Assembly: GCA_937625935.1 (NCBI GenBank)
Contig: OW569350.1
Location: 310,001 to 374,000, forward strand
Source: Tetramitus jugosus
Lineage: Eukaryota > Protista > Heterolobosea
DNA: 64,000 nucleotides
Reading direction: 5' to 3'
Shown: piece after piece, positions 1 through 64,000 of the stretch
How positions within the stretch are numbered: the first letter of the stretch is position 1
How the letters are laid out: each line of letters opens with the position of its first letter
Position numbers and translations under genes: made by a program
The notes under the pieces: generated by a model
What the model saw: the letters and a program-made list of their open reading frames with translations, nothing else
The model's database searches: none
What the model was told of the DNA's origin: nothing

Positions 1-3000
1 ATGGACCAATCACAACAACAACAACAACAACAAACACCTCACCGTAACATGTTCATGAACGTGATTCATCAAATTCCTCGATTGAGTATTGGTCAAGGAG
101 GAGCAGCAGATGCCACCAATGATTCGAGCAATGATTTCAGTGATCCTCCCTCACCGACGACATTTGACAATCATGGCAGAAAGAGTATGATTCAGTATGG
201 AAACGATTCTTACTCATCACCGAATCATGGTGGTGGTATGGAGAGAAGCAGTTTTTCTGGTGGTGCATCTTCCAATCCTTATCATTCGTATCATCAGAGA
301 GATCGTTCTGTGAGTTCATCTGGCGTAGGCAATGACAATAACGGTGAAATACCGCCATCACGAAGGTCCTTCTTCAACAAGTTGATTGGAAAAGCGACAA
401 ATACTGGTGTGAGAAGAGGAGGCGAAACGCTCAAGAAGAGACCAAGTACCAACGGTATCATGTCAGGAGGAGGCACAATGGTTGATGACTCTGATTGGAG
501 CTATGGCAGAGATAGCACAGCTGGCTATTACAATGGAAAGAGAGACTCTTCTGCAACGACTACGAGCCCCAACAAGCAACGAGATGCCGACAATGCTCAC
601 GCTAGAGCAACCAAGGGATCAATCACAGAGTATTTGGAGAAGAAGGCAATTAATGAAACTGAATTGTCTGCTGTCATTCCATTGACAAAGAGCTCTGTTC
701 TGGACAAGATGATTGAAATAAGGGATGAGACGAGAATTTTGAGTGTTCATGATGCTCAATTCGAGTTCATTGGTGGCAAGGAACGAATCTCATGCAGAAG
801 AAAGAGACAAGGCATCGACCCATACACCGCAAAGAAGAAGAGCTTTGTTCTGTTTCAGTTCGATCAGCTGAAATTGGACTGTGGTTCCTGGGAACCATTG
901 TTCTGCAAGGTGTATCTCTACGATGCACAGCGGAATAGAAAGCTGTCGGAAGATTATGGATTCCACATCAACAACAAGCAAGAGTTGTCATTGTTGGACG
1001 ATGTGGTGAGGGAGCATTTGGAACAAGTTCAAAGTGCAAATATTTATGAGAAACCAACTGTTCTATTCCGGTTAAGTGATCCAAATCCTGATGTATACAT
1101 TGTTGTGTTGGTCGAGAGAATCTTACAGGGAAGTCCAGAAGACTCTGACAAGGTCTATGAAAAGGATGCCAAGTTCAAGGATAAGGCACTCAAGAGAAAC
1201 AAGGAATCCATCAAGAAATTGTCTCACTTTAGACAACCATTTTTGATTGGTGCATTCAACGTATACAGTCAAGGCAGTGATAACAACTTGAACATTGTCG
1301 ATGGTATCCGTATGGTCAAATTCCGTCGTCTGAATCGTCTAAGCAGCAAGGAAATGTTCGATATTGGCAAGTATTTGCCAGAAACAGAATTGAACACGCA
1401 AGACATGGTCCTTTGGGCTAGCATGAGAGTCGAGATCAAGTCTGTTGACTCTGACAGCTTGAATGATCTGTTTGTGACTTACAATCAATCAAAGCACAAG
1501 ATGGAGAGTCGGTTGCATTCAGTTCACACACAGAGAAACGGTAGAACTAATCGATTTGGTCTAGAAACGAGTCTTTGTACATTCTTCGATGTTGCAGATG
1601 AGTTCCCATATGAATTACCACTGTTCCATTCGTTGGAGTTCAAGAATACTCTTTATGTGTACCTTGATTCTGCTGACTTGTCTTTTGCTTCATTCAAGCA
1701 CACTACGTTTGTGATCGAGGTGTTTATGAAGAAGACGGATTCAGTCACCGCGACCAAGATAACATGCATTGGTGATCCGTTCGATCCGACCAGATTGAAC
1801 ACATCAGCCTTGTCTTCTGTGACAAAGCACGAGAGATCTCCACAGTTCATTTCCGAGTTTAGAATTGAAGTTCCAATGGACGCTTACACAAGCAATTGTC
1901 ACTTGTACTTTGAAATCTATGCGGTGAAGACCAATGTGTTTGGATCTCATGCGCATCAATATGGATACGCTGTTCTCAAATCAGTTGGATCTTCCTTCAT
2001 TAAATTATTTAATGATGAGAATGCAATGATCAGAGACGGTTCGCACGTTCTCCCAATCTACACAAAGATCGATGATGGCTATATGCGCGATGATTCCAAG
2101 TGTACCAAGGCCAAGGGCTACAATTTGAACATTAGAACGAGACATGCCAGTACCATATTTATGCAAGATAACAATGCCTCTCTGTTTATGCATTGCTTGG
2201 ATGATCTTCATCAATTATTGGGCCAGTGGAACGAAATGGATCGCAAGAACTTCAAATTCTTTGAACGAATGGCAAAGATGATGGATCAGTTGAATCGCGA
2301 TATTCCAAAGGTCATGAATTCCAACTTTGCAGAAGTGACAAGACACAGTCACGTATTGTTGAACAGTTTGTTAGTGGTCATGTCTAGATTACGTATGATT
2401 GTGCCATCAGAGGAAGATTTTGATAATTATTCATCGGATGATGAGTTGATGTTCTTGCACAGTTTCAAGAAGCAATCTACCCTGTTGGTTAAGAACATTT
2501 TCAGTGGATTGCTCTATTGCTTGCATGGTATCACCGCCGTGGAGGGAAGAAGAGGTAGAGAAAGCAAGACTCTGATGTCCTACATTGACACTTTCTTCAA
2601 CATGTCGCCAAATACCACCTTCTTTTCCACTTTGTTCGATTATTGGATCGAGTTTATGGACAATTGTGACATAAGTCAGTTGCCTTCGTACAAGCACAAG
2701 TATGAGAGTCAGTATCCACCATCATGTGATCGCAGAAGAAAGTCATGGACACGAATAGAGTTTGAGAAGGCAAGTCAATCCCTCACACCTCGACAAGCAG
2801 CAAAAGTACAGGAAGAGAAAACATCGGAGCTTTCATTGAATGCTCTGGATTCCATCAATTTCTCCTGGTTCTTTTTCGAGCTTGCTCTGAAGAGCATCAT
2901 GCTCCAGGACAAGACTCCTGAGATTCTAGCAGTGTTCAAGACGAGAGCCAATGATCTGATTTCTAGAATGTGTCCTATTCTCATCTCATGTATCCAACAG

Positions 3001-5634
3001 AGAAAGACCAAGGGTGTGATCAATGAAGTTGCCAGACGATGCAACTATGACATTGCATTGTTCTTGCGTGACTTGCTCCAATTTACAGATGTGAACTTTG
3101 TGAGTGATCTGGTCGAGACTTATCTCAATAATATGAAGGTTCTAGAAACGGACAACAGTGAAATTGAATACGCCAAGGTGTCTCACATGATGGATTTCTT
3201 GGATTTGTATACTGAGTATGAAGGATTTACCAATATTTATATTGATCATCCAGAAAGAGCTCATTTGATCATTGATTGCATGATTGAGAATATTGCACGA
3301 GGAACTAAAAATGCACAAAGTGATCTGAGACTCAAATCTGTGTATGTGTTCCGCAAGCATCTAACCAAGTTGGACTTTGATGCCAAATTCAATCTAGAAA
3401 ATGACCCAAAGAGAAACTTTAGGAAGAAGGTCATGTATCCATACTTCAAGTTTGTCCAACTATTTGTAGAAGATTCAACTCTTCTTCGAAGTGCACCCAC
3501 CACTCAAACAATTGTAGATGCCCTGGTTTGCGTTTATTCAATCCTTTTATTCACAAGTGAGAAACGGGTGATTGAATGGTTGAATACCGATCCAGACAAG
3601 TACGTGCCGTCCTTCTACGATATGCTGCTGTTGACTTCAATCGTCATTCGAAAGTATGACAACGTGAAGACGAGAATCAATTTGACAAAGTTGTTCCCTC
3701 GAGTATTTGTGAAATACGTTCAGAAATATTGTCTGGATATGTCATCCAATTTTACTTTATTAGCTAGTGAGTTGAGCAACACGTTTAGAAAGCAGCTTGA
3801 CAAAGACTCTACTAATTCTGAGGAGGAAGTGATCCATATGATGGCAAGCAGTCTAAGTCCAGACAATTTCTGGACAGAGGATTTAATCAAATTTGTCAAG
3901 CTGTTCGACAAGTGCTCCTATTTCTATGTCAATATCATGCTTTTGAGGCCATACATTGATTCTGGTATCTTCTTGGAAATTGTTCAGCAATATGTCTACC
4001 CATTCTTGAAGCAATTCAATTCATATTATCTGTTGTCTCGAGTGGTCAGGTTGAAGACTGCATCCGATTCACTATTGGATAAGTCGAGAAACGAAAAGCT
4101 TGCAAAGTATGATACTGGTGATGCATGGCAAATGATAACAGCTTCTATTCTGCTCAACACGGCTTTGCCAATCGATTTGGCTGTGCCTATCATTGGTGAC
4201 TGTCTCCAAGTTCTGCTCCTAATTTACCAAAGAAAAGAAGCAAATGTTGGTGAGGAGGAAGAGGCTCAAGATGCCACTCCATCAGACAATGGAACCGGTG
4301 AACAAGCTGAATCAAATCATGAAAGTCCAAAGAAGTCTGAAGCAGCCGTGCGTTCTTCTATTGTGTCAGAAGGTTTCCTCAATTATACCAATGAGAACTC
4401 GCACATGATTAGAGCTGCAACATTCAGAAAGTTAGTCGAACGTCTATTCCAGAACAACCCTGGATATACTCCTCCATTCAACGACTGCTTCTTGTTGACA
4501 TACTTCTCCGTTGCTTCATCCAACCAGGTTTTGCAGGAAATTATCTCCATCACTCATGAGGTGCCTTATGAAACAGACAAGGCTCAAAAGTTGCTCCGAG
4601 TCGTGAACGCTCTTAAGATGTGGGTCACAGAGCATTTTGTGAACATGAACTGTACGTTCCTTGCCTCCTTGATATCTTTCTTGGCTAATGATTTGACCAA
4701 AATTATTCGTGACGAGCTTTCTACTGTCACCTATCATAAGCCTCTCTTGTCCTCTCTTTTGAGAAAGATGATTGATGTGCAGGCAGAGAAGAAGCAACAA
4801 GCAATCATCAATCTGGAGCCACCTATTGTACCTGCTCGATTCTATGGCAAATTGTCGTTGAGCAAAATTGACAACGAAAGCTTTAATTTGTTCGAATGGG
4901 ACTCAATGGAATTGGCTCGTCAAATCACTGTTCTGGACGCCAGATATTTCATGCAGATCCAACACACCGAGTTAATCGCAAAGAAGAAAACATTTGATGC
5001 TCCCGAGTTGAGTGTTAGGATGGCAACTGCTCCTAATCTGACTAGACTGTGTTTGCAATTCGATGCATTATCATCCTGGGTCCAGTCTTGTATTTTGAAA
5101 CAAACATCTGTAGATGAGAGAGTCAGATATATCAAGAAGCTGTTTGAGGTTTGTGAGAAGCTGTATGAGATTGGTAACTTCCATTCGTGCTTTGCTGTTC
5201 GATCTGGATTTAGACAATCGGGCGTGATACGTCTGGCTAAAACATGGCAAAAGATACCTCAGATCGAGGATACGATCACCAAAAAGTATGGCGAGCTGTT
5301 CAAGCATCCATATACTAATCTTTTGGCTGAATATGACATGAGGCCTCCACCAATGATTCCATTGGCTGCACAGTTCCAAGCAGAGGTGTACTTTGCCTCA
5401 TTGAACAGCAAGTATGTGCTCGACAAGGTGTCTGCAACAGGAGAAAAGTTGGTCAACTATGATAGAATGAGACTCTTGAGCAGAGTGATCCGTCGTTTGA
5501 AGATTAAGCAACAAGCGACTTACAATTTCACTCCAATACCCTTCTTGATTGACTTCTTTAGTCACCTTGAAAGCATGGACGAGGACACCGCCTACAACAC
5601 CTCATTGGAACTCGAACCAAAGAATCGGACATAA
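1..5634 (+). CDS. Large GEF: DOCK-C/D-like N-terminal region and C2 (DHR-1-like) domain, C-terminal RasGEF_N (REM) and CDC25 RasGEF domain
   Basis: 1877-aa ORF. DOCK-like motifs EPLFCKVYLYDAQRNRKLSEDY, DVYIVVLVERILQG, FKNTLYVY, SPQFISEFRIEVP...HLYFEIY. RasGEF motifs FLLTY, RVVNALKMWV, ELARQITVLD, GNFHSCFAV, VIRLAKTW, PPMIP, VNYDRMR. Confidence 0.8.
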   Translation: MDQSQQQQQQQTPHRNMFMNVIHQIPRLSIGQGGAADATNDSSNDFSDPPSPTTFDNHGRKSMIQYGNDSYSSPNHGGGMERSSFSGGASSNPYHSYHQRDRSVSSSGVGNDNNGEIPPSRRSFFNKLIGKATNTGVRRGGETLKKRPSTNGIMSGGGTMVDDSDWSYGRDSTAGYYNGKRDSSATTTSPNKQRDADNAHARATKGSITEYLEKKAINETELSAVIPLTKSSVLDKMIEIRDETRILSVHDAQFEFIGGKERISCRRKRQGIDPYTAKKKSFVLFQFDQLKLDCGSWEPLFCKVYLYDAQRNRKLSEDYGFHINNKQELSLLDDVVREHLEQVQSANIYEKPTVLFRLSDPNPDVYIVVLVERILQGSPEDSDKVYEKDAKFKDKALKRNKESIKKLSHFRQPFLIGAFNVYSQGSDNNLNIVDGIRMVKFRRLNRLSSKEMFDIGKYLPETELNTQDMVLWASMRVEIKSVDSDSLNDLFVTYNQSKHKMESRLHSVHTQRNGRTNRFGLETSLCTFFDVADEFPYELPLFHSLEFKNTLYVYLDSADLSFASFKHTTFVIEVFMKKTDSVTATKITCIGDPFDPTRLNTSALSSVTKHERSPQFISEFRIEVPMDAYTSNCHLYFEIYAVKTNVFGSHAHQYGYAVLKSVGSSFIKLFNDENAMIRDGSHVLPIYTKIDDGYMRDDSKCTKAKGYNLNIRTRHASTIFMQDNNASLFMHCLDDLHQLLGQWNEMDRKNFKFFERMAKMMDQLNRDIPKVMNSNFAEVTRHSHVLLNSLLVVMSRLRMIVPSEEDFDNYSSDDELMFLHSFKKQSTLLVKNIFSGLLYCLHGITAVEGRRGRESKTLMSYIDTFFNMSPNTTFFSTLFDYWIEFMDNCDISQLPSYKHKYESQYPPSCDRRRKSWTRIEFEKASQSLTPRQAAKVQEEKTSELSLNALDSINFSWFFFELALKSIMLQDKTPEILAVFKTRANDLISRMCPILISCIQQRKTKGVINEVARRCNYDIALFLRDLLQFTDVNFVSDLVETYLNNMKVLETDNSEIEYAKVSHMMDFLDLYTEYEGFTNIYIDHPERAHLIIDCMIENIARGTKNAQSDLRLKSVYVFRKHLTKLDFDAKFNLENDPKRNFRKKVMYPYFKFVQLFVEDSTLLRSAPTTQTIVDALVCVYSILLFTSEKRVIEWLNTDPDKYVPSFYDMLLLTSIVIRKYDNVKTRINLTKLFPRVFVKYVQKYCLDMSSNFTLLASELSNTFRKQLDKDSTNSEEEVIHMMASSLSPDNFWTEDLIKFVKLFDKCSYFYVNIMLLRPYIDSGIFLEIVQQYVYPFLKQFNSYYLLSRVVRLKTASDSLLDKSRNEKLAKYDTGDAWQMITASILLNTALPIDLAVPIIGDCLQVLLLIYQRKEANVGEEEEAQDATPSDNGTGEQAESNHESPKKSEAAVRSSIVSEGFLNYTNENSHMIRAATFRKLVERLFQNNPGYTPPFNDCFLLTYFSVASSNQVLQEIISITHEVPYETDKAQKLLRVVNALKMWVTEHFVNMNCTFLASLISFLANDLTKIIRDELSTVTYHKPLLSSLLRKMIDVQAEKKQQAIINLEPPIVPARFYGKLSLSKIDNESFNLFEWDSMELARQITVLDARYFMQIQHTELIAKKKTFDAPELSVRMATAPNLTRLCLQFDALSSWVQSCILKQTSVDERVRYIKKLFEVCEKLYEIGNFHSCFAVRSGFRQSGVIRLAKTWQKIPQIEDTITKKYGELFKHPYTNLLAEYDMRPPPMIPLAAQFQAEVYFASLNSKYVLDKVSATGEKLVNYDRMRLLSRVIRRLKIKQQATYNFTPIPFLIDFFSHLESMDEDTAYNTSLELEPKNRT

Positions 5635-5877
5635 TGTAATAATAAATATATGTATCTGCAATATATGCGGCAACAACCTTCCTCCACCGTGATAGACACG
5701 AAATTGAATCTGGAATTCGGATGAATTCAAAAAAAATCGAAGCCGCACCTGAATCAGTCTGAGGCTAATGGTTACCTGGAGCAGATTCCATCATGATCAA
5801 AGTTTAAGAGGCATGAACAACCCAGCCAGCGCTTGAAATATTGTGATTACCAAACAACAATCAACATACACTTTAGC

Positions 5878-7437
5878 ATGTACTGGATCGTTGTTGTTGC
5901 CACACTGATTGGCATTACCTTGGCGGCCGCTATCGGGGCCAACGATGTTGGAAATTCCTTTGCAACGGCTGTTGGAAGTAAGGTGTTAACTATTAGGCAA
6001 GCTGTTCTCATCGCTAGTGTGTGCGAGTTCTCTGGTAGTATGCTCATGGGGGCCTATGTCAGTGAGACACTGCGAACAGGTATCATTGCAGACTTTCTGT
6101 CCGTTTTTACTCCAGGTGTAGATGAACACATGTACATGTTGGGAACAATGTGTGTTTTACTAGGTAGTACGGTTTGGCTCTGCTTGGCTACTTTCTTGAA
6201 TATGCCTGTTTCCACGACTCATTCGATCGTGGGGAGCATTGTAGGTTTTGTTGTCACATTCAAGGGATATCATGCCATCAAATGGAAGAGTATAGGATTT
6301 ATTGCTCTGTCCTGGGTAATTTCACCTCTGATAGGCTTGATTCTCGCAGGTCCATTCTCCTATATCCTCAGTCGATTTGTGCTACTGGCCATCAAGAGGA
6401 CAGATTCAAATGAAACAGAGTCTGAGATCGACCAGAAAAGTTTATTGAGAACTTTGTTTGTGCTTCCCTTTATCGTTGGTGGCACTTGTGCGGTACTTGC
6501 CTCCACCATCTTTGTCAAAGGCAGTAAGGCTCTCCTCTTGCACAAGATCCCGTGGTACGCTGGTTTGTCAGGCTCCATTGTTTTTGGTCTGTTAGTAGGT
6601 GCATTGATAGGAGTATTGACACCCACTCTGAGAAGAAGAATGTTGAGAAGTTTGGAGACAGAGAAACCCATCCCTCCTACGACTAAAATTTCTGAGATGA
6701 CAGATGCATGTTCGGTAGTAAGTGAGAACGTTACGCCAGTGGATAAGTCAAGTCCTCTCTTGTTCCCTGTCGCTTCCAGTTCGTCTATGATGGAGCTTGA
6801 CGACGAACAGACAGCAAACATGAATCTTGAGGAACAAAACGAGAAAGTACAAGAGATTAGGGATGAAGATTATCATCTGACTCCTGCTGATCGAGTCTTT
6901 AGCTCCCTGCAAATACTATGTTCTGCTCTCACATCGTTTAGCCACGGTGCAAATGACGTATCTAATGCCATTGGACCGCTATCAGCCATTTACATGGTGT
7001 ATTCTGCTGGCTCTGTTGAAGCGGCTCAGAAAGCAACGATGCCTTGGTATATTTTAGCTATAGGGGCAGGTGGAATTGTACTGGGTCTGGCACTCTTTGG
7101 AAAGAGAGTTATAGAGACCGTTGGTGTAAAACTCACAAAGAACCAAATGAGGCCTCACCAAGGCTTTGTGAGTCAACTCTGTGGAGCATCGATCGTGATG
7201 TTGTGTTCCAAGTTTGGTCTCCCTGTAAGCACAACAAACAGTATCGTTGGAGCTGTTGTAGGTGTTGGATTGATGGATAGAGCTGGTAGTGTGCACACAC
7301 AGGACAGTAGCGTGGATACTGGTTCCGTATCCTGGGGACTATTGACAAATATTGTGATCAGCTGGCTCGTTACTCTCCCGATAAGTGCGGCCCTCACCTC
7401 GGCTTTCTTCTCTTTTCTAAAATACACTGTACGATAA
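5878..7437 (+). CDS. PiT/PHO4-family inorganic phosphate transporter
   Basis: Both family signatures are present (GANDVGNSFATAVGS and SHGANDVSNAIGP), plus PVSTTH/PVSTTN and many TM helices. First ATG at 5878. Confidence 0.95.
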   Translation: MYWIVVVATLIGITLAAAIGANDVGNSFATAVGSKVLTIRQAVLIASVCEFSGSMLMGAYVSETLRTGIIADFLSVFTPGVDEHMYMLGTMCVLLGSTVWLCLATFLNMPVSTTHSIVGSIVGFVVTFKGYHAIKWKSIGFIALSWVISPLIGLILAGPFSYILSRFVLLAIKRTDSNETESEIDQKSLLRTLFVLPFIVGGTCAVLASTIFVKGSKALLLHKIPWYAGLSGSIVFGLLVGALIGVLTPTLRRRMLRSLETEKPIPPTTKISEMTDACSVVSENVTPVDKSSPLLFPVASSSSMMELDDEQTANMNLEEQNEKVQEIRDEDYHLTPADRVFSSLQILCSALTSFSHGANDVSNAIGPLSAIYMVYSAGSVEAAQKATMPWYILAIGAGGIVLGLALFGKRVIETVGVKLTKNQMRPHQGFVSQLCGASIVMLCSKFGLPVSTTNSIVGAVVGVGLMDRAGSVHTQDSSVDTGSVSWGLLTNIVISWLVTLPISAALTSAFFSFLKYTVR

Positions 7438-7509
7438 ACTTTACGAAAACAGGACTACCAAGCGAGTTGAAGAAAACTAAATGACGATACAAAACCAAGT
7501 TGGCAAAAG

Positions 7510-7582
7510 TACCGACGACGGGACTCGAACCCGCGACCACTGGATTAGAAGTCCAGTGCTCTTCCAGCTGAGCTACGACGGC
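7510..7582 (-). tRNA. tRNA-Arg(TCT)
   Basis: Reverse complement GCCGTCGTAGCTCAGCTGGAAGAGCACTGGACTTCTAATCCAGTGGTCGCGGGTTCGAGTCCCGTCGTCGGTA folds as a cloverleaf with anticodon TCT. One T:T mismatch in the acceptor stem. Followed by a T4 run. Confidence 0.93.
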
Positions 7583-7629
7583 TAGATGTTTAGGAAGATA
7601 GGGCATTTATTTTATGCGTGAGCCTGCGA

Positions 7630-7885
7630 TCCAGGGAAAGAACCTATCACTACGATACTTGGTTTGATAAAGCAGTGGTGCAATGGAAAACGAAATTAAC
7701 GAGCAGAGAAAGATAGGCAAAAACTATTTGCTAGGAATGTTAGGCGTAGAAACTCAAGCTGTTAAACAAGTGGCCAAAGGGTTCAAGAAGGAGGTAGTCA
7801 AGATGAAAGCTAAGCAGCTTGTGGACAACACTTTGTGTAAAGAGAAGGGACAATAAACAGCGCAACCACTGTTTGTTTTAAAAAA
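7630..7885 (+). mobile_element. Degenerate 5'-truncated non-LTR retrotransposon remnant upstream of tRNA-Arg
   Basis: Frameshifted translation DTWFDK...NEQRKIGKNYLLGMLGVETQAVKQVAKG...KAKQLVDNT matches the C-termini of the ORFs at 48353-49471 and 49628-50414. Ends gcaaccactgtttgttttaaaaaa. The 5' boundary is approximate and no TSD could be called. Confidence 0.8.
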
Positions 7886-7988
7886 CATCCGTTAGACTAA
7901 GGTAGTTACTGAACAAGCCTCCCAGGTTTAGGTGTACTGGGATGCTATAACCTAGCAAGCAATCCTCTGGTCGCATTAAACAATACAA
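7886..7988 (+). mobile_element. Second, older 3'-end remnant of the retroelement family (tandem with the previous one)
   Basis: gcaatcctctggtcgcattaaa (7959-7980) resembles the family 3' motif, closest to gcaactgctctggttgtattaaa (reverse complement of the 45979-46005 copy). Upstream hairpin TCCCAG/CTGGGA at 7920-7942. Confidence 0.5.
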
Positions 7989-7995
7989 CGCTCGC

Positions 7996-8015
7996 GCCGT
8001 CGTCGGTACTTTTTT
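7996..8015 (+). pseudogene. Collapsed tRNA-Arg(TCT) relic (5' end fused to 3' end plus terminator)
   Basis: GCCGTCGTCGGTACTTTTTT equals the tRNA-Arg 5' end GCCGTCGT joined to its 3' end CGTCGGTA-C-T run. This gives a 17-nt perfect inverted match to 7505-7521. Confidence 0.55.
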
Positions 8016-8201
8016 GGTTCAATACTTTTCTAACAATAGAGACTCTGTCTGAATTCAGTTCATGGTATAAAATGGAGCTGAAAATGTCAGTGGTTCGAAC
8101 CTTTCCAACAAAAAACTTGATCAGGACTGCTCGCAATACATTGTATCTATCTGCCACCTCTCCATCACATTTCAGACCAGGACTGAACACATGATTTGAA
8201 A

Positions 8202-8591
8202 ATGGAACAGCAACCACCGTCAGTAGTTGAACAAACTGTGGAACCAAGCGGACATAAACGATTTGGACTGCGGCACAAACTGTCCGAAAAGCTGCATCTC
8301 AAGAAGAACAGATCAGCAGTCACTGACAGTTGCGACAAGGAAAAGAAACAACATACCTCGATTTTGAAAAAGATTGCATCTCATGTGCACCACCATCACC
8401 ACTCTGAAGACAACACTCATGAGAATGTAGCTTCGAGGCGGAATGGGTCATTGAAATCGAACGAAACAGAGGAAGTATCGACAAGCGATTCGTCTCCGTT
8501 AGCAGTCATGGCACACCATGTGGAACTTGTCCAAAGAAATCCAGAGTGCCAGGAAATGATACAACAACTAGAGTCGTATTCGTTCCCTTAA
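8202..8591 (+). CDS. Small hypothetical protein (His/Lys-rich)
   Basis: 129-aa ATG-initiated ORF followed by AATAAA. No recognisable domain. Confidence 0.5.
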   Translation: MEQQPPSVVEQTVEPSGHKRFGLRHKLSEKLHLKKNRSAVTDSCDKEKKQHTSILKKIASHVHHHHHSEDNTHENVASRRNGSLKSNETEEVSTSDSSPLAVMAHHVELVQRNPECQEMIQQLESYSFP

Positions 8592-8613
8592 AATAAATGA
8601 AATTTAAAAAGTG

Positions 8614-8686
8614 TGGTCGTTGCAGGGATCGAACCTGCGACCAATGGCTTATTAGACCAACGCTCTACCGACTGAGCTAAACGACC
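8614..8686 (-). tRNA. tRNA-Ile(AAT)
   Basis: Reverse complement GGTCGTTTAGCTCAGTCGGTAGAGCGTTGGTCTAATAAGCCATTGGTCGCAGGTTCGATCCCTGCAACGACCA folds as a cloverleaf with anticodon AAT. T5 terminator just downstream. Confidence 0.93.
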
Positions 8687-8759
8687 TTCTATATTTAGGT
8701 TGAATATCATAGTGGGAAAATTACTATTTTTAGACGGGAAATGAATTCGACGGGAGCAG

Positions 8760-8906
8760 TGGACAACACCAAGAGGAGGTGTGTGGAGGTGATGCATACC
8801 CTCTTCCCAAGCTCCAAGAACATGGCAACAAAAATAAATTAACAGTAAAGAGAAGAGAAAGAATAAACAGCTCTACCAACCGGTTGTATTAAAAAAACAA
8901 AATTTA
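8760..8906 (+). mobile_element. Short 5'-truncated non-LTR retrotransposon copy upstream of tRNA-Ile, 12-bp TSD
   Basis: Flanked by CGACGGGAGCAG at 8748-8759 and 8907-8918. Encodes VDNTKRRCVEVMHTLFPSSKNMATKIN*, compared with FVDHTKRRCVEVMRRLFTSSKEIAGC* in the copy at 49628-49710. Ends ggttgtattaaaaaaacaaaa. Confidence 0.9.
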
Positions 8907-9058
8907 CGACGGGAGCAGGGTAGTGTCTTGCTTTTTCATCATGTTGCTTGTACTGTTGTCCAAGCGCTTTTCAAAGTTTCAGAGTGCCCTCATCTAGAGG
9001 AGGGGAGTTTCTTCGAAGTGTCCCGAAGAACACAAACAAACATAAAAACTTTCAGAAC

Positions 9059-10900
9059 ATGACAACAACAGAGAAACTCAACCATTCTCATCATCCTGAT
9101 TTACTATGTCAATTACCCACCGAGAACAAACTACTCATTCTCAATTTTCTCATCGTCTTTTTCGATTATCCAACAACCAATCACAACAACAATAATAATA
9201 ATAATAATAATACTGATGATGATGATGTTGTGAGTGCCACAGACATCCCTCATACTACAACAACAAAAAATCTTGATCCATTCATGCAACACAATGCTCA
9301 ATTCTGCAATGAACCATTCCTCTTTAACAACATTCAATCTCTCATTCGACTCTCCATGGTCAACTCTCATTGGCATCAATTGATGTTGAGCAGTCGGATG
9401 AATCGATTGTGGAAATGTTGTCTGTACGGTATGACCCAACAAAAATCATTGATTAAACAATTGACTCGAACATGTAAACAACAACAAAAGAATGTCAATG
9501 TGTCAATCTTGTTGAAAAATGAGTGCGTCAAGCAATGGTTTTCATTGTGTTATTGTGAAAATAGACAAAGGGAATTGACACTGTGTTTGGAATCGTGTTT
9601 TCCATTGGACAGTGCACCAATGTATCAAAAAAAGAAGCCCATGGTGTTGCGAAGGTGCAAACAATTGTTAATGACCGATAAAAGATTGAAATCTCACTTG
9701 GATATTGGTGAAAATAGTGGAAGTGAAGAAAATGATAAGAGTGAAAATGATAATGTGCTTGAGAGTGCACCCAGTGTTCACTCTAGTGCATTGACCTTGT
9801 TTTGTCAATTGTTTTGGAAGTATTGCAGAATACCGCGATTGCGACATGAACCACAAAAGCAGCGGCAGTATTCATGGTGGTTACTACGCGATTTGTTGTC
9901 ATTGTTTGTCGAGTGTGGTATTCACATTTATGAATCATTTGAGTTTGAGCAATTGGGAAGTCCGTTGAATGCGGATATGGTTCGATTTTGTTTCTTTTCA
10001 GCATTGAATGTGGTCAATGCAGACGACGGAGAAGGATTGGCAGTACCTGTGTCAACCATTTTGATTTTGTGCTTGCATGATGATCGAAACATGGAAAACG
10101 AGTTGTTGATGCACTTTGTGTCATTGTTGAGTGAACGTGAAATGGATTTGGCACTGAGAAGAACAGAAAAGATTGTAGATATGCCATTGGAAGCATATGT
10201 TGGCTTTCGATTGGATCCTGGGGCATTGTCATGTTTGGCACCTCATATTAGCCAATTTAGAAAATCAGTACCTGAGCCCTATTCGCTCGCAGGTCTGGGC
10301 AACAAGTTCTTGTCCATGTTTTTCTCTCAGTTGAACATTGGATCGCCCACCAATTTCAAATCGATAATTAAAACCATGGTGCAGTACTGTCAACTCGATC
10401 TGAATGAAAAGGTGATGGCAGGTGATGATTTTTTACTTCGGTGGTTCAGCTATTGGAGAAACTCAGAATCGTCGCTACAAATCGATCACTTTATGCTCGA
10501 TATAGTACTATTTCTGGTGAATGAGATGAAGATGGACATTGGAACGACGAATGACGCAGGGAATACGATCATGCACTATCTGGTGCGAGAGAACCCAGCT
10601 TTCCATGCTGTTTCTCCCCTGTTTACAAATGGTAAACTTCGACCGCATATGATTCAATTACTCAGCAAGGAAAACACTAAGAATCGCATCCCAATCGAAG
10701 AACACTTGGAATACATCAAGAAATTGCCTCCCATCACGCGGTCACTCGATCTAGATTATCGCATCTTGCGCATTCTGTGTGAATACACGGATCCAAAAGT
10801 GTGCAAACAACGTAAGATTGCACCTCAGATTATCAATATCCTCAAGGACAAAAATGTCAGCACCACCTTACAACAACAATTGACAAGTAAAATGACCTAA
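9059..10900 (+). CDS. F-box-like protein with C-terminal ankyrin-like repeat
   Basis: Split F-box pattern LCQLPTENKLLILNFL...LIRLSMVNSHWHQL. Ankyrin-like NDAGNTIMHY. Confidence 0.6.
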   Translation: MTTTEKLNHSHHPDLLCQLPTENKLLILNFLIVFFDYPTTNHNNNNNNNNNTDDDDVVSATDIPHTTTTKNLDPFMQHNAQFCNEPFLFNNIQSLIRLSMVNSHWHQLMLSSRMNRLWKCCLYGMTQQKSLIKQLTRTCKQQQKNVNVSILLKNECVKQWFSLCYCENRQRELTLCLESCFPLDSAPMYQKKKPMVLRRCKQLLMTDKRLKSHLDIGENSGSEENDKSENDNVLESAPSVHSSALTLFCQLFWKYCRIPRLRHEPQKQRQYSWWLLRDLLSLFVECGIHIYESFEFEQLGSPLNADMVRFCFFSALNVVNADDGEGLAVPVSTILILCLHDDRNMENELLMHFVSLLSEREMDLALRRTEKIVDMPLEAYVGFRLDPGALSCLAPHISQFRKSVPEPYSLAGLGNKFLSMFFSQLNIGSPTNFKSIIKTMVQYCQLDLNEKVMAGDDFLLRWFSYWRNSESSLQIDHFMLDIVLFLVNEMKMDIGTTNDAGNTIMHYLVRENPAFHAVSPLFTNGKLRPHMIQLLSKENTKNRIPIEEHLEYIKKLPPITRSLDLDYRILRILCEYTDPKVCKQRKIAPQIINILKDKNVSTTLQQQLTSKMT

Positions 10901-11009
10901 GCAAATACCGTAAAACATCGGAAAATCACCCTGCATGACATTTCGCATTTTTTTTTGCCAGCGTTTCCGGAGAGAAGAACAAAGCACAACTGAAACAACA
11001 GGAAGACAC

Positions 11010-13433
11010 ATGTGCATTCAATCAAGCATCACCAAATATGTAATCTGTTATGAGACAGTACAATCATACATATCCTACTCTATTCTCCTCCGAGTGTACA
11101 ACAAGTACAGTTGGATCATTGAAAAAAGATATGCTGATTTTATTCAACTGTACTCGTCACTCAAAACAACACTGAAAATGATGGAGGGAGGAGAGCACGT
11201 GCTACAACACAAGCTCAACACATTTCCACCAAAGCTTCTCTACCGTAACATGAACGAGAAGGGATTGGAGCAACGAAAGTTTCAATTGGAAGCTTGGCTC
11301 AATTGCGTATTGGAGGACAATTTGTGTCAATCGTTGGTATGTGTTCAAGATTGGTTGCAAGTGCCCGATTCAGTGTCGATCGATCGTCAACAAGCTCAAA
11401 TTCATTGGAATCAGCGCTTGTATGAACAAACAGAGAATGAGCAGCAACGTCTGGATGCTCTTGTTGAAAAATTGAAGCTAAAGTGGAGTCATGTGTTTCC
11501 ATCGCCGAATCAAATCATGCATCAATCTACAATGGAGCGCATGGTTGAACTGCATTCGCGAGAGTATTGGGTGCAATACTTGTTGGGCATGAATCATTTG
11601 AGGCCATTTTTGAACAGAAATGGAACCATTAATTTGCATTTTGTAATGATTGTTCCACCATTGAATGACAATAGTAATTTAAGTTATGATAATAGTAGCG
11701 ATAGTAAGAGTACGAGTAATAGTTTGACTCTGTTCCATAGTGCGATACAAATTGGACCGTTTGTCATACAGTGGAACTGTGATTCATTGGTTTCGATTCA
11801 ACACTATGAATTGATGAAGAACTCGATTATTTCATCGACAAAAATTGCATCGATACCGATGCATAGAGCCAACAGAACGGTGGAAGACAATTATGATATG
11901 CACTCCTTGTTGAATTGCATTTGTTTTTATACGTTGTCAGCGCAGTTTGATTCACGCCATTGCAATGATCACGATTTTGTCAATGATTGCTTGTCTGTAC
12001 TTGGAATTGATCTGGAGGATTCGATTGGATCATACAAGAAGAGTAGATTGTATCAATCGTTGGAAAATACGCCCTATTTGTATCGATATCTCGTATGGTT
12101 GAAGCATCCGCTTGAATATATTAATCTTCGAAAAGAGGAAGAAACAAACGCAGGGTCGACAACCATGGGCGATTTAACTTTTCCGTTCGAACAACACCAG
12201 GATCTAGATATATTAGTGAATACGATCGTAGGAAACCTGTACTATAAAACAGAGGACACAGACCATGCTGAAGCATTGAAAATGTTTTGTGATGAATTTC
12301 CTCTCGAATACAGTATTTTGTGTGCTATTGATAACGCTATGTGGATAAATCATTTGAGTAACGATGCTTCGACCAATAGTGAGCCACTGTGCATGTACAC
12401 TGATTGCATATGTCCATTCCATTACGGCAGAAAGGGAACAAATCCAATGAGTGTCACGAGTCCACTACAGCATCATGTATTTACGCACAACACGACAAAT
12501 ATTGACTATAACCAATCTCATGCACGAATATTGAGTCTATGTGGTTGTGGTATGAGAAGTTACTATATTCTGTTGATGTTGAAGAAACTGGAACAAGTAA
12601 CTGGTAGAAAAACGAGAGACCTGTTTGACTTGGTTGTGGGATCACAGCTCAGTTCAATCATTGCTGTAGGTATCTACTTGGGAACGCCGATTGATGATCT
12701 GATTGATATGTTTGTTCACTTCTCAGACAATATATTTATGAACAAGGTATCTGAAGATCCATTGGTGAGTCAAAAGCGATTGGAGAATGTCATTGCGGCC
12801 ACGATTCTGAACGGTAATGTGAATGCAGTTTTGGTAGATAACGGATTCAAGTGTCAAGTAGCTCTAGTCTCCTCTCGTTATGATCGATGCTTGCATACCT
12901 CTACGTGCGTATTCACCTCCTATCCTGCCAATAGCAGGCACTATTGCTACACTGTTAAAACAAATGCTCCTATTTTGTCCGCACTAAGAGCATGCTGTGC
13001 TATCCCAGGTTATTTCGAACCAGTCGTACGAGGTGATACCTCTTATCAATCCAGTGACCAATTTCTGGATCCGTCTGAAATTGCTCTCTGCGAGTCGAAT
13101 AGACTCTTTCCGAACAGAAAAGTAGCCATGTTGACGTTGGGTGTCAAACTGTCATCCAGCACTGATGACGAGGACGCTTCCAAGGAATCTGAACGCAACT
13201 CACTTCATGGATTAACTCTTGTTGATGAACAGAGTAACCAGACGCACCAAAATGTTCAACACTGGCTATCTCTATCACCAAAGAAGCCCATCCGATATTA
13301 TCGATTTGCACCTGATGATGCAAGCAACGGTGAAACGAGTCCAGATGTAATACAATTGCGAACACAAGTATATCTATCGAGAGAGGAAGAACCTTTCGCA
13401 TCAATGTGTGAGAGTATGTTCCAACATAAATAA
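11010..13433 (+). CDS. PX domain plus degenerate patatin-like phospholipase domain protein
   Basis: PX motifs EKRYADFIQL...FPPK...LEQRKFQLEAWL. Patatin-like RILSLCGCGMR, DLFDLVVGSQLSSIIA and ALRACCAIPGYFEP. Confidence 0.75.
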   Translation: MCIQSSITKYVICYETVQSYISYSILLRVYNKYSWIIEKRYADFIQLYSSLKTTLKMMEGGEHVLQHKLNTFPPKLLYRNMNEKGLEQRKFQLEAWLNCVLEDNLCQSLVCVQDWLQVPDSVSIDRQQAQIHWNQRLYEQTENEQQRLDALVEKLKLKWSHVFPSPNQIMHQSTMERMVELHSREYWVQYLLGMNHLRPFLNRNGTINLHFVMIVPPLNDNSNLSYDNSSDSKSTSNSLTLFHSAIQIGPFVIQWNCDSLVSIQHYELMKNSIISSTKIASIPMHRANRTVEDNYDMHSLLNCICFYTLSAQFDSRHCNDHDFVNDCLSVLGIDLEDSIGSYKKSRLYQSLENTPYLYRYLVWLKHPLEYINLRKEEETNAGSTTMGDLTFPFEQHQDLDILVNTIVGNLYYKTEDTDHAEALKMFCDEFPLEYSILCAIDNAMWINHLSNDASTNSEPLCMYTDCICPFHYGRKGTNPMSVTSPLQHHVFTHNTTNIDYNQSHARILSLCGCGMRSYYILLMLKKLEQVTGRKTRDLFDLVVGSQLSSIIAVGIYLGTPIDDLIDMFVHFSDNIFMNKVSEDPLVSQKRLENVIAATILNGNVNAVLVDNGFKCQVALVSSRYDRCLHTSTCVFTSYPANSRHYCYTVKTNAPILSALRACCAIPGYFEPVVRGDTSYQSSDQFLDPSEIALCESNRLFPNRKVAMLTLGVKLSSSTDDEDASKESERNSLHGLTLVDEQSNQTHQNVQHWLSLSPKKPIRYYRFAPDDASNGETSPDVIQLRTQVYLSREEEPFASMCESMFQHK

Positions 13434-13502
13434 TTATTGTCCTACCTCAGAAAAGATACAATGTACATTTTTGCTTTGTTCAATCAAAAGTCCCTCTAGT
13501 CT

Positions 13503-14402
13503 TTAATTGTCTGTAAACTTTGGTGTACGCTTCTCAGAGAAAGCACTCATTCCTTCCTTTTGATCCTTTGTGGCAAAAGTGGACTGGAATGTTCTCTTTT
13601 CCAAGTTCAATCCCTCAGCCAAAGTAGTCTCAAATGCCTTATTGACAGTCATCTTGGCCAATTGAGTAATTGGACCAGAGTAGGATGCAATGGTGGATGC
13701 CATATCCAAAGCAGTCTTCACCAACTCGTCAGCTGGAACGACTCTTGACACCAAACCAGCCTTCTCTGCCTCTTCAGCAGAGTACATGTTGCCAGTCAAA
13801 TTCCACTCCATTGCCTTTGCCTTTCCAATAGCTCTTGTCAATCTCTGAGTACCACCAATTCCAGGAATGGTGGCCAATTTGATCTCTGGTTGACCAAACT
13901 TTGCCTTATCACCAGCAATAATAATATCGCACATCATTGCAAGTTCACAGCCACCTCCCAATGCATAACCATTGACAGCCGCGATAATAGGCTTCTTTGT
14001 TTGTGGAATCACATCCAAATCACCAAACAAATTCGTCTTGTACACATCAGTAAAGTTCAACACTTGCATCTCCTTGATATCTGCACCGGCAGCAAATGCC
14101 TTATCACTTCCAGTGAGAACAGTGACACGAACAGAGTCATCATTCTCAATCTGTTGGAACACTTGACCCAATTCCTTGCAAAGACTTCTGTTGAGTGCGT
14201 TCAATGCCTTTGGTCTGTTCAATCTCACGATTGCGACACCATTCTCCTGCTTTTCAAACAACAAATTTTCAAATGAAGAAAAGTGAGGGACATTGGTGGA
14301 GAAGTGAGAGGATTGGAAGGTAGTGGTCATAGCTCTTGTCTTGCTAGCAGAAGCAGAGGAAGAGAGGAGTGGTCTAGAGTATCTGGCAAATGAAGAGATC
14401 AT
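13503..14402 (-). CDS. ECHS1: Mitochondrial short-chain enoyl-CoA hydratase
   Basis: LNRPKALNAL, AFAAGADIKEM, KPIIAAVNGYALGGGCELAMMCDII, FGQPEI. Presequence-like N-terminus from the ATG at 14402. Confidence 0.95.
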   Translation of the reverse strand: MISSFARYSRPLLSSSASASKTRAMTTTFQSSHFSTNVPHFSSFENLLFEKQENGVAIVRLNRPKALNALNRSLCKELGQVFQQIENDDSVRVTVLTGSDKAFAAGADIKEMQVLNFTDVYKTNLFGDLDVIPQTKKPIIAAVNGYALGGGCELAMMCDIIIAGDKAKFGQPEIKLATIPGIGGTQRLTRAIGKAKAMEWNLTGNMYSAEEAEKAGLVSRVVPADELVKTALDMASTIASYSGPITQLAKMTVNKAFETTLAEGLNLEKRTFQSTFATKDQKEGMSAFSEKRTPKFTDN

Positions 14403-14865
14403 TGTTTGTTGGGGTGATGTTTGATTGTTTGATTTTTTGTTGTTGGTGTTTTTGATTTTTTTGTTGGCCGCAAGATCAGAGAAAGCTTTTTTTGCCGCTC
14501 GATCGTAGTGAGATGTCATTTGAGTTGAGAAACATCATGTTTTCTGTTGTTGTTGGCCCATACTTCATAATGTATCCAATTTGTTGGTTAAATATTGGAA
14601 ACACGCGTTAATGGACAGAAACCCAAACGTCATTGTTCAGGTAGCTCCCCTTCCTTTGGTTGTGCGCAACTTGGTCATGTTTTGTTGTTTCGTCATCCGT
14701 TGATGCATTTCATAGCGGTCAATTAGATGGATGTCATTTTTTTGCTTGAACATTGAAAGTTCAATGAAAGGGTCAACCAAAAAATGGTCAACTCACAATT
14801 TTGACAAAAATTCACTAAAACAAAACTTCGCACAACAAAAGTCATAACATTCATAGCCATATACA

Positions 14866-15638
14866 ATGAAATCCATTAACCAACAAAAGTCTATCCAAAT
14901 TCCAGAAGGAGGTGAGTTCATTTTCACATTTCACTCTTCTCACCATCAATCAAAGGGACCAACGTTTTTGCAGTGTCATCTTGTCCGTCATTGTTGCAAT
15001 CGTGAGGCTTCTTTGCCTCGAAATCACTGTGTGTCTTTCAAACGCAAATTCCTTGTTCCCTTTGATCGATGGTATTTTTGCGCAAACTTTTTATTAACTC
15101 TATTTTTTCAGTCGAGGTTTCTGTCAAGAACAGAGTCGTCATCGTTAAGGGCCCAAGAGGTGTCTTGAAGAAGGACATCAAGCACATCCATCTTGATATT
15201 CACCAAGACAAGGTCGCTAGAACCATGACCGTTGAAGCATGGCACGGAGACAGAAAGAAGAACGCTCAAGTCAATCTTGTCTGCAGTTTGGTTGAGAACC
15301 TCATCACTGGTGTCCAAAAGGGATACAGACACAAGATGAAGTTTGTCTATGCGCATTTCCCTGTGAACTGTGTCATTACTCCAGACAACAAGACCATTGA
15401 AATCAGAAATTTCTTGGGCGAGAAGTACGTTAGAAGAGTCACAATGTTGGAAGGTGTCACCGTCTCCCTGACTGGTCAAAAGGATGAGATCCAAATTGAA
15501 GGTAACGATTTGGAGAAGGTTTCCCAATCCGCTGCAAACATTCACTGCGCTACTCTTGTCAGAAACAAGGATATCAGAAAGTTCTTGGACGGTATCTATG
15601 TTCACAAGAAGGAACACATTGTTGCTGATGAAGAATAA
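14866..15638 (+). CDS. RPL9: 60S ribosomal protein L9 (uL6), 2 exons; intron 14912-15111
   Basis: Exon 1 MKSINQQKSIQIPEG joins in frame across GTGAGT...TTTCAG to VEVSVKNRVVIVKGPRG...VYAHFP...KDIRKFLDGIYV. Confidence 0.96.
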
Positions 15639-15700
15639 ACATTGTAAGGCTACACAATAAAACTAAAATTGCTTTATTTTTGAACGAGCATCAATATTTT

Positions 15701-16465
15701 TTATTTCTCTTCCTTGTTCTCTGTCTTTTTGGCAAATGCATCGGATCTGATCTGTGGTTTTACACCCAGGAAACGACTCGTTCTACTGTTGCTGTACGCT
15801 CTCGTCATTTCTCTCAACTCTTCCTGTGACATTGAGGATGGATCTTTGGCTTTGACTTCAGATGGATGATAGGCCATATCAGCACTCAACTTGGGAGCTA
15901 ATCCTCTGTTTGGTTGTTGTCCAGCAGACATCTTATTGTTTGGTATGACAGGGTTGATGCCGCTACCTTGGTGCAGAGAAGTATTTGGTTCGTTTGTTGA
16001 GGGATCCGATGGATTCACTGGTGGCAATGGTGATTGTGTTCGATGCGAGATTGTGTCTTCTGATGCATCTGAGTCCACTTGTAACTGCTGTGCAATGAAC
16101 TCGAATCCCTGATTTTGACTGTGGTGCCTCGATGCTCCACTATCACCCATCTGATCTCTCATCTCCATCTGTGCCATCTCTTCCTCCCACAATTGTGCAT
16201 TTCGTCTCGTCTGTTCTCTCACCATCTCCAATCTCTTGCTCAACTCTGGTGTTGGTGCATCATCTCTTCTAAAATGCAGCCAAGAGTACCATTCGGCTGC
16301 CATTTTAGGGAATGGTTCATCGGTCGGATGCTTGAACCAACGTCTCTCACCATTTGACAACTGCTCCGAAAAGTATTTGATGCCTTGAGAATCAACACCT
16401 CTCAAGCGAGATTCGGAAGAGGAAGACACTTTCTTGGCCACTGATTCCCACAACTTTTTAAACAT
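15701..16465 (-). CDS. NDUFA12/NDUFAF2-family complex I subunit or assembly factor with low-complexity C-terminal tail
   Basis: GVDSQGIKYF...RRW...AEWYSWLHFRRDDAPT motif. Confidence 0.75.
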   Translation of the reverse strand: MFKKLWESVAKKVSSSSESRLRGVDSQGIKYFSEQLSNGERRWFKHPTDEPFPKMAAEWYSWLHFRRDDAPTPELSKRLEMVREQTRRNAQLWEEEMAQMEMRDQMGDSGASRHHSQNQGFEFIAQQLQVDSDASEDTISHRTQSPLPPVNPSDPSTNEPNTSLHQGSGINPVIPNNKMSAGQQPNRGLAPKLSADMAYHPSEVKAKDPSSMSQEELREMTRAYSNSRTSRFLGVKPQIRSDAFAKKTENKEEK

Positions 16466-16686
16466 GATGACGATCGCAAATAGTAATAGAATCGATTATC
16501 CAACTCTTGGTTGATTGTTGTTTTTCTGCTGCTTTGTTTGATCAACAACAAACGATGGTAGGAGAGATTGAATGTTCAAGTCGGAGAATGTGGGAAAACT
16601 TCCCACCAAAAGAAAACAAAAAAAAATTCACACACAAAACAAAATTTCAGATTGACCAGTCAGGGACCGACCACTCACAACAAAAG

Positions 16687-17700
16687 ATGATGATGAAGCA
16701 ATTGTTGACAAAAAACTCTAGATTTGCTATGCAAAGAGTTCACATGATGCAAACACCAAGAGCACCATTGATGATGATGCCACAAACAACAACATCTCCA
16801 ATGACTTCCATCCTCGCACAACAACAACAACAATTCCGTCTCTACTCTGCCGAACAAAAAGTTCCAAAGGAACTCATTAAACAGATCCGTGAGGAGACCT
16901 CTGCTCCATTGGGTCAAATTCTCAAGGCACTCAAGGAAACAAACAACAATGTGGAAGAGACAAAGAAGAAGCTTAGAGAGCTTGGAATGTCAATTGCTGC
17001 ACACAAGGCATCTAGAAGTGCAAAGGAAGGTGTCTCTGGCTTTGTCAAGCTTGCCGACAATGACTATATTGTGTTTGAGTTGAATTGTGAGACTGATTTT
17101 GTTGCTCGTGGCGACGAGTTTGGAAAATTGATTTTGGGTGTTCAGGAAAAGTTGAAGTCCAACCCTGAGTTGACCATTGAAGAATTGGTGGAGAAATCCA
17201 AGGATGATATGGCCGCCCTTACCCTCAAAGTCGGTGAAAATATCACAATTCCACGATTGGAGAGATTTACTGGAGAAAATGTGTTTGTTTACATGCACAA
17301 CAAGGCACCAAATGGAGAAAATGTGGCCAACTCGTTTGCTATTGTCGATTTGAGCAAGAATGATAGCTCCTTGGGTACCAATCTCGCCATGCACATTTGT
17401 GGTATGACACCATTGTACACCAGCAGAGATCAAGTTCCTGAGACTGATATCGCTCAAGAGAGAAGCTCCCAAGCTGAAATTCTAAAGAGAGAACAGGAGA
17501 AGTTGTCTGATGAGCTCAAGGAACCAGAAGAGCGCATTCAAAAGATTTTGGACAGAGGTATTGAGAAGTGGTTGAAGGAGGTTTGCTTGATGGATCAGTC
17601 CTACTTGCTCAAGCCAAAGAAGACTATTTCTCAAATTTTGCAAGAGTCTGGCGCTGAGCTCAAGCAGTGGAAGAGAATCAAGGTTGGCCTCAAGAACTAA
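16687..17700 (+). CDS. TSFM: Mitochondrial elongation factor Ts
   Basis: IKQIREETSAP, ELNCETDFVAR, GENI, LAMHI, L+DQSY motifs. Presequence-like N-terminus. Confidence 0.93.
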   Translation: MMMKQLLTKNSRFAMQRVHMMQTPRAPLMMMPQTTTSPMTSILAQQQQQFRLYSAEQKVPKELIKQIREETSAPLGQILKALKETNNNVEETKKKLRELGMSIAAHKASRSAKEGVSGFVKLADNDYIVFELNCETDFVARGDEFGKLILGVQEKLKSNPELTIEELVEKSKDDMAALTLKVGENITIPRLERFTGENVFVYMHNKAPNGENVANSFAIVDLSKNDSSLGTNLAMHICGMTPLYTSRDQVPETDIAQERSSQAEILKREQEKLSDELKEPEERIQKILDRGIEKWLKEVCLMDQSYLLKPKKTISQILQESGAELKQWKRIKVGLKN

Positions 17701-17991
17701 AATTTCAAGACTGACTGACGCAAGTAAACTTTTTGATTTTTGTTTCCAACATACAACGAGCTCTCTACTCTATGCGATTGTTCAGCCAGTGATGGTTGTA
17801 ATACAACAATATCGGCATAATTGGAATATCGTAAACAAAAACTCCTTCTGATCCAATTGCAGAATTTACCCGAACACTGATCTCTTCCTTTCGAGCGAAA
17901 GAGAAAAAAAGCTTTTTTGACACCCAGAAAAAAACAACAACCATCAGAAAAAAGTCGTACTTGTAAAAAAAACACACAGATCACTACTACC

Positions 17992-20370
17992 ATGTCATAC
18001 TCTGCACAGATGGATGATAGTCGTATTGATCATGAAGATGACTATGACGCTCATAGAATGAATGACAATGAACTCGAAGACTTTGACGAAGAAGAGTACA
18101 ATTTTAAGGAGCCAAAACCAAAGCCTATTGTCTTTTGGAGCATTATTATCACATTCTTTGTGCTTGTTCTAGTGAGTGTCGTGTTTGCACTCTTGTTTGC
18201 CACTGGTCTCATCAAGAACAGGTGGGAGGATGTGACACCAGAGAGACAAGACATCAAGTTCAATATACCATTAGAGGCCGTTTTCACTTCGATGACTGCT
18301 GGATTTTTGGCATTGTTTGTCATGACATTCCTGACTTATCGTGTGTTGAACACTGATTGTGGTATCAATGAAGAGAAGGGTGGTAGAATGTATCAGATCA
18401 GTTTGGATATTGCTGAGGGAGCACGTGCCTTTTTGATTCGTGAATTCCAAGTGTTGGGTGTGTTTGTCATTATCGTGGCACTTTCACTCTTGTTGGTCGA
18501 TTCATCAAAGTACAGAATCCCAACTCCATTGTGCTTTATTGGTGGTGCTGTGACTTCTGCCTTGACTTCCATTATTGGTATGTCTATTGCTACGGCTGCC
18601 AATGTGAGAACTGCAAATGCTGCAAGACAGGGATTGAACCCTGCTTTGAGAGTTGCTTTCAATGCTGGATCCGTCATGGGCTTGTCCGTTGTCGGTCTAG
18701 GTCTCGTTTCTCTGTCTGCCTTTTATTTGATCTTTAGAAATTTGAGTGCTTTGGCCGGTTTCGGTTTTGGTGCCTCTTCTATTGCTCTGTTTGCTCGTGT
18801 CGGTGGTGGTATTTATACCAAGGCTGCTGATGTTGGTGCTGATTTGGTCGGTAAGGTCGAAGCCAACATTCCAGAAGACGATCCAAGAAACCCTGCTGTG
18901 ATTGCTGATAACGTTGGTGACAATGTTGGTGATGTTGCTGGTATGGGTGCTGATTTGTTCGAGTCCTACGTCGGTTCTATTATTGCCTGTGCTACTTTGG
19001 GTGCTCAATTCTTTGGTCCTGCTGGTGTCGCTGCTCCATTCTACTTGTCAGCTGGAGGTATCTTGTGTTCTATTATTGGTAGTGCTCTCGTGTCTACTAA
19101 GGAGTCCACCAATCCTGAGGAAGATGTTCAAAGCAAGTTGTTGTTTGCCATCAGAAAGGGTATTTTCTCTGCTGCTGCCATGAATGTGTTGTTGGGTGCC
19201 TTGATCATCTTCTTGTTGTTCGATCCTGCTACTCAAGCATGGGGTATTTTCTTGTGCTTTGTTATTGGATTGGTCGCTGGTGTTTTGATCGGTTTGGCCA
19301 CAGAGTACTGTACATCATTTGCCTATAGGCCAACTCAATCTATTGCTGAGGCAGGTATCACTGGTCCTGCTCCTGTTATTATCAAGGGATTGTCCATTGG
19401 TATGATCTCCACCGTTGCCCCTGTTATTATTATTGTTATTTCTATTGTTGCTGCTGTGTTGTTGGGTGACTGTGCTGGTGGTTCATGCAGCGGTAATGCA
19501 GGAACCGGAATTTATGGTATTGCTATTGCTGCCGTTGGTATGTTGAGCACTTTGGGTGTCACATTGGCAACTGATGCCTATGGCCCAATCGCCGATAATG
19601 CTGGAGGTATTGCTGAGATGGCTGAATTGCCTGCAGAAGTTCGTGAGAAGACTGATGCATTGGATGCTTTGGGTAATACTACTGCTGCAACGGGCAAGGG
19701 TTTTGCCATTGGATCTGCTGTGTTGACTGCTTTGGCATTGATGAATGCCTTCACTCGTGCTGCTGGTATTACTTCAGTTGATTTGTTGCAAAAAGAAGTG
19801 ATTGCTGGATTGTTGATCGGTACTTGCTTGCCATTTATTTTTGCTGCATTGACCATGACAGCTGTTGGTGATGCTGCTATGGCTATTATCTATGAAGTTA
19901 GAAGACAATTCAGAGAAATTGATGGATTGTTGGAGGGCAGAAAGGGTGTTAAGGCTGAGCATAAGAAGTGTGTTGATATTGCAACCAAGGCATCTTTGAG
20001 AAAGATGATTGCTCCTGGTCTTTTGGCTGTTCTTGCGCCAATTGCTATTGGTTTGGCCGGTAGACAAGCAATGTTGGCTGGTATGTTGTGTGGTGCTATT
20101 GCATCTGGTTTCTTGCTCGCTGTCACCATGTCCAACGCTGGTGGTGCCTGGGATAACGCCAAGAAGTACATTGAAGCCAACAAGTTGAAGCATCCAGAAA
20201 CTGGTGAATTGCTACCAAAGGGATCCGAGGCTCACAAGGCAGCTGTCGTTGGTGACACTGTTGGTGATCCATTCAAGGATACTTCTGGTCCTTCATTGAA
20301 CATCTTGATCAAGCTCATGACTGTCATTTCTCTTGTCATTGCTCCTCTATTGAAGAGATTGTATGCTTAG
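17992..20370 (+). CDS. Membrane H+-translocating pyrophosphatase (K+-dependent signature)
   Basis: [66 protein letters not shown]. Confidence 0.97.
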
Positions 20371-20556
20371 GGTGTATGTACAAACACTGGTACCTGCTTC
20401 ATGCACAAACAACAAATTATATTATACGTAGGACATCCCTATTTGAAATAAAACAACCCATCTTTTGGCCAAAAGCAAGCACAACTTGAGATATTTTTCA
20501 CTTCAACAAAAAAACACATAATAGAGATCTCTCGCAACTCAACAATAATAATAATT

Positions 20557-21096
20557 ATGACAATCACTGAAGAATCCATTCTATCGGCACTCCAACAAAA
20601 CAGTGGAGAAGGCAAAATTGACTACGTTGCCATTGCCAAGCAACTCAAGGAAAGGTTCGAATCGAGTAACACTGATAAGAGCAATCACTTCATTCACATT
20701 GATCAACTGAGATCCATCATTGATGAACTGAATATTAATGCACCACAAGAGGTCATTGAAGAAGCCATCATGGTAGGTGATGTGAATGAAGATGGTATAA
20801 ACATTGAGTTTTACGAGTTTATTGGTGCTATCGTGTCTGATTTGGAAGATGAGGATGAACAGGGTGATATTCGAAGAGCGTTCGAACTGTTTGAACAAAA
20901 ATCATCGTCGAGCGATGAGGAGAATCCTGTGATTGTAGGTTCCGATGATTTGTTGAGAGCTCTGAGGTCATCGTTCAGACCAGTCAACGAACAACAATTG
21001 GAGCTATTGTTGGATGGCTTTGAGTCAGTGAGGCCCAACGAGTATAACTTTGGTAATTTCTTGGTGTTGTATCACGCTGCTGAAGATGTCATCTAA
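20557..21096 (+). CDS. Divergent calmodulin/centrin-like EF-hand protein
   Basis: DVNEDGINIEFYEF and DIRRAFELFE in a four-EF-hand layout. Confidence 0.75.
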   Translation: MTITEESILSALQQNSGEGKIDYVAIAKQLKERFESSNTDKSNHFIHIDQLRSIIDELNINAPQEVIEEAIMVGDVNEDGINIEFYEFIGAIVSDLEDEDEQGDIRRAFELFEQKSSSSDEENPVIVGSDDLLRALRSSFRPVNEQQLELLLDGFESVRPNEYNFGNFLVLYHAAEDVI

Positions 21097-21265
21097 ATAA
21101 ATTCACAACCACTTACAATTCCCTGTGTTGATTTTTTGGTTCACAAGCAATTCGTTCTGTTCAACTTGGGCGCGAACTCTGGTTGCTTGTTCCACAAAAA
21201 CAGAACACCACAGAACGCAACAGAAAAGAACACAACACTGCCAAAGAACGTAAACCACCTAATAA

Positions 21266-24200
21266 ATGGACATTAGAATCATAGAAAGAGAAACAAAGGA
21301 TCCAACTGAAATGTCTCCTATTCCATTGAGCGAGCTGTTGGACCAGAGTGAATTGGATCAAGTGGACGAAGCGCTGGAAGAGTTGTGGGACGACAGTGGG
21401 AGCCAGAGTGATGACAGCGCTGCTGCCGATACAGAAAAGTTAATCTCGCGTGAGAGTGATGCTGACAAGGTTCGTCGTCTGTTGTCGACAAAGTATGACA
21501 ATATGACATTGCTGCACCATCAATTGAATTACTCTCCATTGAGTTGGATGTTTGTGTCAAAGAGTGTACGATATTGTTGTGACGAGTGTGATCGCATGCT
21601 TGGAGCATATGAGCGACGGTACACGTGCATTGACTGTGGTAATTTTGACTTGTGTTCCGGGTGTTATCCAGAGGTGTTTGCAAGACACAATGAAGAAAAG
21701 CATTTGAATAAGGTGACTCAACAGGTGGAGAACTATTTTGCACAAATTACTGAAAAGCCCTATCATTCCAAGATGTCAATTACAAATGAAGATTGCAGTG
21801 CTAAGATTATGATCAATGCTCTCAAGTACTACTCAGAGCGACCTGCGTTCGGAGAAAGATTGTATAACATAGATCAAGTGAGTGGAAAGAAGGATTATCT
21901 GGATGCTTATCAATGGTTTAGCTTTGGCCAAATGTTGAAGAGAGTCGAGAATATTGCCAGCGGTATGATGAACTACCTGAGCCCAAGGGATTTTGTGGGC
22001 ATTTGTGCACCAAGTGGATGTGATTGGGTCGCAATCGACTTTGCATGCTTAAGGCAATCTTTTGTGACTGTACCAATACCGCACAATATGATGCCAGACG
22101 ACATCAGCTGCACAATGTCGAACTCGTCGATAAAAGCACTATTCTTTGCCTCTGAATACTTGAAAATAGTCATAGACGCACTGGCCGTGCAAGAGATGCC
22201 CGATTTCAAGTACATGATCCAAATCGATGGTGTGCACTCAGAGTCTGTACTTGCTCAAATTGAAACCATACGTACCAAGTATCCTCATATTCAATTTCTG
22301 AGTCTGAATCAGATCGAGAGCCAAGGTGAGGGTAATCCAGTGGACCTAGTTCCAACTGCTCAGGAGGATATTGTGACAGTCGTTTACACCAGCGGCTCTA
22401 CGGGTACACCAAAAGGAGCTGTATTTACAGATAGAATTTGGACTTTGGAACTATCTGATGCATACTCTACAGTGTTTCCTCGAGTAACTGTTTGCATATT
22501 CCCAATGTCTCACATGAGCGGTCGATTAGCGGTGCAGAAATCTATTGTTGCTGGAGGCAAAATTGGCTTCCCGACTCAAGACATGAGCACTCTGTTTGAA
22601 GACATTCGACTCATATCACCTTCTATTCTCTCTCTTGTACCACGAGTAGCAGATATGATCTATCAACATTATCAAAAGGAATTCTTCCAAGAACGTTCGT
22701 TGAATCCTGGTAAAAAGGAATCAATAATTGGAAGAAGAGTTAGAAATAGGATGAGAAATATGTTTGGTCATCGATTGGTTCGAATGACTATTGGTTCTGC
22801 ACCTTCCAATCCCAGAGTGGTATTGCTTCTGAAGCAAATATTCACCATTCCAATTATCGAAGGATATGGAAGCACAGAAGGAGGAAGCATATCATTGGAA
22901 GGTGTAAAACGCACAGAGACAGACATCAAGTTGCTTGATGTGCCTGAGTTAAATTATTTGTCGACTGATGAGCCTTATCCTCGTGGTGAGCTCTGCGTCA
23001 AGTCTAATATTACTATAAGTCAATATTACAAAAACCCAGAGGCGACTCAAGCTCATTTTGATGAGGACGGTTATTTCAAGACTGGGGATATCGTAGAATT
23101 ACGACCTAGAAACGAAATTGTATTAATCGACAGGAAGAACTTTATATTCAAGCTATCCAATGGAGAATTTGTCTCTCCGTCGAGGTTAGAGCTGATGTTT
23201 TCATCCAGTCCTTTCATTCAACAGATGTTTATCCATGGAGATTCGCTCTACTCATATCTCGTAGCTGTTGTTGTGCCTAATGATTCAGTTGTTCAAACTT
23301 GGATGAAGGACAACAATATCAACGAGGACCAGAAGATTGATGACCTGAAGCGTGTCATACGAAAAGAACTCCAGGAAATTGCATTGAAGAATCAGATACG
23401 TTCATATGAGATTCCTCGGGACTTTATAATCGATTTTACAGGATTCAAGGAGAATGGCCTCCTCACAATATCAAACAAGTTGGCTCGAGCAAAACTGAAG
23501 CAGTATTACTGGAAGCAGTTAAACGAAGTGTACGAGAAAATCTCAGAGATTCAAGATTTAAAGCTGGCTCAGCAGTATCAACGTGAGGGAACTGTAACTG
23601 AATTAGTCAAATCTGCTGTGGAAGTTGTTCTCGGCATGGATATCTTGGAACCGGAGACAAGTTACTTCATGCAGTTGGGTGGAGACTCGATATCTGCTGT
23701 AAGATTAGTTTCATTAATTCAACAATCATGCAACGTATCCATACCTCTCTCAATGGTAATTGACCCAACAGTAAGTGTTCGTATGTTGCAATTGTACACC
23801 GAGACAATCGGAGACAGTGTATCAACTGACAAAGAGAGTGAGACACAAGAAATGTTACGTTCGGAGGATATTCATTTAGGCACGAAAACAATTCAATTGC
23901 TCACAAATCTTCCAATGGCTCGAAGCAAGGGCACTTGTAATATCTTACTCACGGGAGCAAACGGTTACCTCGGCAGATTCATTCTCTCATCTTTGCTCAA
24001 AGCATTACCGGACTGTACAATATATGCAATGGTAAGAGCCATCGATGATAGCTCGGCAGCAGAGAAACTTGTTAGCAGCTTCTATGGACGTTTGGATATC
24101 AAGGATACTCCTGTGACTGTTGTTCGAGGAGATATCTCAAAGGATCGATTCGGATTAACCGATGAAGAATACTCGAAATTATCTGAGTCGATTGATGTTG

Positions 24201-25066
24201 TCGTACACAATGCCGCTCTTGTTAATCATGCATTTAGTTATGATGACTTATTCTCAACTAATGTCAAAGGTACAGAAGAAGTTATCCAATTTGCTGCCAC
24301 AGATCATAGGAAAGCTATTCACTATATTTCATCCATCAGTTCCTATGGTAATTTAACAGGTTATCTATTGGAAGATACTGACATGAGGCTAAGTAATGAT
24401 AGACCGAAGCGCAGAGGTTACTCAACATCCAAATGGGCAAGTGAAATATTGATTGAACGCGCTAGAGAGTATGGCATCACAGCTACCATCATTAGACCTA
24501 CGTTGATGTTAGGAGATCACCTAAATGGAGACTCAAACATTTCGGACTGGTTTGTGCGACTCCTGACAGGCGTTGTTGAGACCAAACTGTGTCCTACATC
24601 CTTCTACACACCTAACCAAAGCATCTGTTTCGATGCTATCCCTGTTGACTATGCCTCTGATATTGTAGCGAATATTGTGAAGCGGGAGATAGAAGGAGAA
24701 CTGGACTACTACCGTTTTAACCTTGTGAGCAAGCAAGATGAAACCACTGTAAGTTTGGACACAATATTCAGCTGGGTCGAATCATACGGCCACTCATTGA
24801 AAAGGGTTTCTCACTATGATCAATGGTATGAGCAAATTTGTAACAAGATTGTCGAATCCCATTCGAAGAGTCGAGCACTGCCCCCTTGGTCCCTCTTGCC
24901 AATGTTACGTTCTTTTAAACACCCAATTGGACTCAAAGGAAGCCACTATTCAGACCTGAACACTCAATCTGTGACAGGTCCTTCAACTCAGAGTCTGATA
25001 GATGAAGATATCATTCACAAGATCCTCAAGTTCCTGATTGATCGTCAAGTGTTGGATCAGTTGTAA
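21266..25066 (+). CDS. Carboxylic acid reductase (adenylation-carrier-thioester reductase) with N-terminal ZZ zinc finger
   Basis: ZZ finger CDECD...RYTCIDCGNFDLCSGCY. A domain YTSGSTGTPKG, EGYGSTE, PYPRGEL, FKTGD. Carrier LGGDSISA. R domain LLTGANGYLG, HNAALVNH, GYSTSKWASE. Confidence 0.9.
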   Translation: MDIRIIERETKDPTEMSPIPLSELLDQSELDQVDEALEELWDDSGSQSDDSAAADTEKLISRESDADKVRRLLSTKYDNMTLLHHQLNYSPLSWMFVSKSVRYCCDECDRMLGAYERRYTCIDCGNFDLCSGCYPEVFARHNEEKHLNKVTQQVENYFAQITEKPYHSKMSITNEDCSAKIMINALKYYSERPAFGERLYNIDQVSGKKDYLDAYQWFSFGQMLKRVENIASGMMNYLSPRDFVGICAPSGCDWVAIDFACLRQSFVTVPIPHNMMPDDISCTMSNSSIKALFFASEYLKIVIDALAVQEMPDFKYMIQIDGVHSESVLAQIETIRTKYPHIQFLSLNQIESQGEGNPVDLVPTAQEDIVTVVYTSGSTGTPKGAVFTDRIWTLELSDAYSTVFPRVTVCIFPMSHMSGRLAVQKSIVAGGKIGFPTQDMSTLFEDIRLISPSILSLVPRVADMIYQHYQKEFFQERSLNPGKKESIIGRRVRNRMRNMFGHRLVRMTIGSAPSNPRVVLLLKQIFTIPIIEGYGSTEGGSISLEGVKRTETDIKLLDVPELNYLSTDEPYPRGELCVKSNITISQYYKNPEATQAHFDEDGYFKTGDIVELRPRNEIVLIDRKNFIFKLSNGEFVSPSRLELMFSSSPFIQQMFIHGDSLYSYLVAVVVPNDSVVQTWMKDNNINEDQKIDDLKRVIRKELQEIALKNQIRSYEIPRDFIIDFTGFKENGLLTISNKLARAKLKQYYWKQLNEVYEKISEIQDLKLAQQYQREGTVTELVKSAVEVVLGMDILEPETSYFMQLGGDSISAVRLVSLIQQSCNVSIPLSMVIDPTVSVRMLQLYTETIGDSVSTDKESETQEMLRSEDIHLGTKTIQLLTNLPMARSKGTCNILLTGANGYLGRFILSSLLKALPDCTIYAMVRAIDDSSAAEKLVSSFYGRLDIKDTPVTVVRGDISKDRFGLTDEEYSKLSESIDVVVHNAALVNHAFSYDDLFSTNVKGTEEVIQFAATDHRKAIHYISSISSYGNLTGYLLEDTDMRLSNDRPKRRGYSTSKWASEILIERAREYGITATIIRPTLMLGDHLNGDSNISDWFVRLLTGVVETKLCPTSFYTPNQSICFDAIPVDYASDIVANIVKREIEGELDYYRFNLVSKQDETTVSLDTIFSWVESYGHSLKRVSHYDQWYEQICNKIVESHSKSRALPPWSLLPMLRSFKHPIGLKGSHYSDLNTQSVTGPSTQSLIDEDIIHKILKFLIDRQVLDQL

Positions 25067-25421
25067 GCTGGATGATCGTGACTGCAAACGTCAAACATCA
25101 GTCAGACTTCAAATCGGTACCACTATCCCACGTCCAAAAAGCCTGATAGGAACAAACTCAGAACTCAACGATCAAAAGTCACACAATAAAAAGCAACAAC
25201 CACCTCGAGTATTCCGTGCCACTTGACCTACATTCCAAAAATTTACCAACAATAGCACTCGAAAGAAAAATACGTATTTTCCTACACACCAACACGAGAG
25301 CAAACCAACCAACGAACAAATCGCTCGACCGACCACACAAAACATCAAAAAGAGGAGCGCCACCACTGAACAATCTTTCCATCAACCGACCGACTACTCG
25401 CCGCATCATGAAAATTGAGAA

Positions 25422-27983
25422 ATGACAAACAACAATACCAACGCCACCAACAATACGAATAACAATGCCAATTGCTTGTCCTCCATATTTCAACCATTGA
25501 CCACACCCTTGATCAACATTCACCCTGGAAATACTGCCACTGCCGGGATTCGCATTCCGTCTACCACTGCAGTCAACAGTCAAGCCATGCCACAGCAGCA
25601 ACCGCAGCAACAACATCAACCATTTGTTCCCTATTACTTGAGAACGGATTTACCAGCGAACCGAACCAGCAAAAAAAGGAGCTCGGCTAGTATCTCCGCC
25701 TCCGCGGCATCTCGCGCTGTCGCAAGTGCTTCTTCACCAACGGTCGCTACATCGATGACACCAACACCCCTCTCAAGCTCAAGTAGCTCGTCCAATGTAA
25801 ATGTAGCTCCAACGGCAGCAATAGCTCCCACAACATCTACCATCACAACGCCCCATACAATAACCACAACAACAACAACAAATACAACATTAACCAACAA
25901 TAAGGGCAAAAACAAAAGCTCAGCTACAAACAACAATAATAATAAGAGCTCCTCTTCAGGAGACAACAACAATGAACTGTTTGACATTTCAGGCAGCATG
26001 AAGCGCCAAGAGCAAATTCTCAACATTATCAAACAAATTCAGCTTCAACAGCAACAACAACAACAATTGTATCAACGACAGCAACAACAACGAAGGCTAC
26101 AACAAGACCAACAAGAGAACCCTCACATGCACCAAGTCTCTGTCAGCGCCATTCGTAACCAACTCACTAGTCACTCTCAACAACAACAACAACAACAACA
26201 GCAAGCTCTCTCATCTACCAACAACACTTTATCTTCACAACAACTACAACAACAACAACAATATTTACCTCATGCAAACTATCAATTGACACCAACTGTC
26301 AATCAAATGATTCGTCAATGGGAGAGAAAAATTGATGAGAAGAGACAAGAGCAGTTGGAACAACAGTTTTTGAACCAATATTATAGACATCGATTCATGC
26401 ATCATCCTCATTCACATCATGCACATCATCCTCCCTCACAGTATCATCACTATCATCACTATCACCATCATCATCCATCATCATCATCATCAGCAGCAGC
26501 ACCACCATCATCATCATCATCATCATCATCATCGTCATCACAATATCATCATTCACATAATCCATATGGATATCATCACTTTTCATCACCCTATCATCAC
26601 TACTATGCCAACAATATGAAAAAGCAAATGAACAACAATGGTAACAATCACAATCATAATAATAGTAATAATAATAGTAGTAGTAGTATGATGATGGTTG
26701 ATGATGGAGAGATATCACCTACGACGAGCACAACATCCGAATCGACATCTTCCACCATTGATGAATTGAGTGAAATCATGTATTCATCCACTAGTATCAC
26801 CAATTATAATAGTCATCACATGAATCATAGTATGAATAGTAATAGTAACAGTATGCATGGTCATTTTTCATCGAATACTGGTGCACCAGCACCTTCTTCC
26901 TCTCCATTCGATGGTAATAATAACAATACAACAAATACACTACCGAGCTTAAAATCACTCAATCTTCCACCATTGAACCTTCCTCCATTCCTCTCTCAAA
27001 ATACCAACAATACTACTACTAATATTCATAATAATAATAATATTCATAGTAATAATAACAATAATAATAATAATAATGCTAGTATGGAAGATACGAGTAT
27101 TCATAGTAACAACAATAACAATAGCAGTAACAATAGTCATAATAGTAACAATAGTAATTTTGCATCATTTGGTAGCATGACTCCGAGATCACTCAGTGCA
27201 CGATCATCGTCCAATCGATCCTCAGAAGCCGCATCACCTCGCATCATGTCTCATCGAGTGCGCAGTTCACCTAGGCACTGTCCCTATCCAATGCCAAGCT
27301 ACTCTCCTGTTCATTCACCTAGGTCAAGCAACAATTACAACAATAGTGGAGCACTTACGCCAGTGATGACGACTTCGATCGATTTGATGCCAATGAGTCA
27401 CCAGACCATTACTCCACCATTGAGTGTGAGCACGAGTGCGGCAGCAACCATTACGATACCGTCGACATCCTTTTTACACCAACCGTTTGCAAGTCCATCG
27501 TCATCGACCAGTGGCCCTTGTTCGACAACGACATCGAGAAGCTCTCCGACGGTCAATCAATCGATGCAACAACAAGATTTGTTCCAAGCCGTGTTCCGTC
27601 ACACACCAATCCCAATGGCCATCGTTACCATGAATGGTGTGTTTGTGGCAGTGAATCACGCGTTTGTGCACATGCTAGGCTATTCTTCAGAGGAGAATTT
27701 CAAGGATAAGGATACTGGTTTATTTACATTGCAGAGATTTGGGGAAAAGGTGTTTCTTCATCAATTGTTGCAAGCAACAAATAACGGCAACAACAGTCAA
27801 CAACTAAGAGGTATGAGTCGTCATGATGATGCCATGATGGAGGAGTCTCCATCGTTTGTGCAAAAGTTCCTGCACAAGAACGGTAAGCTTGTTGTAGCGA
27901 GCAATACGGCGAGCGTTATTGAAAATGTATTCGGAGAGGCTAAACTGCTTCTTCACACAGTCACACAGTATCATTATCTCTAA
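25422..27983 (+). CDS. Low-complexity (Q/N/H/S) protein with C-terminal PAS domain, probable regulator
   Basis: PAS motif FQAVFRHTPIPMAIVTMNGVFVAVNHAFVHMLGYSSEE and the terminal KFLHKNGKLV. Confidence 0.75.
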   Translation: MTNNNTNATNNTNNNANCLSSIFQPLTTPLINIHPGNTATAGIRIPSTTAVNSQAMPQQQPQQQHQPFVPYYLRTDLPANRTSKKRSSASISASAASRAVASASSPTVATSMTPTPLSSSSSSSNVNVAPTAAIAPTTSTITTPHTITTTTTTNTTLTNNKGKNKSSATNNNNNKSSSSGDNNNELFDISGSMKRQEQILNIIKQIQLQQQQQQQLYQRQQQQRRLQQDQQENPHMHQVSVSAIRNQLTSHSQQQQQQQQQALSSTNNTLSSQQLQQQQQYLPHANYQLTPTVNQMIRQWERKIDEKRQEQLEQQFLNQYYRHRFMHHPHSHHAHHPPSQYHHYHHYHHHHPSSSSSAAAPPSSSSSSSSSSSQYHHSHNPYGYHHFSSPYHHYYANNMKKQMNNNGNNHNHNNSNNNSSSSMMMVDDGEISPTTSTTSESTSSTIDELSEIMYSSTSITNYNSHHMNHSMNSNSNSMHGHFSSNTGAPAPSSSPFDGNNNNTTNTLPSLKSLNLPPLNLPPFLSQNTNNTTTNIHNNNNIHSNNNNNNNNNASMEDTSIHSNNNNNSSNNSHNSNNSNFASFGSMTPRSLSARSSSNRSSEAASPRIMSHRVRSSPRHCPYPMPSYSPVHSPRSSNNYNNSGALTPVMTTSIDLMPMSHQTITPPLSVSTSAAATITIPSTSFLHQPFASPSSSTSGPCSTTTSRSSPTVNQSMQQQDLFQAVFRHTPIPMAIVTMNGVFVAVNHAFVHMLGYSSEENFKDKDTGLFTLQRFGEKVFLHQLLQATNNGNNSQQLRGMSRHDDAMMEESPSFVQKFLHKNGKLVVASNTASVIENVFGEAKLLLHTVTQYHYL
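26040..27160 (+). repeat. Coding trinucleotide microsatellites (CAA, CAT/TCA, AAT)
   Basis: Runs encoding poly-Q, poly-H/S and poly-N inside the PAS-domain gene. Confidence 0.85.
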
Positions 27984-28034
27984 TAAATATGATTTCCTAG
28001 GTCTTACAATAAGAAGAATCAGTGAGTTGTTTGT

Positions 28035-29954
28035 TTAGGCAATGATGCAATGTTCTCTGCTCGAGTGGCCACAATGTTTGTTCGTTTCATCGTCTACGAC
28101 TGTAAAGGATTTTAGCCTCTCAGAGTGTTGGGCCCAGCTGCTCACATGAACCAATCCGAGTCCTGTTTGTCTCGTTGCTAAGCAACAGAAGAACCCATAT
28201 GGTTTGATCGTTCCTGAGATGCACACTTGTTGTTCTTCGACATTGAGAGCGCACATTCGAATGTTGATGTCAAACGAAGAACAACGATTCTCTTCCAACA
28301 ACTCATCTAGTATTCGATGGTGCCACACAATCTTTCCCGTTTCCACAACAATGCAATACAGGAAGCAGATGGATCCCTCGAACAATAGAATGAACATGAC
28401 ATCTCGTATCACCATGACTTGAACATTAGGATAGTATTTGAGATTGGGCAACTCTGGTATATCCATCGTCCATAACAATTCCGGTTGTCTATTACCTTCA
28501 CAGCGTCGATAATAGCTACATTTACCTAATCTTCGATCCATGGAGCATATGCCTATGCACGTCTCTGGTGCATTGAAGGAACTAAACGATGATACGACTT
28601 CAACAGCAATGTGACATGACTTGAATGCCTGGTCGTTCAACACAACTGCCAATCCAGTCTTCAAATCAATCAAGTGTGATTGTCTACACTTGTCAAACGT
28701 GCCTCCCGTCACACACCACAAATCGGATGACGATTGCGTCGAGTCAATGAACCCAGTTAATCCAGATGCGTACATGTCATATCGATAAATCAATTTAGCC
28801 GATTCGCAAGAATAACACTCTAAAACAATGGTTCCCAGCGTACTCATTCTCTTGTCGACATAGAACACATCTCTTTCGTTTCTCGTAACATAGTCAAAAT
28901 AAACTGACGACAAATGAATGGAGTGCGAGTAATGATTCGATGATAAATCTACTTTTCCATGCAATTTGAGCGTGCTGCCTCCCTGAGCAATCAACTCACC
29001 CATCTTGTCTTCTTCTAATCCTTTGGAAACAATCTCAACGCCATTTTCTGTGCCCAACACAATATAATTCGGTGTTAACACAACACTTAGTATATCACTC
29101 GTAGCTCGGTAACCCTTCACAACACCAGGCTTATTATTTGCAGTGGTACAATGTCCCTTAAAAATCACATGCAGGACGCATGGTTCTATCACTCCGAACG
29201 CACAGAGCACATCTATGTCTTGCACCATTCGCTTGACAAATTTTTCACCACTAAAACTACCTCGATTCACATTGGTTTGATTAATCGGAGAAAGAGACAA
29301 GAACTGGTCTTGATCTTTCTTCTTTTTCGTCTTGTTCTTCTTGTTCTTCTTATTGGACGATAGTTTGCCTTTTCCCTTTGCACTTGAACAGACAGTGTCA
29401 TCATGCAGTGCATCGAGACCATCATGAGAATAATGCCCCGTCAATAAATCAACCTTCCAAATCAATTCATCAGTCTCCAAGCTCCTACAAACAATAGCTT
29501 CCTTTTTCTTTTGATCACTGTGAGCAGCATACGCGCCAAGAGCGTCAACCGTAGTCAACGACAAAAAATAATAGTAGCACAAGTGATCAAACACGATCAC
29601 GGAGGCATGATATTGATTCAACGATAAATGACTGGACCAGTCAGAGAGACGAGCATACAGTGATCGTTCAATCACTAAGCTATTGTGGTTACCACCACTA
29701 GTGTTGTCAACATTGAGACATTGAGTGGCCAACAAACGCAAAGCTTTCCCATTTTGAAAAGCTCTACTGTTGCTCAAGGCATAGTTCTCAAGCACATATG
29801 GCCCAACAACAAACAAGCTACCCAAGTGAGTGCGCATCAGAGTCACTCGGTCAATCACAAACTTCCACTGACGACTCACGCGATTCATACCTCGCAGCAT
29901 GTTCAACGTGGTGCAATACTGCATCATGTGGAACAATGTGTCATCGGGCAGCAT
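28035..29954 (-). CDS. F-box-like protein with beta-rich C-terminal region
   Basis: N-terminal LPDDTLFHMMQYC...RVSRQW F-box pattern. 639-aa ORF. Confidence 0.6.
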   Translation of the reverse strand: MLPDDTLFHMMQYCTTLNMLRGMNRVSRQWKFVIDRVTLMRTHLGSLFVVGPYVLENYALSNSRAFQNGKALRLLATQCLNVDNTSGGNHNSLVIERSLYARLSDWSSHLSLNQYHASVIVFDHLCYYYFLSLTTVDALGAYAAHSDQKKKEAIVCRSLETDELIWKVDLLTGHYSHDGLDALHDDTVCSSAKGKGKLSSNKKNKKNKTKKKKDQDQFLSLSPINQTNVNRGSFSGEKFVKRMVQDIDVLCAFGVIEPCVLHVIFKGHCTTANNKPGVVKGYRATSDILSVVLTPNYIVLGTENGVEIVSKGLEEDKMGELIAQGGSTLKLHGKVDLSSNHYSHSIHLSSVYFDYVTRNERDVFYVDKRMSTLGTIVLECYSCESAKLIYRYDMYASGLTGFIDSTQSSSDLWCVTGGTFDKCRQSHLIDLKTGLAVVLNDQAFKSCHIAVEVVSSFSSFNAPETCIGICSMDRRLGKCSYYRRCEGNRQPELLWTMDIPELPNLKYYPNVQVMVIRDVMFILLFEGSICFLYCIVVETGKIVWHHRILDELLEENRCSSFDINIRMCALNVEEQQVCISGTIKPYGFFCCLATRQTGLGLVHVSSWAQHSERLKSFTVVDDETNKHCGHSSREHCIIA

Positions 29955-30190
29955 GGAAATGATTCGATGTTTTTTATTTGTTCAATGACTGGGAAAGAAA
30001 CGAGTTCCTTCTTGTTTTTGTTGGGTTTTTGCTGACATGTGAGATGAACTCCCGCGAATTCTTGGGCGAAGATGACTACGGATGTGTAGGGCTCTAACGT
30101 TGAAAGTAAGTAAAGGGGATAAAAGAAATATTGAATATTCTGTGTAGGTGATGATTACAAAAAGCTTGACGTGGTCTGTCCGTGCTCTTG

Positions 30191-32311
30191 TCAGTCCTTG
30201 TTGTTGGTCGTTGTTGGAGCAAACTTGTTCTGAAGCTCTTGCTGCAATTTCTTTGACTCTATGAGTGTATGGAACTCATCCGTGGTGGACAATCGACTGT
30301 AAGTATCTGATATATTGTCTAGAATGTTGTTGTAACATTTTGAGAACAAAATGGAATCAACAGTAGTCGTATTCTTATCAATCGCTTCCTTTAGCTGAGC
30401 AAGCAGTTCTTTCCGAACCTTACCCTCAATGTTAACCTCGAGCATACTGCCAGTAGCTATATAGTCATCTCTTATCTCAATTGCCTTCTCGATTGAAGTA
30501 AATCCCTCCTTTTTGATTGCGTAGAGCATTTTCCACAGCATTACATTCTCAGAACTGAATTCTTTTTGGCAATAATCTTCTAGCAGTTGCAAGTGCTCAT
30601 CTGAGGCAGTTAAATACTCCTCAATCAAGGATTTATCTATGGTATCAATAAGTCGGGTAGCAATTGGTTTTCCAGTAACAAAAGATATGATGTGAGGCTT
30701 GTAAACCATGATTCGATCAAAGAATATAGTACCTCCACCTCCTGCTGTCCAATAGTAAACCAAAAACTGCAACAAGAAAAATACCGCTCTAACAATACCT
30801 AGAACCAACTGCTTGCTCAAACGTGCCTCGGTAACATCATTCATCTCCTTGTAAAACACTATCTCTAGAATCATTAGAATGAGAGAATTAATAGGTATGA
30901 ATATTGAAGACATGAGCTCAATTCTGAAATGCAATGGATCGTCAAACAAGAGATAGTATTTGACTCCTTTTGACTTGATTGTCTTAAAGTTCAACACTAG
31001 ATCTACAATCAACGCAATGACTAAAACTATGAACATGACACATGTAATCACAAAACGACAAATGCTGGCCTGATAATTACGGTTCAATGATGCAGGATCC
31101 AAGCTATGACCAATCAAGCCGAACACAAGTGCCATTGCCATCGCGAATATGACAGTCAATATCGTAAATGTAATCCTCGATGAGAGACGCTTGTGAAATT
31201 TGAGCATTCGACCCATTTGCTTAGTTGTTTGGTTCTTTCTAACAGAGATCAAATTGTACACATTTCTCACATGGAAATACCTCAAGAACATCATAAAGTA
31301 ATTCCAGAAGGTCAGTGCAAAGAATGCCATGGAAAGAGCCCAGAAAATCTGAGCTAGTAATCCGTTTCTCATAAAGGCAAATATGAAAGTAATGATATCA
31401 AACACATGAACCATGAACAGCAAGCCAACAGATATGAGTAATGTGGGCATTCGACTTCTCACTCTCAATGATTTGCATGTACACAGCAAGAACAATGCAT
31501 TAATACCTGCCACAGGGAACAAAACGGCCACCACGATCAGGAAAGGTGCTACAGAGTATAGAGTGAGGCTGCTCAACATGTATTCAATGTCCCATGCCAG
31601 TACCTTACAATCGGATGAAATCATTGGTTGAACAAACTGAGAAGTAGCATTCAATTGTTCTGGTTTCTTGCTAGAACCCTTTGGGTTCAGTGCTGTCATC
31701 ACATACTTCATATCAGGCAAGTTCACACCTGATATTTTGAAATTAGGGTCAAAATCCATAAAAATCCTCGTGTAGTCCATCGTGGAGTCCGAATCGAAGA
31801 ATGCCTTTGGTTTCGACTCTGAAGCTACAAATGGCATTGGACTTAACGTTGTCCAATCACTCGAATTCTTCAATAGATATCGATTGACTCTCATTGCGAA
31901 CTGACCATCTCTCTCTCGCGCTCTACTGTCCTTGAACACAACATAGAGTGTCACATTGGACAACTCTGATCTCTGTTCGTCCATAATGGTTGCATCTTCA
32001 GGCAGTGGTACCTCTTGGGTGAGTTCATTGGAGAATCCCAGTGAAATCCATCCTGAGCTCGATCCCCAGTAATCATAAATGAAAAGCGAGTATCGAAACT
32101 TGTCTACGGTCGTTGAAGCCTTCAAGTAACCATAAGGCAAGGTGTACCGGAGCCCATCAAATGGATCGATGGTAGAGTTCCAGTAACTGGGCAAGTTGGA
32201 GCAGATGGGTCCATCTTGGATCGAAATGGCTTCGGTAGTCCGTGAGAGCCCCAGCAAAAACGTGAGAAATGCAAGAAAGACCAAAAGCAATGACGACACT
32301 GTCATTTTCAT
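30191..32311 (-). CDS. Signal peptide, extracellular domain, 7TM region and RGS domain protein
   Basis: Hydrophobic N-terminus, about 7 TM segments, RGS motif LLEDYCQKEFSSENVMLW...YIATGSMLEVNI...NISDTYSRL. Confidence 0.85.
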   Translation of the reverse strand: MKMTVSSLLLVFLAFLTFLLGLSRTTEAISIQDGPICSNLPSYWNSTIDPFDGLRYTLPYGYLKASTTVDKFRYSLFIYDYWGSSSGWISLGFSNELTQEVPLPEDATIMDEQRSELSNVTLYVVFKDSRARERDGQFAMRVNRYLLKNSSDWTTLSPMPFVASESKPKAFFDSDSTMDYTRIFMDFDPNFKISGVNLPDMKYVMTALNPKGSSKKPEQLNATSQFVQPMISSDCKVLAWDIEYMLSSLTLYSVAPFLIVVAVLFPVAGINALFLLCTCKSLRVRSRMPTLLISVGLLFMVHVFDIITFIFAFMRNGLLAQIFWALSMAFFALTFWNYFMMFLRYFHVRNVYNLISVRKNQTTKQMGRMLKFHKRLSSRITFTILTVIFAMAMALVFGLIGHSLDPASLNRNYQASICRFVITCVMFIVLVIALIVDLVLNFKTIKSKGVKYYLLFDDPLHFRIELMSSIFIPINSLILMILEIVFYKEMNDVTEARLSKQLVLGIVRAVFFLLQFLVYYWTAGGGGTIFFDRIMVYKPHIISFVTGKPIATRLIDTIDKSLIEEYLTASDEHLQLLEDYCQKEFSSENVMLWKMLYAIKKEGFTSIEKAIEIRDDYIATGSMLEVNIEGKVRKELLAQLKEAIDKNTTTVDSILFSKCYNNILDNISDTYSRLSTTDEFHTLIESKKLQQELQNKFAPTTTNNKD

Positions 32312-32546
32312 CGATGGAAGGGATTAGCAACTTTGTTTCGTTTCTTATTGTTGTTGATGGACCTTTTGTCCCTAGAGTTCCACCAAGAAGCTGTTGCGAA
32401 ATGTCAAACGTCATCTCGATCTTTTTCAGCCTCCAATAACGTTGAGCGAGTCGGATGGCAACAACATCATTCTCGGGGGAGACATTGACGGAGAAAAATC
32501 GGAGATACTAAAAAATCGGAAAAAAGCAACAAAACAACAATAAAAC

Positions 32547-35500
32547 ATGGCAAATGTGGTTACGAACATGTCTGATAACGTATTAAATTTCTTTCATGCA
32601 GGTGATCCAAGCAGTATTGATGGAGTCGTATACATGGAAGAAATTTTCAAACAAGACGGCATATCAAAGAACAATGAAGAAGTGAGCATCACAGTGAAGC
32701 CCGGAAAGTATAGGGTACAAGTCACAAACACGAGCCGAAACATTTTGAAAAATATCCGGTTGTCCATCCGTGTCACATGCGACCGTACGTATTTTTTTGT
32801 TTTGACATGACCTGTCATCTGTTATCCTGCTGACACTTTTGGCGCGCTTTCAGAATTTTCGGATCAGACAGAAGATATTTCCAAGGGACAATCGTGGTCT
32901 ACCGTAGTAAAAGCTCCATTCGAAGTCACGAGCTCCGTGATTAAAGTTGTATGCAAGGTTGATCAAGGAAACAATGATGCAAAATGCCCTTATTCCATTC
33001 AAGTGTGTCAACAATACTCGATCACCTATAGTCAGACGGGAGTTGTGGGCAATAAGGAGACCAATGACTATGAAACACCGATACTACCACCTGGGCAATA
33101 TGTGTTGCTCGCAAAGAGTGCCAACAATACACCATATCAACTGTCTCTTGCTTGTGGAACCGTAATGGAGAATAATTCTGAGGTTAAAGCAAACCGAATG
33201 TATAGATCTCCCCAAGTATTGATTCGACATGAAGACGTATGTAGCTTAGACTTTTGGTTTTATTTTGTTAAGCTGTTCACTCTGAGCTCGGAGTTGCTGT
33301 TGAACAAGAATGGACTGACACAATACACACGCAACTCATTTATCATAGAAGGATGAAACAGCTGCGATTAGAGTCACGGGAACCAGGGCCAAAGAGGCAG
33401 AGTTCGAACTCTATTTCTTACAATCGATCAGTGCGTTTGAAATGAAGAGATTAGAAGACGGAGAGAAGAAGAAATTTATCGAGCAACACCGAGGCATGTT
33501 GGAGGATTTGTTCGAGAGTGAAGAATTGGAACAGATAGGACTTGTTTGTGACATTATTCAACAACGAGGAGATGGATATGGCGCATTGACAAATTATGGA
33601 TTGAATCTACAAGAGTTATTGTCTAATATATTGAATTTGAAGAAGCAAGTTACACAATTTTGTGCATCTGGTGGAGACTTAGCCTCAATGAAGGAAGTTT
33701 TGATGGAGATGGATGAATGCTCATCCAAAACGAACCTAAAATTTGAAATTGCGCAAGAGCGGATGCAGCTTCAAAAGTTAATCGATACGGTTGAGAAACA
33801 AGATGAATTGGTAACACGCATTCAGCAATCCATAACAGATGGCAAGCTTGAAGAATTGCAGAATGATATTGCCGAATTAGAGATATTGGATGCCTCTGCT
33901 CCAAAGCGAAAGAAAGTCTCTTCAGTGATTGATAAAGCCAAACTATCTGTGAGTCATTTGGTGATTGTTTCCGATATAACGAATAGAATGAATGCTTCAA
34001 TTGAATCGAACAAGGCTGATTTGATCTCCAAAATACAAAAAGAAATTCAATCGCAACAGAATGACTATATTCGAAAATTATTAACATCGGTGTCATTGAA
34101 GGGAAGCAATGCTCTGGAACATATGAAAAAACAAGTAGAAGCATCAAAGGAACTTAAAAATCTGGTGCTTTCAAAGCAGGCGACATCCCTTGGACTCTAT
34201 CTGAATCAAAATAGAGAATTCATCGCACCGCAGCTGCTCTCTATTACAAATGCCTTGTTGAACAACATGTTAAGAAATCAGCCTATCAACACAAAAGAAT
34301 TCTTGGAAGTTGTCTCTCAAATTGAAAAGTATCAAGAATATGATGTGACCGATGTATTAGATGAAACTGTCAGTGAGGATGAACAGAGCGAAAAAGATGT
34401 AAATAAGATCCTGGACGATATTTTGGATGGTTATGATTCTGATGATCAACTAGGTCCAATATCAAATGACTTGCTAGATGGATATGAGTCCGAAGAAAAT
34501 ATTGATATCTTGGACATTATTGATCAAGCTCAATCAGATGACGAAATAGAAGAGACTAAGCTCTCCACGAGTGCTCAAGAGAGAGATAGAGACCTGTTGA
34601 AGAAAATACTTGAAGATGATTTGTCTCTCATTCCTCAATTCAAAAACTCGAAAATGAACAACACTGTAGGTAAAAGAAACTCTATTCCGCTTGAAGAATC
34701 AGACGATGATTCATACTCTGAGGAGTTAAATGCCGAGTTAACAGACGAAGAGGATGAGGTTTCAAACACCATCGAGGAAGAGATCAAGCCAGTTGATACT
34801 GCCCCTAAAGCAAAGCTATCATCGAGTCCACCTTTCACACCCAATACTCAAACGATCCAGAAAAGGAAATCGATTCGAAGCAACTCTCAGATAGGTAAGA
34901 TCCCAATACAGAAGAAGAAAATCATTACTTCTTCAACCGCGTTAAATGAGGAAACAAATGAAACAAATGAACTAGATGCCTCTGATGACTATGAGGAAGA
35001 AACATCAAATGTTATTGAAGACAAGTCAATTGAAATACCTTCTGATGAAAAACCAACTCCTAAACAGCGCACCAGAAACTCTGTGACAAAAAACAAATTA
35101 GTAATTAAATCAAGGAGGGAAAGCACCAGATCGGATGTCCCATCTACTGAAGTAGAAAACACACATCAGGAACAAGAAGAAAATATAGTCAGCACTCCTG
35201 AAGAGACATACGAGGATGATGTGATCGTACCAACTCAATCCACAGAACCAGAAACACAGAATCTGGAGGCAGACACGAACAACAATGAAAAGAAGGATTC
35301 AGAGAACAATCTTGTCGAGCATTTAAAAGAAGCTCAAATGTCTGATTTAGTAAGAAAGTTTAAAAAGGGATATGTGCCGCTTCAATTGCAACGAAAGAAC
35401 CAGCTGAGTCACCAGTTACTCGATCGACTGCATATGTTGCTATTACAAATGATCCATGCAAATCAAGATAACTTGGTTACAGGAGAAACGCCATTCGCTC

Positions 35501-36710
35501 TCCCTCTCGTGAAAGTATTACACCAAATCCTATCTTACAAAACAAAGGTATGTCCCATTCTTGCGTTGTCGAACTCTCTCGTATATGAGACCTCATTTCT
35601 GATTAATTTTATTTTAGAACAAAATGTTCTTTAGAGAACGTACTGTGTATGATGTATTCTGTGGATATGAAGTACCAGAGATACGCGGTGCCATCAGATA
35701 TTTTGAACTTCATGATTGTAAGTACTAGCTATTATTCACTATTTTTACAAGTCTTCACTGCTAACAATCTGTCCTCTTTATGATGTGTGTATGGTCATTA
35801 GTTGCCGCCAGAGACTCATTCAATCCACCTTCTGTTGTCTGGCTACAATTCATTCTCGAGTCTGGCGACTTTATGAAATTTATGTACATGCTAATCCATG
35901 ATGAGACTTATCTTGATACTTGCTACGATAAGTTATCCATCATACACAACAAATTTTATCGTGATGACTTGATATCTGAGCTCATGCTCCTCAGTCAAGT
36001 CAGATTTTGGTTCGGATTCCTCTCCAAGCCTCTATCAAAGGAAGAACAACCCTCCAAGGAGGAACTGTTGGAACAATTACGGAACACAACCAAGGACATT
36101 GTACAATTCTTTATCGATAACAAACGAAAGAATGAAAATATTGAGTTTAAAGAGTTGGGTGATGAGCATAAAACAAGGGAGATTGGATCATTGGTCAGAT
36201 ATAACCTCTATCCCGTTATTGAGTCCATATGCAACCATGATATGCAAATTAAGCATAACTGTGCCGGTCCATATCACATATGGAATTTGATAGAAGCCTA
36301 TGCTAAACAACTGTCGCAAGGTATGTACAACATTCAACAAGCTTCGCGTTGAACTGAATTCTGTCCATCACTTCGCGGTTACTAACTCTGCTTTCTTCTT
36401 TGGTGTATTAGCATCGAATCGCTCACCAGCGGAAGATAAATATCTTCATGCTGTGATAAGGACTATGCGAACTGCTGTCATCAACGAGTCGGACTACATG
36501 TACCGAGATGGAATTCGATTCACCTGCTTCGTTTGTCTTGCCATGAACGACGCTCAATTGGTCAACTACCTCACACTGTGCTTGAAAACTTCAAACATCA
36601 AACGTTTCTACGATGGAACGGCAATCATGAACGATGAAGATCTCCGAAGTCAATTCTTCCAATATTTGCAATTATTGACCCAACTTCCATTCACACTAAA
36701 GCTTCATTGA
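32547..36710 (+). CDS. Multi-exon protein with coiled-coil and acidic middle region and tandem C-terminal RUN-like domains
   Basis: Consecutive same-strand ORF pieces separated by GT(A/ATG)...AG introns. RUN-like motifs LYPVIESICNH...IWNLIE and FVCLAMN...RFYDGTAIM...LLTQLPF. Exon boundaries not all resolved. Confidence 0.65.
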
Positions 36711-36853
36711 GTTTTGATTTTTTAACAACAATTTTCCATTGTATTCAAAACAAACACCTAGAAAGAATGATGTTTTTATTCTTTTGGTTTTGCTGCCGCG
36801 TTCTCCTCATCGGCACTAACCTTCTTCCTTCTCCAGAAGAGCAATGAACCTGC

Positions 36854-37264
36854 CTAATCTTTCACTGATTGTATCTTTTGTTGTCTTGCAATCTGTCTCA
36901 TCTCCTTCTCCTGTCTCGCTCTCTCCTCCCTCTCATCAGTCTTCATGTTATGATAGACGGAAGACAAACTTGCAACAATCACCGCCACTGACAATAGCAG
37001 CACACGATTATCTGCCGCCAAAATTAACCGAAATCTACGGTCGGCGCGGTTTTTATTCGGAGTATTACCTGTATTGGTATTCACTTGAGAAGAAACACCA
37101 GTGTTGTTACTGTTGGTTGTTGTTATACCACTTGATGATGGTGACGATTGTGGTGGTGGAGAGGGAGTAGGGGCTTGTACGGACATTGTTCGAACCGTGG
37201 ATCGCGAATAAACAGCAGCATGTTGCTGTGAACGATGTGCCTGTAGTAACAATCGACGTATCAT
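36854..37264 (-). CDS. Small single-TM protein with mitochondrial presequence-like N-terminus
   Basis: MIRRLLLQAHRS...RTMS presequence pattern and one TM segment (VLLLSVAVIVASL). The frame continues past the TAG (see findings). Confidence 0.55.
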   Translation of the reverse strand: MIRRLLLQAHRSQQHAAVYSRSTVRTMSVQAPTPSPPPQSSPSSSGITTTNSNNTGVSSQVNTNTGNTPNKNRADRRFRLILAADNRVLLLSVAVIVASLSSVYHNMKTDEREERARQEKEMRQIARQQKIQSVKD

Positions 37265-37471
37265 TTGTACTTCAGTTGTTTTGTTTGTTGTTTGTTGTTT
37301 TGGTGGTGTGACAAGTTCGTCAGAATAAAAACTTGTCCGGTAAACCTTTTGCTTGCATTCCGCGGCTGAACTGCAAAGCAAATTGACTTGCCATTAGTGA
37401 TTTTTTACAAAATATCGACGTTTATCATTATTTATTGTCAGACAACAGCTAGAAGCAGGAAACCAATAATC

Positions 37472-38698
37472 TTACAATCCAAAGATACCTCTCACTTCAT
37501 TAAACACTTCATGAACAGGCTTTGAAGTAATGATGTGCTTCACCTTATCATGAGCAGCAAAGTAATCAATCACGGGCATTGTTTGCTTCTGATACGTCTG
37601 GAATCTCTTTCTAATACTCACAATATTGTCATCGGATCTTCCACTGGTCAATCCTCTGGACAACAATCTCTCTTCCAAGACACTTTCAGGGCAGTCAAAA
37701 AACAGGACAAATTGACACGGAGTCACTTGTCTCTCAAAGTCCAACGCCTGTTTCATCTCTCTTGGGAAACCATCAATCAAAAAAGTGGTATTCTCAGAGT
37801 CTGGATGAGAAAAGATGGCCTTCTTTAACAAACCAATGGTAATGTGACCTGGTACGATCTGTCCCTCACGAATCATATTGGAAATCATTTTTCCAGTCTC
37901 ACTGTCCGACTCTGACTCTGCTCTCAACAAATCTCCGGCACTAAAATGAACAAATCCAAATTGTTCCACCATTTTGGCGCATTGTGTGCCTTTTCCACTG
38001 CCTGGACCACCCAACACAAAGACAACTTTTCTGTATGGTTGTGCTCTTCTCTTGGTCTCTAGTTCATTGATGATGAAATCGATTGGATTTTCTGGTTGAT
38101 TCTGAATGAGAGATGTGGTGAGTTCGTTGAACAGGGAGTCAATCTTGTGATCTTGCATGTATTGATCAAATTGTTGTTGTTTTGGTTGTTGTTGTTGAGT
38201 GTTGCTGACTGTCATGTTGTTTTGGTGGTTGTGATTCTTGTTGATATTTTTGTTTGTGTTGTTGTTTTTGTTGTGGTTGTTGGTGATGTGCTGGTGGTGA
38301 TGATGGTTGTTGGGTGGAGAAAAGAGCGACGATTCTGTTTGGTGGTCGTTGGTGGAAAGCTGCTGGAAGCGAGAACTGTCGGAGATTTGAGATGGCATTG
38401 TAACAATAGTCTTTAGAGATTCTGGGTTGTTGTTGCCACTCATGCGACCATGGCTAAAAGTACGGAATGGTGATGAGTCAGAACTTGTAGCACAAGGAGC
38501 TTCAGCATCACGAGAGGGTAACAAGTTGTTTCCCGCCGTAAAAAACTGTTGGTTGTGAACGTTGTTCCAATTGCATGAAAAAGAAGAAAATGAGCAATTT
38601 TGGGATGCCTCAACGACTCTATGAAGCTTCACGTTGCTTCTCAGTTTTTGTACTCTGGAGGCATGCATACTCAGCAGACCTCGCATACTTCCATTCAT
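37472..38698 (-). CDS. UMP-CMP/adenylate kinase with RIIa/Dpy-30-like docking domain; start uncertain (38698 or 38215)
   Basis: [68 protein letters not shown] is a docking-domain pattern. Confidence 0.9.
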
Positions 38699-38826
38699 GA
38701 CTTCTAGAAACAATCAAAATGCAAAAACACCGAATTATTGTCGGAGGAAATATCGGGGTAAAAAAGAAAAATAGCTTTCCCGCCTCCAAAACGCAAACAA
38801 CATCACCATTTTCCACCACAACCACC

Positions 38827-39251
38827 ATGTTGCACAGACTTGCGTCCTCCTCTTGTTCACGCGTGAACCAATTGAACCGTGTCACCAAGCGTTTTGCATC
38901 AACTGTATGTTTCCACTTTTATGATTTTTTCTTGCAATCCAACATTCTTTTTGCTAACAGAGAGAAAACCCCAACTCCAACACACTGGAAACTAACTGCA
39001 AAATAATGATAATTGTGTTTGAACGATTGATATTGACACAACCGCACATATGTGATCCTTTTATCTCTTAGGAAGCTCCAAAGAGCGATCCAACCAAAGT
39101 GAATCCAATGTTCTTCGAGCAAAAGAACAGATTCAAGACTCAGAACTTGGCCATGATGACCATTTTTGTTGGAATGACCGCATACAGCATCATGAACTAC
39201 AACTTGACCAATGAGGACGTTGTGATTGTCAAGAAGCCATACTCTGATTAA
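38827..39251 (+). CDS. Small spliced mitochondrial-type single-TM protein (about 85 aa); intron 38905-39071
   Basis: Exon 1 MLHRLASSSCSRVNQLNRVTKRFAST|GTATGT...CTTAG|EAPKSDPTK...LAMMTIFVGMTAYSIM...PYSD* joins in frame. Exon 2 is absent from the ORF track. Confidence 0.65.
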
Positions 39252-39558
39252 TCGTTATAATACAATACACACCAGAACAAAGGGATATTCGATCACATGC
39301 TCAAAAGTAAAATATTAATTGTTTTTTTCGTTTTTTATGGGTTGTCTTCTGTTTATTTATTCTAGAGGTTTGGTTCTATGTACGTTTTGTTGACTGAATC
39401 CAACAACTCGACGTCGATTGTAGTACTGCTACTCGTCAGAGTTCAGAGCGAGAGAGCAGAACATGTTCGGCATGCAGAGGAGTGGAGATGGCAAAAAAAA
39501 AGTGCGCACGCGCATCATGCATTTGATGATGAATAGTAGTAGGACGGTGCCATCTTCT

Positions 39559-40293
39559 TTACAATGCATCAATCAAAGAGTTCTTCATGTCAGAGACAAT
39601 GTTTTGTGCCTTCTTGTCTCTCAGGTTGAATATACTTTCAACAACAGAAATCTCTGTACTTGTCGTATTGAAACCACAGAATGCACTCCAATCGTTGACA
39701 ACCAAACCAGCACGGATGGATTGACTACCTCTGTTGATTGTACCTGCAACAATTGGGACTTGCAACAGGGAAGACAACTTGTCTTGCTCCTTGATGGAGG
39801 TCTTTGGATGAACGAGTCCACCATTGTTGCTAAACACGCAGTAGCTTCCAACCAATGGATTACCTGCAATTGTTGTACGGAAGACTTCAACGCCCAAAAC
39901 ATCTTGAATCATTTCCTCAGTGTTCTTATCAATGTCCTTGTGAACCAAAGCAACGTGATCATTGCATGCAATACAGTTACCTAGTGCACTCAAACGTTCT
40001 TCCACACGTTGAACAACAACAGTGTCTGGCAATGTGTTTCTCAAGTGCAAGAGTTCTTGGTCAGTTGCAGTACTTGGCAGCAAAAGACCATTCTTGTTAC
40101 CAACACACATGGTACCAATGATTCTGCAGTCGGCAACTGATGCGTAACAGACTGGGATGTGTTCGGAGAGTTCTGACTCAAAAGAGGAGAAAAAGTTGGA
40201 GGAGAGACCTTGAGCGACCAAGCAGTAAGAGTTGGTCAAGACACTGAATACACCAATGTCTGAGCTATTTTCAAAAACGGTTCTTGTGGCCAT
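39559..40293 (-). CDS. EIF6: Eukaryotic translation initiation factor 6
   Basis: [56 protein letters not shown]. Confidence 0.98.
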
Positions 40294-40667
40294 GTTTAAC
40301 TAATTGTGTTCGTTTGTTGTTGTTGTTGTTGTTGCTGTTGTTGTTGATTTGTTTTTTGTTGAAACGTGTCGAGCAAAAAAAAATGCGCAAGTCGGTTTGT
40401 ACTTTGCTCGTGTGTGTGTTGGGTTGCTGATCGCTGTTGTGCTTTCTGTTGTGTGTGATAAAAAAGTTCAACTTTTATATTGAGCATGCGACGAAATCAG
40501 GTGAGTGAACACGCAGGCTGCAAATGAATCGGAGAATAGAAAAGAAATACTGTTTTCTCCAGTGTTGTAATGCGATGCGATAAAGGAATATTCATACAGA
40601 ATTTTGAAGAAGAGTTTTTTTCGTGCAGGAGCTAAATTGCATGTCAAAGACTTATCAAGCAGGTCCT

Positions 40668-42677
40668 CTAATCATATTTATTTAAGAATATGACGGTGAC
40701 GCTGACATCATCAAAGAACCTTCTTCTTCTTTCAGGAGATTGGTGGAGCGCCGTTTGGAGTCTCAAATACTCATCTGTAGAATGGCAATACTTTGTCATT
40801 GCTCTTTGGAGAATATTTGTAATCAAAACGTCACACACATTGCCTTCCTTTCGATTTCCTGTTGTTGCAGTTGTCATGTGTTGAATACAATACTCTTGCA
40901 CAATATCAATCACTTGTTGATTCGATAAGAAGTCGAACAAACCATCAGTTGCTAACACAATAAATTCGTTTCCCATCGATGGATCAACAGAAAACTCTGT
41001 AATCTCTGGCTCAACTGTAATATAGGGAGGATTCCAAGCTCTTCCTGCCGTATTCATCCATTGTGACGATGATTCGTGCTTGAAGGCAATATCACCAAAA
41101 GCTCTAGTAGGTTGTAGTTTTCCCTTGATTCTTCCACTGCAAACAATATCGTTCTCATGTGGAAACAGACGTTGTAATCGCTCTAGTTCAGTGGGATCAC
41201 TGGCTTTATGATCCCTGGAGCATTGAATCGCTTCTAGAGAGCCAATCTTCCTAGCACTATTTCTCTTGTTGTCTTGACTCAGCAACACATTTGCATCAGT
41301 TCTCCTAGCTAAGATGCAACGACAGTCACCAGCATTTGCTACGTACATTTTGTTTTGGTAGAAATACGTAACAAGGGCACATGATCCAGCCAAGCAATCC
41401 TTGGGAACAAAAGGATGGTTGTGATGTTCACCATACACACCATTGTTCCAAGCAGAAGAATTCGCACTTTCGTTACAATGAGCGATAATTTTTGCCGCGC
41501 TTTCATTCAGGAAACGGGCATCTACGGACTGAAAAGCATGAGCGATTGCCATGGGAATAGCTTTGGACTCGTCAAAGAACAACCTTAGTTTTCTGACACT
41601 TTCCAATTGGTCCGGGCTTTGTTGTGCCTCCTCTAGTAACCTCCATTGTTCCTTTGTGTAGTTTAGCGTGTCAAGCAACCAACTCTTCTTTTGTATACTG
41701 TGGATTCTTCTGTCGTGCACATAGGAAATGTAGCGTTGTATCGTTTCTAGCAAGTGATCATGAACGTATTGACTGCAGGATGAACCTCCGTGTCCATCCA
41801 TCATCGCAAAAGCATATGCTACTGAAGAGTTGTTCACTCTATTCTTTTCATCAACAGTGGTCGTTGTTGGGCAGTGGAAAATTTTGGAGAACTTGGACCG
41901 GTCTTCCATGGCTACATTAGAGGCGAAGCAGTTCATGTGCACTTGGTCAATCATGTCCTTCAAGTGGGCACTGGTTGACATTTTCGCGGTTTGTATTTCT
42001 CCGTTGCAACTATTCTTGTCGTTGTTACTCATTGTTGATTGTTCCTTGTTTGTTGTATTCGAGCTTATTTTGCTGATGCATTGTTGTTGTTGTGAGAAGG
42101 TAGTGGATAACCGTTTTTCGTGGTGTTGATGCGAAGCAGCTCGGGTGTCGCACTCTGGTGAACAGGAAGAAAGGTCACCGAGAATTAAATCTTCATGACC
42201 GCCCAAACTACTCATACTGTAGTGACTGCTGACACCGCGCACGTGATATCGCTTTCTCTGTGATGGCATTTTCTTGTCTTCAAAATTTTCATTTTCCTTA
42301 TTGTTGGTGTTACTGTTGTTGTGGTTATTGTTATTATTACTATTATTTGTTGAAGGAGTCATTGTGGTGGATGGTTGACTGGAAGCAGAGAGGTGAATTA
42401 TTTGTCCATGGGGAGTAATGTGATTGCGAACCAGCTCTATGTACTTGTCATGCTTTTCACAACATGGTCCGCGTTGAAAATCTGTTCCAGCTTGATGTTG
42501 ATAACTATGGTTATGGTTGAATGAGGAGGGCGATTGTTGTGACTGACAGCAGAAGGATTCAGCAGTGCATTCAGCGCAAAGACACATGGGAGCAGATTGA
42601 GATGGCATTGGTATGGGAGATTGGTTGTTGTTGAATGGTGATGACGATGATTGTTCCATGTGACTCTGAGTTTGCAT
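40668..42677 (-). CDS. PP2C/PPM-family protein phosphatase (PDP-like)
   Basis: MEDR, DGHGG, AGSCA, VANAGDCR, TRAFGD, VLATDGLFD, DDVSVTVI. Start codon uncertain. Confidence 0.9.
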   Translation of the reverse strand: MQTQSHMEQSSSSPFNNNQSPIPMPSQSAPMCLCAECTAESFCCQSQQSPSSFNHNHSYQHQAGTDFQRGPCCEKHDKYIELVRNHITPHGQIIHLSASSQPSTTMTPSTNNSNNNNNHNNSNTNNKENENFEDKKMPSQRKRYHVRGVSSHYSMSSLGGHEDLILGDLSSCSPECDTRAASHQHHEKRLSTTFSQQQQCISKISSNTTNKEQSTMSNNDKNSCNGEIQTAKMSTSAHLKDMIDQVHMNCFASNVAMEDRSKFSKIFHCPTTTTVDEKNRVNNSSVAYAFAMMDGHGGSSCSQYVHDHLLETIQRYISYVHDRRIHSIQKKSWLLDTLNYTKEQWRLLEEAQQSPDQLESVRKLRLFFDESKAIPMAIAHAFQSVDARFLNESAAKIIAHCNESANSSAWNNGVYGEHHNHPFVPKDCLAGSCALVTYFYQNKMYVANAGDCRCILARRTDANVLLSQDNKRNSARKIGSLEAIQCSRDHKASDPTELERLQRLFPHENDIVCSGRIKGKLQPTRAFGDIAFKHESSSQWMNTAGRAWNPPYITVEPEITEFSVDPSMGNEFIVLATDGLFDFLSNQQVIDIVQEYCIQHMTTATTGNRKEGNVCDVLITNILQRAMTKYCHSTDEYLRLQTALHQSPERRRRFFDDVSVTVIFLNKYD

Positions 42678-43104
42678 GGTAATGGATGAACAATCAATCG
42701 AGTAGTAGTTGTGGTGGTAGATGTGATGTTGTTGAGTCTTTTCGAAGTCAGAATTCTCATGATTAAGAACATGGTGGAAGCAAGTGTCCCGAATCGCAGT
42801 CGAGTTTGAGTGAGGACACAACAAACAAATTTGATGGGCTAAATAGAGCCCCTGTAGGTTGTCAAAGCCTGCTAGAGCCGTTCTGTTGTCGAAGTTTGAC
42901 GAATCCCTATTCGTTCATATACTATAAAAAGTGCGAACCTGAATCCCCCTGGAGCACAAAAAACGACTCACCCAACAAACGAAAGGACGCGCCAACAACA
43001 AAAATCATGATTCGCTAAAGTCTGAATGGGATTCGGGTTTCCATTTTCTCACCTGAAACGAAAGTGGGAATAATTTATTGTCTCTTAGTTGATGTGCGTT
43101 TCGT

Positions 43105-45375
43105 TTAGCATGGCAAGTCTTCAGGCTCGCATGATACGAATGCTTCGCATGCATAGAAGGCAGGCAAACCAAGATGGTTCAGAATGTCTGCAGTTTGAGT
43201 GTTTCTGTCCTGAGCACGCTCATAAAACTCTCTTGGATCATTGCCTGGGTACAGGGCAGTGTGCTTTTGAGATTGATGCATGTAGATGCTTTGAATCTTT
43301 GTGTTCATTTCAGCTCTGCTCATTGGCAAGAAGACATGAGTCTCATGTGGTTCAAACTCTTGCCATGCGCCTCTGTACAGCCAAACCTTCATCTTTCCTT
43401 CAGTGTGTTCATTGCGCTTCTCCGCAGGATACAACTCCTCCAGTGCTTGCTTAATAGCAAAGTAGCAACATCTGTGAGTACCGTGCGGATCAGTCAAATC
43501 TGCGGCAACAAAAATATGCTTTGGATTCTCCTTGATCAACAGATCCTTCACCATTTCGACGTCCTTGTGCGACAATGGATTCTTTTCGACCTTTCCAGTA
43601 TGGTAGAATGGCAAGTCCAAAAAGATGCAGTCTCTGTCACCGTTCATACCCAACTTTTCAACAGCGTTCATTGCTTCAGATCTTCTGATGTTACCCTTCA
43701 ACTTTTGTCTGACTTCAGAGTCGACGAATTCAGAGTTGTTTGCGTTGGATTCTCTGTCAGGACCGAACAATGTCTGATCAATCAAGTGCTGCAAGTTGAG
43801 CTTGAGACCATCAGGTGTCACATATTCAGTTGCCATCAAGTTTGCAAATCGCAAGTGATATCTCAAGACATTGTCAGCAACAGCAACAGAACCGTTGGTC
43901 ATGTACACAGCTCTAATACCACAATCGACACTGCTGTCATTAGCAAGGTTTGGATTCTGTTCCTTGAGGGCCTGTCTTCTCACCTTGACCAATCGACTCA
44001 TCAATCCTCCCATACAAATGACATCATCATCTGGATGAGGAGAGAAGATCAATACCTTTTCTGATGGATCACAAGGAATCAACTGCTTTTGATTCTTTTG
44101 CAGTGTAATTCTTCCGAGCAAGTTCTCAAAAATTTCTCTGCACAGAGAATCAATTTCACCTCGACTGTAGATGATGAGCGACGATAGCTCATGCTCATAA
44201 AAATCATTTTCGGTCAAATCGCAAATTGGCTTCTTTGAGTGCAGAGCACAGTAGATGATGGCCTTCTTTCTGTGCTCAAAATTGGACCAAAATTGATTCA
44301 AGTCTTGATCAGGTCCCAGTGCGATCCATGGACATTGAACACGCTTCAAGCTCAAACCAGCAGCCTCATCCACATAGAAGGTAGCATTCTTGTGAATTCT
44401 GAGGAATGCAGCAGGACATTCGGAGGGACTAGACAACTTATCTTCCAAAGCCTTCTTCACAATGGCCATCTTGTTCTCACCTGTTGCAATCAAAATAATT
44501 TCTCTGCAGTCCATCACAGTTCCCGTTCCCATTGTAATGGCCTTGTGAGGAACATTGACCTCTCCACCAAAAGCAGATGCAGCATCAACACCTATTCAGA
44601 TTATTCAGTCAATAATTAACACAAACAGAAATGATAAATTAGTTATCCTCCTACTAGAGAGAAGAAGAGGAAGTGGGAAGAAAGAGAGACACATACGAGT
44701 GGTGTTGTGCAAAGCAACCATTCTAGTTCTATCGGACAATAGACTTGGTGGTTCATTGAATCCAATGTGTCCTGTTCTACCAATACCAACCAATGCCAAA
44801 TCAATGCCACCAAAGGATTGAATCTTTGCTTCATAATCCAAACAGAATGCCTCTACTTGATCAATTGGCAATGTACCATCAGGAATATGAATGTTTTCTC
44901 TTGGGATGTCAACATGCTTGAAGAATGTGTCATTCATAAACTTGTGATACGAGTTTTTGTCTGTTGGTGGCATTGGATAATACCTACAAACAACAACAAG
45001 TTAGCGGATGACGCCAAAAAAAAATTCATCATGTTAGCTTTCATCACAACACAGTAACAACCAACTGAACAACAATATCAACAAACAAGCAAAGAAAGCT
45101 AATAAGCTAAAAAATACTTACTCATCAAGATTGAATGTAATGACATTGTAGAATGAGAGACCTTCTTCCTTGTGCAATCGAATCAACTCTCTGTATGTGC
45201 TCACAGGTGTGCTACCAGTTGGCAAACACAACACAACCTTCTCATTCTTGGCTTGTCTGTCGCGAATCAGTGTTGCAACACGCAAAGCAACAGCTTTGGC
45301 GATATCAGATGGAGACTTGTAAATGAGAACGTTCTTGGAGGTGTAGTTGATTTGGTTCAGAGCTGAGATGTCCAT
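43105..45375 (-). CDS. nagB: Glucosamine-6-phosphate deaminase fused to PIG-L/LmbE-like domain; introns 44984-45121 and 44592-44696
   Basis: LPTGSTP, TFNLDE|[27 protein letters not shown]-terminal [31 protein letters not shown]. Spliced frames join cleanly. Confidence 0.92.
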
Positions 45376-45645
45376 TCCTGCAAAGTGAAGATGATGATTT
45401 TTGGTTGTTTGAGGGTGTTCGGTTTTTTTTCACAAGGTTTTCCGGCGGAATATCCAACGCTTGATCAAATGTGAAGTGGGCCTGGAATTTTTCATGTGAA
45501 ACGTCATTGACGGCATAGAACAGGAGCAATCACCCACGTACTTTTTCTGGCGTTCCTGTCACTTTTAACTTTTCTTCCTCTTGGTGTTGCACGAACCGTG
45601 TCCAGATAATCTTTTCTGGGCTAGGAGATTACAAAATGGAAAGCA

Positions 45646-45917
45646 GGACGTATAGCTTAGAGGCAGAGCGAAGGATCAGGGGTTGCTTGCCAACGTCGCA
45701 TCCAACATTATCCTTAGACGTGTGTTCGACTCGCACTGTGTCCTGTTTTGCCTTAATCCCTTCGGTCCAGCAAGAACAAAAGGCTTTTAAGGCAATTTTC
45801 TTGGCTTTAATGGATGGCTAGGTGTGGATACCCCTCCTATTCACCCGTTCACGAATGTCTTGCTTTCTTTTCCGCCGCAACGTGGTGCGTGAGCACCATT
45901 TGTTGTATTAAAAAAAA
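45646..45917 (+). mobile_element. Candidate tRNA-derived SINE (tRNA-like head 45646-45744, structured body, LINE-like 3' tail)
   Basis: A box TAGCTTAGAGG and B box GTTCGACTC. Acceptor GGACGTA/TGTGTCC, D stem GCTT/GAGC, anticodon stem AAGGA/TCCTT around a 35-nt insert, T stem GTGTG/CGCAC. Tail gagcaccatttgttgtattaaaaaaaa matches the retroelement 3' motif. Confidence 0.6.
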
Positions 45918-45978
45918 CAACCGATTCTCCAGGCCATTGGTGATGTCTTGAACGGCGTCTGCATCCAGGACATACAGG

Positions 45979-46010
45979 TTTTTTTAATACAACCAGAGCA
46001 GTTGCGACGC
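45979..46010 (-). mobile_element. Minimal (about 30 bp) retroelement 3'-end insertion, copy C
   Basis: Reverse complement gcgtcgcaactgctctggttgtattaaaaaaa. Only a partial flanking repeat (acaggt). Confidence 0.55.
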
Positions 46011-46221
46011 TCGCACAGGTCTGAGGTTTTTTTTTTTTAAAACAACACGTAGTTGCTCACTTTATTGTGTATCATTCTTTCAAATAGTAGGGACTTTTTA
46101 ACTTTCAGTATTTTCCGTTCAGTTCCGTGTCCACCAGAGACAACCGGAAATTCCAGTAAAGTTTCGGTTCAGATCATCGTTTTTAAGTTTCAGGCGGAAT
46201 CTGAAAGTAAATTTGCTTTTA

Positions 46222-47250
46222 TTAAAAACTTGGTTCAAAGTAGCCCCAATCTCTCTTCAGATTGTACATACCGAGTGCAATAAAGATACAGGCCAACAAA
46301 CGGCGATCCCCATGATAGAACGAGTCTTCTTTGTTCACTGATCTGCATATCTTGAAATGGGCGTTCATATTTTCGATAATGACTTGCTCTCGCCTTGATA
46401 AAACATCGAATACACGTTGATCGTTGGTCTTTACCTGGCAAGGCTTGAAGCCGGGGACAACATAGCAAATGCCATAAAATCCTGGATCAGCAAGAGCGAA
46501 GGTATCACCATCGAGGATGTATTTGAAGAAATGGTTGTATGTTGCTGCGAGTGCATCATGAACACGTCCTGGTATCATGGTAACGAAGGCAACTACTCTG
46601 CCAGTGAAGTCTAGTAAAATTTGTGTTGATCTTCCATGCATATGATAGTGCCCATTGTATTGCACGCTTTGACGGGATCTTGGTCTTCTTGTTCTATGAA
46701 TGGTGTTGTCGATTACACATTTGATTTGAGGATGTAAACGACTGTGTTCGTCCGTGATGATTGCATTAGGAATATACTGACAAAAATACTCCACCAATCT
46801 TGGTAAGATTTCATCTAACACTTTCGTCACATAGCCTACAGAAACATTGAAAATAAAGGCAAGGTGTTTGTTTCCTTTGTATTGTATGACAAAGTGCAAC
46901 CCCATCAACACCTTGTTCTCAAATGAGAGCAACAGAGAGGAATCAATCAGTTCTTTTCTATGCTTCTCCATTCCATTAACAATCAAATCAAATTCGCTAT
47001 GGGTGATGAATAGGTATTCCTTAAACAAACTTGGTCGTTGGACAAATCTCTTGTAGACGTTATTATGCTTTAGTGTTTGTCTCTTTCTTTTGACTACTCC
47101 TCTGCCCATTCCTTTGTTGGTTAGTAACGCTTCCATCTCCCATCGAAAGGGGTAATCGATATGACTCTCAAAATTCAAAAAATTAACGTATGAAGGCAAA
47201 GTAAATCGATTGACACTGCGACATGTCGAATTCATCATGAGAGGAACCAT
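46222..47250 (-). CDS. DDE_Tnp_4 (Harbinger/HARBI1/ISL2-like) transposase with HTH
   Basis: HTH LAFIFNVSVGYVTK. Catalytic motifs CVIDNT, PGRVHD, LADPGF, SRREQVIIENMNAHFK. Confidence 0.9.
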   Translation of the reverse strand: MVPLMMNSTCRSVNRFTLPSYVNFLNFESHIDYPFRWEMEALLTNKGMGRGVVKRKRQTLKHNNVYKRFVQRPSLFKEYLFITHSEFDLIVNGMEKHRKELIDSSLLLSFENKVLMGLHFVIQYKGNKHLAFIFNVSVGYVTKVLDEILPRLVEYFCQYIPNAIITDEHSRLHPQIKCVIDNTIHRTRRPRSRQSVQYNGHYHMHGRSTQILLDFTGRVVAFVTMIPGRVHDALAATYNHFFKYILDGDTFALADPGFYGICYVVPGFKPCQVKTNDQRVFDVLSRREQVIIENMNAHFKICRSVNKEDSFYHGDRRLLACIFIALGMYNLKRDWGYFEPSF

Positions 47251-48146
47251 CAATTGGGGATATCGTTTTTTGATTGATTTGATTTCATCATATTCATTAT
47301 ATTCATCATCATCATCGTTTGCATTTGTCGATGCTCTCTTTCCTCTCTTAATAGTTGTTGCTGTTGCTGTTGCTGTTGTTCTTGCATTTTCAGCATCATG
47401 ACCATGAGCATATGGTGCATATCACTTCTGTCTTTTCTTTCTTCTCTCTGTTCTCTAATATCATTCAAAACTTCCCGATGTTGTTTCTCTTTCTGACGAA
47501 TTCGGTTGTTTCTGACTGCTTCCTTTCTGGTCATCTCATTTCCTCGTTCAGTGTAATCTTGTGAGGATGATATTTCGTCAGATTGAACAGTGTCAGCAAG
47601 TTGTTCCTCATCATAGCGATGCATATCCTCAGATCGTGGAGACAAAGTATGTTCAGATCTTGCATAGTTTTGAGAGCCATTTTCGACCTCCCGTTCCTCT
47701 TCATTTTCAAAGTTGTCGATCAGTTCCTCAGTATCCTCGCGTTCAGCATTCCTTGAGATTGTATCAACGATAGAAGCTCTCAACTTGGTACCTGATTTTG
47801 GATTCAAATGTCTATTTTTCTTAGTTCTCACATACTCAACATGATTCTTCAGATTCTTTTCGTCTCTCTTCAAAGCCTGAACTTTTTTGTCCTGCATTAT
47901 TGCTCTCCAATTGCCTTTGTAGTAAATGTATGCATCAACGATTACTTGTGATTCTTCAGTAGTCAAATTCTTCTTCCTTTTTCTTGCAGAAGTTGATGCA
48001 GGAGAAGGAGGTTCCTTCCTCTTTTGTGGTGTGGTTTGTGATGCTGATTGACTGTGTCTGGTATTGTACCTTTGACCTTGGCCTTCATCACTTGGATCTC
48101 CAAGTGATGGTGATGGTGGTGGTGATTGGGTGTGGTCGTCTGTCAT
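47250..48146 (-). CDS. Myb/SANT-like DNA-binding accessory protein of the Harbinger-type transposon
   Basis: NLS RKRKK, Myb-like LTTEESQVIVDAYIYYKGNWRAI...RDEKNLKNH and a C-terminal coiled coil. Lies inside the TIRs. Confidence 0.8.
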   Translation of the reverse strand: MTDDHTQSPPPSPSLGDPSDEGQGQRYNTRHSQSASQTTPQKRKEPPSPASTSARKRKKNLTTEESQVIVDAYIYYKGNWRAIMQDKKVQALKRDEKNLKNHVEYVRTKKNRHLNPKSGTKLRASIVDTISRNAEREDTEELIDNFENEEEREVENGSQNYARSEHTLSPRSEDMHRYDEEQLADTVQSDEISSSQDYTERGNEMTRKEAVRNNRIRQKEKQHREVLNDIREQREERKDRSDMHHMLMVMMLKMQEQQQQQQQQLLREEREHRQMQTMMMMNIMNMMKSNQSKNDIPN

Positions 48147-48352
48147 CTTGGTTGTTTTTTTATTTGAACAGAAGCCCTTTTTATTCAGATAACTTTCAGA
48201 TTACGTGGCCTCCGGAAAGTTAAAAAACGTTTACAAGTTTTCCTTTCCGTTCCGAAGAACTCCGTGGGTAAAAAGTCCCTAGTTTCTCTTATTCTCACTG
48301 TGCCGCTCGAAGAGCGGCACTTATCTTTCCTTTCAGTGACGCTCGGAGAGCG

Positions 48353-49471
48353 TTACTGCTGTTTGTAGTCTTTTGATTGCTGGTAGAGTGTGTGCAAAGT
48401 AGCGATGCAGCGACTCTTTACCCAACTAACAAAGCTTCGTGCCTTGCGATGGGCTAGTTCTAACTTCATTCCATTCTTCACCAATGCATCCACAACTTCG
48501 TCAAGAGCTTCACTCTCAATGCCCATCATTCCGGAGAGGTACTCCCGACTGGTCTTCCGGGATCTCGGGAGAAGTACCCCGTTTCTGAAAACTACCTTGT
48601 CAAACCACAAATTCACAGTCGACCCTCGATGCAATGGGAGTCTGAGCAGTTTGTTATAAACTTCCAACACAAGTTTTCGACGAGCATCGATTGCACACTT
48701 GCACCTGATCAGACAGTGAATGATGGTTTCGGACTCAGTGCCGCACCTTGGACACTGATCCGGTTTGTCATCATCATACAAATCATTACACACTGCTCTA
48801 GTATGTAATGTGCCGCTTCTGATCTGTGCATGGAACCATTCCAATTGACGATCTATCACAAAGGGGTTCTTGAAAAACTCGAATTGGTTCTTGTGCTCCA
48901 TTGCGGCAGATTGCAACCACCACTCTGGATATTGATCAATTGTGGCCTTTCGTTCCCTGAAGATCATTTCTTTAAGGTCATCTCGACCTCTGGCGTATTG
49001 TCCATTACATCGGATTATTTGCATAAACCCCTTTGAGGGATGTAAATCCTTACTCATACATTCTGGCATTGCCTTGACAGCGACTATCAACTCCTGATAA
49101 GTCTTTAGGCCGAATCCTCTGCCGATCTCAGTTTTTAGTGCCTCGAAACTTCTAACTTCGCCATCTTGCAGTAGTTGTTGCTTCTGATAGAGTCCCGCTC
49201 TGCTCAGTAACCTCAATTGTCGTGTTGTAAGGTAATTTGACAAATTACACCCCTCGCAACGACTATGAGAGTCATCAGTGATGATAATTCCTCTCTTGTG
49301 CAATCTAACAGCACACCATTTCATAAAGGAGTGTTTGACGCAGTTGATTCTGTGGTCCAATTGGAAGACGTTCTCCAATTGGAACGTGTATTGTTGCTTG
49401 ATATACTCAAGTGAGTCGTACCACAGAATCCTAGCATCCTCATCTCTCTTCCCTCTCATCATAGCCTTCAC
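48353..49471 (-). pseudogene. C-terminal fragment of retrotransposon ORF2 (zf-RVT CCHC zinc knuckle), copy A
   Basis: LHTRAV...CPRCGTESETIIHCLIRC, typical of the post-RT region of L1/Tx1-type elements. No internal stops. RT and endonuclease are absent because of 5' truncation. Confidence 0.8.
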
Positions 49472-49490
49472 AAACAGTGCTGTGCGTCGC

Positions 49491-50414
49491 TTTTTTTTTT
49501 TTTTTTTTATTTTTTAAATACAACCATTGGTTGCTCATTTTACTTCTTTGTTGATTCTCTGTATCGGTTTCGTGACGGCAGAATGCCGTCATTATTGATT
49601 CAAGTAGTTGCTAATGCTCGTAGAGCATTAGCAACCAGCAATCTCCTTTGAACTCGTGAAGAGGCGTCGCATCACCTCCACACATCTCCTCTTTGTATGA
49701 TCGACAAATTGTTGGGCCTTCTCCCTTGCCTTCTTCTTCTCTATTTCACTCTTCGTCAGTCCTTTGATCACTTGTTTCAATACCCAACATGCCAAGCATG
49801 TATTCCTTGCTAGTTTTCCTCCGCTTATTGACTAGTAATGCGCCGTTGCTCCATCGTTGGTTGTCGAACCACATGTCTACTCTTTGGTCCTTGTGAAGAC
49901 CCATTTTACTCAGCTTGGTGGAAACTTCCTTCACCAACAGCTTTCTGGCCATTATCGCCACCGGGCATCTAACGAGACAATGTAACACCGTTTCCTGTTC
50001 AAATTTGCATTTGGGACATAGCGTATCCATGTCCACTACTCCATAGAGATGTTGGACAACGGCCTTAGTGTGAATTGTGTGACTTTTCACCTGAGCCACA
50101 AACCATTCCAGTGCACGGTCGACCCTGAAAGGGCATCTCATAAATTTAAAATCTACAGCACCTCCTAAACACTTAGAATGTATCCACCATACCTTCTCCT
50201 CTTTCACCCTATCCCTATGTCGTCGCAAGAAGACTCGCCACAACTGTTCCTTCTCTACGACCTCAAAACTATCATTGTACATTAACCTTGGGGTAGTGTC
50301 GGCTGAATGCTCGTGATTTCCATTGCACTGTAGCATTTCAAGGTCACTTGTCAAGTACTTGTATCTGCGAGAACTAATTCCAAAATTTCCATGCCTTTTG
50401 ACCAATTCGCTATG
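49491..50414 (-). mobile_element. 5'-truncated non-LTR retrotransposon copy B, 15-bp TSD
   Basis: Long poly(A) at 49491-49515. TSD AGTGCTGTGCGTCGC at 49476-49490 and 50415-50429. Encodes IHTKAV...CPKCKFEQETVLHCLVRC. A small frameshifting deletion lies after GMLGIET, and the native stop is at 49628-49630. Confidence 0.92.
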
Positions 50415-50470
50415 AGTGCTGTGCGTCGCACAGGTCTGAGGCCTTTTTTCATTTTTTCTATATAATAACA

Positions 50471-50541
50471 GCATCTGTAGTGTAGGGGTATCATGCAGCG
50501 TTGCCATCGCTGCGACCCGGGTTCGAATCCCGGCAGATGCA
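50471..50541 (+). tRNA. tRNA-Gly(GCC)
   Basis: GCATCTG acceptor pairs with CAGATGC. Anticodon arm CAGCG-TTGCCAT-CGCTG. GGTTCGAATCC T arm. T5 terminator. Confidence 0.96.
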
Positions 50542-50659
50542 TTTTTGCTCAACTTTTGGACCAAAACGCCAACAAAAATGCTCATGAAAGTATGTTGTCT
50601 TCTTCCTTCTCGAATTTCACTTTGATCCACCAGAAAAACTAACAACCAACATCAATATC

Positions 50660-52939
50660 ATGATCTCCCGTCCACCACACAAGATCACCACCACCACCGC
50701 CACCACCACACACTCCTTGTTAGATTCCACCTTTTTCGAAAATGCAAGTCAAGCTTACATGAATGATCATGACATGTTGATGCAAGACGATAGTGGTGAT
50801 GATGATATTGATCACCAACACAGTAGCTTACTCCACAGGTTCGATCTCTCACTCATCACACACTATCAATCACACTTGGACCAACAATTGACTCAATTGA
50901 ATCATCAATTGATGATGCATGGTAGCAGCTCTGATGGCGACAATGTTTACACCATGCATCAACTGCAAGCAGACATTCAAATGTTGACGGATGAAAAAAA
51001 TACTTGGTCACTGTTGAAAAGTTTGTTGAGTGAAGAGGAGCGAGTCGTGATGATGAACAATGAAGAACAGAAGCAATTGTTGGCAAGTCGTATGGAGTTG
51101 GAGCAAAAAAGACGCATGCATGAATCGCATCCGTTCCTTCCTGATTATGGTCAGTTGACACAGTTGGCAATCAAGTCGGATATGGATCTGAGAAGGGTTC
51201 AATTGATTGTTCAATGGTTGGAATCGACTGCTGGACCCCTGATGAAATCAACTCATGCGGCAGAAGAGGAGGAAGATGAAGATGGATTTTCACCGGTGCA
51301 GCAGCACGTCGAGTTCAAATTGTGGGAAAATGTTCGATCAGGTAGTATCGAAGGTGCACAAGAGTACTGTCGAAGAAACAATCAATTTTCAAGAGCGGCG
51401 ACTCTGGCATTGGCCAACGAGTATCAAAAGGCAAAGCTTATTCGACCAGGTCGATTGGAGAGCGGTGAAGAGGTTAACAGTTTTCAGAGAGACATGTTTT
51501 TGATGTATTTGAGCACATTGGTCAAGATTACGGCAGAGGATCGCGGTGGGCAGATGAATGCAGATGCTCGATTGTATGGTGCCTTGTGCGGTCACTTGCA
51601 ATTGATGCTTCAAGCATCATCATGTTGGCAGGATCAGTTGTGGGCATACTTGAGAGAGAAGGTTGAGTATCGTTTGAATGAATTGGTGCATCGAGCCAAG
51701 CAGCATGCAACCCGTACGAACCGTCCTCTGACAGACATAATGGCCGCTGTTGGAACCACTCCCGTTCCTCTTCAATCCATGCAACAGTCGATTATTTTGG
51801 GTGAGCCTTGCATGGAAGGATTGAGACGCGTGTGCGAAGAGCAGAATGGGGCATCAATGAATCCTCATTTTTTGCGCTTTGCCTGTCATTATGCCCTCTT
51901 GAATACTTCAATTGGCGAGAGTGAAGACAAGGATTATATTATCTTGGCATATGTCGATCATTTGATCCGAACACATCAGTACCTGATGGTGCCATTTTAT
52001 GTGAGTCGATTATCGCTTGATGCACCCAATGTGTTCGCTTCGTTTATTGACCATGCGAGCCACCATTGCTACAACGACGAAATTAGAGAGATTTTGGATT
52101 CTGCGAAGCAATACATGCGTCGAGAGGACATTATGGATGGATTGCAGCTATTTGTTAACCAGAGCATTGAGACAATGACAGACCCTGTTTGGGCAATCAA
52201 GTGGGCTGTCTTCAGCCAATATCCAGAATTATATGAGTATATTCTGAAGTGTTGCAATCAAATCGTTTCCAAGTGTTTGAATTCCATTGGAGAAAGCCTA
52301 GAACTACTTCCAACAGCATATGATCACATTGATAAGATTCAGCATTTATTGCCGCAGGATATATGGGGATACTCTGGCGAGCATGAAAGAGAATTTATTT
52401 TCTGGACCAATTATGTCAAGGCGTCTCTCTGCTACTGTGAGTGGCTTGAGCATGTGAGAGAGGAGGTGCATGAAATTCCTATGTTGGTTCGAGACACATT
52501 TGGTCTGGAGAGTGAAAATGTTCTACGACTACTGCAGAAGAGACAGTATGACCTGAATCATAAACAGTGGTCAGAAGATGAGAGAAGACTTCGTGATAAT
52601 GCAGCAAAGAGTATGAGAGACATGTTGAAGCATGATTCAGAATGGCGATTGAGACAAAAGAGTGCACTAATCTCAAGAGTGATTACCTTCACTGTATTTA
52701 ATCTGTTCCAACTATACATGAGTTCGACACAGTTCCAAGAATGTCACAATCTCATCAATCTAGTTGCAGATGAGTGTTATTGCCTTTACACCCACTTTAG
52801 CAAAGCACAACTATTTTCCTTGCTCAAGCTTATGAAGGAAGCAGAGCTGAGGTACATGCGCCATTTATCTAAAGTTGATTACGAGGATCCAATCAAATAC
52901 CCAATCATCACAGCACCTAAGACCATAGAAACCGATTAA
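50660..52939 (+). CDS. NUP107: Nucleoporin Nup107/Nup84
   Basis: TWSLL, IVQWLE, LWENVRSGSIEGAQEYCRR...RAATL, LYGALCG, WQDQLWAY, LRFACH, LVADECYCLYTHFSKAQL. Confidence 0.85.
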   Translation: MISRPPHKITTTTATTTHSLLDSTFFENASQAYMNDHDMLMQDDSGDDDIDHQHSSLLHRFDLSLITHYQSHLDQQLTQLNHQLMMHGSSSDGDNVYTMHQLQADIQMLTDEKNTWSLLKSLLSEEERVVMMNNEEQKQLLASRMELEQKRRMHESHPFLPDYGQLTQLAIKSDMDLRRVQLIVQWLESTAGPLMKSTHAAEEEEDEDGFSPVQQHVEFKLWENVRSGSIEGAQEYCRRNNQFSRAATLALANEYQKAKLIRPGRLESGEEVNSFQRDMFLMYLSTLVKITAEDRGGQMNADARLYGALCGHLQLMLQASSCWQDQLWAYLREKVEYRLNELVHRAKQHATRTNRPLTDIMAAVGTTPVPLQSMQQSIILGEPCMEGLRRVCEEQNGASMNPHFLRFACHYALLNTSIGESEDKDYIILAYVDHLIRTHQYLMVPFYVSRLSLDAPNVFASFIDHASHHCYNDEIREILDSAKQYMRREDIMDGLQLFVNQSIETMTDPVWAIKWAVFSQYPELYEYILKCCNQIVSKCLNSIGESLELLPTAYDHIDKIQHLLPQDIWGYSGEHEREFIFWTNYVKASLCYCEWLEHVREEVHEIPMLVRDTFGLESENVLRLLQKRQYDLNHKQWSEDERRLRDNAAKSMRDMLKHDSEWRLRQKSALISRVITFTVFNLFQLYMSSTQFQECHNLINLVADECYCLYTHFSKAQLFSLLKLMKEAELRYMRHLSKVDYEDPIKYPIITAPKTIETD

Positions 52940-52952
52940 AATCTTTTGATTT

Positions 52953-54905
52953 TTATTTCTGTGTCATTCTTTTGATCTTTCTTACAAGTGACAGCAAACC
53001 ATTCTTGAAAGCAACAATAAAGTAGCACGCAGCAGCAAATAAAGGAATAACGACGACAGATATGGAGTAACTGAGACTCTTCTTATAGTGCGGAGTGGTG
53101 TAACGAACCATAAACAAACCGATACCGTTTCCAATGTAGAAACCAGACAAGAGAATTCCTGTTACGAGACCACAGTGCGCTGCTCCTCCGAGTGAGATGG
53201 ACCAGTATCTTGTCACGCCGAAGCCGATGAATTTGAACATGGAGGACAGGAATGCAAACAGGACAAATACAACAATACTGTTCGAAAAAACACTGGCTGA
53301 TTTTGCAGCAGCATACAGCACAGCGAGAATACCTGAGAGCAAAGCCATTCCAAAGAACTTGCGTCGTGCAAACAGTTTGTTAAGAATGATAGAGGGTAGA
53401 ACTGCGAATCCTGGAGAAAGACTGACTACGACAACCAAGAATATGTATGTCACACTCTTCGGATCCACGTGGAACTCGTTTGAAACATAATTCATAAACC
53501 AAGTATAAGATCCGTAGTACCCTGTACCCAGAGCAATCGAACTAATCGCATACATCCACAGATCAAAACTCATTAACATTCGCTTCATACCAATTCGCAT
53601 ATCATGCCTCAATGGATCCACAAACTTAAATTCGTTCGCCATGGCTGAGCGCTCAATCTTTTGTTCGTCGATCGTGTGCGTATCTTCGTCCAATTCAGCC
53701 TGATTATGAAAGGCAGAGACAATGTCTCGATCTGATGGTACACTCATCATATTCATGGCATTCTTCTCCATTAACTGTTCCAAGTTCAACGACTTGTGAG
53801 TGGCAAGTTCTTGCTGTTCAATTTTCTCTTGTTGCTTATTGAACACGTGCATGTAATAATTGAAATCCACGTTTGGCTCCACATGAGTAGAAATAAATAT
53901 AGAGCACAGGGAGGCGATACTCAACAACATTGCACTCACGTACAACAAACTATGAGCCGAACCAAAAATCTTGTACAGATATGCGTTGGTAATATAGGCA
54001 ACAATCAACTCGAAGCAGTATGAAATGTTTAAAATACCAGCAATTGTTGCTCTTTCTTCCGTTCCCCTGTACCAAATGGCACATAACTTTAACAACACAA
54101 TTTCAGAAATTCCATGGAAGAACGAACCACCAACATATGCAAAGATAATGAGTGGTTGTTTTGCAGACCTCCAGAAACTAGCGTATTGTGCCAATGGGTT
54201 CGAAGACGACATGGCTGACATTGTCTTTTGAATTGTTTCAGAAGAAAATCCGAGGAACGAAAACATTGCGATCGTCGAGTGAGTACCGGACTCACTACTA
54301 TGACTACTGCTCTCTTCACCCAGTGCCACTGCAGTACCTGCACCAAAGTTCAACACAGCCTGCACAACCAATGCAAAAATCAACAAGTACTTGCCTTCCT
54401 TGAGCTTCTTGAACCGATCAATCAATATTCCAAACACAATGAGACTAACAGGCCTAACAAACATGCACACCGCATGCGTAATATACACTTGCTTCTCCGT
54501 GAGACCACACTGATCCAACGTCTTCTTTGGAGCAGCTTCCAACACAAACAGAGAAAAGAAGCCAGCCATCTCAGCCATCTGACCCAACACAATAACAAAC
54601 CAGTTGGCCAATCGCGTACGTCTCATCTTGGCACTCAAGTGGAACGGAGTGGTAGGTCTCATGAGATCATACATCATGTACAGCACACAAAACAGGAAGA
54701 GTGCAGTAATAGGGAGAGCCAACAGAATGGAATCTTGTCTCACTTCCCAGAGCCATGGTTGAGCAAAAGTTTCAGAGGAAGAAGATGAAGTATCATTGTG
54801 GCTGCTGCTGCTATGAACAGTGGACAACAACAAGGACAATGATATCATCACTACGTATAGAACCATCTTTGAGTGATTGGATTGTAGTTGTGGCATCATC
54901 AACAT
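52953..54905 (-). CDS. Major facilitator superfamily-like transporter with extra N-terminal hydrophobic segments
   Basis: About 12 TM segments in two halves. GILIDRF motif A and WYRGTEERATIAGI. Confidence 0.75.
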   Translation of the reverse strand: MLMMPQLQSNHSKMVLYVVMISLSLLLSTVHSSSSHNDTSSSSSETFAQPWLWEVRQDSILLALPITALFLFCVLYMMYDLMRPTTPFHLSAKMRRTRLANWFVIVLGQMAEMAGFFSLFVLEAAPKKTLDQCGLTEKQVYITHAVCMFVRPVSLIVFGILIDRFKKLKEGKYLLIFALVVQAVLNFGAGTAVALGEESSSHSSESGTHSTIAMFSFLGFSSETIQKTMSAMSSSNPLAQYASFWRSAKQPLIIFAYVGGSFFHGISEIVLLKLCAIWYRGTEERATIAGILNISYCFELIVAYITNAYLYKIFGSAHSLLYVSAMLLSIASLCSIFISTHVEPNVDFNYYMHVFNKQQEKIEQQELATHKSLNLEQLMEKNAMNMMSVPSDRDIVSAFHNQAELDEDTHTIDEQKIERSAMANEFKFVDPLRHDMRIGMKRMLMSFDLWMYAISSIALGTGYYGSYTWFMNYVSNEFHVDPKSVTYIFLVVVVSLSPGFAVLPSIILNKLFARRKFFGMALLSGILAVLYAAAKSASVFSNSIVVFVLFAFLSSMFKFIGFGVTRYWSISLGGAAHCGLVTGILLSGFYIGNGIGLFMVRYTTPHYKKSLSYSISVVVIPLFAAACYFIVAFKNGLLSLVRKIKRMTQK

Positions 54906-55086
54906 CGTACCTTGGAGTGAGTTCACAACTTTTTGTTTCTGATGATTGTTGAAGAGCTTCTGGTTTCTGCACGAAGGTTCGAAATCGTAGTAACAGGCCA
55001 AATTCTCCCTTCTTCCAAATGTGTCACAAAATCTCCGAATGACAATTTGTAAAGAAAACAGAACAAAGGAGAAGCAACACACAAGG

Positions 55087-55638
55087 ATGGGCGTTTTCAA
55101 TCTGGCTGATCAATTTATCAATTATTACGAGTATCACACTGATCCAATCAACCAAATCATTCACTTCATCTTTGTGCCGATGCTCACATTTGGTTTCGTC
55201 ATGATTCTGGCTGCCGTTCCCGTTCAATGGCCACTGTTATCCATACTGTTCTCACCAGAGACAAAGGTAGTGATGAATCTGGCGTTTATTCTATTGCTTG
55301 TGCTTGTTGCCTACTATCTCATGTTGGATCGTGTCACGGGCAGCATTCTGGCACTTGAATTTGTTTCTTTCTTGTTTTTGGCTTGCCATTTGCGCAGTGT
55401 GTTGAGCTCTGATCAGTACTTTGTGGTTGCCGTGTTGGTGCAAGTGGTTGGCTGGGCCGTTCAGTTTTTGGGTCATTATTGGGAGGGCAAGCGACCTGCT
55501 CTCGTTGACAATGGACTCCAAGTCTTTATTGCTCCACTGTTTGTCATGGTTGAAGCCATGTTCTTCCTGGGATTCAAGAAGGAGTTGAAGGCTGAGATTC
55601 AACAAAAGTTAAAGCAAAGAAATCTCAAAAAGCTCTAA
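55087..55638 (+). CDS. DUF962/Mpo1-family 2-hydroxy fatty acid dioxygenase
   Basis: YYEYHTDPINQIIHFIFVP and GWAVQFLGHYWEGKRPAL. Confidence 0.9.
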   Translation: MGVFNLADQFINYYEYHTDPINQIIHFIFVPMLTFGFVMILAAVPVQWPLLSILFSPETKVVMNLAFILLLVLVAYYLMLDRVTGSILALEFVSFLFLACHLRSVLSSDQYFVVAVLVQVVGWAVQFLGHYWEGKRPALVDNGLQVFIAPLFVMVEAMFFLGFKKELKAEIQQKLKQRNLKKL

Positions 55639-55678
55639 TAAAAATATGTATCATGTCATCTACCAGTCTTTATCCGTT

Positions 55679-58600
55679 TTATCTGTTCGAAGTTGATTTT
55701 ACATGAATGAGAATACGTTCACTGGCCAACGTATTCCAATACATGTCATCTTCGTCAATGATCTGAGTGTTGATATTTAGACGATATTTGCCTTCGTTTT
55801 CAAAGTGACACATTGACTGAACCTGGAATGAATTGTTAATGATTGACACAATGATCTCCTTCTCACCGAAGAATGGTTGTTGTTGGTCTTCTTCGCTGGG
55901 TGATGCTCTTTGTGCCTGGCGAATACATATTCGAACGGCCTTTGGTCTTCGCTTCACCTTTTGCTTTGTTTCTTCGTGTTGAATATATCCAGAAAATCTG
56001 ATTGCTAAGCCCTGCTCGACACCAACACCTGCTGTTGTCACAAAAGTGGCTGTTGATTTCTGGATGTTCTTTCCATTCACTTCCACCTCCATTCTCAGAC
56101 TTGTGTTCAATTGTGTTTGATAGTAAAACTTTGGTAGGTTAAAACCAATGCCTAGTGATGACAGGACAATGGTTTGTAACATGTTCATTCTTTGGCTGAT
56201 GGATTCTGGGACATTCTCTAACATGGCTGAGATTTTGTTACATAGTAAGGAGATTTCGTTCGTTTCCCTATCCTTATTATTAACTTGTATGGCGGGCTGA
56301 TTACTCAAATTCGTCGAATCAGATAATGTTAGGATTGATTGTGCAATCACTGAGCATTGTAACTCCATGTGACAGAGAAGCGTTTGACTCTGATCATCAA
56401 TGTCAAAGTACGAGAACACTGTGCTGCGGCACTTATTCGCAAGTGCTGATATTTCATCGGACATCTTCACAAACTTGCTCTTTGTTGCTTCGCAAATTGT
56501 ATTGCCTACATTGCGGAGATGAAGGAGAATGTTCTGTATGAGCGTACAATAACTGATTCTAAGTTGAATAAAATCGATTTGGAACCGACTACTCACGCTC
56601 GTTAAGCAGTTTTGAATGTCCATTAAAGCAGAATTATAGTTGATGAGAGCTGAACGAAGAGAATATGCTTGGCTATTCTGTCCACCTCTACCCACCATTG
56701 ATAACTCGTACTCAGCTGTACACAGTTTACTCAGAGACATATTCCAAAAATAATAGAGCTCGTTCTCAACTGTTGATGCAACGGTGGCGAAAATGCTCAT
56801 TGTTAAGTTGTGATATCCTAGTGCGGCTGCATGTTTTGCAATTTCATAGGTTGTCCATAACCATTGGGCATTTGTGAGCTCCAATATCACCTTCTTCATA
56901 CTTTCGATAAATGATGCATCAGTGGCTCCACGTCTCTGTGCTTGTAAGAGAGCAACCATTAAATTTCTAACTGCGGAACTATACGTTGATTCTGATCCCC
57001 GCAGCAACATATCAATAATGCGAAGTATTTGTTGAGAATGTTTGGCGATCAATATTTGGGTTGTTTCTCGATTTGTATACTTTAACAAACACAGGGAATA
57101 TAAAAGTACTGAGGCAGAGTCGTCTGCTTCTGCACATTCTATCATTTTTGACGTCACACGTTCTGTGAGGTCCATGCTTATTGTATCGGGGAAAGTTCCA
57201 ACAAATCGAATTATGTATTCGCACAAAAATTTATCATTCCTTCGCTGCTCGATCGACATGTACAAACTCGTTTTGAGAACATTGCCCAAGTGATTCACAA
57301 GTGGTTGATCATTACTATGTCTCGCAATATTAATTAAAAGAGCAGTGCTGTGATCTACAAAGTCGCTCTGTGCGTGGAACAAAAAGTGTTGACAAGCCTG
57401 AGGAAAACGAACTAGTTAATATCAACAACACAATCAACAAAAAAGTATAATAAAACCCATACAGTTATCATATCTGGATTCTTTGCGAACCACTGCTTTA
57501 CCATCACTGGTGACGCAGATAGTGTCTTGAGCAACTTTAGCAACAATAGTTTGATTGGTTCAAATGGACTATCGACCAACATGGAATATATGACAGATGC
57601 AGGATATGTGATGGTGAATGGATCTGATAGCTTATTTGACAGCAGGATAATATCTTTGAGACATTGAAGCTTCACTGCCTTTCTGACATCCTTCTCCAAC
57701 AGTGCGAACAACAGTGATAAGACCTCACGAGCAACAATAAAGTTATGGAATGCCAATTGAGAAACAGTGTCCAATATCGTCAATACGAAATCCTTTGAAG
57801 GATACGCTTGGATCAAATCAGCACAAGTATCAAATGCCTTCTTGGCCATGGCTGCTGTGCCATGCATGTGTCTAAATATCCGTATCAATTGCAACTTTGA
57901 GTGCAGTGGGGTGTTCACATCATGCACCAATTTTTGCATTTCAGGCAACAAATGACTCGCAAATCGTTTCGATGTGGCACAAATCTGTTCAATCGCTGTG
58001 ATGGAAGCTTCTCTCTCCACATCGTCCACACAGCTCCAAAGACTCGTCTCAATCTTGTGCTGCAAATCAATTCTCTCCGATAGAATATCTGACATGGCTG
58101 CTAGCGTGCGCAGCGTTAGTGCTCTCGCAATGGGATCATTACTTCCCAAGACACTCGAAATTCGTTTCGTCAACTCATTCTTATTCAACACCTTGTCAAA
58201 CTCACCTCTCACCTCAGTGAACACAATCAAAATCCAGTACCGCACAAAATTGTTATCACTGCATTATGTACATACACATACATACACCAGTCAAATGATG
58301 AAAAACAATAACCAAAATAGCATGAAATCAGTGAGTAAATGAGAAAAACAAACAATTCAAGATTCTTCAGCAACATCATCGTACCAACCTTGATCTAAAA
58401 AACTCGGCCAATCGCAACAGAGCAGTATTTGCAATGGTTGGCAATGGATACTTGAGGATCAAATCACTGAATCGTACAATGGATTCACACTGTTGAGAGA
58501 GAACAGTGCTTCTGAGTCCCTTGTCCAAATCTCGAAACACACTCATTGCTTCTGCTTCAGCTGAAGTTGTTGTTGATTTGAAGATGGATCGTGAGGTCAT

Positions 58601-58684
58601 GCCATCGGCAGATGATTTGGAGAGGAGTGGAGAGGGAATGGGTTGTTGTAGAGGTTGATCTCCCCAACGTTGTTGATTCATCAT
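55679..58684 (-). CDS. INTS7: Integrator complex subunit 7 (3 exons)
   Basis: LDKGLRS...QQCESIVRF...YPLPTIANTALLRLAEFFR, SNDPIARALTLR, LPKFYYQT. Confidence 0.88.
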
Positions 58685-58771
58685 TTCCGCTGTTGTTTTC
58701 TGATCGTTTTTTTGTGTTGTTTTTTCATGTGAAACATTGAAACGAGATCATTCATGTGAAATTGAGGTAAT

Positions 58772-60106
<1,335 letters not shown>

Positions 60107-60206
60107 CGTTACTTGAGATCAAAAACTTGAGAATGGAGCGAAAACTATTCCGTCCAGCGGAGTTATTTGGCGGCGACAAAAAACGCGCCAGAGAGAACAA
60201 AGCAAC

Positions 60207-63200
60207 ATGCAATCAACAACAACTACAGCAAACAATCATATGGAAGTCAATGTTCCACAACTGTTTGATGAGTTGTGTAATCCTGACATTCCACAAACTC
60301 AGAAAAAGACTCAAGAAACTCAGTTGACACAACTCATTGAGTCAAAAAAACTTTCGTTGAACGATAGTATCAAAGATTTGGGATCGTATCTTGTGAATAC
60401 CAATGATCGCATCCGAACAAGGGCATACTCTATACTAAACACCATTATCAGTCATTTGGATGAACAAAGTGTGATGAGTACTCATCCACAGACGGTTGCT
60501 TCTCTGTGTAGATTTTGTGGTGATCGATTGGGTGATTTTGAGTGTTTGTCTGACATTTTGGTGCTCGTGTCCACATTGTTGCACACTTGGAGAAACAGTG
60601 TTCCTGAAGATCAAGCTCTCTTCATTCTTTCACAGTACGTCGTGTGATCGTGTGTTAATTATTGTTTGTTTGTTGTTTCTTTATTGTTTTTGTCTTAAAT
60701 TCTTTGAAAATTTTTAACATGTTATCGGTTTGTCTCTACTTCTTGTTGTTCTTGTTGTTATTGTTGTTGTTCTTTGTGATAGGTTGAATAACGAAGTCAA
60801 TGTGCCAACATTGAATCACAAGGGCAGAATGGCCACTCTTGAAATTTACAATTATTTCTTGTTGTTTAACCCAAGTTATTGTAAAGTTGATTATGTGAAT
60901 GGTTTTATCAGAGCAATTGATGGTGAGAGAGATCCTGTGACTCTTGTCAAAATCTTCTCCATGGTTCCCAGAATGGCCACAATAGCTCCACAGGCTGTGG
61001 CATCCAATAGTGAAGAATTGTTTGAAGTGACATCAGTGTACTTCCCCATTAGCTTCAACCCACCAGCAGATGATCCTCGAAAGATTACGGCCGCAGATTT
61101 GGCGCTTGGACTCAATGCAACACTTGCTTGTCATCCATCCATGGCCAATTATGTTGTTCCGTTCTTGCTGGAGAAGATTTCATCTGCACTGATTGAAACA
61201 AAGATTGCTGCATTTGATTGCTTATCCAATTGTGTCGAACAGTATGGAGAATCATCGGTGAGAATGTTTTTGACTGAGATTTGGACATATGTGAGAACTG
61301 AAATTTTGCGAACGACCAATTTGGATGTTTTGCACAGTGCACTGGAATGTATTCGAATAATATGTACTGTTGTTTGTGATACACCGAATAAGAATCAAAA
61401 TTCGACCAACATGGAAGGTATCATTCGACCAGCAATCTCAGAATTGAAATCACCAGAGTGCAAATTTGCACCTCTCTATGGCCGTATGATTTACTCTGTG
61501 GCTATTGCTTCGCCTGATATCTGTAATTTAGCCTGTTTTCGCTTGTTGCAAGAGTTGAGTCTCGTTCTGTATGAGGCCAACACGAGAGATAAAAAGGCTG
61601 GTACATTGACGATTGGCACACAAGTGCTCGAAGCTCTATACAGATCCGACAAGGAAAAACATGTTGAAGCAAAGAAGCATGTGAGTGCTCTGTGGGACGC
61701 TGTGAGTAGTCTCATCTCCGATGTTTCTATTCAGCGGGAAATGTGTGAAATCCTGTGTCGATTTGCACTTTTCTCTGACCAAGCTGATGCCAATGTTATC
61801 TTCAAATACATCAACGAGGCACTATGCAGCGAAGATCGTGATGTGTCAAAGAATGCGTTGGCTGGTGTCAAATGGATATATCAATTCGAGAGTTCCATTG
61901 TAAAAGATCAAGTATTGACTCCTCTGCTGAGCAAGACAGATGGTATGTATTTATCACAAATCAACTCGTGTGCTCTGTGTTACAGCTTGATTGTTAACAC
62001 TATTTCTTGTTTTTGAAATATATGTGCAGATCGATTGAATCGTGTTATTGCAGTCATAACACAATTGGGTTCTGACTGTCATGGCTTGTGTCCTCATATC
62101 ACCGATGCGCTTTATAAGTTCCTTCTGAATAGTTTTGGAACAGCTGACAAAAACACCAATCAGGTACTCTTAGCTGCCATGAATGTAGTTGTTGACAAAT
62201 CACAAATTGAGTCTACCAAGTCATGTGAATATATTCGCGGAATTATTGGTATTATATTGCAATCAACAGGTAGTCAATCAAGTGACAAGGACACTAGTTT
62301 GTTACTTGGCAAATTGTTGCATGTATTGTACCGAGGAATTTCAGAATCGGATCAACAAGCTTTATTGAATGATATTGTGTTGCTCGTGAGTGAATCTCGT
62401 GTCGATCTATTCAACAGCCCCATCAGTAATTTCAAACCATTGGATGCATCCAATGGTCATGTTCAATTTATTCCAATATTTGCATCCATTTTCGTAGCTA
62501 CGCGACCAGCTGTAGCAATACCAAATGTCGAGGCTCTTGCATCACAGTTAACCAACCTGTGCTTATCTGATACAGCGAATAATGATGCTATTCAAGGAGC
62601 TGCTCAATGTCTGGCCTCAATTGTGAACAAGATATCGGACACAACCACACTACAATCCATCATTTCGCAACAGATTGAAGAAAGAATCATGGCTACTGCA
62701 ACCAACAATCAACTGGACTCTGTTGTTCGTCTACATTCAATCGAGGCCTTGGGGTGGACTCTCAAGGGTCTTATTGCACGAGGCGTCAAGCTCAGTTCCA
62801 ACCTCGCAAATACTTTGTTCACTCTTCTCAACGACTCTGATGTAACAATCTCGAGAAAAACTGCGGACGCTTTCGAGATTATCATGGCTGATTATGAACT
62901 GGTGCTACACAAGAACACCCATGCAAAGATTGGTGTTCTTTACAAACAAAAATTCTTTTCTATGAACATTAGTGGGCTGTTGGAAAGTATGAGGAAAGCC
63001 AAGAGAGAACGTAGTCAAAACGAAGGTAGCATTTTATTTGCCATTGCGCACTTGATTCACAATGTGCCAAAAACCGTCATCTTGGGAGAAGTGGAACGGT
63101 TGTTCCCATTGGTGATTAGTGTCCTATCAACCGAAACTATTGACATTAGCAACAGAGAATTGATTGTTGCTGCACTCAAAACAACAGAAACATTGTTAAC

Positions 63201-63465
63201 TGAAGCAAAGGAGCAAATGGCATCATATATTGGTTCCATTATTCCCGTTCTACTCAGGTTAACACGGGAGAGATCATCCGTGCGTGTACGTATGGCTGCT
63301 GTTGACTGTCTCTCACACATGACAGACTATCCATTCCATCAAATATTTGTTCACAAGCAAATCATCATTAACGGATTGGAAAAGGCCTTGGACGATCCAA
63401 AACGACATGTCAGAAGGGCTGCCGTTCGAGTCAGAAACGAATGGTTCGTTTTGGCAAAAGAATAA
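60207..63465 (+). CDS. MMS19: MMS19 cytosolic Fe-S assembly (CIA targeting) protein, 3 exons
   Basis: IDGERDP, ELFEVTSVYFPISFNPP, LYKQKFF, LDDPKRHVRRAAVRVRNEW. Confidence 0.92.
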
Positions 63466-63471
63466 ACTAAC

Positions 63472-63921
63472 TTATGCGCTGATTACATTCTTGGCTGTGA
63501 CTGTTATCTTCTCATTCTTTGAAGTTGTCATTGTTGCTGTCTGTTGTTGTGGCTTCTTCTTTCCCTGTTCCTTTTTCAGTTTGGACATGCCTGCATTCAA
63601 CAGTTTATTGTCCAGTGTAGCACGAGACAACATATCGATCGCAACTTCCAACTTAAAGTTCAACAAGCGATTCTCCTCTTCGAGATCATCAATCCTTTCT
63701 CTCATTGTCATGAGTTCAGAGTGATCAACGACCTCGTATGAGCCATCTTTCATCTCCTTGAGAACATCCCACGTACCGTCCAATTGGTTCAGTCGAATCT
63801 TCATCCCATGTCCCACGGTGATTTCAATGGGAGCATCAGCAGAAGGGAGAGTGTTGCTTGGCTTGTCCTTTGGAGCCAAGAACATACGCTTTAGCTTGAC
63901 AATATTGATCATTTCTAACAA
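63472..63921 (-). CDS. Chibby-like basal body protein (3' exon; an upstream exon is possible)
   Basis: GMKIRLNQLDGTW...LEEENRLLNFKLEVAIDML matches the Chibby coiled-coil motif. Confidence 0.65.
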   Translation of the reverse strand: MLEMINIVKLKRMFLAPKDKPSNTLPSADAPIEITVGHGMKIRLNQLDGTWDVLKEMKDGSYEVVDHSELMTMRERIDDLEEENRLLNFKLEVAIDMLSRATLDNKLLNAGMSKLKKEQGKKKPQQQTATMTTSKNEKITVTAKNVISA

Positions 63922-64000
63922 GAGGTGCTATGTATGGTTACAGATGGTTGTTCTTTTTGTTCAGACAAAAGTGAGTCTTCTGTAGTTGGACAAAACGTTC

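Follow-up and report, generated by a model that had tools for sequence, protein, structure and literature searches.

We analysed a window of 64,000 nucleotides (nt) of Tetramitus jugosus, in which three retroelement copies (A, B and C) are stacked upstream of a tRNA-Gly(GCC) gene (50471–50541, + strand; called by ARAGORN, Rfam 62.9 bits), their presumed target. Copy B, a 5′-truncated non-LTR element (49491–50414, − strand), retains the C-terminus of ORF2 with a CCHC knuckle, a 3′ UTR and poly(A); a 14-nt deletion at 49771–49779 shifts its reading frame. Its 5′ end is placed at 50414 because B-family contigs continue past this position with different letters (three of four runs, among the loose ends listed). 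Copy A (− strand) consists of a 5′ part (48284–49486), where the ORF2 C-terminus stays open over 377 codons to a stop at 48353 and the 3′ UTR starts, and a 3′ tail with poly(A) (46027–46085). What the initial annotation called copy A comprises a LINE of 1.26 kb and, nested in it, a DNA transposon. The heads (5′ ends) of both A and B point to tRNA-Gly.

At the far end of the stack from tRNA-Gly lie two mini copies and a tRNA-like gene. Mini copy C (45979–46010, − strand) comprises the family 3′ end and poly(A), and could reach 46014 if its target-site duplication (TSD) is the 5–6-nt repeat at 45974–78/46015–19. Mini copy D (45875–45917, + strand) belongs to a very high-copy subfamily and is arranged tail-to-tail with C; no TSD was found adjoining it. 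It sits 130 nt downstream of, and on the same strand as, an intron-containing tRNA-like gene (45646–45744, + strand; Rfam 44.9 bits, not called by ARAGORN). D-to-A-type and D-to-D joints are present in sequencing runs, which suggests further stacks elsewhere. Copy D, this fourth tRNA-like gene and the nested transposon (half of the interval) were absent from the initial annotation.

The nested transposon (46089–48280, − strand; 2,192 bp) lies inside the 3′ UTR of A, which it entered as a separate event. It has 12-bp terminal inverted repeats (TIRs) starting with AG, a 3-bp TSD (AGT on both sides, 46086–88/48281–83) and two ORFs: one of 342 aa (46222–47250, − strand) encodes a DDE transposase (its Pfam match to DDE_Tnp_4 passes the cut-off at E 1.5e-7, whereas that to HTH_Tnp_4 falls short), and the other, of 298 aa (47250–48146, − strand), is possibly Myb/SANT-like, with no Pfam match and atlas leads of ≤0.8 only. 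Its empty site is represented by a joint 46084->48280 in runs X1, X2, X7 and X8. These features agree with the Pangu group of PHIS (PIF/Harbinger-group) elements, which the available text of PMC4482050 characterizes by a 5′-ANT-3′ TSD, TIRs of 11–40 bp starting with AG or GG, and two ORFs, one of them DDE. We therefore call the element Pangu-like, its HTH match being weak; at 2.2 kb it is shorter than the Pangu average of ~3.5 kb, and the group is described there from plants, fungi and animals.

A and B are 5′-truncated, poly(A)-tailed non-LTR retrotransposons. The family shows poly(A) 3′ ends, variable 5′ truncation, TSDs of 12–16 nt and an ORF2-type C-terminal CCHC/zf-RVT region. The A and B proteins themselves gave no significant Pfam match; zf-RVT was matched by seven of eight relatives scanned (two above cut-off), and hhalign gave 96% (E 1.5e-9) to a protein with RNase H and zf-RVT. 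In structural comparison, the predicted fold is nearer to R2 (R2Tg: Z 10.1, rmsd 4.6, 231 aligned) than to L1 (ORF2p: Z 8.3, rmsd 11.9, 194 aligned); the best Foldseek E value was 2.8e-3, with none ≤1e-3, and a PDB sequence search returned chance-level matches only. No PD..D/E..K motif of the C-terminal endonuclease of R2-like RLE clades was visible by eye in the alignment, and the segment of copy A from after the RT to the knuckle had no RNase H match in Pfam. RT, endonuclease, ORF1 and 5′ UTR are absent from the window's copies, all of which are truncated, and none of 3617 candidates among longer proteins was a full-length ORF2. Metagenome scans for the flanks of other copies yielded 589 pattern matches by protein (none confirmed) and none by 3′-end pattern. 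A candidate 3′ stem-loop has six pairs and no compensatory changes (five of six ends aligned, D left out), which leaves its conservation unproven.

The TSDs reported in the initial annotation are exact and their coordinates hold. That of A (46011–46026 = 50426–50441) is 16 nt long, with its tRNA-proximal copy 30–45 nt upstream of tRNA +1, and that of B (49476–49490 = 50415–50429) is 15 nt long, with its proximal copy 42–56 nt upstream of tRNA-Gly. Each sequence occurs twice in the whole window, a poly(T) run adjoins the left copy of both, and the chance of such a match is ~1e-8 to 3e-8 (over 100 positions). The two TSDs overlap by 4 nt: that of B is made up of 11 nt from the 5′ end of A plus 4 nt of the TSD of A, just as had been claimed. 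These 11 nt belong to the coding sequence of A itself, because P0001, the closest relative of A (72% identity), has homologous codons (R-T-A-L-F-V-K in A, R-T-T-L-F-V-K in P0001), and B consequently landed after A. The same codons exclude an origin of the stretch as fold-back filler taken from the target, where 50419–50433 is an inverted repeat.

Other parts of the proposed chronology need qualification. A was thought to have created the site of B; the second cut does lie in A-made sequence, but the priming nick, as positioned under target-primed reverse transcription, falls 4 nt inside the TSD of A, between pre-A bases. Because only the second cut lies in A-made DNA, the TSD overlap alone does not prove that distance prevails over sequence. 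Copy C carries the 3′ end of the family, yet with a duplication of just 5–6 nt to its name the case for C before A, as the oldest and outermost copy, is weak, and the argument is partly circular. As for a chronological record, the stack gives an order of insertions rather than demonstrated age: the younger B carries the frameshifting deletion, whereas the ORF of A is open. At 6–7 of nine A positions the window's letter is found in no contig of X2, X4 or X7, and most B letters are common to high-depth X2 contigs (both among the 40 of 399 difference rows listed). This letter sharing, which is not a count, leans towards A being older, or being absent from the strains in X2, X4 and X7. No empty, A-only or B-only joint was seen among the 15 of 41 joints listed and 12/12 others, an uninformative result given that contigs break at repeats and 49481–49522 is masked.

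We then consider the association with tRNA genes. A truncated family copy (7654–7885, + strand; 5′ end approximate, no TSD found adjoining) lies upstream of tRNA-Arg (7509–7582, − strand) with its head facing the gene, and a truncated B-type copy (8760–8897, + strand), with a 12-nt TSD (8748–59/8907–18) 62–73 nt from the tRNA, lies upstream of tRNA-Ile (8613–8686, − strand). The family 3′ motif occurs six times in the window against 0.08 expected, always at tRNA loci, and tblastn with 32 relatives found four clusters, all at tRNA loci and none elsewhere. Three of the four tRNA genes inspected in this one 64-kb window have a copy upstream and head-on (P ~3e-6, for a 26–80 nt zone set post hoc); copy D breaks this rule. 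Outside the window, three joints connect the element to tRNA-Gly at other truncation points (X1 48727, X2 49655 and X4 49824), although their sides are short (21–28 nt), the letters between are unknown and the joint type is flagged as error-prone; X1 perhaps has the same source as the window, X1 and X2 are one study, and runs with small shares (X13–X20) were left out. Heads lie 45 (A), 56 (B), 73 (Ile) and ~71 nt (Arg) from the tRNA. The putative nicks at −29, −36, −41 and −61 have no common consensus and are not T-rich; two sites end in AGG (A and C) and two contain GTCG (B and the Ile copy), a pattern compatible with a weak sequence preference. Reuse of one zone by several subfamilies is borne out, as A and B, clearly diverged as claimed (37% aa identity over 190 columns), share one site. 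That tRNA distance rather than sequence sets the site is favoured by the three window genes, the outside joints and the lack of a shared cut-site sequence (four sites), but not by the TSD overlap.

Our preferred reading, with a probability of about 0.8, is that A, B and C belong to one non-LTR lineage, which probably uses target-primed reverse transcription to insert ~30–70 nt upstream of tRNA genes, head towards the gene. RNA polymerase III (Pol III) factors bound at the tRNA gene, not the local sequence, would steer insertion; this tether is proposed by analogy only, because the copies contain no endonuclease, RT or ORF1. With the window of insertion set by the tRNA, each newcomer would land between the gene and earlier copies: B after A, as the nested duplications record, and A probably after C. 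Insertion without tRNA direction, through random landing with survival in scarce intergenic space, weak sequence preference or self-insertion, seems improbable to us. ORFs of at least 150 aa occupy 79% of the window, D is not upstream, and the GTCG and AGG motifs adjoin the putative nicks; however, in ~12 kb of non-ORF sequence copies occur nowhere but at tRNA genes, polarity is fixed at three loci and three outside joints, three nicks fall within 12 nt at tRNA-Gly, and the Arg and Ile copies had no earlier copy to home on.

It is still harder to credit that A and B arrived jointly as one read-through transcript, their order having been set at another locus. Head-to-tail copies could be co-transcribed and stacks exist elsewhere, but both copies of the B TSD carry 4 nt of the local A TSD, so that B must have cut here after A, short of a 4-nt coincidence plus 5′ read-in. 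Two-sided targeting, with A, B and C types upstream (TRE5-like) and the high-copy D type ~130 nt downstream (TRE3-like), is compatible with tRNA-set insertion and is a tentative possibility, albeit a doubtful one. The position of D falls in the 40–150 bp window given for TRE3 in the available text of PMC5911963, and its strand agrees; against this, there is one locus, without a TSD found for D, the tRNA-like gene is possibly a pseudogene, and X2 has a D-type copy whose poly(A) end leads into A-type sequence, as upstream stacks would show.

Stacking logic and distance-defined targeting are already published for the TRE tandems of Dictyostelium (PMC5391098); the novelty here is the heterolobosean host; searches with Nup107 and with the ORF at 30191–32311, meant to place the host, gave no matches. 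In their available text, reviews list tRNA-gene-targeted non-LTR retrotransposons from dictyostelids only (PMC5911963, PMC5006619), and our limited literature search found no prior report of a tRNA-aimed LINE family in Heterolobosea. Such a case would extend tRNA-gene targeting by LINEs to another supergroup and provide an independent system for studying how LINEs recognize the Pol III complex, which bears on safe-harbour gene insertion.

In the available accounts, TRE5-A shows distance-defined targeting and newest-nearest tandems experimentally (PMC5391098). TRE5-A/B/C of D. discoideum insert 40–54 bp upstream with their 5′ end turned towards that of the tRNA, a de novo copy landed 46 bp upstream of the already occupied LysCUU-2 gene, and 91 of 98 occupied genes were re-hit (PMC5391098, PMC5911963, PMC5006619). 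The window family resembles them as a non-LTR element with an oligo(A) tail, 5′ truncations, tandems and, at three of four tRNA genes and three outside joints, an upstream head-on position, a likeness of geometry. By contrast, its distances overlap those of TRE5 but range more widely, its subfamilies at one site are only 37% identical, its host is likely Discoba rather than Amoebozoa, and B cut 11 nt into the head of A, whereas TRE tandems, as described, typically do not integrate into each other. Copy D and TRE3 of D. discoideum both lie downstream of a tRNA(-like) gene in the same orientation, but D is a single case without a TSD found, and its 3′ end places it in the lineage of the upstream copies. 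NLTR-B of Polysphondylium pallidum (PMC5006619) is unrelated to TREs yet inserts 39–64 bp upstream of tRNA genes, and thus offers a precedent for convergence; its zinc finger is replaced by RNase H, whereas copy A has the knuckle. We regard as speculative, and unlikely, the further idea that the family is an independent, ancient heterolobosean lineage unrelated to TREs and possibly nearer the R2-like branch, which would approach tRNA genes from either side by homing on Pol III complexes, perhaps tethered by an HhH-like ORF2 module (model residues 73–147). If so, insertion of LINEs directed by tRNA genes would recur as a solution in several supergroups, and stacks would be datable records of activity.

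Two truncated copies of one non-LTR retrotransposon family, A (48284–49486 plus 46027–46085, minus strand) and B (49491–50414, minus strand), lie upstream of tRNA-Gly(GCC) (50471–50541, plus strand; ARAGORN and Rfam) in a window of compact eukaryotic genome. As the initial annotation claimed, both target duplications are exact: TSD_A (46011–46026 = 50426–50441) and TSD_B (49476–49490 = 50415–50429) are unique pairs within the window (chance expectation about 1e-8), and their left copies each adjoin poly(T). The TSD_A pair encloses B together with both TSD_B copies, and TSD_B consists of the 4 nt it shares with TSD_A plus 11 nt of A. The origin of these 11 nt was checked because junction and target together read as a short inverted repeat. 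A non-A origin is ruled out, because P0001, the closest relative of A's protein (72% identity, closest of 32 matches), has homologous residues in frame; the 11 nt are thus native to A. Past 50414, B-family contigs from other sequencing runs read on with different letters. The nested duplications, the native 11 nt and these diverging contigs show that A was inserted first and then B, the order proposed originally. At 50419–50433, A's first 7 nt are a perfect inverted repeat of the adjacent 7 target nt (spacer 1 nt), and this may have affected where A was truncated or where B's nick fell.

The stack records the succession of insertions rather than their ages. Loose ends of contigs show B to be frameshifted by the loss of 14 nt flanked by 9-nt direct repeats, while A's frame is open; listed substitutions (40/399 sampled) lean the opposite way to this ORF state. 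The listed contig joins contain no alternative allele of the locus, an outcome that speaks for neither side. The suggested chronological record holds for order of insertion but demonstrates no age: it is the younger B that is frameshifted.

Copy A had been described as one element, overlooking a separate DNA transposon in its 3' UTR (46089–48280), which has 12-bp TIRs, is flanked by an AGT duplication and encodes a DDE_Tnp_4 transposase alongside a second ORF. Its empty site appears as a contig join 46084->48280 in four runs (X1, X2, X7 and X8), and one 2,196-nt contig in run X4 spans the transposon alone, which suggests several insertion sites. The element agrees in TSD, TIR and ORF count with the Pangu group of PHIS, as described in PMC4482050, and on these features fits a Pangu-like assignment. 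X8 and X2 also contain a diverged relative with internal deletions (joins 47237->47442, 47568->47622 and 47791->47921).

On the minus strand, both A (377 open codons) and B encode the C-terminal part of ORF2, CCHC knuckle included, and are clearly diverged, as noted at the outset (37% protein identity over 190 columns; 460/813 aligned nt identical). Weak as the sequence identity of their 3' UTRs (48284–48355 and 49560–49640) is, both contain a pair of GC-rich hairpins. A Pfam scan of A and B themselves gave no significant match; zf-RVT was matched by 7 of 8 relatives scanned (2 above cut-off) and occurs in 29% of members of an atlas cluster set (a lead only), and the family profile aligns, with 96% probability, to a protein that combines RNase H and zf-RVT. 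The AlphaFold model of the segment (m2d82ff88fc93, pLDDT 72.7) best matches R2 proteins (Z 10.1, rmsd 4.6), followed by L1 ORF2p (Z 8.3, rmsd 11.9). By eye, the family alignment shows no restriction-like catalytic motif. No clade is assigned, because longer proteins, metagenome scans and a PDB sequence search recovered no RT or endonuclease of the family. Model residues 73–147 (about 49046–49270, minus strand) form a predicted small helical domain, which may resemble part of fish L1/Tx1 ORF2. Its fold is a common one and gives Z 5–7 against RAD51 N-terminal, RNAP alpha-CTD and SAM folds.

Farther out, mini copy C (45979–46010, minus strand) has the family 3' end and a duplication of just 5–6 nt; if this is real, 4 nt of C's head sit in TSD_A, on evidence near chance. 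Beyond C lies copy D (45875–45917, plus strand), whose subfamily has a long 3' hairpin and, in X1, X2, X4 and X8, contigs of very high depth. Summed depth in X2 (about 12,000–13,000 versus about 50 in flanking genes) roughly indicates that copies are many. This subfamily may be the chief non-autonomous or SINE-like form. Also beyond C, Rfam detects an intron-containing tRNA-like gene (45646–45744, plus strand) missed by ARAGORN, with C at the expected U33 and anticodon AGG if the usual register applies; an X7 contig has 198 different letters upstream of 45638.

The family 3' motif, built from the very copies counted, occurs 6 times in the window versus 0.08 expected, and neither tblastn with 32 relatives nor nhmmer found copies away from tRNA genes there. 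tRNA-Arg and tRNA-Ile each have one truncated copy upstream, head-on, that at tRNA-Ile with a 12-nt TSD. Three of four loci combine the correct polarity with a zone 26–80 nt upstream (P about 3e-6, zone set post hoc); D departs from this upstream rule. In contigs of the sequencing runs, A- or B-type sequence joins the tRNA-Gly start from 48727 (X1), 49655 (X2) and 49824 (X4), and D-to-A-type and D-to-D joins also occur; their sides are 21–31 nt where shown, with intervening letters mostly unknown, and X1 is possibly the window's own source. At 7995–8014 (plus strand), 8 nt from the start and 13 nt from the end of tRNA-Arg(TCT) are joined via its own 7-nt direct repeat and followed by a T run; this looks like a collapsed second copy, facing away from tRNA-Arg (7509–7582), and could be a deletion or assembly artefact. 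Part of the TSD of the tRNA-Ile copy (7 nt) is found again 16 nt nearer the tRNA (8733–8739), possibly the scar of an earlier event.

By established TPRT logic, which places the priming nick at the TSD edge next to the poly(A), priming nicks would fall at −29 (A), −41 (B), −36 (C, if real) and −61 (Ile) relative to the tRNA, and second cuts at −45 (A), −56 (B) and −73 (Ile). No consensus unites the nick contexts, nor are they rich in T; with just four sites to go on, this points to position rather than sequence as the target determinant. The idea that A created B's site is half right: it fails for B's priming nick, which would lie 4 nt into TSD_A, in sequence predating A. By analogy with TRE5-A (PMC5911963, PMC5006619 and PMC3159450), the family may be tethered to TFIIIB/TFIIIC.

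According to PMC5391098, TREs form TRE–TRE tandems and de novo TRE5-A copies were found at 91/98 occupied tRNA genes, so targeting of this kind is already known to produce stacks ordered in time. What is notable is the host lineage, likely heterolobosean (best named eIF6 matches: Acrasis kona and Willaertia magna, 79%). A limited literature search, with Repbase and most subscription journals outside it, found no report of tRNA-targeted LINE stacks in Heterolobosea or Discoba; 'tRNA' is absent from the main text of a heterolobosean TE survey (bioRxiv 10.64898/2026.06.24.734286), whose supplementary TE library might contain relatives. The locus is a real and well-supported LINE stack of TRE5-like kind, set upstream of a tRNA gene and holding a nested Pangu-like transposon; it works in the manner of TRE5, to which it need not belong.
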